A stretch of 52,438 nucleotides of DNA, taken from positions 1 to 52,438 of the IMG/VR virus record IMGVR_UViG_3300023179_000147; one strand, written 5' to 3'. This stretch comes from a virus (Duplodnaviria > Caudoviricetes). The notes under the pieces were generated by a model. That model saw only the letters and a program-made list of their open reading frames with translations, did no database searches and was not told where the DNA came from. The position numbers and the translations under genes were made by a program. Below, one piece after another: positions 1 to 52,438 of this stretch (the first letter of the stretch is position 1; each line of letters opens with the position of its first letter).

Positions 1-67
1 AGTCTTCCTTCAGGACACTCCTGACCTCCGCCTCAATGAGCTTGCGGAGGTCACTCTTAGCGGCCAC
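1..67 (-). CDS. Partial hypothetical protein (runs off the window edge) with N-terminal LRKLIEAE helix
   Basis: Not in the ORF track. GTG at 67 overlaps the end of 57..530 and reads MAAKSDLRKLIEAEVRSVLKED to the edge; the motif matches other small ORFs in the window. Confidence 0.6.
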   Translation of the reverse strand, partial: MAAKSDLRKLIEAEVRSVLKED

Positions 68-530
68 GTGGACCGCCGGGAGGAAGCTCTGATTCCATAC
101 CTGCTAGCTTGGCATGTGAGGTGAGCAGTGCAGCCTGAGACGCGTAGTTTCTCATCGCGGCGAGCACATCACTGACAAATTCCTGTTGGATCTCTTGGAG
201 ACCGTCAGGATCGAAGTCTTCGAGGTCATCCATCAGGGTTTTAGCAGTGGTCTTATCGGCACCGTACATGGGTAGGAGCTGCGCAAGTTCTTTGTACAGC
301 ATCTTGTCGAACGTCTCGAGGAACTTGAGTGCCTCGTCCGTGGTGCCCTCAGCGATTACTGCTTCGACCTCTTTCTCAAAGCCGTCAGGGTTCTTGTTCT
401 CGGTGAGGCGCTCGTTGCGCATCGAGTTCGACAACATCTTTTGACGGAGACGTGAAGCCTCACGGAGGAGCTCTTGGTCAGAATTGAGAATGCCTGCGAT
501 GCTGTTGGTCTGTCGTCTTGAAAGCGTCAT
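57..530 (-). CDS. Hypothetical acidic helical protein, possibly head-associated
   Basis: 157-aa ORF with GAGG SD and an ATATTTA motif at 545-551 upstream. Confidence 0.7.
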   Translation of the reverse strand: MTLSRRQTNSIAGILNSDQELLREASRLRQKMLSNSMRNERLTENKNPDGFEKEVEAVIAEGTTDEALKFLETFDKMLYKELAQLLPMYGADKTTAKTLMDDLEDFDPDGLQEIQQEFVSDVLAAMRNYASQAALLTSHAKLAGMESELPPGGPRGR

Positions 531-543
531 GTTAGCCTCTACG

Positions 544-1569
544 CTAAATATTGCACTGAGAGAGAAAGTTCTCCAGTTCCATTCTTTTCATCTGAATATC
601 ATCAGACTCCCAAATGATAAACACGCGGTAACCTGCTGCTTCAATGTTCTTGCGTCTTGCCTCGTCTGAGGCGCGCTTCTCAAATGCTGTATATGACTGT
701 CCTGGCATTTTTATAATAAAATCGGGGTCGTATTTCATAGGATTAGCATGTGGATAGTCGCCGTAGACTTCTAGAACTATCTTCTTTTCTTCGTTTAGCT
801 CATCAGCAAAGTATTTGAGAACACGTTGTTCTGATACAAACCCAAGCGCATCAAGGTTCATTTCATTACGAATTCTTTGATGAAGTTTGCTCAATCGATT
901 CTTACAGCTACGAAATAATCTTTCTCTAAAATTCAGATCTTTATTTCTTTCTTTTATCCAAGAAGATCTACGACTTCTTTCTTCGTGAGAATATTCGATG
1001 TTTGTCATACGCAAGCGATAGGTTTCGTCATTTTTCCATCTATCTTTCGAAGCCTTACTAATCAAAGATTTCGAAGTGTATGTGTGACGTCTGCCTGTTC
1101 TTCCTCGTGTCTTTGCTGATATTGCTGTCTTAACACTAAGAAGCTTGGATACGTTATCTACACCATATCGTGACGATATAGTTTCCTTTATTTTCTTCTG
1201 CGTTTTATCGAGTGAAAATCCTGCGTTCTTGCCTGAACATTTTGGAGAACAGAATTTTTTAGGTATTCCACGTTGAAAACTAACTTCCATGCCACATTCA
1301 GCACATAAAGGAATACCGAATTTCTCTTTGTGACGTCTTTCTCTTTCATCATAATGGTGATGATTGAGAGCATAAGATAGAAATTTTCCCCTATTGAATG
1401 TGGGTCTTTCATCACATAACCCACAAGCACATCTAGGCTCTATCCCGTGAAATTGAAACTGCACGACATAATCCTCAAACGACATGTCGTGCAGTTTCTT
1501 TATGTGATTTGTTAGCTGACCGCCTCTGTTATTGACAACTTCAAATCCGCATACTTGACATATTCCCAC
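544..1569 (-). CDS. Free-standing homing endonuclease-like protein (Zn-finger repeats + Vsr/DUF559-like nuclease)
   Basis: N-terminal CxxC..H..H, CACGLC and CAEC..FCSPKC metal-binding motifs, a basic linker, and C-terminal EQ..ADE..VLEVYGDYPH..DEARRK..GYRVFIIWE typical of Vsr/DUF559. Visibly more AT-rich than its neighbours; directly downstream of the RNR. Confidence 0.75.
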   Translation of the reverse strand: MGICQVCGFEVVNNRGGQLTNHIKKLHDMSFEDYVVQFQFHGIEPRCACGLCDERPTFNRGKFLSYALNHHHYDERERRHKEKFGIPLCAECGMEVSFQRGIPKKFCSPKCSGKNAGFSLDKTQKKIKETISSRYGVDNVSKLLSVKTAISAKTRGRTGRRHTYTSKSLISKASKDRWKNDETYRLRMTNIEYSHEERSRRSSWIKERNKDLNFRERLFRSCKNRLSKLHQRIRNEMNLDALGFVSEQRVLKYFADELNEEKKIVLEVYGDYPHANPMKYDPDFIIKMPGQSYTAFEKRASDEARRKNIEAAGYRVFIIWESDDIQMKRMELENFLSQCNI

Positions 1570-1603
1570 GTCAAATAAGTATATGGGTTGTTCAAGATGT
1601 AAG

Positions 1604-4600
1604 TTATGAACAGCGCGAATTACCGCAATTTTTGCAGGTAAGACAACCCTCCTGATAGACGAGGCCGTCTTCTACTCCACAGGAAGCGCAAGTCTTATCT
1701 GACGCTGACTTAGTGCCATCGGGGATGTAGCTCTTCAACACTCGAGCCAGAGCCCTTGAGAAGCTGTACATATCACTATTCTTGTCCTTCTGCAACTGCT
1801 CACAGACATAGCTGACAGGAACTCCATGTCGCAGGGCAAGTGAAATCGTACGGGTCACTGCACCGTGATTGGGATTGTCGAATAGCTCGACCACATTCTT
1901 GAAGAGTAAGTGATCGTCATCTCCCACTGGGATTGAAAGATTGTATGTTGCGACTCCGTCCTTCTTGCCGTTCTTGAGAAGTGTGCCGGCCTTCGACTTC
2001 TTGGGCACCTCGACGTGTTGTGATAGTCCGCAGAAGACCTCATAAGGCTGCCCGTCCATCTTACCCACCAGGACGAGGTACGACTCTGAGCCATCGTGTC
2101 CACGCACGTTTATTCTATGAATATCACAAGGTAGTTCCTTTGGTCTCTTTGGCGCATGATTTTCTGTGATGGTCTTGGGTTGACCGTCAACTTTCGGCTC
2201 CTCTTTCTTGGGTGTATCGGCTACAAGGACTCCGCTTCGACAGCCGTCACGATAAACTGTGACGCCCTTGCAACCTGTCTCCCACCCCCTCATGTAGATG
2301 TCCTTAACAACATCGACGGTAGTAGAATTTGGAATGTTAGTCGTATTGCTGATTGAGTGGCAGATCCACTTTTGTGCCGCCGCCTGAAGATCGACCTTCT
2401 TGACCCAATCGATCTCATTCGCTGTGCCACCCGCATAGGGAGATTCATTGGCTTGTGCCTCGGTCTTGTGGTTAACATCCATCCACTTCTTGAAGGCGTG
2501 GTGGTAAACCATATATTCCTGCCACTTGTCACCGAGCTGGTCGACGAAGTCGACACGGACGCTTGGGTCATCACCGTTAACCTTCTTGCGCCTCTTGTAG
2601 AAGAGCATGAACGCAGGTTCGATGCCTGAGGTGGTTTGGGTGAGGACTGAGACCGAACCTGCAGGTGCCGTTGTGGTGAGTGCAATGTTGCGGCGACCAT
2701 ACTTGGTGTAAGCAGCAGCTAGATCCTCATCCTGAGACGTGACCTGCTGGATGAATGGATGGTCCTGTTCAGCTTTGAGATCGAAGACGGGAAATGCTCC
2801 ACGTTCCGCAGCCATCTGGACTGATGATTTATATGCGTTGACTGCCAAGGTGCGGTAGACTGTCTCCGTCATTTGAATGGATTTATCAGAACCATAGACG
2901 AAGTTCATGGCAGCCAAAGTGTCACCGAGAGCTGTGATGCCGAGGCCGGTGCGGCGGCCGTTGATTGCAGCCGTCTTGATCTTGCCCCATAGTTCGAGTT
3001 CTCCTCGCTTCACGTCATCGGGTTCAGGATCATTTTGAATCTTGGAGATAATCTTGTCGACAGCTTCCAACTCCAGATCGATGAGGTCATCCATTAGTCT
3101 CTGCGCCTTCTGCACCGCCTCGTTGTAACCCTTTTGGTCGAAGGATGCAGCAGACGTGAACGGATTATTGACGAAATTGTAGACATTGACGAGTAGGAGG
3201 CGGCAGCTGTCATACGGACTCAGGACGATTTCTCCGCAATTTTCGCTAAGTACTTGTATTTGTTCATTATTGTCTTCTTTCCATCCACCGAAGAAGAAAT
3301 TGTGAACATCATCGACTGTTCCGTTATACACGTCTTCGTGTCCATCGAGCTCAACAGATATGACGCGGTGATTGTGAAGCGAAGCCTCAGACTTCAGCTT
3401 CTTCCACGATGAGAAACCATTTTTTGTTCCTAACCTTGCAGAAACGTTGTTTGTCTTACACAGCTCTTCCCACTCACTGCGTAGTGGGTCTCTTCCGAGA
3501 TCAAATCGCAGCTTCGTATAGACATTCAGCTGATCAATTCTTTTCTTCGTACCTCTTTCTTCGTGCAGCTTCTGCAGTGTTGCTGCTCGAACAGAGTTTT
3601 TACCTGCCTTGCGATTCGCATAATAGTTTGAGCATGAATGACCGCAGAAAGAAATCTCTCTCCTGTCATACGCGAGCCAGAAGTTATTTTCACACCACTC
3701 ACACTTCTTCTCAATTTGCAACTCTTTATCCAAGATTCTCCACGTGTATCCTGACTCTTGAGCTTCGAGAGCTCGTGAAGCTGTTCGTGGATCTGCAGAT
3801 GTCAGCTCGCTTGCAATACCAAGATCATCAGAAATCTCAGCTGTGACCTGCGAGAATTTCTTGCCGCCGAGTCTAAAAGAGTTCAAAAGCCTAGGCAATG
3901 AATTTTGTGCAGCATAGTTCTCCCAGTCACCGCCGCTTGGACGACGACCCAGAGAAGAAGCGAGAGCTTTAATGTGATTCATCAGTTCTTCATTGCTAAC
4001 ATCGTATGCTCTTGGATTATTTTCCCCCGAGACGGATTGCGACATCTTTGCGGAGTATGCGGATAACCTCGCAGGATCTGCTTTGATCTTAAAGATGGGG
4101 TTTTTCTCGCCTCTCATCATAGAAGCATGTAGTTCCTGATGGGCTTTAAATTCCATACACTTCAAATTTTGAAGACGATTATCTTTTGAGTTAAAGTTAA
4201 CATGGTGGATGACATGCCCAGAAGGCACAGCGCCATTATGAAACTCCCAAATCAGCCTGTGCTCGGAGCGAGAGCCTGTGCTGTTTTCGATCGTCACATA
4301 GTGATTTGGATTATTAGTTCTGATAGTTGGGCTTATTTCTACGAGGGTACGCTCAGTGCGCTTTGAGATCATCAACTGATCTCCTGGTTGTAGATCCTGC
4401 ACTGTCTTCCGTGTTCCGTCACGAAGTATCATCGTGTGGTTGCCGGTCGCCTTGAAAGTGTGGCCTCCTTCGATCGTGACTTTGTAGATGGGCATCTTCT
4501 CGCCAGTGCGACGCGGGTTCCTCATGGTCTTTACAACGATCCTACCCGTGTCATTGTCGTGAGCATAGACTGGCACGTCCAAGCCAGCAGCAGCTAGGTC

Positions 4601-5530
4601 GCCGATAGAAACGTAGCCGCGGCCGTCGGCAACAGCAATCTGCGTATCATACGCAAGACACGGATTCGTCGAGACTGACTTAAACGCCTCATAGCATTCC
4701 GTCGGAGTGCGCTTCTTGACGGTATCCCAGAAGAGAAGTCCGGGCTCAGCAGATGCCCATGCCGCCTCAATGATCTCATGCCACAGCTGTTTTGCGTCGA
4801 CCCAATCCTCCACAGTGTGCTTCGCATCCTTTTGAACTGGGAAGCGCAAGTGAACCTTGCCGCCGTCCTTCACTGCCTGCATGAATTCGTCCGACAGCTT
4901 GATAGAGATGTTAGCGCCGGTGACCTTCTTGAGGTCACGCTTGATGTTAACAAAGGTGCGGATCTCGGGGTGGTGAACATCAATGGTCAGCATCAATGCA
5001 CCCCTTCTTCCACCCTGTGCCACCTCGCGGCAGGTGTTGGAGAACCTCTCCATGAAGACACCGATGCCGTCGGTGGTACGTGCTGCATTGGCCGTATAGA
5101 GGCCCTTGGGCCGGATGGTGGAGATGTCGAAGCCGACACCGCCGCGGCGCTTCATGATCTGTGCCTGTTCCTGGTCCGCCTTGAGAATCCCAGCATAAGA
5201 GTCATAGGGTGACTGGATGACGAAGCAGTTGGAGAGGGATTGGTACTGGTAGGGGTTACCGATTGCAGACATCGGAGAACCTTGCGGGACGATGCTCCAG
5301 TCGTTGAGATAACCAAAGATCTCATCTTCCGACATCGGATTGGGATATTTTGCCTCAATACGGGCAAACTCCTTGGCAAGGCGCCTGTGCATGTCTGCCG
5401 GAGTCATCTCTAGCAAATTGCCCTGTAGGTCCTTGAGTGCGTACTTGTCGACAAAGACTGAAGCGGCAAGCTCGTCTCCGCCGAAGTACTCTAGTGATGC
5501 TGCGTATGACTCTTCTCTTGTGTGTGTCAT
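1604..5530 (-). CDS. nrdJ: Class II (adenosylcobalamin-dependent) ribonucleotide reductase, intein-containing
   Basis: SLSNCFV, RGGVGFDIS, QGGRRGALM, EPGLLFWD, TNP|CGE, RRTGLG, APAGSVS..TSGIEP, CKGVTVYRDGCR, plus a C-terminal domain ending in a Zn ribbon (CASC..EGCLTCKNCG). Confidence 0.95.
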   Translation of the reverse strand: MTHTREESYAASLEYFGGDELAASVFVDKYALKDLQGNLLEMTPADMHRRLAKEFARIEAKYPNPMSEDEIFGYLNDWSIVPQGSPMSAIGNPYQYQSLSNCFVIQSPYDSYAGILKADQEQAQIMKRRGGVGFDISTIRPKGLYTANAARTTDGIGVFMERFSNTCREVAQGGRRGALMLTIDVHHPEIRTFVNIKRDLKKVTGANISIKLSDEFMQAVKDGGKVHLRFPVQKDAKHTVEDWVDAKQLWHEIIEAAWASAEPGLLFWDTVKKRTPTECYEAFKSVSTNPCLAYDTQIAVADGRGYVSIGDLAAAGLDVPVYAHDNDTGRIVVKTMRNPRRTGEKMPIYKVTIEGGHTFKATGNHTMILRDGTRKTVQDLQPGDQLMISKRTERTLVEISPTIRTNNPNHYVTIENSTGSRSEHRLIWEFHNGAVPSGHVIHHVNFNSKDNRLQNLKCMEFKAHQELHASMMRGEKNPIFKIKADPARLSAYSAKMSQSVSGENNPRAYDVSNEELMNHIKALASSLGRRPSGGDWENYAAQNSLPRLLNSFRLGGKKFSQVTAEISDDLGIASELTSADPRTASRALEAQESGYTWRILDKELQIEKKCEWCENNFWLAYDRREISFCGHSCSNYYANRKAGKNSVRAATLQKLHEERGTKKRIDQLNVYTKLRFDLGRDPLRSEWEELCKTNNVSARLGTKNGFSSWKKLKSEASLHNHRVISVELDGHEDVYNGTVDDVHNFFFGGWKEDNNEQIQVLSENCGEIVLSPYDSCRLLLVNVYNFVNNPFTSAASFDQKGYNEAVQKAQRLMDDLIDLELEAVDKIISKIQNDPEPDDVKRGELELWGKIKTAAINGRRTGLGITALGDTLAAMNFVYGSDKSIQMTETVYRTLAVNAYKSSVQMAAERGAFPVFDLKAEQDHPFIQQVTSQDEDLAAAYTKYGRRNIALTTTAPAGSVSVLTQTTSGIEPAFMLFYKRRKKVNGDDPSVRVDFVDQLGDKWQEYMVYHHAFKKWMDVNHKTEAQANESPYAGGTANEIDWVKKVDLQAAAQKWICHSISNTTNIPNSTTVDVVKDIYMRGWETGCKGVTVYRDGCRSGVLVADTPKKEEPKVDGQPKTITENHAPKRPKELPCDIHRINVRGHDGSESYLVLVGKMDGQPYEVFCGLSQHVEVPKKSKAGTLLKNGKKDGVATYNLSIPVGDDDHLLFKNVVELFDNPNHGAVTRTISLALRHGVPVSYVCEQLQKDKNSDMYSFSRALARVLKSYIPDGTKSASDKTCASCGVEDGLVYQEGCLTCKNCGNSRCS
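3239..4660 (-). mobile_element. Intein (474 aa, residues 291-764) with HNH homing endonuclease, inserted at the RNR active-site NP|CGE
   Basis: Begins CLAYDTQI after TNP; block B ATGNH; block F VYNGTVDDVHNF; ends VLSEN|CGE. Internal HNH EHRLIWE..IHHVNFNSKDNRLQNL..H. Confidence 0.92.
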
Positions 5531-5552
5531 TCAGTAGACTCCGGTTTGCTAA

Positions 5553-6992
5553 CTATACAACGTCGGCGTGACGTTCAGATTTCCCGTTGGGCTTTGTATT
5601 AAACTCTTGCTTTAATTCCCGCCACTTTGCCCGAAGCGCCTGTCTCTGTGCCTCATCTTCAGTGACAGCTGTTGATCCGACATCAGGCACATCATTCTCT
5701 CCCACAATCTCAAACTTGCTTCGGGCGGTGTTCATCTTGAGGGGGAACACGAGACCGTCTCGACCGGCTCGGTTCTTCGCAATGTAGAGACGACCCCAGC
5801 CGCTTGCTTTCTCGTGGGGTCGACGAGACACCGACACGATGAGGTCACAGATCATCGCCTTACCGTAGGCCTCGGACATGTTGGTCATGTCGATGACCTC
5901 AGCATTGGCACCCTCCTTGTTGGACTGCGACGCCGTCCAGATCGGAACGCCGAGCTCCATTGCGAGACCTCGAAGTTCCTCGTACACCAGCTTGAGTTCA
6001 TGACGAAGAGAGTCAAACTGCCTCGTCGACCTCATGATGTCGGCATAGTCGATGATGATGATGTCTGGCTTGAATCCCTTTAGGTCGAGACGTTCAATGT
6101 GGGACTTGATGGTGTATATAGAGGCCGTATTTGTCGGATATTCTTTGATGAACAACCGACCAAGTCGATTGTCATCGTAGAACTTCTTGACCTCCTCCTT
6201 ACGGTCCATCACCTCGTTGGAATCGATGTCGCACAGGTTGGAGTCGTAACGGATGCCGACCGCTGTCTCCGACAACTCGAAGGTATAGTGGAGGACGTTC
6301 TTACCTTCGCGGAGGGCGTTGGCACCGATCATGGTGAGCCAATGCGATTTTCCTGAACCGCTAGCGCCAACGACGCAGAGGAGCTCGCCCTTACCGCTGC
6401 CGCCGTTGAGGATCTCCTTCTTATCGAGCTCTGGGATTCGAGTTGGAATTGTGTCGCGCTTAAGAAGAGTAAAGCGCGCATCCATCTCGTTGAAGAAGTC
6501 GTGGCCGACCGAAGGAGCAGTTCCAACCTGGACCGCCTTCTTGATGGTCTCCACGATGGACTCATACTTGTTAGCTTGCATCTGATCGACTGCAGATTCG
6601 AGTGCCTTCTTGAGAGCCTGCTTTCGACAGAATTCAAGCGACTTCTCCTTGACGTATTCTAGATCTCCTGGATCTGGGTTTGCCTTCATGCGTTGAAGAT
6701 AGTCAACGATCTGATCCCGAAGAATGATATCGGTCCCAGTCTTCAGCTCGTCACGGATGATAGTGACGAGGAGCTGGAGTGTGGGAAACACCTTGTATTT
6801 CTTAGAATACGCAAAGTATCGGTCCGCAAGAAACTTCAGATAGTTCACCTCGAAGTATGAGATGTCAATGACTTCCATCATCTGCTCGGCATACTTGTGA
6901 TCAACCAAGAGTGCTTGTCCAAGCTTCTCCTGAAAAGACTTGCCAAACTGGCTAAAGGATACCCCTGTCTTCTGTTCAATCTCTTGAGTCAT
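5553..6992 (-). CDS. dnaB: Replicative DnaB-family helicase (T4 gp41-like)
   Basis: Walker A GASGSGKS, HYTFELSE, FIKEYPT, IIIDYADIM, PIWTASQSN, AKNRAG. Confidence 0.93.
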   Translation of the reverse strand: MTQEIEQKTGVSFSQFGKSFQEKLGQALLVDHKYAEQMMEVIDISYFEVNYLKFLADRYFAYSKKYKVFPTLQLLVTIIRDELKTGTDIILRDQIVDYLQRMKANPDPGDLEYVKEKSLEFCRKQALKKALESAVDQMQANKYESIVETIKKAVQVGTAPSVGHDFFNEMDARFTLLKRDTIPTRIPELDKKEILNGGSGKGELLCVVGASGSGKSHWLTMIGANALREGKNVLHYTFELSETAVGIRYDSNLCDIDSNEVMDRKEEVKKFYDDNRLGRLFIKEYPTNTASIYTIKSHIERLDLKGFKPDIIIIDYADIMRSTRQFDSLRHELKLVYEELRGLAMELGVPIWTASQSNKEGANAEVIDMTNMSEAYGKAMICDLIVSVSRRPHEKASGWGRLYIAKNRAGRDGLVFPLKMNTARSKFEIVGENDVPDVGSTAVTEDEAQRQALRAKWRELKQEFNTKPNGKSERHADVV

Positions 6993-7966
6993 TTTTGCTC
7001 CGAAGGCTTACGTGAACCTTCAATACTTGATAGATCGTAGAAGAATCCCTCGATATCAAAGTCGGGGATCCCCTCCTTCACTAACTGTCTAATCAACCCC
7101 ATCCTATTGACTGCGGGGGCGAATGTATCTACTGCATAATCGATACGTTTTGCTTGGTCAGGCGAGAGCATGCTGCCGTCGAGGTGAATCAGCTGCCAAT
7201 TTCTGCGGACCAGCTCTGCGTCCTCGTACACCCTCTTGTACGCTGCGGCATCAGAGGCATGACTCGCGGCGTAATCGATCACTTCCTGTAGGATGACCGT
7301 TGAATCACCCCCCAGCATGGGGAACCTCTTCGCGACGGTCTTATAACCCAGCCCCTTGACACCAGGGATATTGTCTGAATCATCGCCGCAGAGACATTTG
7401 GCAATTGCAAAATTATGCGACTTGACCCTAAACTCCTCAAACAGATCTTCGTCAGTAACAAACTTCTTTCTATAGAGAGAATAGATCCTCACCCCAGCTC
7501 CGAGGAGTTGGTACATGTCCTTGTCCGCAGAGACGATGATCTTGTCCCCCTCATTGCGCAGCGGACCCTTGCAGAGATGGGCGATGATGTCATCGCCTTC
7601 GCAGTCTGACACATATACCTGACACACGGGAACGTTTTTCAGCATTGACAACAGGGTGACGAGCTGATGGTGCTTGTTCTCTTCAGTGTCAGGTATATCG
7701 TCTTCATAGAACCGATTCAGGCGCCCGGGACGACGGTGCATCTTGTATTCAGGATAGATCTTGCGTCTGCGTTGTGAACCTCCACCCTCCCATGCGATAT
7801 AGACTCGATAGGGCTGGAACTCACGACACAGACGCTGCAGAGACTTCAAGAACCCGATGCAACCTCCCATCTGGTATCCATGGGAACTGACGGTCGGGAA
7901 CGCTGAGTATGCACGAAGATACGCATTCATGCCGTCAATTATGAAGACAGGACGATCCTGCTGCAT
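6989..7966 (-). CDS. rnh: 5'-3' exonuclease / T4-type RNase H
   Basis: IIDGMN, EGDDII, IVSADKDMYQL and the H3TH motif GDDSDNIPGVKGLG. Confidence 0.92.
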   Translation of the reverse strand: MQQDRPVFIIDGMNAYLRAYSAFPTVSSHGYQMGGCIGFLKSLQRLCREFQPYRVYIAWEGGGSQRRRKIYPEYKMHRRPGRLNRFYEDDIPDTEENKHHQLVTLLSMLKNVPVCQVYVSDCEGDDIIAHLCKGPLRNEGDKIIVSADKDMYQLLGAGVRIYSLYRKKFVTDEDLFEEFRVKSHNFAIAKCLCGDDSDNIPGVKGLGYKTVAKRFPMLGGDSTVILQEVIDYAASHASDAAAYKRVYEDAELVRRNWQLIHLDGSMLSPDQAKRIDYAVDTFAPAVNRMGLIRQLVKEGIPDFDIEGFFYDLSSIEGSRKPSEQK

Positions 7967-8008
7967 ATCTCTAATCTACCCCCAAGTGATAGGGCAGTAC
8001 AAAGTTGA

Positions 8009-9013
8009 TCAAAGGATCTGGGCCGCGATGAGGCAGCCACGGGCCACTGCGTGCAGGGGATCAGCGGCATGCCGGACCTCCTTGACGGGAAGTGGGAATC
8101 CGTTCGATTCGAGCTTTGCCTTGAATACCTCAACGAAACCCTTGGGCTTTGAAGTACCGCCTGCAACGACGACGGGCAGTGGGTCCTTGAACTTGGGAAG
8201 CGCCTTATGGCCCTCAAGTGCGGATGCAAGCTGCTTCGTCGTGTAATCAATGAGACGGTCGTAGTATGAAGCAACTGCGGAGAGAACCTGATTATCGTTG
8301 GGCTGCCCCACAGTAAAATCGCCCTGCTCCTTCTCGGCCTGGACGATTGAATCGGTCTCGCCTGTAGCAACTGCTGACATACGGTCAACCCAATCACCGC
8401 TCTTGGTGGTGGAGAACTTGAGTACAGGCTCACCATTCAACATGACACAGACGTTCACCATGCCTGCTCCCCACGATAGGGCAACACCGGTGTAATCATC
8501 GTCAGCAAGCTCTGAATAGCACAGGGCCTCAGCTTCATTGATTGCCCTTGCCTCATAACCGCACTCTTGCAGGACCTTCTTCACTACGTCCTCGTGATAA
8601 CCGACGTCGAAGTCCTCGTCCTCCTGATCGACGGGCTGCGCTGGGACACAGAAGACGAGCTTCTCGTTCTCAGATGAAGATTGACCCACGACTTCCTTTA
8701 GGATGTAGGCAAGTACTCGTCTTGCGTCTTTCTCCTTCGAAGAGACAACACCCCGATACATGGGACGCTTTGCAGAGTCATTCCTCTCTACAGCCTTCTC
8801 AATCGCGTCCTTGCCCAGGATGATGTAGGAGCCGTCTTCGTCCTTGACGAAAGTCTTACCAGCTAAACCCTTTTCAATCATCTTTGAAGCAATCGGCGTC
8901 GAGGGCTTAATGACGTAGAAGGCATCACGAAAGTCCTTGTACTCTACCTTGTTGCCCTTGCCCTCCGATGAGAGGACGATGAACGATGTACCGACGTCTA
9001 GACCCTTTGCCAT
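8009..9013 (-). CDS. Actin-fold ATPase (MreB/MamK/ParM-like)
   Basis: Phosphate-1 GLDVGTS, connect-1 AINEAEA, phosphate-2 SWGAGMVN, adenosine VVAGGTS, connect-2 DPLHAVARG; 334 aa, no Hsp70 substrate domain. Confidence 0.85.
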   Translation of the reverse strand: MAKGLDVGTSFIVLSSEGKGNKVEYKDFRDAFYVIKPSTPIASKMIEKGLAGKTFVKDEDGSYIILGKDAIEKAVERNDSAKRPMYRGVVSSKEKDARRVLAYILKEVVGQSSSENEKLVFCVPAQPVDQEDEDFDVGYHEDVVKKVLQECGYEARAINEAEALCYSELADDDYTGVALSWGAGMVNVCVMLNGEPVLKFSTTKSGDWVDRMSAVATGETDSIVQAEKEQGDFTVGQPNDNQVLSAVASYYDRLIDYTTKQLASALEGHKALPKFKDPLPVVVAGGTSKPKGFVEVFKAKLESNGFPLPVKEVRHAADPLHAVARGCLIAAQIL

Positions 9014-9015
9014 TT

Positions 9016-9315
9016 CTAACCTTTCGCTTTCTTGAGCTGTGCCAACTTATTGGTTGCAGATGAAATATCATCTTTTGTCTGTGTGACTGTTCCTAGAGAG
9101 GCGCCTCCTGACTTGAGACTAGTAGTGGAAACATCAGTCACAAACTTTGATTCATCGATGTCGACTGCGCGGCGGGTGAACGACTTCTTTTGCTCACGAT
9201 TGACACCGGCGACGAAAGAATCAGACTCTTTCTTTTTGAGCATTGAGACGATCGTATCGATCCTACCAAGAGCATATCCAATTGCAAACACGAATCCCAA
9301 CGTAAAAGACATCAT
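9016..9315 (-). CDS. Small protein with N-terminal hydrophobic (membrane-anchor) segment
   Basis: N-terminus MMSFTLGFVFAIGYALG, polar tail ending NKLAQLKKAKG; overlaps the dut stop and ends 2 nt before the actin-like start. Confidence 0.7.
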   Translation of the reverse strand: MMSFTLGFVFAIGYALGRIDTIVSMLKKKESDSFVAGVNREQKKSFTRRAVDIDESKFVTDVSTTSLKSGGASLGTVTQTKDDISSATNKLAQLKKAKG

Positions 9316-9749
9316 CTTACACCCGTGCTACCAAATCCGCCAGCTCCCCGTGCAGTGACGCTAAGCTCAGAGACCTGACTGAAGCGACCCTGAAAACACG
9401 GCAAAAATATCAACTGGGCAATCCTATCGCCCTTTTTGATGGAATATTCCTCCTTCCCGAGATTGATCAGAAGGACTTTTACTTCACCTCGGTAGTCACT
9501 ATCAACGATGCCGGGTGAGTTGAGAACCGTGACACCATATCTTGCAGCAAGACCGCTGCGTGGACACACTTGCCCATAGAAGTTAGTGGGAATCTCAAGA
9601 TAGACACCAGTTGAGACTGCCCTCCACTCACCAGGTCGAATACTGAGATCTTCGTCTGATTGCAGATCACACCCGGCTGAATCTGCGGTTTGATATGTGG
9701 GCTTGTAGTTACCCTTGTAGCTAATCCACGGAGTTGCATTGTTACTCAT
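9312..9749 (-). CDS. dut: dUTPase (trimeric)
   Basis: Motifs AGCDL, PRSGLA, GIVDSDYRGEV, GDRIAQL, RGAGGFGSTG. Confidence 0.97.
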   Translation of the reverse strand: MSNNATPWISYKGNYKPTYQTADSAGCDLQSDEDLSIRPGEWRAVSTGVYLEIPTNFYGQVCPRSGLAARYGVTVLNSPGIVDSDYRGEVKVLLINLGKEEYSIKKGDRIAQLIFLPCFQGRFSQVSELSVTARGAGGFGSTGVR

Positions 9750-10953
9750 CTGATGTTACCTCCTCTGCATCCTTAGGAACTGGAATCGAGCCTGGGGTTG
9801 CAACGTATGCTGCGTCTACTGCCATCATAATATACTTTCTGTATTTATCATCACGCATCAGATTTCCAAACTCTGATTTGTAGAACTTCTTCTCGACCAA
9901 AACTTCACCCGTCTTCTGGTCGGATACAGCTAACTCTTTCCAGGCCCCCTCCCCTGAAATGTTAACGTGAACACCGTCACGGGTAACGCCCTTGCTCTCC
10001 TTGCAGTGAGAACGAACTTCATCAAAGATGTAGTCGTCTTCTACGATACCCTTGCCAAAGACGATGTCGAACTCAATCTTGCGGAAGGGAGCTGCCACCT
10101 TATTCTTCTTCACAGTTGCAATCACGTGGATGCCGACGGGAACACCCGTCTTAGGGTCCTTGATTGGATTACCGCTAGTAAGTGAAATGCGGATAGTCGA
10201 GTGGAACGGGATAGCCTTTCCACCGGGAGTCGTGGTTGGGTCACCATACATCACACCAATCTTCTCACGGATCTGATTGATACACAGGAGAGTCACATTG
10301 TTTTGACCAATGACACCCGTAATCTTTCGCATACCCTTTGAGATGACTCGGGCTTGAAGACCGATCGAGTTGTCCTCGTACTCACCATCCAGCTCAGCCT
10401 TGGGGGAGGTGGCGGCGACGGAGTCCCAAATCACGACTACAGGCACGTTCTTCTCGATGATCTGTTTTGCCTTTGTGATGGTGGACTCAATGACCGAGAA
10501 CACCTCCTCAGTGCAGTGTGTGTCGATATAGACAAATCTACGCTTGATATCGATTCCCATGTCTGCCAACTTCTGTACCGGAGTCGCATTCTCGGTATCG
10601 ACATACACAACAAGACCACCTAGCTTCTGGGCAACTGCTGCAGCGTGATATGCAAGGTGTGACTTACCACAAGAAGGCGGACCGCTGATCTCAATGATGC
10701 GACCTTCGGGATAACCACCTTCTGCTGCATTCCTGATTGCGTAGTTGAGCTGGAGGGAACCAGTGTCGATCCAACGCTTGACGATCGTGGGGGCGTCCAT
10801 CTCTGATAGGTTGAATGCCACCCGAGTCCCGAACTCCTTGTTGATCGACACAATGAGATCCTTCATCATATCATCGACGTCAGACTTCTTAGACTTCGAA
10901 TCTGAGATTCCTGCTTCTTCAAAGGCATCTGCTGTTGCTTTATTCCTAGCCAT
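9742..10953 (-). CDS. recA: RecA/UvsX recombinase
   Basis: GRIIEISGPPSCGKS, VYVDTE, WDSVAA, INQIREKIGVMYGDPTTTPGGKA, KNKVAAPFR. Start moved to ATG 10953, which has an AGGAG SD. Confidence 0.95.
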   Translation of the reverse strand: MARNKATADAFEEAGISDSKSKKSDVDDMMKDLIVSINKEFGTRVAFNLSEMDAPTIVKRWIDTGSLQLNYAIRNAAEGGYPEGRIIEISGPPSCGKSHLAYHAAAVAQKLGGLVVYVDTENATPVQKLADMGIDIKRRFVYIDTHCTEEVFSVIESTITKAKQIIEKNVPVVVIWDSVAATSPKAELDGEYEDNSIGLQARVISKGMRKITGVIGQNNVTLLCINQIREKIGVMYGDPTTTPGGKAIPFHSTIRISLTSGNPIKDPKTGVPVGIHVIATVKKNKVAAPFRKIEFDIVFGKGIVEDDYIFDEVRSHCKESKGVTRDGVHVNISGEGAWKELAVSDQKTGEVLVEKKFYKSEFGNLMRDDKYRKYIMMAVDAAYVATPGSIPVPKDAEEVTSDE

Positions 10954-10982
10954 GTGACTCCTATCAGGTGGAAAATACTGCA

Positions 10983-11012
10983 CGACCGTGGAGATGTTTC
11001 ACACCACGGTCG
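10983..11012. terminator. Hairpin between SSB and recA genes
   Basis: Inverted repeat CGACCGTGG...CCACGGTCG (9 bp); only a weak U-tract. Confidence 0.4.
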
Positions 11013-11033
11013 CACATTGCTTCTATTGTTAGA

Positions 11034-11867
11034 TCAGTCGTCGCCCATCAGCTCAGCAAAGGCGTCATCAAGTGATGACTTCTTGACCTCTGGCTTCTTG
11101 GCTGGCGCCTTCTTCTCAGCTGGTGCTGAGGTCTTCAGCTCGGCTGCGAGGTTCTCCAGCTCATCGGCTGGTGCGGGACCACGCGTCTCACCGCCGGACT
11201 GGGTAGGCTCCTCACCACCGTTGAGCCAGCGATTAAGGATGTTCTCAATCTCCTCGGTCGACTTGAGTCGGTACATGTCATCGATGCTTGGAATCGATTC
11301 GAGCCACTTTTGAGAGACACCTGAGTCCTCATGCAGCTTCGTCGGACGACGAGCAGGATCGACCGTAGTGTCGTTGAACTGCTTACCTGGTGCCTTGGTG
11401 ATTGACACCTTGAGATCGAAGCCCTCGGATGGAGAGAGGATGTCACCCACCTCCTCGTCAAGGAAGAAGCTCAACATGCGCTGGTATACTTGCTTACCGA
11501 ATGACCACACGAGGACGCCTTTGTCCTCCTCACCACGGACGATGACTGGGGCGTAACAACGAAGCTTTGGAGCCAGCTTCTTGGCCAGGACTCGATCGTC
11601 CGGCTTGCCGCTGCCGTACAACTTCTTGATCAGGTCATTGATCGGGTCCGGCTTTCCAAACTGATTTGGAGCCAGGATGCCCGCGTTCTCACCGATGTAA
11701 TAGAACCAACGCTCAGTGAAGGGCTGACCCTCCGCCGCGTTCTTCCACGGTAGACAGCGGATCTTGTACTCACCCAGAGTGGGCTTCCACATCTGGACCG
11801 AAGAGGTCCGCTTCACACCGCTCAGCTCTGCCACACGCTTCTTGATTGCTTCTAGATCGATTGCCAT
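11034..11867 (-). CDS. Single-stranded DNA-binding protein (T4 gp32-like)
   Basis: WKPTLGEYKIRCLP, YAPVIVRGEEDKGV..WSFGK, EGFDLKV, acidic C-terminal tail LDDAFAELMGDD; adjacent to recA. Confidence 0.85.
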   Translation of the reverse strand: MAIDLEAIKKRVAELSGVKRTSSVQMWKPTLGEYKIRCLPWKNAAEGQPFTERWFYYIGENAGILAPNQFGKPDPINDLIKKLYGSGKPDDRVLAKKLAPKLRCYAPVIVRGEEDKGVLVWSFGKQVYQRMLSFFLDEEVGDILSPSEGFDLKVSITKAPGKQFNDTTVDPARRPTKLHEDSGVSQKWLESIPSIDDMYRLKSTEEIENILNRWLNGGEEPTQSGGETRGPAPADELENLAAELKTSAPAEKKAPAKKPEVKKSSLDDAFAELMGDD

Positions 11868-12013
11868 TTCCTTTGCCTTTTCCTTTTCAAACGTGAACTA
11901 AGACGTGACTGTACCGCAACATGCGGAGTCAATCAGCATTCCTAGGTCCACAACCTATATTGAGAGCCCTCAACTGTGCACAGGAGGAACTAACTTTTAT
12001 TCGACAGGTGATC

Positions 12014-12298
12014 TTACTTCCAACGCACGAAGTTTTTCTTGCGCTTCTTCAGCTTACCACCTGGTCGCACGGGGTTCTTGCCCATGTCATCAGCGCTAGC
12101 GCCGAGCGGGCCTGTGAATCCTGCAATGTTAGCCGCGACGTTCATCTCGTCGAGGTCACTCTCGTTCTCAGCCTCTTCCGATTCCTCTTCCTTCTTTTTG
12201 CCATTACCGCCCTTGGGGATGAGCTGATTAGCAACACGTGGAGAACCCTGCACTTCAGCGAGGGACTCCACGATGTACTTTCTTAGCAAGTCATACAT
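12014..12298 (-). CDS. Hypothetical protein with N-terminal LLRKYIVE helix
   Basis: 94-aa ORF; ATACATA motif 7 nt upstream of the start. Confidence 0.7.
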   Translation of the reverse strand: MYDLLRKYIVESLAEVQGSPRVANQLIPKGGNGKKKEEESEEAENESDLDEMNVAANIAGFTGPLGASADDMGKNPVRPGGKLKKRKKNFVRWK

Positions 12299-12327
12299 GA
12301 TTCAATATGTATATACTTGTAGCAATT

Positions 12328-13227
12328 TCAGGGGGTTGCAACAGCTTTTTCTGCCTTGCGCTGAGCCTTGAGATCCCAACGGTAATTCTTGATCGTGACA
12401 GATCCAGGTAGCAAGTCCTTACGAATATGCATGCTGGGTGTGCCGTTGAACTGCTGCGGGATTGTCGTTCGAATGTACCCCTCACTCTTGAATCGACTCT
12501 CGAATTCGCGAGTTGCCTTCTTACCTGTGAGGACTCTACCGTCGAATGTGTAATCCTTGAAGTGACCTGAGAAATGGGGCAGGTTGAAGCGGCTGACATG
12601 GACGAGGCACTTGGGTTGCTGCTTCTTCAAGAGATCACCTACAAAATCCCACGGCTCCCTCATGTGCTCAAAGACCTCATAGAACAGGTAACAGTCTGCC
12701 TTTGGCTGGGTGGGCTTCAAGTGCATGCTGAGGTTCTGTGGAGAACCAAATTCCTTTGCAAACCTCTTTGCTAACTCGACCTGTGACTTGTTATTTGCGC
12801 TGTTGTGATAGACGACCTTGGCATTGATACCCGCCGCAGTAAGCTGCTGAGCAAGATAGATCGAGCTGAGACCCACACCCGCAAAGTAATCGACAAACGT
12901 CCAATCATCGGCAAAGTTTGGAATCTCCTTGCGGATGTCTAGAAGACCGTTGACAGTCTGCTTGACACTGGCCTTCGTATAGTGGGTGTAGCACTTGCAG
13001 ATGTCAAGGACATATTCACTGCTGGTGTACAGCTTTGCCTCGTCAGCTGTCGTCTGAGCTGATCCAATCCACTCAGAGTTCAGCTTCTCTGTGACGGACC
13101 AGTCATCCCTTGTGCAAGTGTTGAGGGCGGGTGAAAACCACTCCTCGCCATCGACTTGCAGGACTTCACCTGCAACCTTGAGGACATGCTTCAGAACAAC
13201 CGAGCGCTTATCGTTCAACGTTACCAT
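12328..13227 (-). CDS. Putative class I SAM-dependent methyltransferase
   Basis: Motif I FVDYFAGVGLS and YEVFEHMREP as in small-molecule/glycan methyltransferases; no DPPY/NPPY or PCQ motif. Confidence 0.65.
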   Translation of the reverse strand: MVTLNDKRSVVLKHVLKVAGEVLQVDGEEWFSPALNTCTRDDWSVTEKLNSEWIGSAQTTADEAKLYTSSEYVLDICKCYTHYTKASVKQTVNGLLDIRKEIPNFADDWTFVDYFAGVGLSSIYLAQQLTAAGINAKVVYHNSANNKSQVELAKRFAKEFGSPQNLSMHLKPTQPKADCYLFYEVFEHMREPWDFVGDLLKKQQPKCLVHVSRFNLPHFSGHFKDYTFDGRVLTGKKATREFESRFKSEGYIRTTIPQQFNGTPSMHIRKDLLPGSVTIKNYRWDLKAQRKAEKAVATP

Positions 13228-13245
13228 TGTGGATCTCTCTTCCTT

Positions 13246-13863
13246 TCACTTCCAGCCCACCGTGCCGGGCTTCTCTTGCATCGTTGAAATGTAGTCAGCT
13301 GTCATCACGGCGTAAACAAGCGGGCTCGTCTTCAGACAGTACGGCTTGTTCTCGTCGAGGACGAACCCGTCATTGAGAAGGATGGCAAGGTATTCATCTG
13401 TCTTGAGTCGAAGTCCGAACTGCTGGCACAGATGGACTGAACGCTGGGGGGTCGACATGAATTGCATGTCCTTGTTGTGTTTGTACATCTCACCCAACTT
13501 CTCGCGGTGCCAATCAGAGTCCTGTGGTACGTAATAGTCAGATACCGTGCCGTCGTCGTTTGCAAGCCCCACCTTGCCGATGTCATGGAGGAGACAGCTG
13601 ACGATGAGTGAATCCTTCGGGACGTCCCATCCGTATGCCTTGACGAGGCGCATCGCATTCGTAAGAACTCTCAGCGAGTGTTCTACCAATCCGCCGGGAA
13701 ATGCATTATGATACTCTTTCCGCGACGAAGCTGGGCACAGAGCGAGTTGTTCGCCCATGGCATCGACCATTGCAAGTGCAGCGGGGGCACGATCTCCCAG
13801 GGTCTCCATCAGTTGGCGGTACTTGTCAAAGTTAGACGCGATTGCTTCGGGTGATAGACTCAT
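13246..13863 (-). CDS. HD-domain phosphohydrolase (YhaM-like)
   Basis: PAS..YHNAFPGGLVEHSLRV, LLHDIGK, TAD. Confidence 0.85.
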   Translation of the reverse strand: MSLSPEAIASNFDKYRQLMETLGDRAPAALAMVDAMGEQLALCPASSRKEYHNAFPGGLVEHSLRVLTNAMRLVKAYGWDVPKDSLIVSCLLHDIGKVGLANDDGTVSDYYVPQDSDWHREKLGEMYKHNKDMQFMSTPQRSVHLCQQFGLRLKTDEYLAILLNDGFVLDENKPYCLKTSPLVYAVMTADYISTMQEKPGTVGWK

Positions 13864-13896
13864 GACAATGACACTAAAGCAGATTCCGACAATGTA

Positions 13897-15099
13897 TCAA
13901 AGATTTTCTAGCTTCAGCGGAAACGGCACCTCATATCCTGGGACCTGCACACCGACGAAGTGTGCCACGTCTTCCAACCGCTCAGGTGCAACGTCAAGGA
14001 TGATCGCGTCGTGGAGCACAAAGATGGGCCGGATCCCATCGGACCCCAACCCTCTCAGGACCGCGTCGAAACCCAGCATGGCAACGTCGACCCCGGTAGA
14101 TTGGGCATAGGAATTAACGAGCAGGTTGTCATGATCGGATGGAACGTGGATCTTTCGGCCGAAGCGATTCGTGATCCGACCACCACCCACCACCTCCTCC
14201 TTGAGCCGACGGCGGAGAGAGTCGACCTTGAAGTGGCTCTGGATCGTGGAGATGAACCCGTCCACTTCACTCTCTGACACACCCAGCCTGAGGCGGAGTG
14301 CTGCCCTTGAGATTCCGTACAGCTCGGCGATCACGGCGGTCTTCACGGCGTCACGGGGCACCCGACCGCCAAACAGGTCCTCGGCGATCTCAGCATACAT
14401 GTCACCTGCAGTCGACGACTGACCTGCCTCGGCCAGCACCACCCGAGCTTCCAGCGCCCGGAAATCAAGAGAATAGATGCGGCCGCCTTCCCACGTCGAG
14501 CGTAGGATCCCACGCGCTTCCTTCTTAAGGGTGAGGATGTTGGGTCCCTCGGTGACAGTGAGGCGTCCGGTGCGGGTCGAGAATCGATCGTACAGGGTGG
14601 GATGCGCTGCCCCACTCCGCTTCGGCCTGAACCCCTCGAGCACGGGTGTATTGCCACCGCCGGCATCAATGAGAACCTGCAGGGCAAGAGGATCAACACG
14701 GGCGGGCCTGAGAGCAGCAAGCACCCGAGAACCGGCTACCCAGGCACTCTCGTAGTACTCAAAGGGTAATCTTGAAAAAGAAGATGAGATTGTCCCCACC
14801 AGGTTTTTGAAGTATTCTCTGAAGGTCTCCTGGGGCAACATGTGCATCCACGGCGGGGAGATCGACCCAGTGGTGAGAGTGCGGAATGCAGCCGTGTATC
14901 GAGGAGGAACAGATGGGAGCTCGATCCCGTCGAGACGGAGCAGTGTATCGAGGCATCGGGCCGCGGGTGAACTCTTAGTCTCACCTGTCAGATGCCAAGA
15001 GTCGCGAGGGACCGATTCAGACCATGTGTATCCCTCAGCATCCCCGACGATGTGCCGGGGAGATCCGAGGAGGGAAGAGTCGATGCAGAAGCGCCGCAT
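13897..15099 (-). CDS. polA: Compact family A DNA polymerase (polymerase domain only)
   Basis: TRTGRL, motif A LDFRALEAR, motif B RDAVKTAVIAELYG, NSYAQSTG, motif C LHDAI. Start placed at ATG 15099, 7 nt after a TACAGT -10. Confidence 0.8.
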   Translation of the reverse strand: MRRFCIDSSLLGSPRHIVGDAEGYTWSESVPRDSWHLTGETKSSPAARCLDTLLRLDGIELPSVPPRYTAAFRTLTTGSISPPWMHMLPQETFREYFKNLVGTISSSFSRLPFEYYESAWVAGSRVLAALRPARVDPLALQVLIDAGGGNTPVLEGFRPKRSGAAHPTLYDRFSTRTGRLTVTEGPNILTLKKEARGILRSTWEGGRIYSLDFRALEARVVLAEAGQSSTAGDMYAEIAEDLFGGRVPRDAVKTAVIAELYGISRAALRLRLGVSESEVDGFISTIQSHFKVDSLRRRLKEEVVGGGRITNRFGRKIHVPSDHDNLLVNSYAQSTGVDVAMLGFDAVLRGLGSDGIRPIFVLHDAIILDVAPERLEDVAHFVGVQVPGYEVPFPLKLENL

Positions 15100-15132
15100 G
15101 GGAGCCACTGTAACACATCAAGCACTTATTTT

Positions 15133-18100
15133 TCACTTAGGGCCGCTTCCTTTTATACCCAATTTTTGAATTTGAGTCTGAAGTTCGCCCTCAAGTGCAT
15201 CAGTGACTGTAGCAGCAAGAGACGGCGGAGCAGAGAACTTGCCGTATCCATCAGTGTACGTGAAAGTCCATTGAGTTGTGAACTTTCCGGGTGAGATCGA
15301 GTGTTGTATCTGAGAGGCACTATACAGGTTGTCGAGTGTAGTGCCTGTGTCGAAGTCTATGAAGTAGGTCTGGAATAACTGGGCGTAGGGTATCCCGGCG
15401 GACGACACGGTGATCGATGCTGGTACTGAACGCATCACGGGAAAGCCGCCGGGCCCCTCCAGCGGACCTGCTGGGGGCCCAGCAGCATTTGATGGTGTTC
15501 CCTTAAGCGCATTCATTAAATTGAGGGTGCCTTGTAGGCCATCCGTTTTCGACGCAAGGTTTGCTGAATATACAAGAGAGCCATTGGTGCCCAATACGAG
15601 ACATGGCACCCCACGCATCAGGAATTGTTTGAGCGCCTTGCGGTCTTTTGTGAGTTCAAAAGCTTCTTTGCCCGATAGATCAATCAATTCTAAGTTAGCA
15701 CGAGGATTTTCATTGTTCTTGTAAATCTGATGTGCCAAGTCGTAGTACCTCTTCTTGAGTCTTGCCTTTGCATTTGCCTGGGACTCTGAGTTACCACCAC
15801 CTTGACTATCTTGGATGTCTTTGTTGATCTGCTCCAAATCTGCTTTAGACAATTCGCCTACTCGGGAAACGATTCTACTTCTAATTTTACCCTTATTGAA
15901 AGCACCGAGTAAGAACCCTCCTTGCCCGTTGTCAATCACGGACTGCATTAGGCGATGGGGGTTGTTCTGTCTGTCGTAGATGTGTATCCTTTTGATGAAG
16001 TATCTATTGTCTGTGGACGGAGCAGTTGCTCCCGGTACGCTTGCGTTGTATCGCTGGCTATTGATGTTTGCTTTCAACTGTGAGATTATACTTTTCTGCA
16101 GTGCTCCTTCGCCGGGGACACCTTGCTCAAAATACATCTCAATTATGGGCGGCTTGAAATCACCCCAATCACGGGACCACTTTGCTATCCCAGTGTCATA
16201 CGATCCCTTTTTGGGTTCTTGCGCGGATTTGGGGTTTTTGTCGGGGTCGAACGGTTGGAAGAGTTCGCTCATGCCGTACCCGATAGATGTCTGATCCGCA
16301 AACTGACTCTCGACTATTATCTTGAGGAAAGATTGGATCGTGAGAACGGGAGCTTTAGTATTCTTGATTTCGTCGAGGTAGGCGTACGCAAGTTTTGTCA
16401 AGTCGATCGGAAATTCGGCAACAGAGTGACTGCTCATGGGACCACATGATTCATTCAGACCGTAGAATATCACCTGCAATTCATCACAAACCCCCACGTG
16501 AGCGATTGCAGGCGCCACGAATTCCATGAAAAGCTTGCCGAATGAAACGACACCCGCTCCACTTGCGATGTTCAATCTTGTCGTCTCTTTAGCTTGGTTA
16601 ATTTTAGCTTGTCGTTCAGAGCCCGCCTTCTTCCACTTGCTTATTTCTTTGATAAGCTCGGGTTCGAAATACTCAGGCTTGTTTTTGTTTCTCTCCCCGT
16701 CAGCTAAAAATGGGTCAGGTCCATTGAGCAGGTTGCTGAATTTTGCTTGCACTGCGTTTCCTGCCGAGCTTCTCAACGCCTTGAAGCTGAGATCAGGAAG
16801 AGTTTTTCCTGCGTCATCTTTTGTCTTACCTGCTAGAGACTTTATGTTATCGCTAAAACTTTTAAGCTCGTCTGCAGTTAGAACGCCTGTTGCGTTAATC
16901 TGATTAATCAGATTGTTTAGTGCTGTACCAAAATCACCCTTATCTTCGAGTTCTTTGAAGATTCCGTCTGATGCAGCTGCGTTGAGTATCTGATCTTTTT
17001 GCATCTTTACAGCAAAGGGTGTTGTGCCCTGTGTTATCTTGTTTCTTATTTCTGATATTGCTTGCAAAGCCTTGTTATATCGATACATCTGCCCGTTGAT
17101 ACTCTCGCCCATTGAGATATCAACAGTCTGTAGTTCTTTCGTTGACTTGATGTATAACTCAATGGTTAAAGACACCTGACCATTGGAGTCGAAGGAAAAT
17201 TGTGAATTTGAAACTGTCCAAACGTCACGGACGAGCATGTGAGAATTGATAAAATCAGCGTATTCATTGTCTTTGTCAGACCCATTTTTCTTGGGTGCCA
17301 TCCATCCATAGGTCGTCCAGACTATTGCATCATGATATCCCACAGACCCGCGTATGAATTCTGAAAATTCCGATATCCGACTCTTATCATGAATTTTTAG
17401 CTTCAAAGATCCTTTTTTAGTAGAGAACGCTCCCGATCCCGCGCTGCCAATTGTAACGTCGAATCCCTCTATCGAAGCAAAGGGCAAAAAGGGCTTTGCC
17501 TGAACGAGCCTACTCGTTGAAACTCCGAGTCTTTCAAAGTTAGTAAGTCCCTGCGGCAGGAGGAAAGATTCCATCCCCGTATACGCAGAAGTCGATACTT
17601 TTGCGGCCAAATTCTTTTTGTTGTCTTGCTGGTACTCATAAGTCGTTGAAACATTCTTAATGTTGTTTGCACCATACAAAACTTCGTCCGCTCCCGTAAG
17701 ATCATTTACCTTGGGTGTCCCAAGCAAGAATCTCATCACACTGGGTGAAGTGATGTATTCGGGATTCTGATTCGTGATCTCAAACCCCACATCAAGATGG
17801 GGTATTAGAGAATTTGCGACCGTTGGAGGTGTATAGTTCAGAAAAAGATCTGTGTACTCGGTGCCGCGAGTAGCTGGAGATATCAAAGCATTGCGCGTAA
17901 TAATCGCTGAGGTCTTGAAATTTCGGATCCGCGCGTCTCCCTCTTTTGAAAGAGCGGCGATGGAGGGTGCAAAATCGTTCAATGACTTGACGTCTACGGT
18001 AGAGTTGTTGTGCTTGACACCCTTAAAATACTCGTCTCCGGATATCAGACTGCTGCTGTCAGAGTTGCTACTATTCGAAAGTCCGTGAATGATGTCCTGC

Positions 18101-18354
18101 CGTGGAGCGGAGTTACTGCCTTTGGCCTCCTTACTTTTCAGCTTTGTCTTTATGCTCTGTTCACCTTGTGTGTCGTCGTCGTAGCAAAAGAAAGTTCCGT
18201 TCTTGTCGAGTATGAGCCTGTTAACATCGTCTTCAATTTCTTTTCTGCTAAGGTCGTTGGGTTGACTAATGTTCTTAGAAAATCCCGAGGGCGCCAACAC
18301 TCGATAATAATCGAGTAATTGCTGAAAAGGTGACGAATTAGGGTCGTTAGCCAT
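15133..18354 (-). CDS. Putative baseplate hub protein (gp27/gpD-like), enlarged
   Basis: Follows the gp53-like gene. C-terminal ITVSSAGIP..FIDFDTGTTLDNLY..IQHSISPGKFTT resembles hub C-termini. Start placed at MANDP (18354), 2 nt after the upstream stop. Confidence 0.6.
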   Translation of the reverse strand: MANDPNSSPFQQLLDYYRVLAPSGFSKNISQPNDLSRKEIEDDVNRLILDKNGTFFCYDDDTQGEQSIKTKLKSKEAKGSNSAPRQDIIHGLSNSSNSDSSSLISGDEYFKGVKHNNSTVDVKSLNDFAPSIAALSKEGDARIRNFKTSAIITRNALISPATRGTEYTDLFLNYTPPTVANSLIPHLDVGFEITNQNPEYITSPSVMRFLLGTPKVNDLTGADEVLYGANNIKNVSTTYEYQQDNKKNLAAKVSTSAYTGMESFLLPQGLTNFERLGVSTSRLVQAKPFLPFASIEGFDVTIGSAGSGAFSTKKGSLKLKIHDKSRISEFSEFIRGSVGYHDAIVWTTYGWMAPKKNGSDKDNEYADFINSHMLVRDVWTVSNSQFSFDSNGQVSLTIELYIKSTKELQTVDISMGESINGQMYRYNKALQAISEIRNKITQGTTPFAVKMQKDQILNAAASDGIFKELEDKGDFGTALNNLINQINATGVLTADELKSFSDNIKSLAGKTKDDAGKTLPDLSFKALRSSAGNAVQAKFSNLLNGPDPFLADGERNKNKPEYFEPELIKEISKWKKAGSERQAKINQAKETTRLNIASGAGVVSFGKLFMEFVAPAIAHVGVCDELQVIFYGLNESCGPMSSHSVAEFPIDLTKLAYAYLDEIKNTKAPVLTIQSFLKIIVESQFADQTSIGYGMSELFQPFDPDKNPKSAQEPKKGSYDTGIAKWSRDWGDFKPPIIEMYFEQGVPGEGALQKSIISQLKANINSQRYNASVPGATAPSTDNRYFIKRIHIYDRQNNPHRLMQSVIDNGQGGFLLGAFNKGKIRSRIVSRVGELSKADLEQINKDIQDSQGGGNSESQANAKARLKKRYYDLAHQIYKNNENPRANLELIDLSGKEAFELTKDRKALKQFLMRGVPCLVLGTNGSLVYSANLASKTDGLQGTLNLMNALKGTPSNAAGPPAGPLEGPGGFPVMRSVPASITVSSAGIPYAQLFQTYFIDFDTGTTLDNLYSASQIQHSISPGKFTTQWTFTYTDGYGKFSAPPSLAATVTDALEGELQTQIQKLGIKGSGPK

Positions 18355-18356
18355 GA

Positions 18357-18659
18357 TTACACGAGCCTCACCACGTCGGAAATGTCGAGCACATTTATGA
18401 CGGTGCCGGGAGGCACCTGCATGCCCCACCCAATGTCAGATGCAGCTGCTAGAACCCACCAGTATCTTGAGTCACCGTATAGGGCTCCTGCCAAAGAGTC
18501 TAAACGATCACTACCCGTCGCTATGATTGTCTTCCGAACAGATATGATACCTTGCTTCAGAGCAAAACGCAAGACTTTAGCGGAGTGGGCAGTCCCGAGC
18601 TGTTGTCCGAGGTTTATCGTGTCGTCGTTAGAGTATCTGCTATTCACTGCCATCGTCAA
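18357..18659 (-). CDS. Baseplate wedge / LysM-like protein (T4 gp53 / P2 gpX-like)
   Basis: DRLDSLAGALYGDSRYWWVLAAAS..VPPGTVI signature. Confidence 0.85.
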   Translation of the reverse strand: MTMAVNSRYSNDDTINLGQQLGTAHSAKVLRFALKQGIISVRKTIIATGSDRLDSLAGALYGDSRYWWVLAAASDIGWGMQVPPGTVINVLDISDVVRLV

Positions 18660-18664
18660 TACCG

Positions 18665-21600
18665 TTATTCCTTCTTTGGTTCGAACTTTGGTGCGAAATG
18701 CCCAACCTTGTAAATGGGAGCTCTATTGTACCCAAGGTGGTCAAGACCAGGAGTAATATCATGGAACGGCGAGAAGCTAATTGACACTTTGCACATCATA
18801 GGCGCTCTCTTGCCCGTGACTTCTGCGTCATTTATCGCCGGGCCCCACCGTTGAGATCCAAACCACTCAAACCCGAGGGATTCAATGAAACCCGGGAGAC
18901 CTCTGCCCCCAGAAGATTCGAACGACTTGACGATTGTGTTGTTAGATGGTTTCATGAATTGATCGGCGTTAGTGTTATATTCGCTGCTTCCAGTTACCTG
19001 ATTTACAATTTTGTCTATAGCATTTTTTCTTGTATTTGCATCCTCTTTTATCTTAGCGTCAATTTTATTTTTTGTTATGACCGACAGCTCACACATCGTC
19101 TGCAATTTGGAGTCAGATACCTGCCACAGCTTACTTTCGTAGTCGGGATTTTGAGCTCTTGCGTCTCTTAGCAATTTCCCAAAGTCCTCAGGGTTGGCCT
19201 GGTGAGCAGGAATGCGTTCTTCAGGACCTCTGGCTTTATATACAAAGTTGAACAAGTTGGCGCCATCCTTGTAGGATCTGGTGCCGTCAAGTTCAATACA
19301 ATAAACTGGATCACTAGTGAGCCAACGAGCTCCGGGGCCGAACGAAATGTCTTGTCTTATTTTTGCCTCGTCGACGGGTGCGACACCTGCCAGATCTTCT
19401 GATAGTTTTTTACTTCCGAATATAGTGTCTTTGTATCCATACCCAAATATTCTTGCTAAATCATATCTTGAATAGTTTGACGTAATGAGGTCCCCTATTC
19501 TCACTCGAACAAGAGGGGCAGCTGATATCGTTTGACTGAAGGGAGCATACAATTTATACGCTCCTGTTGAATCATGCAAATCGCGACCTTGTGTGAATTG
19601 TGGGTACACTAATGTAGTAAGTTTATTGATTTTTGTCCAAAGCGTGTCAAAATCAAGTTTGCTTGTAGCAACAATGAAGAATGAAAAATCAAGTTTTCTA
19701 GTCGTGCCCTTGTAAGTTTTTATGGGTTCGACGCGACCAAAAGCCTCAGTTGAATCATAACTTGCAGCGTAAGATTCAGTCAATCCATCAAGAAACGCGT
19801 GAAAACTGAGAATTTCGTTAGTCCTGACGTCATGAATATAAAATGGCATGTATTCAGCGTCAAGTTGCGTTTCAAATGTCTCTCTGTCACCTTGACTTAT
19901 TCTACCAGATTCAGCACTTGTCTCGTCTTTTATACTTGGGCGATTGGAAAGCGATAATCTACCAGGGTCTTTCAATATAGATTCATCGTCAGGAACACCC
20001 CACCCATCATTATTTTTTGCTCTTGTTTTTGTTTTTTTGATGAGATCAGGTTCAAGATATAGGTCGGGAGCAGTCCATGAAGACCATCCCAAGTCCGTTA
20101 TTTTTTTACCATCACCCTTATACAAACGATTCATCATGGATCGACTGCCGTTTTTGGGAGTAGAGTCAAGAACCGTTATGAATCTAATTCCGCCACCGCG
20201 GCTCAATGCATCAGGTTCATCTTCTGTCGGTGTACCGCCGCGGGCCAACTTATCGCCGTTTAAAAGTGTGTCTCCCAACCTGCAAAATACATCGACCACT
20301 CGAATAAATCGAGCTTCACGTAGCGTAAGGAGAAACGTCAATATGCCCTGTATCCCACCCACAGGATTATCAGCAGCAAAAGTCTTTGCGATTCGCGCTA
20401 TGTCTTCCCCCATCTTGATGAAAGAATTGACGACTGATCGTGCGACTACGACATAGTACCCAGGCGTCTGCGCGATCGTCAATAGAGCTTCACCCGCTTC
20501 TTTTAGAGAATTAGCGTCTTTACCTTGCTCAGTAACACCAAAAAAAGCTAGAGAACCACGCGCTAAACATGCGTCGGTGGGATTCGCAGTCCTGCTCAAT
20601 CCCAAAAAACTCCAAAGTCCAATTTTGTGTGATATCAAAGCCTTGATTATTCCAGCAAATGTGCTGTAATCTGCATTGGGATCCGCAATGCTACGACCGT
20701 ACGGTCTTCTACCCAGTGTATCTTCGGCTTCTTCCCACACTGTCACATTTTGCTTTGCGTCGGCGGGCTTCGCTTGATTTCCGTTGCCGAACTGTAGCAG
20801 TGCGTAGAATAAAAAAAGCAGAAGGCTCAAGGCAATGACCAAAGCGATTGCGAGAAGGATCATGCCGAGATTCGACATGCCGTAACCACCGAATGGATCA
20901 AGTGGGTTATTGTACGACCCATAGGAGTGAGCAGACGGATCGATCAAGTTATTGATATCGAGATCCTGATTGACCTGTTTAAGCGCAGCCTCAGCAGACA
21001 TGTCTCCTTGATCAAGCGCGACGTGTGATACTCCAAGCTGTGCAAGACCTGGGAGCAAAGCAAACGCGCTCGCGGTGCCGCCCGCAGGGTTAACTTCAGA
21101 AGCCGCAGTGGGTTCACCTGATGCACGAGACCCAAGAGCAATACCCACCTGAGCCAACATGCCGGGTGAAACGTCGCGAGCGTCCTCGGGACCAAGACTC
21201 TGTCCCATGGGATACTTGCGAGCGTAAGTCTTTGCGTTAAAGGCATGGATGCGAGCCTCTGAATCATCAAGCGACGATGGGAAGGGTTTGTCAGGGCTGA
21301 ATCTATTGTTGATGAGTGATTGACTATAGACGGTGTAAGGTGTGTTGGGTGTACGTTGACTAGCTTGTATTGGGGGTAACTTTCCACCTCCCACCGAAGG
21401 ATTCAGGTTGGCCGATTCTAATTGCGACGGATGAGCACCTTGCAATAATCCATTGGGGTCCTTCAATACGCTGTCGTTGAAGCTGTAACTCGCCCCACCC
21501 AGCGCAGTTACTTGTGACCTGCCCGACAAGGTTGTGTTGCTAAGAAAGCGTTTATCAGGAGTGTTGACGTTCGCAGACAACCTCGTCGACAGGTAGCTGC

Positions 21601-22921
21601 CGATGGTCGCTTTATTCCCGTCTGTAATGTCAGCCTGTGCGACTTGAGGTGGTATCTGTGATGGATCGCGTAAGTCGAGATTAATCTGTGGGGGTGGATT
21701 GACCTTATCATCAAGTAATTTTGTTGGATTTTTCTTGCTATCACCGGGCTTATACTTGTCGGTCGACGCCTGCTCGAATCCGTCGAAGTAATCAGCGATC
21801 GGACCCGCAACCAAATTCGTGATATTGACGGTACCGCGATCGGGCGGAGTCTGATATGCTTTGTTTGGGTCTGCAGCACGCTGCAGAAGTTGATTACCGT
21901 CGACCTGTGTGTTAGGATTCGTTTTCTCTTGCCGGCCGCGAAGTAAATTTCCCAATTTCCACGACGCGTTTGAGCGGCCCGTACCGAGGTTAGAAAAGTG
22001 TTCTTGACCCGGGTGGGAAGCTTCGACTGGGGTGGGTGGAGTGGGATATCCCTTATCATTTTCAAGCTTGATGGTGGTCGGCACCGTGTTGGGTGGACTA
22101 TCGACGGGATACACATTCGTGACGGAGGAAGGACCCTCTTCACCACGTGTGATCTTGCCGAGGTAGGTCGCCAAGGTCACCTTTGTAGAATCCGCTATGT
22201 CGTTCCTGACGTCGGGATGTGGTGTGGAGAGCGGCAGGTTGCGATTGGGAGGCGTGCCCTTTGATCCGTCGAGGAATGGGACGGGATCTGCTTCAGTGCC
22301 ACCGGGTGTATACGCACTGTTCTTGAATCCGCCGAGACCATCGAAATATCTGCCGACTGCTCCGCCCTTCTTCAGGGGTCGTTTGGTCAGCGTGCCGTCA
22401 GAGCTAAAGTCTATGTTTAGATCGACTGCTTCGGGTAGCAACCGGTGGCCATCGACCTGGTCGCTGCCGATGGGGCCGGTGCGATCTAACTTGAGTTTAT
22501 CGACGTTTCTCGTGTTGCTATATTGATTTAAGCTTATGTCGGCATAGTGTGGTTGAGTGTCGGGCCCAGTCCCATAGTCGGTCTTCAGCCCCACGGTGTA
22601 TCCGTCCTTCTCAAGCGAGACAGAGGTGACGGGTGTGGTGTTGCTCTTGTGGGCAACGGGGTACGCATTGGGCTTCGTTGCCGCCCCAGCCTGCCCTAGA
22701 GTTACCTTGCTGAGGTAAGAACCGAGTGTGGCCTTGTTGCTATTCGACAGGTCCCTTTGGGTCTTATCGACTGCAACCTGGCCAGGTGACCAATTCTCGG
22801 TGGGGGTAGAGGGGGTGCTAGTGTCAGGAGACGGCACCACCTCGATCGTGTGAAGCTTGCCGTCGTCCGCAGGAAATCCTCCGGTGCCTGTATCGATTGG
22901 TTGTCCTGGGTCGTTTGCCAT
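18665..22921 (-). CDS. Large baseplate/tube-initiator-like protein (gp48-like C-terminal domain) with N-terminal repeats and a TM segment
   Basis: C-terminal SFHAFLDGLTESY..GRVEPIKTYKGTTRKLDFSF..KINKL..VYP..PLVRVRIGD..GFIESL; lies between tape measure and gp53-like genes. Confidence 0.65.
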   Translation of the reverse strand: MANDPGQPIDTGTGGFPADDGKLHTIEVVPSPDTSTPSTPTENWSPGQVAVDKTQRDLSNSNKATLGSYLSKVTLGQAGAATKPNAYPVAHKSNTTPVTSVSLEKDGYTVGLKTDYGTGPDTQPHYADISLNQYSNTRNVDKLKLDRTGPIGSDQVDGHRLLPEAVDLNIDFSSDGTLTKRPLKKGGAVGRYFDGLGGFKNSAYTPGGTEADPVPFLDGSKGTPPNRNLPLSTPHPDVRNDIADSTKVTLATYLGKITRGEEGPSSVTNVYPVDSPPNTVPTTIKLENDKGYPTPPTPVEASHPGQEHFSNLGTGRSNASWKLGNLLRGRQEKTNPNTQVDGNQLLQRAADPNKAYQTPPDRGTVNITNLVAGPIADYFDGFEQASTDKYKPGDSKKNPTKLLDDKVNPPPQINLDLRDPSQIPPQVAQADITDGNKATIGSYLSTRLSANVNTPDKRFLSNTTLSGRSQVTALGGASYSFNDSVLKDPNGLLQGAHPSQLESANLNPSVGGGKLPPIQASQRTPNTPYTVYSQSLINNRFSPDKPFPSSLDDSEARIHAFNAKTYARKYPMGQSLGPEDARDVSPGMLAQVGIALGSRASGEPTAASEVNPAGGTASAFALLPGLAQLGVSHVALDQGDMSAEAALKQVNQDLDINNLIDPSAHSYGSYNNPLDPFGGYGMSNLGMILLAIALVIALSLLLFLFYALLQFGNGNQAKPADAKQNVTVWEEAEDTLGRRPYGRSIADPNADYSTFAGIIKALISHKIGLWSFLGLSRTANPTDACLARGSLAFFGVTEQGKDANSLKEAGEALLTIAQTPGYYVVVARSVVNSFIKMGEDIARIAKTFAADNPVGGIQGILTFLLTLREARFIRVVDVFCRLGDTLLNGDKLARGGTPTEDEPDALSRGGGIRFITVLDSTPKNGSRSMMNRLYKGDGKKITDLGWSSWTAPDLYLEPDLIKKTKTRAKNNDGWGVPDDESILKDPGRLSLSNRPSIKDETSAESGRISQGDRETFETQLDAEYMPFYIHDVRTNEILSFHAFLDGLTESYAASYDSTEAFGRVEPIKTYKGTTRKLDFSFFIVATSKLDFDTLWTKINKLTTLVYPQFTQGRDLHDSTGAYKLYAPFSQTISAAPLVRVRIGDLITSNYSRYDLARIFGYGYKDTIFGSKKLSEDLAGVAPVDEAKIRQDISFGPGARWLTSDPVYCIELDGTRSYKDGANLFNFVYKARGPEERIPAHQANPEDFGKLLRDARAQNPDYESKLWQVSDSKLQTMCELSVITKNKIDAKIKEDANTRKNAIDKIVNQVTGSSEYNTNADQFMKPSNNTIVKSFESSGGRGLPGFIESLGFEWFGSQRWGPAINDAEVTGKRAPMMCKVSISFSPFHDITPGLDHLGYNRAPIYKVGHFAPKFEPKKE
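21580..22760 (-). repeat. Degenerate ~185-190-aa protein repeats (2 full + 1 partial)
   Basis: DLSNSNKATLGSYLS / DIADSTKVTLATYLG / DITDGNKATIGSYLS at 552- and 570-nt spacing; NAYPV/NVYPV, QVDGHRLL/QVDGNQLL and RYFDG/DYFDG are also repeated. Confidence 0.8.
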
Positions 22922-22922
22922 A

Positions 22923-23183
22923 TTATGTGGTGGGCGGATCAACGCTGCCGCTGTTATCGTTAATTAGCTTCTTCTCCAACTCTAGGAACGCATTCTTTAC
23001 TGTGTTGGGATCCTTCTGCAAGGCAGGCGCAATGCCCTTGTAGAAGCTGTCGTATGCTCTCATCAGGAATTCTTCAGTGTGAGCTTTGATCGACCGACGC
23101 TCTTTTTCGTCCGACGCTAGAGAGAGCACAGTCTTGAACTGCGGATGGGAGTTGAGTTGCTCGATTAGTTTCTTCTTGTCCAT
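22923..23183 (-). CDS. Hypothetical protein
   Basis: 86-aa ORF with GGAGG SD, tightly packed between tail genes. Confidence 0.7.
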   Translation of the reverse strand: MDKKKLIEQLNSHPQFKTVLSLASDEKERRSIKAHTEEFLMRAYDSFYKGIAPALQKDPNTVKNAFLELEKKLINDNSGSVDPPTT

Positions 23184-23205
23184 GGTTGCCTCCGCACATC
23201 ATACA

Positions 23206-26200
23206 TCAAGTACCCTTACTTGCTGCAACTAATGTTTGATTCCTGCTCTTGTCTCTGCTGATCTTTTCTGAGTCAGTGAGCCCAACGTGATCGGCGACGT
23301 TGTTGATGCGATCACGAATGATAGAGTTAGTGCGAGAAACGAGAGATTTTTCAAGATCGTTCGCATCCATGTAGACGTCCAAGTTGACCGTGATCACGAT
23401 CTCACGAGACTTGATGGTGTACGTACCGCTCTTGCCCAGCCCCAATCCACCCGCCAACGATTGCAGACGAGTTTCGAGGTTGATAGACTTGAGCTGTTTG
23501 ATCGAATCTTCGACCTGTTGAACAGTCGACACCATGTTTTGAATTCTGCTAATTGCTTCTGCAGAATTCATGTCACCCATGGTGGCAATCCAGTCCATCG
23601 TTGACATGATGCTGTCTTGCAAGTAGACGATATCTTCAAGAGAAGCAGCCAGCATGTCAGCCTGTGACCCCTCTCCGAAGAAAGAATAGATCGAAGTAGC
23701 GGGACCCTTGAGATCTAGGACAGCCTCTATCATGCCTCCAACTGCAGTCGCAGCTTTTTCAACACCCTTCGATGCTGTGTCCCCCTTGAACCCTGCTACT
23801 ACTTCAGCGATCTTGCCGACGGCCTTGGTAACATGGTCGATGCTGTACGCTTTGGAGACTATGTCGTCGGTCCCTGCGAGAGCTTGAGTGATGTGTATCA
23901 ATTGTTCAAGCGGGATAAGGAACAAATCTTTAGCACCGGATCCATGCTTCGAGATGCCATCTAACGATGTGTAGATCTTGTTGATGGCATCACCCATCGC
24001 CTCTATCATCTTTGCTAGCCTGTTCAGCGGGTCGGCGCCGTCGAAATTTCCCAGAAATTTCGAAATATCTTTCACAGCGTCTATGACTTGTGAAATGCTG
24101 TAACCCCCCTTATACTCCCAACCTGCCAATGTTGCAGTAATGTGTATGAGGTGTCCAAGTGGGCCAAGGAATATGTCCGTGGCGTTGAACCCACCTTTGG
24201 ATATGGGGTCGAGTGCGTCCATCACTGCCTTGATCGAAGCTCCAACACCGTTCAATATCTTTGCCAATTTTTCGATGGCGGTCGCATCGACACCCGTCAT
24301 CATACCGGTGATGATCTTTAGTGAATCAAACACGGGCTTGATCGAGTATCCACCACCCCACGTCTGCCCAGATAGGGCGTACAGTATTCCCTGCATGTGC
24401 CCGAATACTTCAAGGAATGCATTGGTCGAGCCCTTTGATCCAGGATCAGGAATCTCAGCAATTTCCTTGATCATGCCTGGGATCAATTTCACGACGTCGA
24501 GAATCTTGCCGAAGGTCTCGAGCTTCTGTCTAAACTCTCCGCCTGCAGGTACGTCCTTAACTATCGCTATGATAGACTTCATCAATTCAGGGACAGTCTT
24601 TTGCATGCCCCGCAGAGTTTCGTTCAGGTCGGGGAAGGTATTGGTTATTTGGACAGTCGAATTTGTGACGTTTTGAACCTGGGCAGGCTTGACGTCTTTG
24701 AGTGAAGGTGACAGAGCAGAAACCAAAGTTGCGATCGTCTTGAAGATGTCTCCGACGAGTTGTACTCCCTTCAAGCCTTCAGGTGACAATTTCGAAAGAT
24801 CTTTGCCCACTGCGCTAATCGACGTTATCATGGGACCAAGGTTGTTCTGGATGGCACCAAGGACGGTCGTGATATACGCTCCAAGGCTTGTCACTGCGTC
24901 TGAATCGATTCCCTCAGAGGTGGCTGCAGCAGAAGCAAATGCATAACTTCCACTCTTCGACATGGTCTTCTTGAATTTGCTCATGTCGGGAATGACAGCC
25001 TGCATCAACGATCCGATCGCCTGGAATATCGACGCAATTGCGGGACCTGACTTGTCGAGGCCCTTTACGTCTCCCAGTTGCATAGCAACATCCTTGATCT
25101 TATCAATGAGTGGGATTATTGACTTGAGCAGGACACCCATGTAAGCTGTTGCACCATCGAAAGCTGCCTTGATGTTGGCTTCTTTGTTGCCCCTGAGGGA
25201 ATCGATCCAGGTGCCTGCGCTGCTGGATAGACCACCCACGGACTTCCCTACAGCGTCCATCATGCTCGCTATAGCTTGCATGACTGACGCAAATGCTTTT
25301 AGGGGCTCGATTTTATCGGGAGACAGAACTCTCAGGGATTCGATGAGTTGACGAACAATTGCGTTGATACCACCTTTGCCGTCAGATCCATTCAACAACT
25401 CCTTTATCATTCCAGTCACAGAATTGATTTGGGCTGTTTTCGCTTCTGCGGAGTCCGTCCAGCCGAAATCCATCGCCTTGAGGATGTCGCCGACCTTGCC
25501 CATCATGTTGGCGATTGCATCGATGATCGCTGCGAATGCTAATGATTTTGCTAAAACAGCAGCGGGACTCTCTTTGATCGTGGCCAGCTGCGCCATGACC
25601 CCTACAGCGGTGGCTGCCATAGCTTCGATTACGACCATCATCGCAGCAAGACCGGCTAGAGCAAATGCTCCCGCGATACCTGCTGAGGAAACGATGGCAG
25701 CTCCGACTAAGGTTGCAATCGTAATGACGACTCCTGCTTTCATGAATACATTTGCCATGGTATCAAGCACTGACGCACCAGCAAGCATTGCAGTCGGACT
25801 AATCAATCTCGTCAGAATGCCCATGACAGCAGCGGTCTGGACCATCGCGAGAATGATCACACCTATCGCTATCATGCCGGGGATGATGAATTCTTCCGCC
25901 GCCTCAGCCTCGACGCCGACGAGCGCCAGAACTGTGACTATCGCACCAGCTGCGAGGAAGACAGGAATCATTTCAAGCATCAGCAGACCTGTTTTTTTGA
26001 TGTCTTCGAATGAAGGTGCGATCAACTTTATGGCCGCGACGCCAAGCAAGAAAACATAAAGACCTTCAAGCATGATGGCGCCGATTGCAACAACAGCCTT
26101 TATGAGGCCCGCGGTGTCGACTTTGTCTAACTTAGCATCACCGACGCTCTTAACAAACATGCCTGCAGGCAACAACATGGCTGCGACCGCGGCGAACACA

Positions 26201-28725
26201 AATGTTGCTTTGCCGATATCTTCTATGCTGACACCCTCGACGACCTTAAGTGCCGCGGCAAATGCCAACAGACCCACACCAAAGACCATCGCAAGTCCCG
26301 CCATAAATTTCGTAAGACCACCCCAGTCTACTTTTGAACGGGCAGCTGTCTCCATGTTGGTGATCGTGTCGCTGTCAGGAATCGCCGAATTCATCATGCC
26401 GGCAGGGTTTTGTGTCAGGTTACCTGCCTTTTGGGCTGTCGCCATCGACTTGTTGACGTTGTCCATCAAGCCGCCGAATGTCTTACCACCATCTTGCCGT
26501 GCAGCGGCTGCAGTGCCCTTGCCGAGGCCCCCGAAAATTAATTGACCCGCAGCTTTGAATAGACCTGCAGAGGCAGCACCTGCTAGGGCACCCAGTATCG
26601 ATGGAAGCAGCACAGCAGCTATTGCAACGCCGATGACCTTGTGCCCAGTTGGAGTGTTGATCGCTTCTTTGAATTTCTCCCACAGGACACTTGCAAGTTT
26701 CTTGATAGCTGGCCACAATTTATCTATAAGCGCATCAAGGGACTTTTGGAATGGGCCGGCTATTGCACCCGTCATGCCACCTGTGTTGACAGATGGGAAT
26801 TTGGGATTTTGGATCCAGTCAGCAATTGAATCAATAATGACTGCAAGCTTCTTGATGACCCACTCTGACAATTTAGCAAATATTTCAGATACTGCCTTGC
26901 CGAATTCTTTGAAACCCTCAAGGACTTTTTTGCCGCCGGGTTTCCCACTATCGAAGAACTGCAAGAAGACGTCCTTGATCTCCTTAAAGAAATCATCCAT
27001 CTTCCCGGTGCCGCCCTTCTTGAACACGTCAAAGGCCTTAAGAATACCTCCAAACATCTTGTCAAAGCGCTTTGGATCGAACATGTCTCCAAGACCGTCA
27101 AACACTTTTTTGACTCCCGGGAACAAATCGACAAACATCTTACCTAGCTTGACGCCAAACCAGTATGCTTTCTGCAGCACCTGGGACATATTTTGCATGA
27201 TTCTTCTAAATTCTTGTGTATTCTGGATACCTGCGCCGATGCCCTTTGTGATCGACTCGAAGATGGATTTACCGGGGGCATCACCACCGGGTGTCAACCG
27301 CTTGATTGAATCTGCCAGTTCATGCATTGCATCGGACTGTGACAGAGTCTTCTGCTCATTTTTGCCTGCTTCAGCATTGATCTTGTCGAATGACACGCCC
27401 GCATTCTTAGCTGAGAATGCAGCATCCAGCATTGCATCGTCTGCGCCGTAGGTCGACTTGATGAACTGACGGGTCTGGAAGTCCATTTTGGACATGTCCT
27501 TACCCGCAGCCCTAAAAGCGTCCCTGAGTATGTCGATTTTCTTGGCTGGGTTTTGCTCCATCATTAGAGCCGTCTGATCAATGTTCACACCGAACTGCTC
27601 ACCCAATTTTGAGGCTGCTTCAGCAGCACCCTCAAACGTTGATGTTTGGTCCATTGCTCCCGTCAACTTGTCGATTGAAACACCTAACTTGGCAGCGTAC
27701 GTCGCCGCGGCGGCCATCTCTTTATTTCCAAGTTGCCCAAAGTGCGCAACGTCTTTCAATGCAGCGCCCATGTTACGAGAGATTACTTTTGCGTTGACAC
27801 CGAACGCCTTCGACATGCCGAGTGCTTGCTTCGTAATGTCATTCTCAATCTCGGTGATGCTCTTGCCCGTACGCATGGCGGCGTATCCCAGGCTCTCAAA
27901 TTGATCTTCAGAGAAGCCCAAGCCCTTGGCGTAACGCATCATCGCTTCGCCGTTCTGTGCAATCTCGCCTTGGAATACCTGGAAAGTGGCGCCTGCGCCC
28001 TTGGCAACCTCGTTCACGGCCTTTATTCGCTCTGCTGCATTACCCCAGATTTGATATGCAGACACACCGGTGTCGTTGAATTTGTCCATGTCATTGGCGA
28101 CACCGAGGACAGTGCGCGAAGACTCTGAACTCAATGATCCAAATTGATCACGCACTTCTTCGACCGCGGCTGCTAAGGCGTTGTCGCCCCCGCGAGCAGC
28201 CATGCTAAAGAGGCCGGTGATCATCTTGAACGGAATAGCGACGATCGATTTTGTCAGTTCAAACGCACCTGAAGCGACAGACTTGAAGAAACCAATCCCT
28301 GCTTTTGTCAACGCCTTGAGGTTTCGAAGGCCCTGCAAAAATCCTGTTAGAGCACCCTGTGCGACGAGAAGAGCTTTTGTATAGTCTTTCTTAGTCGCTT
28401 CTGCTGCTTGTTTAGTTGCGACCGCGGCGCCCTTTGTAGCATCAGTAGACTTTTTAACAGATTCAGCTGTCTTATCCCAATTCTCTGGGGCGAGAGCGTT
28501 GTTGGTAGGGTTGCACATACTCTCCATGTCCTTGTTGATCTGGGACATGGCGTCTCGAAGTTGCGTGATGACCTTGAGCTGATCTTCAAAGGACGCTGTG
28601 ACGGCCCGAGCAGCATCTCGGGTCGAAGCCATCTGTTTTGCTAACGCTTCGGCTACTTTTGGATCAGGGTTATTACCTGACCCTCCGCCACCTCCGCCTG
28701 GTCCTCCTCCGCCTGGTGCAGCCAT
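23206..28725 (-). CDS. Tape measure protein
   Basis: 1839 aa, Ala/Gly-rich helical, central multi-pass hydrophobic region, downstream of the chaperone and tube genes. Confidence 0.88.
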   Translation of the reverse strand: MAAPGGGGPGGGGGGSGNNPDPKVAEALAKQMASTRDAARAVTASFEDQLKVITQLRDAMSQINKDMESMCNPTNNALAPENWDKTAESVKKSTDATKGAAVATKQAAEATKKDYTKALLVAQGALTGFLQGLRNLKALTKAGIGFFKSVASGAFELTKSIVAIPFKMITGLFSMAARGGDNALAAAVEEVRDQFGSLSSESSRTVLGVANDMDKFNDTGVSAYQIWGNAAERIKAVNEVAKGAGATFQVFQGEIAQNGEAMMRYAKGLGFSEDQFESLGYAAMRTGKSITEIENDITKQALGMSKAFGVNAKVISRNMGAALKDVAHFGQLGNKEMAAAATYAAKLGVSIDKLTGAMDQTSTFEGAAEAASKLGEQFGVNIDQTALMMEQNPAKKIDILRDAFRAAGKDMSKMDFQTRQFIKSTYGADDAMLDAAFSAKNAGVSFDKINAEAGKNEQKTLSQSDAMHELADSIKRLTPGGDAPGKSIFESITKGIGAGIQNTQEFRRIMQNMSQVLQKAYWFGVKLGKMFVDLFPGVKKVFDGLGDMFDPKRFDKMFGGILKAFDVFKKGGTGKMDDFFKEIKDVFLQFFDSGKPGGKKVLEGFKEFGKAVSEIFAKLSEWVIKKLAVIIDSIADWIQNPKFPSVNTGGMTGAIAGPFQKSLDALIDKLWPAIKKLASVLWEKFKEAINTPTGHKVIGVAIAAVLLPSILGALAGAASAGLFKAAGQLIFGGLGKGTAAAARQDGGKTFGGLMDNVNKSMATAQKAGNLTQNPAGMMNSAIPDSDTITNMETAARSKVDWGGLTKFMAGLAMVFGVGLLAFAAALKVVEGVSIEDIGKATFVFAAVAAMLLPAGMFVKSVGDAKLDKVDTAGLIKAVVAIGAIMLEGLYVFLLGVAAIKLIAPSFEDIKKTGLLMLEMIPVFLAAGAIVTVLALVGVEAEAAEEFIIPGMIAIGVIILAMVQTAAVMGILTRLISPTAMLAGASVLDTMANVFMKAGVVITIATLVGAAIVSSAGIAGAFALAGLAAMMVVIEAMAATAVGVMAQLATIKESPAAVLAKSLAFAAIIDAIANMMGKVGDILKAMDFGWTDSAEAKTAQINSVTGMIKELLNGSDGKGGINAIVRQLIESLRVLSPDKIEPLKAFASVMQAIASMMDAVGKSVGGLSSSAGTWIDSLRGNKEANIKAAFDGATAYMGVLLKSIIPLIDKIKDVAMQLGDVKGLDKSGPAIASIFQAIGSLMQAVIPDMSKFKKTMSKSGSYAFASAAATSEGIDSDAVTSLGAYITTVLGAIQNNLGPMITSISAVGKDLSKLSPEGLKGVQLVGDIFKTIATLVSALSPSLKDVKPAQVQNVTNSTVQITNTFPDLNETLRGMQKTVPELMKSIIAIVKDVPAGGEFRQKLETFGKILDVVKLIPGMIKEIAEIPDPGSKGSTNAFLEVFGHMQGILYALSGQTWGGGYSIKPVFDSLKIITGMMTGVDATAIEKLAKILNGVGASIKAVMDALDPISKGGFNATDIFLGPLGHLIHITATLAGWEYKGGYSISQVIDAVKDISKFLGNFDGADPLNRLAKMIEAMGDAINKIYTSLDGISKHGSGAKDLFLIPLEQLIHITQALAGTDDIVSKAYSIDHVTKAVGKIAEVVAGFKGDTASKGVEKAATAVGGMIEAVLDLKGPATSIYSFFGEGSQADMLAASLEDIVYLQDSIMSTMDWIATMGDMNSAEAISRIQNMVSTVQQVEDSIKQLKSINLETRLQSLAGGLGLGKSGTYTIKSREIVITVNLDVYMDANDLEKSLVSRTNSIIRDRINNVADHVGLTDSEKISRDKSRNQTLVAASKGT

Positions 28726-28736
28726 CTTTTATCCAA

Positions 28737-29027
28737 TCACAGGGGCCAGCGGACGCCCAGGACCCGCTCAAATTCTGAAGCTGACATTTGCTTAATACGC
28801 AGCTTATCAACAACACTCTGGACCGAAGCACCGGGTCTCTTCAGCTCGTCCTGGAAGCGACGAGATGCAGCCAGCGCATTGGCAAGCACGTCAATCTCAC
28901 GCTCTGAACCTCGAATCTTGGTATTGACCCATTTACCCACCAGCCATGACCCAAGGGCCGCTAGAAAAATCTTGCCAGTCAAGTTGAGATGTAATTCAGT
29001 CAATAAATCTTTTTTATCAGATGCCAT
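28737..29027 (-). CDS. Hypothetical protein
   Basis: 96-aa ORF with AGGAG SD; TTATTTA variant motif at 29046-29052. Confidence 0.7.
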   Translation of the reverse strand: MASDKKDLLTELHLNLTGKIFLAALGSWLVGKWVNTKIRGSEREIDVLANALAASRRFQDELKRPGASVQSVVDKLRIKQMSASEFERVLGVRWPL

Positions 29028-29078
29028 TGCTGCTCCTGCCTAGTGTAAATAAAGAACTGACAAGATTTTTGCCGCAAA

Positions 29079-29351
29079 TTATGTAAAGCGTCGCAATCTA
29101 GACGGAACTTGTGAGCGCGCGCGGCCCTGCATTGATCTCACGTCGGGGGTGTTTTGGTGGAGGGCACGGCTCTGAGTCGCACCCTCTTCATTAGTGCGAG
29201 TTAGCTCACGATTGATTCTCTCTATAAACCAACGCTTATATGAGACGGGCATGTTTTGAGTCTCTCGCCATGAGAACCCGCCGTAATACATAAGCAAAAA
29301 GGCGGGTTCTAGAACGAGCTGCTCTTTATCAGCCGGCGTTAGGCCAAAGAA
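29079..29351 (-). CDS. Tail/baseplate assembly chaperone second ORF (T4 gp51-like), probably reached by frameshift
   Basis: LMYYGGFSWRETQNMPVSYKRWFIERI resembles gp51/gpT-like chaperones. The frame is open back into the upstream gene (FFGLTPADKEQLVLEPAF) and the TTG/ATG has no SD. Confidence 0.7.
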   Translation of the reverse strand, partial: FFGLTPADKEQLVLEPAFLLMYYGGFSWRETQNMPVSYKRWFIERINRELTRTNEEGATQSRALHQNTPDVRSMQGRARSQVPSRLRRFT

Positions 29352-30204
29352 ACGAGATGCCGAGGGGCATTGTTACCTCCTCAGTGTGTCCGCAAGCGTT
29401 GCACGTCGAATCTTGCTTCATAACGATCCCGGGCTCGCTATCCTTAACATAGTTGCGAAGCGCGAGCGAATCACGTGCGGGCATGTTCTTGATGAAATTA
29501 GAGATCTTGGAGCGGTCTTCGATGCCGTCGATAGAGATAATTGAATGTAGGAGATTAGTCGTGACGTTGCTCTCATTCGACAGGCCTAACTTCTTCTGCT
29601 TCTCAGCGAGCTGGACCATCTCTTCTTCATCACGTCCTGTCATGAACTTAAATCGAACAAGCTTGCCGCTGTAAGGAAGCTTGAACTCAAAGATATTTGC
29701 GCCTGCAATAACGGGCTCAAGCTCAAGACGCTTGATCGGAAGATTGGCCAGGTTGAAGTCATGGGGAGATTTAACGCTGCACTCAGGACACTCTAGCTCT
29801 GCCTTGTACTCTGGCCCGTATCCTGTAATGCGAATGGCGACCATGAGAGCATTGCGATCACCCGAAAGAAGATCGAGTGGATTCATCGACTTGTCGACGA
29901 GGCATGACTTGATGAGCTCCGTAATCACTGTGCCCTTCTTTAGGAGGGCACGTGAAGTAAGAATGTCTTCCTCACGAGCCGTCATGGAACGAATCTCCAC
30001 AGCCTCAGCTCCAAAGAATGTAGAATCTTGAGAATACACTTTGCCATTAGATGGGAGAGGGACAACTTCGTTGGGTACATCAAGACCAAAGTCTGCCTTC
30101 ACTTTTTCAAGTGCCGACTGTCTTGGAATGCGCGGGTCGATACCTGATGCTGCTGCCTGCTGTGCTGCAAAAATTGAGTTCTTCTGTTCTCTCTCGTCTG
30201 ACAT
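29329..30204 (-). CDS. Baseplate hub assembly / tail assembly chaperone (T4 gp26-like)
   Basis: LPSNGKVY, MTAREEDIL, GDRNALMVAIRITGYGPEY, CPEC and CNAC Zn sites, C-terminal FLWP. Confidence 0.85.
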   Translation of the reverse strand: MSDEREQKNSIFAAQQAAASGIDPRIPRQSALEKVKADFGLDVPNEVVPLPSNGKVYSQDSTFFGAEAVEIRSMTAREEDILTSRALLKKGTVITELIKSCLVDKSMNPLDLLSGDRNALMVAIRITGYGPEYKAELECPECSVKSPHDFNLANLPIKRLELEPVIAGANIFEFKLPYSGKLVRFKFMTGRDEEEMVQLAEKQKKLGLSNESNVTTNLLHSIISIDGIEDRSKISNFIKNMPARDSLALRNYVKDSEPGIVMKQDSTCNACGHTEEVTMPLGISFLWPNAG

Positions 30205-30319
30205 GGGGATGATCTTCTCCTGTTCTTACAAGATAAACACATTCCTGATCAAGTAAACGTAAGATCACGCAAACAATAGAAGATTAAGCTAATAATCCAG
30301 CACATTGATACTTACAGAC

Positions 30320-30712
30320 ATGGCATTGAATTACCCGTCCCAAGGAGAAGGCGCAGTCGACGCCTACCAGATATCAGCTAGTCCCTTCGTCACATCATCG
30401 TATGTCACTCTGGGCGAGATAAAGGAGATCAAGTTCGGATACGTCTCACGATTCATGGTGATCAGAAACACATCAGAGTCGGGAGTGATAGCAGTCGGCT
30501 TTACGTCGAACGGTCTCTCGACGCAGAACTCTAACTATTTTATCCTGAGCGGATCAGAGTCATTCTCTGCAGATTTTCGTGCAGATCGATTGTTCTTATC
30601 AGGATCTGCAGGTGCCTCGACTTCTTTCTCGGTCGTCTGTGGCCTAACGACTATACCGTCAAGAAACATGACACCCATCACGGGTTCAAATGGATTCCCG
30701 GGTGTAGGTTGA
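30320..30712 (+). CDS. Hypothetical beta-rich protein, probably virion-associated
   Basis: ATG 30320 lies 5 nt after ATACTTA; Ser/Gly-rich; opposite strand to the tail operon. Confidence 0.7.
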   Translation: MALNYPSQGEGAVDAYQISASPFVTSSYVTLGEIKEIKFGYVSRFMVIRNTSESGVIAVGFTSNGLSTQNSNYFILSGSESFSADFRADRLFLSGSAGASTSFSVVCGLTTIPSRNMTPITGSNGFPGVG

Positions 30713-30713
30713 C

Positions 30714-31466
30714 GTGGGCAGCACGGGATTCAATCAGACCTTCAGTTTTTCACAGAGTTGTGGATTCGGCAACGCGTTCTCGTATAGCTCTGAAATAATA
30801 TCTAATGATAGTCTCGTGCTCTTCTATGATGTGAAAGACATCGCGTCATATCCAGGAGCGGGAACAGCCATATATGACCTGCAGGGAAATAGCAACGGCA
30901 CACTGATCAACACACCCGTGTATTCGAACAGCGTGATTACATTCAACGGTGTTAATCAACGCCTCGTGACGGACACTTCCCTTGGACCCAAGGTACCGGG
31001 AGAAATAACATCACTATCTTTGTGGGCATATCCCATGGACAATGGTGTCCTGCTGAGTGAGCTTGGACAACCCACACTTGAGACAGGCTTCCACAATGCG
31101 GTGATGGACATGGTGGCGGGAGTCATGAAATTCGGCACTTGGAGTCAGGCTGGCATCACGTCTGTTGCATCAAATATTCCAACACCGCTTAATGCGTGGT
31201 ATAACTTTGTGATGGTATATAACGGTACTAAATTAATTACGTACGTCAACGGTGTAGCGGCCGGGAGCGTAACATACCAGAGGGTGAACCCGATTGAGAG
31301 TGGTAAGGGTCTGTACTACGCAATTGCAGCGGGAGACAGCACTAACATGGGCGACGGCACCTACACCAACATGAAATTGGGTGAATTTCGCGTGTACAAC
31401 ATTGCCCTCACACCATCACAGGTCCTGGGTAGCTTTACAGCAACACGTAAAAAATACGGTGTATGA
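30714..31466 (+). CDS. LamG/concanavalin A-like domain protein (putative virion decoration/adhesin)
   Basis: LVLFYD..SYPGAGT..DL.GN.NGTL, FNG, WYNFVMVYNG, YVNG, FRVYNIALT. Confidence 0.85.
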   Translation: MGSTGFNQTFSFSQSCGFGNAFSYSSEIISNDSLVLFYDVKDIASYPGAGTAIYDLQGNSNGTLINTPVYSNSVITFNGVNQRLVTDTSLGPKVPGEITSLSLWAYPMDNGVLLSELGQPTLETGFHNAVMDMVAGVMKFGTWSQAGITSVASNIPTPLNAWYNFVMVYNGTKLITYVNGVAAGSVTYQRVNPIESGKGLYYAIAAGDSTNMGDGTYTNMKLGEFRVYNIALTPSQVLGSFTATRKKYGV

Positions 31467-31535
31467 GACACCAATCATTTTGCAAAAAATAATCTCGACT
31501 CAATCTGTGATTAAACTTGTGTGCTTAAATGACAA

Positions 31536-31557
31536 ACGGAGGTAATGAAGCCTCCGT
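31536..31557. terminator. Hairpin between convergent units
   Basis: ACGGAGG-8nt-CCTCCGT. Confidence 0.5.
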
Positions 31558-31633
31558 CAGTCAGAAATTTAATCTTACAATCACGCGTGGGGAGTTGACG
31601 TAGTGTTCCTCGTCGTCGGGTGAAAGATCGAAA

Positions 31634-31942
31634 TCAGTTCCAATCTCTAGACTCTGAGTCCTCACGGTTCTTCAAGTATTCATCTCTCTGCTTGTCCATC
31701 TTCTCTTCCCACTCGCGGTCCGCCTGGCGATTACTATCGGAACGCTCTGGTTCACCCGAGGAGTCTCCGTGGCGGTTGCCGCCGGTGCCGCCGGACGAAT
31801 AGCCCGAGGTCCACTGGGTCATCTCATCGGACTCCTCAAGCTCATCGAGCTCGTCCATGGCCTGCTCCATCTGCTCTTCTTCCATGGCCTCTTCGACCGC
31901 CTCACGGATGAGTCTGCGTAGCTGTGATAGTCTGATTCTCAT
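31634..31942 (-). CDS. Hypothetical acidic protein with N-terminal LRRLIRE helix
   Basis: AGGAG SD and ATACTTA at 31966-31972. Confidence 0.75.
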   Translation of the reverse strand: MRIRLSQLRRLIREAVEEAMEEEQMEQAMDELDELEESDEMTQWTSGYSSGGTGGNRHGDSSGEPERSDSNRQADREWEEKMDKQRDEYLKNREDSESRDWN

Positions 31943-32050
31943 GTAGAATGTCTCCTGCTGTGGAGTAAGTATGTAGTCAAAGACAATTTATCAACGTGCG
32001 TGTGCTTTGGAGAGACAGCCCGATGGTGATTCGTTGTATGTGTTAAAAGC

Positions 32051-32076
32051 AAAAGGCCTCTAAGGGAGGCCTTTTT
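32051..32076. terminator. Intrinsic (bidirectional-type) terminator after the tail tube gene
   Basis: AAAAGGCCTC-TAAGG-GAGGCCTTTTT. Confidence 0.8.
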
Positions 32077-32119
32077 ATGGTTGCTTTTTGACGACAGAGC
32101 TTTACAGTGTGTGTGACTG

Positions 32120-32611
32120 TCAAAATTGCAAAACACAGTTGTCATAACGTAGCGAGAGAGAAATCTCCATTGGGCCGCCGTCCTCGTATGTCACCTCGTT
32201 GAAGTTGGCCTCAAGGATGAATGCACCCTTGATGTCCCAGAGCTCGACCACCGTGCCGACGGGATCAAGCAACTTGAGCTGGATGTCACGCTTATAGAAG
32301 TCGGCATAACCTGCGCGGCCCGAGACCGACTCATAGTGTGTGCGGACCCACTCCATAACCTGCTGGGCGCCGGAGGGAGCTATTGGATCGTGGAGGGTAA
32401 CTGCCATCGTGCCGAAGGTGGTCTTGCCCGCGAGGTACCGGCGGGAGTTGATGAAGGGAATCTCAACCTCTTCAGTTGTGATCTGTGGGCGTGCCGATGT
32501 CTTGATGATGTATGCGTCGATGCCCTCGATCATGAGCACCCATCGGTTCTTGCGCTTCGGCTCAAATTTAGCCGGGATCATTGATGTGACGTCAAGTGTT
32601 TCAGCAGCCAT
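32120..32611 (-). CDS. Tail tube protein (T4 gp19-like)
   Basis: FEPKRKNRW, YLAGK, LHDPIAPSGAQQVMEW, YKRDIQLKLLDPVG..W.IKGAF, LRYD. Confidence 0.92.
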   Translation of the reverse strand: MAAETLDVTSMIPAKFEPKRKNRWVLMIEGIDAYIIKTSARPQITTEEVEIPFINSRRYLAGKTTFGTMAVTLHDPIAPSGAQQVMEWVRTHYESVSGRAGYADFYKRDIQLKLLDPVGTVVELWDIKGAFILEANFNEVTYEDGGPMEISLSLRYDNCVLQF

Positions 32612-32686
32612 GTGTTATCTCCTGTTGTCCTTCATTAAGTATGTGAATCTAACAAAAATTTTTCATTAATCGATGATTAGCAAAAA

Positions 32687-33043
32687 TCATCTAGAATCTG
32701 CTCCGCCCGACATCCAGACGCTGATTGCTTCATCGATCTCTGCGTTCATGCCGCCGAGGCGGTCTTCTATCAGCTGGACTGCGTTCGTATTGACTTCGGC
32801 GTCCTCCTGTTGATCGAGGAGATCGTCAAGCTGCTCCTGAACGATATCACCGAGTGATGCATAGCTCTTTGCAAATTCAAGCAGCTCACTGACGTCGACG
32901 TCATACAAGCTACCGTGACCTGAGTCGACGGTCCCGAAGTGCACGCTCTCGGTGAGGCGTCGGTTCTGCGTCCGGAGGAGAGACCTTGAGATCTCTTCGT
33001 CAATTATCTGCTGGAGCTGGGTCTTTGATATTCTCATTGTCAT
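32687..33043 (-). CDS. Hypothetical acidic protein with N-terminal LQQIIDEE helix
   Basis: 118-aa ORF between sheath and tube genes. Confidence 0.7.
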   Translation of the reverse strand: MTMRISKTQLQQIIDEEISRSLLRTQNRRLTESVHFGTVDSGHGSLYDVDVSELLEFAKSYASLGDIVQEQLDDLLDQQEDAEVNTNAVQLIEDRLGGMNAEIDEAISVWMSGGADSR

Positions 33044-33112
33044 ACCGTAACTTCTTGTTTATTCCGGTAAATCAGCCACAGTTTATTATGACCGATTTAC
33101 CGGAGTTTTATC

Positions 33113-36100
33113 TCATTGCACCTGGGTCAGGTTGTTGGCCACCACGAAGTCAAGCGAGACGAACTCGATGCTCTTGGTGGGCTGGACGAAGATCTTACCA
33201 CGGATGGTGTTGTTGAGGACGTCGTCCTGGGTCGTGGTGGAAGAGTCGATCACGACCTTGAAGCGCTCGAGGCCGCTGAGCTGCTGGATCCTCTGGAGTC
33301 GTGGTGTGACGGCGGCAGAGAACCGAGCGAGGGTTGCCTCACGGTTTGGCTCAAACAGGATGGTCTGTGCGATGTCGCGGACCTGACGACGGATGTCGAT
33401 GAGGAGGCGACGGACGTTGACGCGATCGAGGGCCGAGGCGGCAACCTGAAGCGTCTTCTGACCCCACACCACGATACCACCACGGGGGTTGGTACCGCTG
33501 CGAGCGGCGCCCGGGAAGGCAACGATCGGGTTGATTGAGGAGTCGTAGAGGGTATCCATATCAGACTGGCTTAGTCTGACTCTGGGCTCTAGGGCGACGT
33601 CAGGTAGTGCACCGCGGGTGAAACCTGCGGGAGCGAACCAAGGATGACCGACTGCGTCGTTGAGTGACAGAGCAGAGAGCACAAGCACTGATGGAGGCGC
33701 CTGGATGTTGACTCCGATTGGGTCTCTGTAGAGCACGTCTGGGAAGTATGCTGCTGCAAACGATGAATCTACTGAGCGGTTATTGAACTGCGAGACCGTG
33801 GTAGTAACCGAAGGTAGCATCGTATCATCTGTGACCGGGTTGTCATTCTCGTCATGCTGCTCGATATCCATGATGTAGAGAGCATCATAACGATCCATGA
33901 CAGCTAGTGTCGCAGTGTCGGTAACGATGGGCTCACGGATACCAGGTATCGCAAGAAGCTGTATATCGAGATTGACGACGTTAGCCATCACGTCAAGTGC
34001 CTTGAGATAGGTACGAACCGTTGGGCCGTCCTGTAGGAGTCGACCGGCAGCGTTCATGTCAGCGTGTGCAGCGTTATCACTGAGGGACGCTTCATCATTA
34101 TTGAAGATATTGACACCGTCAAATCCACCCTGCATGATGCATGAGAACTTAGCAAATTGTCTATTTGCAGACACTTTGAGGTCTTCGACTTTCAAGCCCC
34201 TGACCTTGTTCTCGTCGCCCTTGCCGTCTGATGCGACACCAGAGAGATCAACTGATCCCGGATTGCCATTACGAGCATATACAGCTTTGACCCACTTGGT
34301 GGGATCGGCGAACCCGCCGCTTGCAGTCGATCCAGTTACAACCTGCACGTTCTCAAGCGAGAAGAAGTTGTTACAGAAACGATCTGAATCTATAACCCCG
34401 AGTGCAGCAGTGTCAGGCTGCCCTGAGTTGCTGCCCGTGATGAAATGGGCGGCGCCCACTGCAAAATTAGGGAAGTACTTAGCAAACGATTTGAGTGAAT
34501 TGTTCGGAACAATGCTGTTGTTCTTCTTGAGAAGAGAGTCGGGATGCTCAAACTGGGCGCCCCAGTAAAACTTAGGCTCTACTTGCTCCTTTGTCGTCCA
34601 TTCAGTCGATAGAGTGACCTTGCGACGGAACGGAAGTGGAGGAGTCAAAGATCTCTTGAGGGTGTCAGCATCAAGTAGTGCAGAAGCATTGACACCGCCG
34701 ACAGTGGGAAGGGGAGCCGAACCGCTTGTAACCAAGTGGCTAATACCACGGAAGCCCATTGGAAGTGCTGATGGATCAACGAATCCGTTGACCACGTCTG
34801 GATGCACTTCTACACGGACGTAATTTGAGCGGTTGGGATAATTGCCTTCTACTACGAGCTTCTGTGAATCTTCCTCACGATCGAAGTCATAGTAAGCGTA
34901 TATATCGCCGATTACCTTTGCAATATAGCGATCAGACGACGGATCTAGGTTCACACCGTTGAAGACTTCGTTGGGAAGGTTCTTCTTGTCAAGATCACGA
35001 TCTGTCCAATCACGAAGCACGACGTTGAAAGATCCGTATTTGTTGAGCGGATCAGTCGATGGAGTGATGTTCTCAATTGCAACCTTGAAGTTAGTCGATG
35101 CACTGGAGCCATCATCAAGTGTGTGTAGTCTAAAGAGATCCTGTGGTCTGCCGCCGAATTTTTGTGAAACCATCCAAGGCGACACAGCGTGACCGAATCG
35201 ATCCTTGAACGACTCATAATTTGGCACAGTCGACGTCGAGGTGTCATACGGGACCGATGATGATACGACGAAAGCTACGGGCTCGGCGCCGGCATTCCCG
35301 ACTATCGCAGAGTTCAATGAGTCAGGAATGAGGTTCGTACCCGTGACAGTAGCCAAGGAAGGATGGATGTCCCAATTAGCGTACAGATAGTGTCCAGCAA
35401 CTTCGCTCTTAAGCGGATCAGTGTTCAGGGTTTTAGCAAAGTAGTTGTTGGATGTCGGATCAAAAGAAGCTGTGATGACGTTTGGATATTTTACATCTAA
35501 ACCCTTATGTCCGTTGAGGAATAGAGTGAACTCCTGCTTTGGGCTTCCGTTGTTTGATAGGACGACTGAACCCACTGTGCCACCCTTCGTAGCATATAGC
35601 GTATTGCCCACTGCGTTTGCTAGGGGAGCTGAGCTGTCAGAACCCGGGACAGAAGACGATAGGCTGATCAGAACGCCTGAAGGCGCCATGAGAACGCCAC
35701 GGACTATTGGAAGCGCGTCTGAAACACCGGGCGTAACAGAACCAGGCCCCTGTAGCCCAGCCTCACTGAAGTAAGTTGATCCTGCTGATTCAGACATGAA
35801 ACAACCCAAGAAGTAAGTCCTGCCGGGTTGACCGTTAGAATTTGCAAGAGCATTGGGTAGAATCGCACCTAGATCGCCACGGCTCTTATCAGTGTTGGGT
35901 AGCTCGGATCCGACCTTGAAGCCGGCAGAATTTACGAATCCCGTTGCGTCTCTCTTACGACCGTCACCGACGCCGAGAACCCTAAGATACGTAACCGACT
36001 GTGCATTTCGTAGCCACTCAATGACGGCCAGCGGTCCAAACTTCTTACCATCTGTTGTCCCAAACTTAGAGTACCAATCTGATAAATTACCGACGGTGAT

Positions 36101-36235
36101 TGGGACAAACGCAGGACCTTTCATCGAAGTTCCAACAATACCTGCAGGAACACCGGAAGGTTGCTGTGTTACTGGACTAGAGATGTCAATCTCCCTTGCT
36201 GTCACTCCTGCGCTTCCAAATTTTAGTTGTGCCAT
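33113..36235 (-). CDS. Tail sheath protein (paralog 2)
   Basis: SAGVTAREIDIS, KGPAFVP, PWFAPAGFTRG, WGQKTLQ..SALDRVNVRRL, FEPN, QPTKSIEFV. Confidence 0.93.
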   Translation of the reverse strand: MAQLKFGSAGVTAREIDISSPVTQQPSGVPAGIVGTSMKGPAFVPITVGNLSDWYSKFGTTDGKKFGPLAVIEWLRNAQSVTYLRVLGVGDGRKRDATGFVNSAGFKVGSELPNTDKSRGDLGAILPNALANSNGQPGRTYFLGCFMSESAGSTYFSEAGLQGPGSVTPGVSDALPIVRGVLMAPSGVLISLSSSVPGSDSSAPLANAVGNTLYATKGGTVGSVVLSNNGSPKQEFTLFLNGHKGLDVKYPNVITASFDPTSNNYFAKTLNTDPLKSEVAGHYLYANWDIHPSLATVTGTNLIPDSLNSAIVGNAGAEPVAFVVSSSVPYDTSTSTVPNYESFKDRFGHAVSPWMVSQKFGGRPQDLFRLHTLDDGSSASTNFKVAIENITPSTDPLNKYGSFNVVLRDWTDRDLDKKNLPNEVFNGVNLDPSSDRYIAKVIGDIYAYYDFDREEDSQKLVVEGNYPNRSNYVRVEVHPDVVNGFVDPSALPMGFRGISHLVTSGSAPLPTVGGVNASALLDADTLKRSLTPPLPFRRKVTLSTEWTTKEQVEPKFYWGAQFEHPDSLLKKNNSIVPNNSLKSFAKYFPNFAVGAAHFITGSNSGQPDTAALGVIDSDRFCNNFFSLENVQVVTGSTASGGFADPTKWVKAVYARNGNPGSVDLSGVASDGKGDENKVRGLKVEDLKVSANRQFAKFSCIMQGGFDGVNIFNNDEASLSDNAAHADMNAAGRLLQDGPTVRTYLKALDVMANVVNLDIQLLAIPGIREPIVTDTATLAVMDRYDALYIMDIEQHDENDNPVTDDTMLPSVTTTVSQFNNRSVDSSFAAAYFPDVLYRDPIGVNIQAPPSVLVLSALSLNDAVGHPWFAPAGFTRGALPDVALEPRVRLSQSDMDTLYDSSINPIVAFPGAARSGTNPRGGIVVWGQKTLQVAASALDRVNVRRLLIDIRRQVRDIAQTILFEPNREATLARFSAAVTPRLQRIQQLSGLERFKVVIDSSTTTQDDVLNNTIRGKIFVQPTKSIEFVSLDFVVANNLTQVQ

Positions 36236-36274
36236 TTAACTCTCCGATTTTCTAACTATTCAGCTTGAAGCGTT

Positions 36275-39200
36275 TCAAACGAACTGAACACCACTATTTG
36301 TAATGACAAAGTCGATGGCGATATACTCAACGACTCTCGTCGGCACTACGACGATTCTTCCGTTGAGCTTGTTGAGGTCTGTGTCCTCTTGAGTGTTGTT
36401 CGACTCATTGCAGACCACCTGGAACGCCTCAATTCCTGCTTGTGCCTGGATGAGACCAAGCTGGAACGATGCGTCTGCAACAAACTTGTTGCGAACTGCG
36501 GGTGTGTTCTGCTCAAAGACAATCCTCTGTGCAATGCCGATGATGATACGCTTGATCTCTAGCATCAAGCGGCGGACGTTGACACGGTCGAGAGCTGACT
36601 TATTGACCTTCAGCGTCTTCTGTCCGTATATCACGAATCCCAGACGAGGGAACGACGCAATCGGATTGATGCGCGACTCGTACAAGCGATCACGGTCAGG
36701 AACGTTGAGTCTAACCGCGACGTTAGACACGAAGTCGAGGGCCGCGCGATTGAAACCGGCTGGTGCGAACCAAGGGTACGATACACGGTCGTTGAAAGCA
36801 AGGGCGCCGAGTGCAGCGACCGATGCGGGCACCTTTACCCTGCGACGATTAGTTGCATCATCGATGAATATGTCGGGGTAATAAACTGCTGCGTAGTCGT
36901 TGTCGATCGATCTTGTGTCAAAGTCTGCAGCTGTGAGGTTGATGTTTGGCTTGGCAGATGAATCATCGTACAGGCGAGATCCACCGTCGTCGTACGATGG
37001 AACATCCATCACATACACTGCAAGGCCATAATCTCGAACTTTCTTCATCGTTAGGTCAGTGATGTATGGTTCGCGAATGCCAGGGATTGTAAGTATGTTG
37101 TTGTTTGCCTCGAGCGGGTTTGTCATAACATCGACTGCTGCAAGATACGATGCAACACCATTGTTAGAGACGTCCTCGCCAGAAGGATTACTCAAGAATC
37201 CTGCTGGGACGAACCCAGGTGAAGCTCCTCCATTGACGTCGAACGATACAGACTTATCATTGAGTCGGCGAGCATCACGGTTTAGGAAGTTAGTTCCATC
37301 AAACCCGCCGTACATGAAGTTAGTGAATTTCATGTATGAAGAAAAGCGGTTGAATTGAGAGGGCGTGGCAGTCGACAGAAGCGTGGCAAAAGTTATTCTA
37401 TTGCTGCCGTTGTCGTTCCACGTGTAATTTGTGTTATCGAGTTTAGCATTCCTGATATAGGCAGCCTCTTTCATGTGTGTATTGACTGATGCAGTGATAT
37501 CAGCAACGCTACCGTTCCCAAGAACTACCTTAGATAATGTAAACTTGTTGTTATTGACGACGTCTGCGTTAGACCCAGTGACAAGAGCGTCGAGCTTGTG
37601 AATGCCAACAAATCTAGTCAAACCCTCAAGGAGATTGTTCTTCTCACTACTCACGTTAGCGTTTCTAACGTCAGTAGAATACGGGTCAGAAGTCACGCTG
37701 CTTCTTTCAAACATAGCACCCCAGTAATATGCTGAATTAGCGTGCTCAGACGGACCAGCAGCTCCTGCAAGTCCTGACGTGGCAGTCTCGCCGCGAGTTA
37801 CCTTGTATCTAAGCGGAAGCGGGGGCATGAAAGACCCAGTCAAAGCTAGTGCACCGGCTGCAAGCTGGCCAGCAAGTCTAGACGCAGATGGCGACAAGAC
37901 GTCTGTGTCGGCAAGCATCGAATTGACGTTGAGCGCTTCAGGTCCGCGGAAACCGAATGGCAAAGATTCTGCGGGAATTGCTCCGGTCTCGATGGCAGGA
38001 TTCATGATGACCCTGACATACGTAGATTGGTTGTTGTACTTGCCCGTGGCGACGATTCTCTTCTCCGAGGGGTTGACTGCGTCGAAGCTATAGAAAACCT
38101 TGCGGTCGCCAATCTTCTTGGCAATGTAATTCTCTGAGCTTGGGTCGAGGCTGCAATTTGAGAACTGCTCTATGACCTTGGGCGTCGTGTCTGTGTCATT
38201 CCAGTCACGAATCTGCACGTTGAACGTTCCGTGCTTATTTGAGTCGTTGGTTGAAGCCTTGACGTTACTAATCGAGATCTTATAGAGTGAATTTGCATAC
38301 TCACCGTCGTCGATTGACTCAAACTTGAAGAGATCATATTCCGTGGTGCCGAAAGGCTGAGAGATAAAATACGATGACGCAGGAGCCTTGAAACGTGTAT
38401 CGTAAGACCCAAAGACCTCACGGAAGAACCGGTTTGGGTTACCGTCATTAGAGTGATTAGACGATCCGCTAAGTATGGCAACTGGGTAGGATGAACTTAC
38501 CCAGGCAACGTTCACGTCAACTGCAAAATCAGCGTGGAGATAGTGTTGCTCTTGGACAAACTTATCAGGATCTGTGTTGAGAACCTTACCAAAGTAATCT
38601 TTGCTTGATGGATCGAACGAGGCGGTAAAGACCTTGATACCAGGAACAGAGTCTGTCGTGCAGAAAGAAGATCCAAGCGAAGAAGAAACTAGAAGCTTGA
38701 ACTTTCCGAAACTGTCAACTGTTGTGCTATCATTGACGGCTGAGCCGACCGTAGAAGGGACCTGTGTCGACAAGGGTAGAACCATCACCCTTGAAGTCTT
38801 GGGAGTCATTACGAGACCCCTTACTAAATTAACAGTGTCACTGGTGACCGAATCATTGTCAACAAACATTGGCATGCCGAAAGCAGCATTGGTCGATAAA
38901 GCGTGCTTGGCTGTCAAGAACTGAACGACACCTGAATCCCTTTTATCTGAGACACCAGCGCTTGCCGATCCCGACAGGATAAACCCTGCGTTCTTGACTG
39001 TCCCGTAATCAGCAGTGTTAGAGATGTCTGCATCAGAAGCATTAGCACCAGCGCCAAGAACTCTCATGTATGTGAGAGCTGAGCGATGCTTCAAGAACTC
39101 ATTCACTGCGTAAGGACCGAAGTGTTTTGGATCAAGATTACCAAACTTCTGAACAAATTCGTTCATATTTGCAACGGTAACGGGAACGAAAGCGGGACCC

Positions 39201-39316
39201 TTGTTAGCCGTGCCAATGACTGCAGCGGGTACGCCGACGGGGCCTGTAGCTGCAGGAGCGGAAAGGTCAATCTCACGCTCGTAAAAATTGGGCGACTTGA
39301 ATGTCTGCTCAGCCAT
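36275..39316 (-). CDS. Tail sheath protein (paralog 1)
   Basis: SPNFYEREIDLS, KGPAFVP, PWFAPAGFNR, YGQKTL..SALDRVNVRRL, FEQN, VPTRVVEYI. Confidence 0.93.
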   Translation of the reverse strand: MAEQTFKSPNFYEREIDLSAPAATGPVGVPAAVIGTANKGPAFVPVTVANMNEFVQKFGNLDPKHFGPYAVNEFLKHRSALTYMRVLGAGANASDADISNTADYGTVKNAGFILSGSASAGVSDKRDSGVVQFLTAKHALSTNAAFGMPMFVDNDSVTSDTVNLVRGLVMTPKTSRVMVLPLSTQVPSTVGSAVNDSTTVDSFGKFKLLVSSSLGSSFCTTDSVPGIKVFTASFDPSSKDYFGKVLNTDPDKFVQEQHYLHADFAVDVNVAWVSSSYPVAILSGSSNHSNDGNPNRFFREVFGSYDTRFKAPASSYFISQPFGTTEYDLFKFESIDDGEYANSLYKISISNVKASTNDSNKHGTFNVQIRDWNDTDTTPKVIEQFSNCSLDPSSENYIAKKIGDRKVFYSFDAVNPSEKRIVATGKYNNQSTYVRVIMNPAIETGAIPAESLPFGFRGPEALNVNSMLADTDVLSPSASRLAGQLAAGALALTGSFMPPLPLRYKVTRGETATSGLAGAAGPSEHANSAYYWGAMFERSSVTSDPYSTDVRNANVSSEKNNLLEGLTRFVGIHKLDALVTGSNADVVNNNKFTLSKVVLGNGSVADITASVNTHMKEAAYIRNAKLDNTNYTWNDNGSNRITFATLLSTATPSQFNRFSSYMKFTNFMYGGFDGTNFLNRDARRLNDKSVSFDVNGGASPGFVPAGFLSNPSGEDVSNNGVASYLAAVDVMTNPLEANNNILTIPGIREPYITDLTMKKVRDYGLAVYVMDVPSYDDGGSRLYDDSSAKPNINLTAADFDTRSIDNDYAAVYYPDIFIDDATNRRRVKVPASVAALGALAFNDRVSYPWFAPAGFNRAALDFVSNVAVRLNVPDRDRLYESRINPIASFPRLGFVIYGQKTLKVNKSALDRVNVRRLMLEIKRIIIGIAQRIVFEQNTPAVRNKFVADASFQLGLIQAQAGIEAFQVVCNESNNTQEDTDLNKLNGRIVVVPTRVVEYIAIDFVITNSGVQFV

Positions 39317-39374
39317 TATCTGATCTCCTTGAATCTTAGATTCTTGACATAACTATCATGGTCAAGGTCAGAAT

Positions 39375-40655
39375 TCACTTCTTAGTGATGATTATGTCCA
39401 GCCCACCAAGCTGTGCTCCGCTGTAAACTGTCTCTCCCTTTGAATTCTTAGTGACAGTTTTGATTGAATATCCACGGGGAAGAGTGGATGAAGCTGGATC
39501 ATGAGATCTAGTCACAGGATCTATATCTTCGGGAACGTTGCCCATCATATCATCAGCAACGTCAGGTAATATGGGATACACTTTCTGCTGTCTCCACCCA
39601 ACGCTTCTTTGATCTCTGCGCACGTTGCCTTGCTCGTCGAGTGGCAGAGTCGGATCATCAGAGCCAAGAACATACGTCGAAGAAATATTTTCAATCAACT
39701 CATCAGCAGCCGTTGTAGTGAACTCAACGATGGGAGAAGAGACATATCGCTTGATTGGAACTGGACTGCCGGGTGATGAATTTGCGAAGAAGTAAGCAGG
39801 CACTGAAATAGTGAAAGTGTTCTTGATGAATCTTTCCTGCTGTGACATATCATCGAAATTTGTCTCAAGAGTAAAACTACCGTCATCGACCTTCGCAACA
39901 AACCAATACCCCTTGGGAGTTTCAAGTTTCCACGACTGACCCTGCGGCAATAACGAGCTGATTATTTTTTCCATAATCTGGTTCGAGTGTTGGGTGTACT
40001 GAGACCACACCGTTATCGAATACTTTGCTGTGTAAAATTGGGGTGCCGGCACGACGATCGTCTCAAACACGTTATTGCGAAGGTTTGGCGTCAAGTAGGC
40101 ACCATCTCGAACAAACTTTGTGCTTGATAGCTCGCCGACTTGATTGTCAGTCGTTACTTGACCTGATGTATGCTTGCTCGTAGATGGTACAGCAAGATTC
40201 TGCTGATTGGGCAGCAATAATCTGTTTATTAGTGCTTGGTAATCCCTGTCTGATTTATCAAGCCTTCTTCTGACCACAATCTCTCCTTGCTGCTGGTTTA
40301 TACCGCGGGCAGCAATATCATCACTCACACTTTGGTTCATGTCTGTTCGCATGATAGTGATAAGGGGCAGGATGAGTGTACTGTTTCGATCTCTAATCGG
40401 TCTGCCGCGCTTCAGGAGTGCCCATTTTTCTCCAGCTGCAAATATGATCGGCACTTTTGTGACGGGCACACTTCCGACACCGCCGTACTCGGGCACAATC
40501 TCTTTTTCGAATAAATTGAAAAGTGAAGTGTCAACGTCTTCTATTCCACACGGGGGAATAGTCAGATCAGTTTGCCCCTGCTTCTTTTCATACCCAGTTG
40601 GTAGAGGAGACTGTCCGTAGCTTACTTGTGATCCGGGATTAAATCGAGTGGGCAT
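39375..40655 (-). CDS. Tail completion/terminator protein (T4 gp15-like)
   Basis: IEDVD, VPIIFAAGEKW, LPLITIMRT, P.FYTAKY..WSQY..N.IME; located between neck and sheath genes. Confidence 0.7.
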   Translation of the reverse strand: MPTRFNPGSQVSYGQSPLPTGYEKKQGQTDLTIPPCGIEDVDTSLFNLFEKEIVPEYGGVGSVPVTKVPIIFAAGEKWALLKRGRPIRDRNSTLILPLITIMRTDMNQSVSDDIAARGINQQQGEIVVRRRLDKSDRDYQALINRLLLPNQQNLAVPSTSKHTSGQVTTDNQVGELSSTKFVRDGAYLTPNLRNNVFETIVVPAPQFYTAKYSITVWSQYTQHSNQIMEKIISSLLPQGQSWKLETPKGYWFVAKVDDGSFTLETNFDDMSQQERFIKNTFTISVPAYFFANSSPGSPVPIKRYVSSPIVEFTTTAADELIENISSTYVLGSDDPTLPLDEQGNVRRDQRSVGWRQQKVYPILPDVADDMMGNVPEDIDPVTRSHDPASSTLPRGYSIKTVTKNSKGETVYSGAQLGGLDIIITKK

Positions 40656-40667
40656 ATTCTTTTCTCC

Positions 40668-41336
40668 TCACTCATCGTAGAAGGAAGATCCCACACCCTG
40701 CGGATCGCCCTTCACCGAGACCTCCTTGGGTCCTGTTAGGGGTTTATCAAGAACACCATTTTCAACAAGGTCCCTCTTGTCACCGGTGGGATCACCGTTC
40801 TGATCAAGAGCTTCGCCACGCTGTTGATGAAATTCTGTTTGCACAGCGTCCGCTTCAGGACGTGAGATGTCTGTTGGACCAATGGTGGGAGCCTTGAAGA
40901 GACCCTCACGGCTCTTCACACCCATGAGCTTAACACCATCTTTATGCTCTGGGAGGCCGTAGATGTTGCGCATGTAGACACGTTCTGTGATCTCATAGAA
41001 TACGTCAGAGAACGAGAAGAAGTCGCCGATGTTGACGTTGATGCCCTTGTCAACGAGATCCCTATGCTGCAAAAAAACCTCTATCTTGAACTGCGCGTCG
41101 ACTCCAAATTTATCAATCTTTGTGTCAGTTTGAAAGTTGTTATCGACTAGGCAGTCTAGTGCAATTGGATTGTCATACACTTTCTGAAGTGCTTCGTTAT
41201 ACACAGCGTGCGTCTGTGTCTTCAGCTCAGAGATTGCGTAATAGTAGATTTTTTGACCCACTACGTCTTTAATGATCTCTTTCGTGATATCACTGATGAA
41301 ATTTAGTTCGCGAAAGGTTACGAAAAGCCTTGACAT
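40668..41336 (-). CDS. Neck/head-closure protein (T4 gp14-like)
   Basis: GQKIYYY, YNEA..K, IGDFF..FYEI; synteny with the gp13-like gene. Confidence 0.75.
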   Translation of the reverse strand: MSRLFVTFRELNFISDITKEIIKDVVGQKIYYYAISELKTQTHAVYNEALQKVYDNPIALDCLVDNNFQTDTKIDKFGVDAQFKIEVFLQHRDLVDKGINVNIGDFFSFSDVFYEITERVYMRNIYGLPEHKDGVKLMGVKSREGLFKAPTIGPTDISRPEADAVQTEFHQQRGEALDQNGDPTGDKRDLVENGVLDKPLTGPKEVSVKGDPQGVGSSFYDE

Positions 41337-41344
41337 GATTCACC

Positions 41345-42523
41345 TCATCCGATCGTGATCGCAGTGCCTCGAGGCATTGGCACAAATCTTAGCTGTTTGT
41401 TGAGTGATTCTGCAGCAAGAGCGTCAGCCTCTAATAATTTCTGATGTGTCAGCTGTGCCAAAAACTCCTTCATCTGTGTCTGTAATTTATCTTTCTCTTC
41501 TTTGCCAGAGCTTACTAGACTCTCACCGTTAAGCTGGAGATCAGCATTTGGGATCGGAATCGACTGAAACTTAGATCTAATCAGGCCTAGTAACTCCTTG
41601 CACAGAGCCAACGTGTACTGTCTTATCCATTGACGACCGGGTTGGTTTATTGTCGAATACGGGATATTGTCTAGGGGCATGTTGTTCGGGCCTGAGACAC
41701 CGTATATCGTTTGATCACCATACGCTGTTGGATTGAGAACGTCCTGTGGGGGTAACACTTTGCAGTACAAATTACCAACCTGTAGATCAGTTACGGGTAT
41801 CGGGTAGATTCTCAATTTGCTACCCATGATCTCATAAGAGTATTGTGACCTGCGAACCCTAAATGCAGTCTCAAGCATACCACGACGCAAGACGTCTTCA
41901 AAGACGGGCAGAACGTAAAAAATAGTTGAATTGACGTACGACTCGTAATTGAAGTTAGTAGCCAAGAAGTTTGTCATATTGGAAGCATTGAGGAGGAAGT
42001 GTTGAGCAGCGAGGGGCTCGACGTGAAAGAGTTCAACAACCCTCATTTTACCCTTGAATCCTTCAGGCAGGTTGTCGTAGATGGGTGTGCCCGTTTGAGT
42101 ATCTAAGAGATCAGTGTATATGTTATAGTCCTGCTGACCGCCCACAAGGTTGAAATACCCCCACACTGGGTCGCTTGACCCTCCCACAAATGCGTTCGTG
42201 GCATAGGGTTCAGCCATGCGGAGAAGATACTCTAGTGATCTCTGGGCATAGCGGTTGGTGAGGTTAGTCGATCCCGTTGCTAGCCCGAGGACGTTGGTCA
42301 ATTCAGATACAATCTTTGTCTCATGGACAAGACGTGCATATTCACAAGATGCCTCTTCGAAGCAGGCCCAAATCTCCTTCTTCGTCAATTCGACCGAAAG
42401 TACATCGTCTCCTAACTTGCGCTTGACAAACGTGACCATTGAGTCAGCGTCTGTTTGAAATTCAGCATCGGAATCAAAAAATCCAAATGGTGTGGGGCTG
42501 ATGGTGGCGTTAAAGCTAGTCAT
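41345..42523 (-). CDS. Neck protein (T4 gp13-like)
   Basis: KLG..VLSVELT, WIRQYTLALCKELLGLIRSKF..IP...LNG. Confidence 0.85.
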   Translation of the reverse strand: MTSFNATISPTPFGFFDSDAEFQTDADSMVTFVKRKLGDDVLSVELTKKEIWACFEEASCEYARLVHETKIVSELTNVLGLATGSTNLTNRYAQRSLEYLLRMAEPYATNAFVGGSSDPVWGYFNLVGGQQDYNIYTDLLDTQTGTPIYDNLPEGFKGKMRVVELFHVEPLAAQHFLLNASNMTNFLATNFNYESYVNSTIFYVLPVFEDVLRRGMLETAFRVRRSQYSYEIMGSKLRIYPIPVTDLQVGNLYCKVLPPQDVLNPTAYGDQTIYGVSGPNNMPLDNIPYSTINQPGRQWIRQYTLALCKELLGLIRSKFQSIPIPNADLQLNGESLVSSGKEEKDKLQTQMKEFLAQLTHQKLLEADALAAESLNKQLRFVPMPRGTAITIG

Positions 42524-42568
42524 GATACCTACCCTAGAAGATAAGTATGTTCAACTGCGATGTAGCAG

Positions 42569-42892
42569 TTACCCGCCGTGAGATTTAATCGCTCTTTCCT
42601 GACGTTCAGCACCAGCTCTTGAGCTGTGTGTGCCGAGGCGACGACGGCGGCCCGTACTTCGGTCTTTCTTCTTGGTGTAGAGACACCACTCATCTCCACA
42701 CTTCCTGATAATCTCAAAGATGTATTGACGCAGCATAGACTCCTCAAGAGTCGCATCACCATCTTCTTCGGGTCCGTTCTTGACAAGATATCGACCAGCG
42801 GATGGAGGCATATAGTCCATCATGCCCGTAGGGCCCTCCCCCGCTCCGATCTTGTCTCTGACTATCTCTTTGTCAGACTTACGGCGAGGCAT
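42569..42892 (-). CDS. Hypothetical protein
   Basis: 107-aa ORF; internal LRQYIFE helix followed by WCLYTK..LGTH.S...AERQERAI. Confidence 0.7.
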   Translation of the reverse strand: MPRRKSDKEIVRDKIGAGEGPTGMMDYMPPSAGRYLVKNGPEEDGDATLEESMLRQYIFEIIRKCGDEWCLYTKKKDRSTGRRRRLGTHSSRAGAERQERAIKSHGG

Positions 42893-42894
42893 GA

Positions 42895-43458
42895 TTAGCG
42901 CTTGCCGAACTTCTGTCTTAGGGTCTTGCGACGAAGAGTGTCAGGTGCATCGACTTTACTCTCATATAGAGTCTTGAGAGAAGGAGCCGAGTGGTCGTCG
43001 AGGCCGACCTCCGGAGAAGTCTCTACTTCGGGTTTCTTCTGCTCAAATTTTATCGTCTGGGCTGAAAACCTCTGTGGTAAAGCAACAGGTGTAGCAGTCA
43101 CCTTGATCTGCTGTTTCTCGACCCTGGGTGTTACCTTGATAGCCTCTGCAACGACTGACAAGGTCTTCTTAAAGTTAATCTGGAATTGAAGGGGAGAGAA
43201 GTAGCGATTGTCAATCAACACCTCAACCCGTGCCTGGTACATCCCCTCCTGGAGACGTCCACCCATCTTAGGTAGTGTGAACTGCACGACCTCATCCTCA
43301 CCCGTGCCGTAGCCGTTGAACATATAGGAGACATCCTTGCCCTCGCAGACAAGACGGACCTTGGCGGGCGAGGCGGCCATGCCCTCCATCTTGATCTTAA
43401 AGGCCAGATCGTTGGATTCTTCGATGTCGAGGTCTAGGGTTTCAACTAACGGTTCCAT
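42895..43458 (-). CDS. Hypothetical beta-sandwich-like protein
   Basis: Start moved to ATG 43458, 6 nt after ATACTTA (43465-43471). Confidence 0.65.
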   Translation of the reverse strand: MEPLVETLDLDIEESNDLAFKIKMEGMAASPAKVRLVCEGKDVSYMFNGYGTGEDEVVQFTLPKMGGRLQEGMYQARVEVLIDNRYFSPLQFQINFKKTLSVVAEAIKVTPRVEKQQIKVTATPVALPQRFSAQTIKFEQKKPEVETSPEVGLDDHSAPSLKTLYESKVDAPDTLRRKTLRQKFGKR

Positions 43459-43481
43459 CTCTTCTAAGTATCTCCCATCTG

Positions 43482-43826
43482 TCAACGTAGCTTAATTCTC
43501 TTAACAGAGATCTTGATGTCCTGTGAGATGTCTCTGACCCTGGCAGAGATGGGCTGCACTGTGATCTTCCTGTAGGTCGGCGACCTCTCAACGTGGGCCT
43601 TGACAAATCCCTGTATCTTGACCGGTGGCGGTGAATCGTTGACACGGATGAGCTTCGCCCAGACAAGGACCTCCTGGAGCCTCTCGAGCGCCCGCTTGGT
43701 GCCCGATTGGCCTGCCCGATATATGCGCTGGATCTCAACGAGCAGCCGCTTGCCGAATCCACCGGTGACAAGACCCTGGTTGCCGGGCGTACCCTTACCC
43801 AGACCCCTCGTCGTCATTCGGGGCAA
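43482..43826 (-). CDS. Hypothetical basic protein
   Basis: 114-aa ORF packed 2 nt from the upstream stop. Confidence 0.6.
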   Translation of the reverse strand: MPRMTTRGLGKGTPGNQGLVTGGFGKRLLVEIQRIYRAGQSGTKRALERLQEVLVWAKLIRVNDSPPPVKIQGFVKAHVERSPTYRKITVQPISARVRDISQDIKISVKRIKLR

Positions 43827-43828
43827 GG

Positions 43829-44359
43829 CTACACCCTGCGCCTATCAAATACGTTCTCAAGAGAGGGTTTCCCTGCATCGTCGAATAGATTGAAGCGGGC
43901 GACCTCGGTGGTGTTGTCCTCTTTGTAGAAGATCATCTGATTGTCCTTCATGAGCCAGCGCCCCGTCGTGTGATCCTTAATTGCGCTGACGTCGATCATC
44001 ACCTGGGCCACCATGCTGGTTAGGTTGTTTAGGTCGGTCGCAATTGCGGTGCTGACATATGATCCGATGCCGGCAATGCTCTCAGACAGACTCATGTATG
44101 AGGTGAGGTCGACGGCATCCGTCGCGTAGTATGTCTTGAAAAATGCCGTGCCTGTGTCCCAAACAATCTGTGCGGTTGGAGTGACGGGAGGTATGTCGAC
44201 GTTGGCAGAATAGATACCGGGTGCGGTCTGATTAACACCGTCGATCGATCTCGACAGCAGCATGCTGCCTGAGACATCATAGACCGTGTATCCGACCCCG
44301 TTGGATCCGGTTGCATTGCTCTTAGAGGAACCAAAGTCGACTGTCAACAAATTGAACAT
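43829..44359 (-). CDS. Hypothetical protein, probably virion-associated
   Basis: 176 aa; C-terminal GRW...NQMIFYKEDNTTEVARFNLFD..G.P...VFDR; ATATATA motif at 44372-44378. Confidence 0.65.
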   Translation of the reverse strand: MFNLLTVDFGSSKSNATGSNGVGYTVYDVSGSMLLSRSIDGVNQTAPGIYSANVDIPPVTPTAQIVWDTGTAFFKTYYATDAVDLTSYMSLSESIAGIGSYVSTAIATDLNNLTSMVAQVMIDVSAIKDHTTGRWLMKDNQMIFYKEDNTTEVARFNLFDDAGKPSLENVFDRRRV

Positions 44360-44383
44360 GGCACAGGTGATTATATATCCAGA

Positions 44384-45019
44384 TCACTTCTTTGATTTCT
44401 TGCGCTTTCTATGTGAACGGAGCGCTTGCTCTATCTTCTTCTTCTTTTCGGGCGGAGAAACAGCCCAGTCCCATAAAACATTCTTAGAGATTGAATCGAG
44501 GTTTTCTTCTAGTGCTTGGACTCTCTTCTCGAGTAGAGCAATCAGAGCATCGGACGGATCTTCAAGTTCAACGGACAGGGTAAGAGCAAGGTCGAGCAGT
44601 TCGTCAAAGCGACCAGAACTATACGCATCAGACGCTTTCTTGTAAGCCTCAGAGAGTTCAGGATCACCTCCTGTCTTATCAGGGTGGGTCTTGAATGCGA
44701 TTTGTTTCCACAGGGACCGCATCTCGTCGGGTGGAGGGTCTGCACTGGATATTTCTTCTGGTGCTTGCTCGGTATCAGAGTGAGATCCTGTCTGGTCAGG
44801 CCCCTCGCCGCCTTGATCGATTATGATAGTCTTATGATCACTGCTCTGTTCGATATTATTTTCTTCCTGCTCTTCAGACTCTTCCCAATAGCTCTTCTCA
44901 AACTGTCTTTCATGCTCCTTTAATTCTTCACTCCTCTCCTCAATCTCGAGTCGAAGATAGCTTGACTTGTGGAGCAGTCTCTTGAGCTTCTTTTTTGCGG
45001 CAATTTTCGATGCGCTCAT
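44384..45019 (-). CDS. J-domain (DnaJ-like) protein
   Basis: RSLWKQIAFKTHPDKTGGDPELSEAYKKASDAY with an intact HPD motif; N-terminal coiled coil. Confidence 0.8.
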   Translation of the reverse strand: MSASKIAAKKKLKRLLHKSSYLRLEIEERSEELKEHERQFEKSYWEESEEQEENNIEQSSDHKTIIIDQGGEGPDQTGSHSDTEQAPEEISSADPPPDEMRSLWKQIAFKTHPDKTGGDPELSEAYKKASDAYSSGRFDELLDLALTLSVELEDPSDALIALLEKRVQALEENLDSISKNVLWDWAVSPPEKKKKIEQALRSHRKRKKSKK

Positions 45020-45158
45020 GCGTTAAATATAGTCGAAAAATTTCAAAAAATGACATAGCGTTGTTTGAAAAAATCGTAGATGATTATACTTAAAAGTTGA
45101 TGTGGATCCACATAGTGTGGGACGCATCCCTTTCAACTCTCGAGAAAAGGAAGACAAC

Positions 45159-47204
45159 ATGTCTAGAACACACATTCAACAGTCACAGATTAGCGGTTCG
45201 TTAGTAGTTGATATCAACGAAAGCGCTTCGCTAGTGCAGGCTCCCGGCTCCCTAGTCGGCGACCTAAACATACTCCGCACGCAGATCAAGGGAATCCTCG
45301 GTGAGGATCACTTCTACAGTGCAAGATCAGGCCAGGATCTTAAATTGATCTACGCAGCAATGCACGCCTCCGGCGCAGACGCCGACTTCCAGGGCAGCAT
45401 CTCGACGGTCAGCAGCGCATCAGTTGGCAACTTCCTCGTTGTCCAGACTGGTGGCATGCAGGTGACCGGCTCGGCCGACCTCTCCGACACGCTCCATGTC
45501 GCAGGCAATGCATCTTTTGATGGCAATGTCACACTCGGCGATGCAGCCGGCGACACTCTTACCTTCAATGCCAAGGCAGCCTCTGAACTCGACATGGACA
45601 GCCACAAGGTTGTCGGTCTTGCACAGGCATCAGCTGCAGGCGATGCTCTCGCCTGGGGCTATGACGCATCGGTCTCTGACCTAGTCGTCACGGCAGGCGA
45701 CTTCACTGTTGATGCTTCGGGCAACACCGTCGTCGGCGGCACGCTCGGCGTCGACGGCGTCGCAGACTTCTCTGCAGACGTCTACGCAGCTGCTGCTCTA
45801 TATGTCAGCGGTGCATCCACTTTCGCAGCCGCCGCGGACTTCAACGGTGGCATCACTGCCGACCAGATCAAGATCGACGGCGACGTGGCTGGGCACCTCT
45901 ACTTCGTAGATCCCTCCACGGGCGAGATCCAGGACTCCGACGACCTCTACTACAAGGCTGGTGGTCTCTACGTCACGGGCTCTGCTGAGATCAGCAACGG
46001 CCTCAGCGTCCTCGCAGGCGGTCTCACCGTCGGCGGCGATCGCCTCGAGGTGACGGGTTCATTAGCAATCTCGGGTGTCGCTGATTTCGGCGGCAAGGTC
46101 TACATTGCTAGCGACCTCGGCGTCTCGGGCTCACTAACAGTTGCGAATGATATCAAGATCAGCGGCGACGTGCCACAACACCTCTACCTCGTCGGCGCCT
46201 CGGGTGAGATCCAGGACGAAACAAAGCTCTGGTTCGACGGCTCGAAGCTCTACGTCACGGGTTCTGCTGAGCTCAGCAGCAATCTCGAGGTGAAGGGCGG
46301 CTCAGTCACCCTCTCAAACGGCGTGTCGATGGCTTCATCGGCAGCTAACAAGCTCGTCATCACAGCAACTGACGTGGTTGAAATTTCCCACGACCTCAAG
46401 GTCGACAACAACCTCGAGGCAGTGAGCGGCTCGTTCACGGGTGATGTCACTGTCTCTGGCGACCTCTACGTCCAGGGTGCAATGACCTACATCGAAACCG
46501 AGAATCTCAAGGTCAAGGATGCAATCATCCACCTCGCCACCGGTTCGAACGCCGCCGCTTCCCGTGGTATCGTTCTCCATGGTGGATCAGGTTCTGGTGG
46601 CGACATCGCAGTCGGTGCAAAGATCAACGGCTACGACTTCGTCTTTGCCAAGAATGTGAACGACGCAGATGTCGACGCAGGCAACTCCGAGATCTTCTCG
46701 ACAGCTGACCTCGCCGGCGCTTGGTTGAACAACATTCAACTCGGTGTCGCAGAGGGTGCACTCAGCGGTTCACTCGCTGTCGACGGCTCGAACGTGAAGC
46801 TCTCGGCAGAAGCTGACCTCAAGCTCAGCGCACACGGCGATACAGTGAGCCTAATGACGGACGCTGATTACCAGGCAGTGTTCGGCGTTGGCGCTTGGGC
46901 CGCAGGTGAGACCCTTGTGGGCGCACTTGAGACCCTCTACCAGGGAGCATCGGGCGGTGCAAAGAAGGGCAACCTCAGCTCGAGCAACATCACGGGCGAC
47001 ACCCTAGACTTCTCAAGCGTCGGTGTCCTAGGTACATCTAATCAGAAGTTTGTTGACGTATACCTCAACGGTGTCCTCCTCGCCTACGGCGTGGACGTCA
47101 ACAACCTCGCTGGTACGGGTGATAAGATTGACCTCGATCACGGCCTCGTCACAGGCCTCACGTCTGACGACGTGATCACGGTCATCCTCCGCGGCGCTGC
47201 CTGA
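45159..47204 (+). CDS. Beta-helix-like virion fibre/decoration protein
   Basis: AAGGA SD before ATG 45159; many V-x-G / VTGS beta repeats; GDLYVQG..IETENLKVKDAIIHL; C-terminal DVYLNGVLL..DDVITV; upstream ATACTTA. Confidence 0.75.
   Translation: MSRTHIQQSQISGSLVVDINESASLVQAPGSLVGDLNILRTQIKGILGEDHFYSARSGQDLKLIYAAMHASGADADFQGSISTVSSASVGNFLVVQTGGMQVTGSADLSDTLHVAGNASFDGNVTLGDAAGDTLTFNAKAASELDMDSHKVVGLAQASAAGDALAWGYDASVSDLVVTAGDFTVDASGNTVVGGTLGVDGVADFSADVYAAAALYVSGASTFAAAADFNGGITADQIKIDGDVAGHLYFVDPSTGEIQDSDDLYYKAGGLYVTGSAEISNGLSVLAGGLTVGGDRLEVTGSLAISGVADFGGKVYIASDLGVSGSLTVANDIKISGDVPQHLYLVGASGEIQDETKLWFDGSKLYVTGSAELSSNLEVKGGSVTLSNGVSMASSAANKLVITATDVVEISHDLKVDNNLEAVSGSFTGDVTVSGDLYVQGAMTYIETENLKVKDAIIHLATGSNAAASRGIVLHGGSGSGGDIAVGAKINGYDFVFAKNVNDADVDAGNSEIFSTADLAGAWLNNIQLGVAEGALSGSLAVDGSNVKLSAEADLKLSAHGDTVSLMTDADYQAVFGVGAWAAGETLVGALETLYQGASGGAKKGNLSSSNITGDTLDFSSVGVLGTSNQKFVDVYLNGVLLAYGVDVNNLAGTGDKIDLDHGLVTGLTSDDVITVILRGAA
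45867..46277 (+). repeat. Internal ~43-aa duplication
   Basis: IKIDGDVAGHLY..GEIQD..LYVTGSAEIS versus IKISGDVPQHLY..GEIQD..LYVTGSAELS, 285 nt apart; CTCTACGTCACGGG(C/T)TCTGCTGAG conserved at DNA level. Confidence 0.85.
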
Positions 47205-47239
47205 ACGGCATGACGGTCACAGCTCAGCTGTGAAGTAGT

Positions 47240-47270
47240 GAAGGGCCCCTTTTGGGGCCCTTCCTCTTTA
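47240..47270 (+). terminator. Intrinsic terminator
   Basis: GAAGGGCCCC-TTTT-GGGGCCCTTC followed by CTCTTT. Confidence 0.7.
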
Positions 47271-47302
47271 AGCGCTATACTTACCGTTACGGAGTCAACA
47301 AC

Positions 47303-47869
47303 ATGAAAGACATCAAGGACATAGAGACAGTATTACAAGAAAAACTTGAAAAGAAGAAACTTGAAATAATCTCTGCAGGCGGAAGCCTCGGTGCGATGAA
47401 AGAAGCTTCTAAGATACACAAGGGATTCATTAGCGCGGCTCGAGAAGAGTTGACCGAACTTGTAGGTGAGGGAAAGATAAGCGCAGAGATAGCAAACTAT
47501 GTTCTATCATGGTTAGACCGTTCACACTCTAAGATAAAAGAACTAGTTGAAACAGCAAAATCATATAGCGACATCAAGACGGGAGAAGCAATTGCTCACG
47601 ACAACATCTTGAAGTCAATCAGAGAATCTAAAGAAATTGAAGAGATTGTGACACTACAAGAATTACCGCAAGATATTCATGCAGCAACAGAGAGTCAAGA
47701 GACTACAACGTCAGAGACAGATCAGCCCGAGTCTGAGCCCGTGCTCGCGATGGCGTCAGTGCCAGAAGAGAAGCCCAAAAAAGAAAGACGAAAGCCCAAG
47801 GCACAGGAAAGATCAAAGAAAATCGACGATACTGTCAAGCGTCTAAAGAAATCAAGGTCTGAAAAGTAG
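47303..47869 (+). CDS. Hypothetical coiled-coil protein
   Basis: GGAG SD before ATG 47303; ATACTTA at 47277-47283. Confidence 0.7.
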   Translation: MKDIKDIETVLQEKLEKKKLEIISAGGSLGAMKEASKIHKGFISAAREELTELVGEGKISAEIANYVLSWLDRSHSKIKELVETAKSYSDIKTGEAIAHDNILKSIRESKEIEEIVTLQELPQDIHAATESQETTTSETDQPESEPVLAMASVPEEKPKKERRKPKAQERSKKIDDTVKRLKKSRSEK

Positions 47870-48604
47870 TCAATAGGAGTAGGTGGCAGACAGGTTATCA
47901 CCTGATATGGGTGGATAGACCAGTGTGACAATCTGACCCGACAGTGTGTAGTCATGATTCTGCATCTGCAGGACACCGTTTACGAAGAACATAAGTGAGC
48001 TGGGTGGGTTGGGAGCGTTAGAGAGTGAGAAATTCTCGTTGTTCCCATCCGTGACACCTGTGGGAATCTCCATCCATGCGATGGAGTTCCCTGCACTTAC
48101 ATATGAGTAGGTCGCAACTATCTTACTGCCGATCTCAAGGGGAAGAGACGTATTGATCGTTGCACCTGCCAGGGTGTAGTCGTAATTGGCGCCTTGCAAC
48201 TGCAGGACTCCATTCACGAAGAGCATCAAGGATATTGATGGCTCGGGAGAGTTTGCGAGGTAGAAGACATTGTTAGTGCCGTCTACCCCGCCGCTGGGAA
48301 CCTCCATAAAGCTCCATTCGACAGTGGTAACTGTTTGGGAATTTGATGCACCACTACCGGATGAAAACTCTACGAGGTCAGCGTCTTGTATGCCGTCACG
48401 GTACCAATACTTGTGGGCGACGCCTCCAATGATGAGGCGCACTTCCATAGATTGGAATCTAATGGCGGCAGGAATTGATGAATTGGCAGCAGAGATTGCT
48501 GCTGCCTCTGTGTTGGCAGAATACGGCCCAGACCACGTATCAACGGGTACCGGATTGACCGGTTGTATACCAAATGGTAGCTGTAATCCCAACGGTCCAG
48601 GCAT
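47870..48604 (-). CDS. Putative virion protein with two tandem small beta domains
   Basis: ME(V/I)P(S/T)G..DG.N..F.L.N.P.P..SLM.FVNGVLQ....DYTL.G..I......G....ATYSY occurs twice. Confidence 0.75.
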   Translation of the reverse strand: MPGPLGLQLPFGIQPVNPVPVDTWSGPYSANTEAAAISAANSSIPAAIRFQSMEVRLIIGGVAHKYWYRDGIQDADLVEFSSGSGASNSQTVTTVEWSFMEVPSGGVDGTNNVFYLANSPEPSISLMLFVNGVLQLQGANYDYTLAGATINTSLPLEIGSKIVATYSYVSAGNSIAWMEIPTGVTDGNNENFSLSNAPNPPSSLMFFVNGVLQMQNHDYTLSGQIVTLVYPPISGDNLSATYSY

Positions 48605-48611
48605 CCCTTAC

Positions 48612-49982
48612 CTACGTTCGTTTAAACTGGTGGCGGTGATTCCCAGTGTAAGGGATTGCATTGGTCATTGTGTATATGTTGTACTGTCTTGTTGTTCCGC
48701 CTGCGTCTGTTACTCCGAGGTTCGTCAATGAATAATTTGACGTCACTACAGCATTGAGTGCGTCAAGGTCTACTACCTCTGTGACGGTGTGAGATTGAGG
48801 TAGAGCAATTGTGAAATTTCTCTGAACGTTTCCAGTGTTGAGTATGAGTGGGTCAGCAGCGTCAGTAAAAACGTGGCTGGCTAAAGACCTCACGTCAGAA
48901 GAAGTGGCTGGGACAGCACTGGTGGGGCCATACCAGATCGTGTCAAGCAAGTGGACGATCACAGGAGGTGAATACGTCGTGGCGTAGATGTCATCAACTA
49001 CGACTCGGTAGTATATGATCGTCTCGCTGACCAGTGTGGGATCACTGTGCAGAGTCGTAGGTATTGTAATTAAAGCAGGATTACCAAGTACCTGCACAGC
49101 TGAAAGACCAGGCACAACAGACCATACTGAGTTATTCAGAGAGTACTGCACAGAATAAGAAGTTATTGGGACATTTACTCTTTGACGTGTAATTGAACCA
49201 TTTATCTGAGAGTCAGTGTTGCCTCTCTCACGCTTAAGCGGACCCTCACCCGTAACACCGGTCGGAGTTGCGCTGATGCTAAGTGAGATCGTGGGAGGAG
49301 CATAGGATTGTGGAGTAATCGTCGAGGTTGTCGTGGTGGTCGCACCTTGTGTATCCACGACCGTGTATCTATAATTCAGCTGAGAAGTAAAGAAAGAGGG
49401 TGCGTTGAACATGTGTGATGCAGCGAATGGGTTGTCTTGGACGTTTGTAAGCAGTGCCCAAGCACCCATGCTACCCGTACGGAACTCCAACGATACAGAA
49501 GAAACACTGGCTCCCATTGAGTTGATCACGTAACTAGCACTAATGGTCGTGCTAGTCGGACCGTTGATGTTGAATTGAGTAGTGAGTGGATTCGATGTAG
49601 TGATATTGACGGTGGGGGCTATCGGCTCTGCAATAGCCATTAGGATTACCTCTGCAGGAGTCTTGCCCGTCGCTGGGATTATTTCGCCCGAAGCATAGCG
49701 GCCAAACGTCCGGCCACCCGTCAAAGATACAGTCAAGTCACTCGGAAAAACGTAGGAGCTAGATCCCGTCGAAGAGATGACCAACCCGGCGCCGGGGCCG
49801 TAATCCTGTATGCTGATGCCAGAACCCGCAGCGATATAACGAGCGGTTGGGGGCGCAAAAGGCATCGCTCCTGAAGTGACCACAAAGGGTGTCGTATTTA
49901 CATGTGAATCTATCTCTACGTGTGTGAGTGATCCGATGTTATCGAGATCCTTGTGGTCATCTATGACCCTACGTGCTGTCAT
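48612..49982 (-). CDS. Thr/Ser-rich Ig/FN3-like virion protein
   Basis: Beta-rich; YRYTVVD and YYRVVVD FN3-like strands; N-terminal DH..L.NIG..TH.EIDSH. Confidence 0.6.
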   Translation of the reverse strand: MTARRVIDDHKDLDNIGSLTHVEIDSHVNTTPFVVTSGAMPFAPPTARYIAAGSGISIQDYGPGAGLVISSTGSSSYVFPSDLTVSLTGGRTFGRYASGEIIPATGKTPAEVILMAIAEPIAPTVNITTSNPLTTQFNINGPTSTTISASYVINSMGASVSSVSLEFRTGSMGAWALLTNVQDNPFAASHMFNAPSFFTSQLNYRYTVVDTQGATTTTTSTITPQSYAPPTISLSISATPTGVTGEGPLKRERGNTDSQINGSITRQRVNVPITSYSVQYSLNNSVWSVVPGLSAVQVLGNPALITIPTTLHSDPTLVSETIIYYRVVVDDIYATTYSPPVIVHLLDTIWYGPTSAVPATSSDVRSLASHVFTDAADPLILNTGNVQRNFTIALPQSHTVTEVVDLDALNAVVTSNYSLTNLGVTDAGGTTRQYNIYTMTNAIPYTGNHRHQFKRT

Positions 49983-50029
49983 CCATCAAATTCCCGCATC
50001 AATAATACAACTCTATGATGACATGGCCT

Positions 50030-50070
50030 AAAAAAGAATGAGACCCGATGCACTTGTGCCGCAGGTCTCA
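50030..50070 (-). terminator. Intrinsic terminator
   Basis: Minus strand TGAGACC...GGTCTCA followed by TTCTTTTTT. Confidence 0.65.
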
Positions 50071-50138
50071 ACTCGTAAAGGATTTTAGACATCATGGGTC
50101 GCTAAATATGCAACACATGACTTACGGGTTACATCAGG

Positions 50139-50354
50139 TTACATTCCTGAAATTATTGACATGACTGCTGTCTTCACACGCTCTTGTAGCTCACGGGGCA
50201 ATGCAGAGAGCAAAATATAAGACTCGGATCTAACGCTCTGTTCAGGAACACCCTCAGAAAAAGAACTGAGGGTAGGAACCATCACGCGCAAAGTGATGGG
50301 TGGTGGACTCTTGTCCGAAATGAGAGTATCGTATAAATCTACTTTATTAGACAT
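50139..50354 (-). CDS. Hypothetical protein
   Basis: 71-aa ORF starting 2 nt after the upstream stop. Confidence 0.65.
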   Translation of the reverse strand: MSNKVDLYDTLISDKSPPPITLRVMVPTLSSFSEGVPEQSVRSESYILLSALPRELQERVKTAVMSIISGM

Positions 50355-50356
50355 GT

Positions 50357-50542
50357 TTAACCCTTGAGAAGTGATTTGGCTTCGTTCAACGCTTGTGATT
50401 GAGCAAAGAAACGCTGTCTTAGCCCAGTAAGCAATTCATTCAACTTGTGGACACCCGCCAAATCGCCAACAGCGTTACACTCGGCAAGAGCCGCCTCCGC
50501 CTTCTGGATCTCTTCTAGTAAACTGTGATTGGTTGCTGACAT
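50357..50542 (-). CDS. Hypothetical helical protein
   Basis: Start at ATG 50542 with GAGGA SD; the longer track ORF runs into the tmRNA. Confidence 0.65.
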   Translation of the reverse strand: MSATNHSLLEEIQKAEAALAECNAVGDLAGVHKLNELLTGLRQRFFAQSQALNEAKSLLKG

Positions 50543-50563
50543 ATTTCCTCTTCTCTTTAATTG

Positions 50564-50934
50564 TGGAGGTGCCCGGAATCGAACCGGGGTCCAACACAAC
50601 TCAATCATACTCCTCTTTCACAGGCTTGGAATGGATTTATCGACACCATCCTCGTCTAGAGAGTTCCAGGTTTATACCTCAGCCCGGGGCTCTCAACCTA
50701 AAAGGTCCTGGGCACCACCCTCCCAGGAAATCCACCCCAAACAACGGGGGGTAACTGCATTGTCTGGAACAATTCTTTTTCTAGGCTGTTCCCACCCATT
50801 CCTCAGGCCGCGAGGGCGAGAGGAGAGAGGCCGTTATCGTTGGCATCTAACGCCACTTGGATTGAAACCGGATCCTCGTGCACCGGTGCCTGCAGATTAT
50901 GCTCTTGTTGCGCTGTCGAAACCTTTTCACCCCC
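50564..50934 (-). ncRNA. ssrA: tmRNA (one-piece, 371 nt), tag ANDNGLSPLALAA
   Basis: 5' GGGGGTGAAAAGGTTTCGAC; 3' T-arm CCCGG-TTCGATT-CCGGG then CACCTCC-A; 7-bp acceptor stem with the G3-U70 alanine identity pair. Tag frame 50844..50803 with UA at -5/-4. CCA is not encoded (CAA). Confidence 0.96.
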
Positions 50935-51181
50935 GAGATTTTCTTGACTTTGCTTTATTTATGTTGCTCAGATCATCCTTTAGAATTTGAATCTTGCGAG
51001 ATTCACTCTCTGTCCAGTTCTTGAACAACAGACTCTCAGCCTTCTCCTGCTCTTTCTCAAGAGCAGACAGGATGGGTTTCTTTAACTTTTCTAGAATAGC
51101 AGCATTGTCTGCTGCATCGGCTGATCTAACAAGAGTCTCATAGACTCTCAGCAGCTCTTCGGGCGCTAGTTGTACATTCAT
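50927..51181 (-). CDS. Hypothetical protein whose stop codon lies within the tmRNA 5' end
   Basis: 84-aa helical ORF; ATGA overlap with the upstream gene; ends TCT CGG GGG TGA. Confidence 0.75.
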   Translation of the reverse strand: MNVQLAPEELLRVYETLVRSADAADNAAILEKLKKPILSALEKEQEKAESLLFKNWTESESRKIQILKDDLSNINKAKSRKSRG

Positions 51182-51735
51182 TCATCTTCTCCCGATGCTT
51201 GGAATCCCACACATGACCCCTGGGTAAAGAACGACGTCCACTGCTTTGGAAGCTTCTTTGCAATTTCAAATGTGTGGTATGATTCACCATCATATAGTGC
51301 AATCTTGCCTTCCCCACAGACGACTGCAGTGATACCTTCGATGATAACAGTCGAGTCATCGATCAGGGCATCGACCTTATTCTGATCGTCTTCGGTGATA
51401 TCAAACTCAAGTGTGACTTTATCACCAGTGGGTGATTTCACAAAGATGGGCTTAAGTCCATGTGCAGCTTCAGGTGTAACAAAGTAATCATAGTTAACAT
51501 ACTCTTCTGAGTCTTCATCATCTGAGTAGTCATCCTCTTCAGGAGGTCCATCGTCTTCATCGGATGAAGCAATTTCGCCCGTTGATTCTTCAGAATCATC
51601 AGGCTGCAGCACAGAATCAGCTAGCTCACTGAGAATTTCAAGAGCTTGTGATTGATGTTCACCCAACCCCTCGCCCGCTGTATTGTGGAATAGGATCCCG
51701 TATAGGAAGAGTGCTTCTTCTTTTGAGAGTTTCAT
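51178..51735 (-). CDS. Hypothetical acidic protein
   Basis: 185 aa, AGGAG SD, D/E-rich tract. Confidence 0.75.
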   Translation of the reverse strand: MKLSKEEALFLYGILFHNTAGEGLGEHQSQALEILSELADSVLQPDDSEESTGEIASSDEDDGPPEEDDYSDDEDSEEYVNYDYFVTPEAAHGLKPIFVKSPTGDKVTLEFDITEDDQNKVDALIDDSTVIIEGITAVVCGEGKIALYDGESYHTFEIAKKLPKQWTSFFTQGSCVGFQASGEDE

Positions 51736-51763
51736 GATCGCGTTGCTCCTGTTAAATAAGAAT

Positions 51764-51788
51764 CGGGAGCGCCATCCATGCGCTCCCG
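51764..51788 (-). terminator. Intrinsic terminator
   Basis: CGGGAGCGC..GCGCTCCCG hairpin followed on the minus strand by ATTCTTATTT. Confidence 0.6.
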
Positions 51789-51814
51789 TCCCAGTCGTCT
51801 ATCTAACTTTTAGT

Positions 51815-52078
51815 TCAGATGGACTTACCAACGAACTGATAGTGCTTCTGCAACGCTCGGTAGAGCGTACGCGCCGTACGGCCGTCGAAGCTGTAGGAAT
51901 CTCCGTCCGGGGTGTCGATGAAGAGCATCGTCGACTCACTGGTCGGGTTCGTGGTGACCGCAACGTTGACGCTGCCCTCATCACGGCGGTGGGTCTCTGT
52001 GCGGAGCTTACCGCGGCGGTCCTCACGGCTGCGGATTGAAGCGTTGCGGTTCTGTGCTGCGTAATTCTTGTTCGACAT
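51815..52078 (-). CDS. Hypothetical protein
   Basis: 87 aa, GAGGAG SD; C-terminal FDGRTARTLYRALQKHY. Confidence 0.7.
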   Translation of the reverse strand: MSNKNYAAQNRNASIRSREDRRGKLRTETHRRDEGSVNVAVTTNPTSESTMLFIDTPDGDSYSFDGRTARTLYRALQKHYQFVGKSI

Positions 52079-52079
52079 T

Positions 52080-52430
52080 TCAATATTCTCCTCGAGACGT
52101 ATTCAAGAGCGTCTCGTTGTTGTTATCATAGTAAGTCGGAGGTGCCTCCTTGTTCAAGGCCTCCATTGCGTTATTTTCTTCTTCAATCTGGACCGCTAAC
52201 ATGTCACACCACACCTTAGAGTAGACACGAGCCCTCTCGGGTGAGTGTCGATCATAGACTGAATCCTTGAAATTGTCATAGTCGACATCTGCAACGATCC
52301 GATCTAGAGCTGCCGCCCAACGGTGCTCAAGAACCGTAAACCGATAGAGATAATCAGCGCTTGGGGTCTGCTTCACGTCAGACTCCTTGAGCCCTAGAGT
52401 GTCGCCGTAACGGGCAATCAACGCCATCAT
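52080..52430 (-). CDS. Hypothetical phage protein
   Basis: GAGGTG SD; TP.ADYLYR..VDYDNFK motif. Confidence 0.7.
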   Translation of the reverse strand: MMALIARYGDTLGLKESDVKQTPSADYLYRFTVLEHRWAAALDRIVADVDYDNFKDSVYDRHSPERARVYSKVWCDMLAVQIEEENNAMEALNKEAPPTYYDNNNETLLNTSRGEY

Positions 52431-52438
52431 GTCACCTC

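What the first reader, a model, noticed from the sequence alone, without database searches (positions are those of the whole stretch)
50927..51181. Upstream gene's stop codon is inside the tmRNA acceptor stem: maturation would create a non-stop mRNA, a self-tagging circuit
Seen: the 84-aa ORF ends TCT C|GG GGG TGA, and mature tmRNA nt 1-8 (50934-50927) are GGGGGTGA, so its last codons and stop are the 5' acceptor strand. The ORF looks real (ATGA coupling to the upstream gene), and I see no separate promoter in between. Known: RNase P cuts at tmRNA +1, and stop-less mRNAs are tmRNA substrates whose products are tagged for proteolysis. Inference: processed transcripts yield a tagged, degraded protein while unprocessed ones yield a stable protein, and ribosomes terminating there would also block stem folding. 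The protein level could thus report RNase P/trans-translation capacity, similar in logic to arfA but built into the tmRNA gene itself.
Basis: partly seen in the sequence, partly recalled or inferred. Interest (0 to 1): 0.85.

Follow-up and report, generated by a model that had tools for sequence, protein, structure and literature searches.

The report
Phage gene's stop inside tmRNA
A real small gene of a large freshwater phage ends on a stop codon that lies inside the neighbouring tmRNA gene, but its relatives stop before the tmRNA, so the overlap looks like tight gene packing rather than a built-in regulatory circuit.

Summary
A tmRNA lies at 50934..50561 (-), and an 84-aa ORF (51181..50927, -) ends TCT C|GG GGG TGA, so its stop is tmRNA nt 6-8.

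The ORF is a real gene:
- Its codon usage is gene-like.
- Against an 89%-identical relative it shows 15 synonymous and 7 non-synonymous codon changes.
- It has 30 homologues.
- The AlphaFold model is confident.

It sits in a conserved block: ORF185, ORF84, an RNA-gene slot, ORF61, ORF71.

The overlap is not conserved:
- One homologue stops directly against +1 of a 97-99% identical tmRNA.
- One stops 6 nt before the tmRNA (L228).
- A complete 298-kb relative has tRNA-Gln in the slot and no tmRNA.

An unrelated 69-aa family upstream of phage tmRNAs behaves the same way. Its stops run from -672 to +41, and 59 of 77 lie inside the tmRNA.

The idea that tmRNA maturation makes a non-stop mRNA is already published for Carsonella smpB-ssrA (PMC4131195).

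Verdict: a side effect of tight gene packing. A non-stop mRNA is physically plausible but untested, and a selected self-tagging circuit is not supported.

The parts
50561..50934 (-). Phage-borne one-piece tmRNA (ssrA). The tag is ANDNGLSPLALAA. The 3' end encodes ACAA, not ACCA.
   Evidence: ARAGORN 50563..50934. Rfam RF00023 82.3 bits, model 1-374. Acceptor stem GGGGGTG/CACCTCC with G3.T and T-arm GGTTCGATTCC read.
50927..51181 (-). 84-aa gene (ORF84, P0001). Predicted as a short helix plus one long helix with a K/R-rich tail. Function unknown.
   Evidence: ORF list. Codon log-odds +0.257 per codon in frame, against -0.18 to -0.89 in the other five frames. 15 synonymous and 7 non-synonymous codon changes against a relative. 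30 homologues. AF2 pLDDT 86.5, helices 7-19 and 23-83. No Pfam or PHROG family.
50927..50934 (-). The 8-nt overlap: tmRNA nt 1-8 (GGGGGTGA) are also the last codons and stop (C|GG GGG TGA) of ORF84.
   Evidence: Read directly. Coordinates.
51178..51735 (-). 185-aa acidic gene (ORF185). It is the first gene after the hairpin, and its TGA overlaps the ORF84 ATG (ATGA at 51181..51178).
   Evidence: Homologues sit in the same position in L228 (31% identity, E 1.7e-20) and L229 (24%, E 7.6e-10).
51186..51193 (-). Shine-Dalgarno-like GGGAGAAG. Its GGGAG core ends 7 nt before the ORF84 ATG.
   Evidence: Read.
51764..51788 (-). Terminator-like GC-rich hairpin followed by a T-rich run, 28 nt before the ORF185 ATG. 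It probably marks the upstream border of the transcription unit, or is a leaky terminator.
   Evidence: 9 pairs, 8 of them G-C. Sequence.
50357..50542 (-). 61-aa downstream gene (ORF61, MSATNH...). Its ATG lies 18 nt after the tmRNA 3' end, and its RBS (GAGG at 50550..50547) lies in that spacer.
   Evidence: A homologue in L228 (33% identity, E 4.2e-6). L229 has an ORF in the same position that also begins MSATRE, but it fell below the BLAST threshold.
50139..50354 (-). 71-aa gene (ORF71), the last member of the conserved block.
   Evidence: Homologues in L229 (51% identity, E 5e-24) and L228 (45%, E 4e-14).

Best explanation
ORF84 is a genuine small helical protein of a freshwater jumbo-phage lineage. 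It belongs to a conserved gene block: ORF185, ORF84, one RNA gene, ORF61, ORF71. In this genome, and in its closest relative, the gene has no stop codon of its own. It ends on the TGA that most tmRNAs carry at nt 6-8. The overlap is an evolutionarily labile by-product of tight gene packing and of insertions and deletions in an unconstrained K/R-rich tail. It is not a conserved device. The tmRNA is probably made from the same polycistronic transcript. RNase P cutting at +1 would then leave an upstream mRNA with no stop, and some ORF84 protein would be tagged (...KSRKS plus tag). That would be a tolerated side effect. Shown here: the anatomy, that the gene is real, the conserved gene order, and the variable stop position. 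Inferred: co-transcription, the RNase P cut and the tagging.
For: Anatomy.

The gene is real: codon usage, 15 synonymous against 7 non-synonymous codons compared with X3 record 8, whose 7 changes are exactly those of P0002, 30 homologues at E <= 0.001, and AF2 pLDDT 86.5.

Gene order is conserved in L228 and L229.

Stop position relative to the RNA gene, within the family:
- +8 in the window and in P0002.
- 0 in the P0005-type locus. The flanks of X3 record 6 and X6 record 15 translate to VQQNRNAKK*, which is the C-terminus of P0005. All 3 of the 3 flank differences are synonymous, including TAG to TAA. The tmRNA there differs at only 4 and 12 positions.
- -6 in L228.
- -72, before a tRNA-Gln, in L229.
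- By C-terminal peptide alone, P0013 (KGMK*) and P0009 (GDEKVSTQ*) appear to read 13 and about 27 nt into a tmRNA in the other two frames. This is inference.

L229's genome is rated 100% complete and has no tmRNA over the Rfam cut-off.

An independent family behaves the same way. A 69-aa ORF unrelated to ORF84 (hhalign probability 1.7%) lies just upstream of phage tmRNAs in 80 loci. Of these, 77 could be classified. The stop lies inside the tmRNA in 59 (33 at +8, 10 at +10, 2 at +13, 7 at +27, 7 at +40/41), abuts +1 in 4, and lies 4-672 nt upstream in 14. The class changes at least 19 times on a tree, with 9 changes between inside and outside.

No sigma-70 promoter lies between ORF185 and the tmRNA.
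Against: - The overlap is kept in the one close relative (P0002, 92% aa identity), and two more homologues end in RG (P0016, P0025), so +8 may recur.
- Junctions are kept very tight. In 74 of 77 loci of the 69-aa family the stop lies between -10 and +41. Even stops at 0 or -6 would sit at the very 3' end of an RNase P product, so a functional link between the upstream cistron and tmRNA maturation is not excluded.
- No substitution is listed in the last 25 codons of ORF84 between the window and the 89% relative, while 24 are listed in the first 59 codons. This could reflect an extra constraint such as an internal promoter or a processing signal. That table was truncated (92 rows not shown), so the absence is uncertain.
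- There are no RNA data. Transcription, processing and tagging are all untested.
Confidence: 0.7

Rival explanations
1. Selected self-tagging or sensor circuit. RNase P processing turns the ORF84 message into a non-stop mRNA, so the level of stable ORF84 protein reports RNase P or trans-translation capacity, as arfA does.
For: The anatomy allows it. ORF84 is real and coupled to the upstream gene. No promoter was seen between them. The overlap is retained in P0002. Upstream ORFs reaching into a phage tmRNA recur in an unrelated family (59 of 77). arfA shows that regulation through a non-stop mRNA exists (PMC3989581, passages read).
Against: - The arrangement is not conserved among homologues. 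Stops lie at 0, -6 and -72, and a complete relative has no tmRNA at all.
- In the 69-aa family the inside or outside state changes at least 9 times.
- The overlapped residues (RG) are dictated by the tmRNA, and family tails vary freely in length, with proteins of 79-109 aa.
- ORF84 has no link to any ribosome-rescue function: no Pfam or PHROG family and no structural match at E <= 0.001.
Confidence: 0.1
2. Separate transcripts. The tmRNA has its own phage-specific promoter inside the 3' part of ORF84. Most ORF84 mRNA and most tmRNA precursor would then be different molecules, and the overlap would have little consequence.
For: Jumbo-phage promoters cannot be recognised with the scan used (one search covers sigma-70-type sites only). 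No listed substitution falls in the last 78 nt of ORF84 against the 89% relative, although 24 fall in the rest. P0001 and P0002 are identical in residues 53-84 but differ at 7 of residues 1-52.
Against: No sigma-70-like site was found there. The recalled T4-type late-promoter octamer is absent from the whole window, and its one-mismatch form inside ORF84 occurs once against 0.70 expected. No repeated motif suggesting a phage promoter was found. Read-through transcripts from ORF185 and ORF84 would still be cut by RNase P. The difference table was truncated.
Confidence: 0.15
3. ORF84 is not a gene, and the open frame over the junction is a chance ORF.
For: It is short, and neither Pfam nor PHROGs has a family for it.
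Against: In-frame codon log-odds are +0.257, compared with 0.326 +/- 0.134 for true genes and -0.71 +/- 0.26 off frame. There are 15 synonymous against 7 non-synonymous codon changes, 30 homologues with a conserved core, conserved gene order, a Shine-Dalgarno sequence and ATGA coupling, and an AF2 pLDDT of 86.5.
Confidence: 0.02

Closest known systems
Carsonella smpB-ssrA overlap (Hudson, Lau and Williams 2014, PMC4131195; they credit Mao et al. 2009, which I did not read)
   Same: An upstream same-strand CDS runs into the tmRNA gene. [quoted passage not shown] The overlap is present in only about half of the strains, so it is labile there too (passages read).
   Different: In Carsonella the overlapped gene is smpB, the tmRNA partner, in a degenerate endosymbiont genome. 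Here it is a phage gene of unknown function next to a phage-borne tmRNA. The authors found the situation nowhere else among bacteria. In phage contigs it recurs.
CDS and t(m)RNA gene overlaps in bacterial genomes (same paper, section 17 and Table 4)
   Same: The same class: candidates for high-frequency non-stop mRNAs created by t(m)RNA maturation.
   Different: The class is rare in bacteria. There are 250 upstream-CDS overlaps among 115,660 t(m)RNA genes, about 1 in 15,000 mRNAs. In one phage family surveyed here, 59 of 77 junctions overlap. Phages were not part of that survey.
arfA regulation through an RNase III-made non-stop mRNA (review PMC3989581)
   Same: The same logic: a nuclease removes the stop, the product is tagged by tmRNA, and it accumulates when trans-translation is saturated.
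   Different: In arfA the cleavage hairpin lies inside the ORF and the arrangement serves the protein's rescue function. Here the arrangement is not conserved among homologues, and the protein has no known link to ribosome rescue.
Known phage-encoded tmRNAs (Bxz1, Bacillus phage G, Melnitz, huge phages)
   Same: Phage-borne tmRNA is established. It occurs in 402 of 18,146 phage genomes (PMC9004378), in huge phages (PMC7162821), and in Bxz1 and phage G (PMC4131195; confirmed).
   Different: In Bxz1 and phage G the tmRNA sits in a tRNA cluster. The nearest same-strand ORF of at least 50 aa ends 49 and 250 nt upstream, and no annotated CDS overlaps it. Here it is wedged between protein genes, with an 8-nt overlap upstream and an 18-nt spacer downstream.

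Membership tests
tmRNA (Rfam RF00023) | Covariance-model score above the gathering threshold over the full model | tested here: met
   82.3 bits against 47, model positions 1-374. Also called by ARAGORN.
tmRNA (Rfam RF00023) | tRNA-Ala-like acceptor stem with a G3.U pair, plus a T-arm | tested here: met
   GGGGGTG pairs with CACCTCC, with G3 opposite T. The T-arm is CCCGGTTCGATTCCGGG.
tmRNA (Rfam RF00023) | Internal tag reading frame with an Ala resume codon, ending in a hydrophobic ..LAA and a stop | tested here: met
   ANDNGLSPLALAA*, at positions 91-132 of the gene.
tmRNA (Rfam RF00023) | Charged with alanine and active in trans-translation | not testable with these tools
No SmpB gene is in the window, but the window is only about 15% of the genome.
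CDS/t(m)RNA overlap giving non-stop mRNA (class of Hudson et al. 2014) | A same-strand upstream CDS whose stop codon lies inside the mature RNA | tested here: met
   The stop at 50929..50927 is nt 6-8 of the tmRNA.
CDS/t(m)RNA overlap giving non-stop mRNA (class of Hudson et al. 2014) | The CDS is a functional gene, not a miscalled ORF | tested here: met
CDS/t(m)RNA overlap giving non-stop mRNA (class of Hudson et al. 2014) | CDS and RNA are on one transcript, and RNase P cuts at +1 | not testable with these tools
   No RNA data were available. No promoter was seen between them, but phage promoters cannot be scanned for.
arfA-like regulatory circuit based on a non-stop mRNA | The stop-removing arrangement is conserved among homologues | tested here: not met
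   Homologues stop at 0, -6 and -72, and a complete relative lacks the tmRNA.
arfA-like regulatory circuit based on a non-stop mRNA | Protein level or activity depends on trans-translation capacity | not testable with these tools
   This needs expression in ssrA, smpB or clpX backgrounds.

The most novel reading that the evidence does not exclude
In several unrelated phage lineages a small gene is kept tightly against, or running into, the 5' end of the phage's own tmRNA. Maturation of the tmRNA by RNase P would then routinely remove or expose the upstream cistron's stop codon. Under this reading the phage exploits the arrangement. It would either tie the level of a small helical protein to the host's RNase P and trans-translation capacity, or supply its tmRNA with a built-in first substrate. 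The exact stop position would be free to drift because any position from about -10 to +41 gives the same outcome.
Probability: 0.1. Interest if true: 0.7.

Novelty: new member of a known kind. Interest (0 to 1): 0.35.

Why it matters
If RNase P does cut these co-transcripts, phage tmRNA loci would be natural cases in which maturation of the rescue RNA creates its own substrate. That situation has so far been discussed only for Carsonella and was judged very rare in bacteria. The comparative data here argue that it is tolerated rather than selected.

Two practical points follow. Gene callers should neither trim nor discard ORFs that run a few bases into a phage tmRNA. And the natural variants with stops at -6, 0, +8, +13 and +27 form a ready-made series for testing how close to an RNase P site a stop codon can lie and still work.

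Tried and rejected
- **Single-protein locus searches.** ORF84, ORF185 and the 456-aa neighbour found no relatives in viral contigs. P0002 found none in metagenome contigs. The full 31-row alignment was too diverse for the search for related loci, so an 8-row subset was used.
- **DNA searches.** blastn of the region against named phages gave no match. The tmRNA 5' pattern in metagenome contigs gave 0.
- **Host identification.** The back-translated tag gave 0 hits in genome contigs. The T-arm and acceptor 29-mer hit 2 Omnitrophota MAGs and 1 Acidimicrobiales MAG, all with unrelated tags. The host stays unresolved.
- **Expression.** No RNA holder was listed. All four runs laid were DNA contigs, so no ends or levels could be read. 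Stretches of the region without contig cover in those runs carry no meaning.
- **Promoters.** The sigma-70 scan, a recalled T4-type late-promoter octamer and a repeat search gave nothing usable.
- **Function of ORF84.** PHROGs and Pfam gave 0 families. ESM Atlas gave no hit above 0.77 and only generic helical structure neighbours. Foldseek against BFVD gave 0 matches at E <= 0.001.
- **Survey cleaning.** The apparent ORFs running 60-78 nt into the tmRNA in L057, L129, L048 and L050 were rejected. Their translations contain GSIP.TST, the reading of a tRNA-like T-arm, so they cross the upstream piece of two-piece tmRNA genes. L080's 200-aa ORF, which reads through the tag in GC-rich DNA, was treated as spurious. 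The L010 68-aa ORF (24-nt overlap) has no relatives in viral contigs, so its conservation could not be tested.
- **Closed or failed tools.** Paper supplements were not seen and might list CDS/tmRNA overlaps.
- **Literature.** Three full-text searches listed no paper whose title or abstract concerns an ORF overlapping a phage tmRNA. The tmRNA passages read in PMC9004378 and PMC7162821 do not mention one.

Full report
**1.

- ARAGORN finds one tmRNA in the window, at 50563..50934 on the minus strand, with tag ANDNGLSPLALAA.
- Rfam's tmRNA model matches 50561..50934 over its full length at 82.3 bits, against a gathering score of 47.
- The minus strand reads ...AAA TCT C|GG GGG TGA AAAGGTTTCGAC.
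- The 84-aa ORF 50927..51181 therefore ends on the TGA that is tmRNA nt 6-8.
- The first seven bases pair with CACCTCC at 50571..50565, including the G3.T wobble. This fixes +1 at 50934.
- The ATG of the ORF overlaps the TGA of a 185-aa ORF (ATGA at 51181..51178), and GGGAG lies 7 nt upstream.
- The next gene starts 18 nt after the tmRNA 3' end.
- A sigma-70 scan found no promoter on this strand between 51735 and 50934. It did find a terminator-like hairpin at 51788..51764, just before ORF185.

**2. Context**

- The window is an IMG/VR virus record rated 15% complete.
- It carries DnaB-like helicase, UvsX-like recombinase, SSB, DNA polymerase, adaptor and baseplate genes.
- Its best named relative by helicase is only 37.5% identical.
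- It is therefore a fragment of a large, unnamed phage.
- DNA contigs identical to it occur in run X2, labelled freshwater metagenome (share 0.70, pieces with 0 differences). Run X1, lake water, may be the source.

**3. ORF84 is a real gene**

- Its in-frame codon log-odds are +0.257 per codon. Windows of 84 codons in long genes give 0.326 +/- 0.134, and off-frame windows give -0.71 +/- 0.26.
- One contig (X3 record 8, 767 nt) covers 50892..51662 with 84 differences. Of these, 24 are listed inside ORF84. They change 22 codons, 15 synonymously and 7 not.
- The 7 non-synonymous changes are exactly the substitutions of P0002, the 92%-identical 84-aa protein found in the protein database.
- A full HMMER search found 30 homologues at E <= 0.001, with 29-92% identity and lengths of 79-109 aa.
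- The family shares a core of about 75 residues and has a variable K/R-rich tail.
- AlphaFold2 on that alignment gives pLDDT 86.5, with a short helix (7-19) and one long helix (23-83).
- No family or fold match names a function.

**4.

Two viral contigs carry homologues in the same gene order as the window, together with homologues of ORF185, ORF61 and ORF71.

- **L228.** The homologue is 87% identical to P0013. It ends TAA, then six bases follow, then a tmRNA begins. That tmRNA scores 55.2 bits in Rfam at 1804..2177, is identical to the window's at 289 of 372 aligned bases, and has tag ANDNGSSLLALAA, read.
- **L229.** The slot holds a tRNA-Gln, and the homologue stops 72 nt before it. The genome holding L229 is 297,894 bases with terminal repeats, is rated 100% complete, and has no tmRNA above the Rfam cut-off.
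- **P0005-type locus.** Two contigs (X3 record 6 and X6 record 15) match the window only over 50561..50934, which is exactly the tmRNA, with 4 and 12 differences. They diverge on both sides.
  - Their upstream flanks translate to VQQNRNAKK followed by a stop that abuts +1.
  - That peptide is the C-terminus of P0005, a 41%-identical homologue of ORF84.
  - The two flanks differ at 3 positions. All three are third-codon positions, including TAG against TAA.

The verified stop positions in the family are therefore +8, +8, 0, -6 and -72. From C-terminal peptides alone, P0016 and P0025 (..RG) fit +8, P0013 (..KGMK) fits +13, and P0009 (..GDEKVSTQ) fits about +27 in the other frames. These last four are inferences.

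**5. An independent family shows the same pattern**

It revealed a 69-aa ORF ending on the same TGA in four loci.
- This ORF is unrelated to ORF84 (hhalign probability 1.7%).
- It looks protein-coding. Mean pairwise differences at codon positions 1, 2 and 3 are 0.28, 0.23 and 0.50.
- Its alignment retrieved 92 relatives, of which 80 loci were kept. Of those, 77 could be classified. In 7 of the 77 the tmRNA start was placed by motif because the locus was cut short.
- Stop positions:
  - +8 in 33 loci
  - +10 in 10
  - +13 in 2
  - +27 in 7
  - +40 or +41 in 7
  - 0 in 4
  - -4 in 2
  - -10 in 9
  - -60, -61 and -672 in one each
- On a quick, poorly resolved tree of the conserved core, the class changes at least 19 times, and inside against outside changes 9 times.
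- In cultured phages Bxz1 and G, and at two loci of the 484-kb uncultured phage LR756508, no convincing upstream ORF reaches the tmRNA.

**6. Interpretation**

- Adjacency of a small gene to the tmRNA is conserved. The overlap is not.
- The two overlapped residues (RG) are dictated by the tmRNA, and the family's tails are free to vary.
- The simplest reading is tight packing plus drift of the stop among the first stop codons available in each frame of the tmRNA. TGA at 6-8 is the commonest because it matches the tmRNA consensus.
- tmRNA 5' ends are made by RNase P (abstract of PMC3985003, seen in the listing). If the block is one transcript, the upstream fragment would end ...AAA TCT C with no stop, and ribosomes on it would be substrates for trans-translation. 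This is inference from established knowledge, and nothing here tests it.

**7. What is already known**

- Hudson, Lau and Williams (PMC4131195; passages and section 17 read) describe smpB running into ssrA in about half of the Carsonella strains.
- They state that tmRNA maturation should give a non-stop smpB mRNA, and they call it a feedback situation.
- They count 250 upstream-CDS overlaps among 115,660 bacterial t(m)RNA genes.
- arfA is the experimentally proven case of regulation through a non-stop mRNA (PMC3989581, passages).
- Phage tmRNAs are known (PMC9004378 and PMC7162821, passages).
- Three full-text searches listed no paper about an ORF overlapping a phage tmRNA, and the passages read do not mention one. 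Supplements could not be seen.

**8. Verdict**

- The regulatory reading fails its own conservation test.
- What remains is a new, phage-borne member of a published class, plus the modest new point that such overlaps are common in some phage lineages.
- Interest is 0.35.

Noticed in passing
window 50561-50934, compared with contigs of runs X3 and X6: Two contigs carry a tmRNA with only 4 and 12 differences from the window's. Similarity stops exactly at both ends of the tmRNA. Their downstream flanks also differ from each other. The tmRNA looks like a conserved anchor, or an exchanged cassette, in a hypervariable region.
   Followed up: partly
L229 1834-1907 (298-kb complete viral contig): In a syntenic relative the slot between the ORF84 and ORF61 homologues holds a tRNA-Gln(ttg) instead of a tmRNA. 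That genome has no tmRNA above the Rfam cut-off.
   Followed up: yes
L025 from 842, L047 from 5860, L105 (minus strand); also L224 (LR756508.1 414804-414915, 58 bits): Very short tmRNA-like elements of about 65-112 nt. They have the tmRNA 5' motif, a T-arm and a 3' acceptor strand, but no room for a tag frame. They resemble the TLD-only tmRNA of mycobacteriophage DS6A mentioned in PMC4131195. In L025 and L105, upstream ORFs of 71 and 134 aa run 24 and 37 nt into them.
   Followed up: no
L132-L211 (80 viral loci): A conserved 69-aa ORF family (MWKVYKY...PLGVIIKK..) lies immediately upstream of a tmRNA in these viral contigs. It has no Pfam family (one member scanned, L132) and no tblastn match in named phages. 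Its constant pairing with the tmRNA may mean a functional link.
   Followed up: partly
window 50561-50564: The tmRNA gene encodes ACAA after the acceptor stem rather than ACCA, so the 3' CCA would have to be completed after transcription.
   Followed up: no
window 50803-50934: Read from tmRNA +1 in frame 0, the sequence stays open into the tag reading frame and stops at the tag's own stop at +132. An upstream ORF in that frame would end with the tag peptide.
   Followed up: no
window 51178-51735; L228 875-1501; L229 839-1504: ORF185 and its homologues have long acidic D/E runs. In L229 these form a DQDQDEDEDE repeat. The gene always precedes the ORF84 homologue with an ATGA overlap.
   Followed up: no
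L010 3868-4074: A third, unrelated phage contig has a 68-aa ORF, ATGA-coupled to its upstream neighbour, that runs 24 nt into a tmRNA (tag GENNLALAA) in frame 0 and ends ..GGEKVST*.
   Followed up: partly
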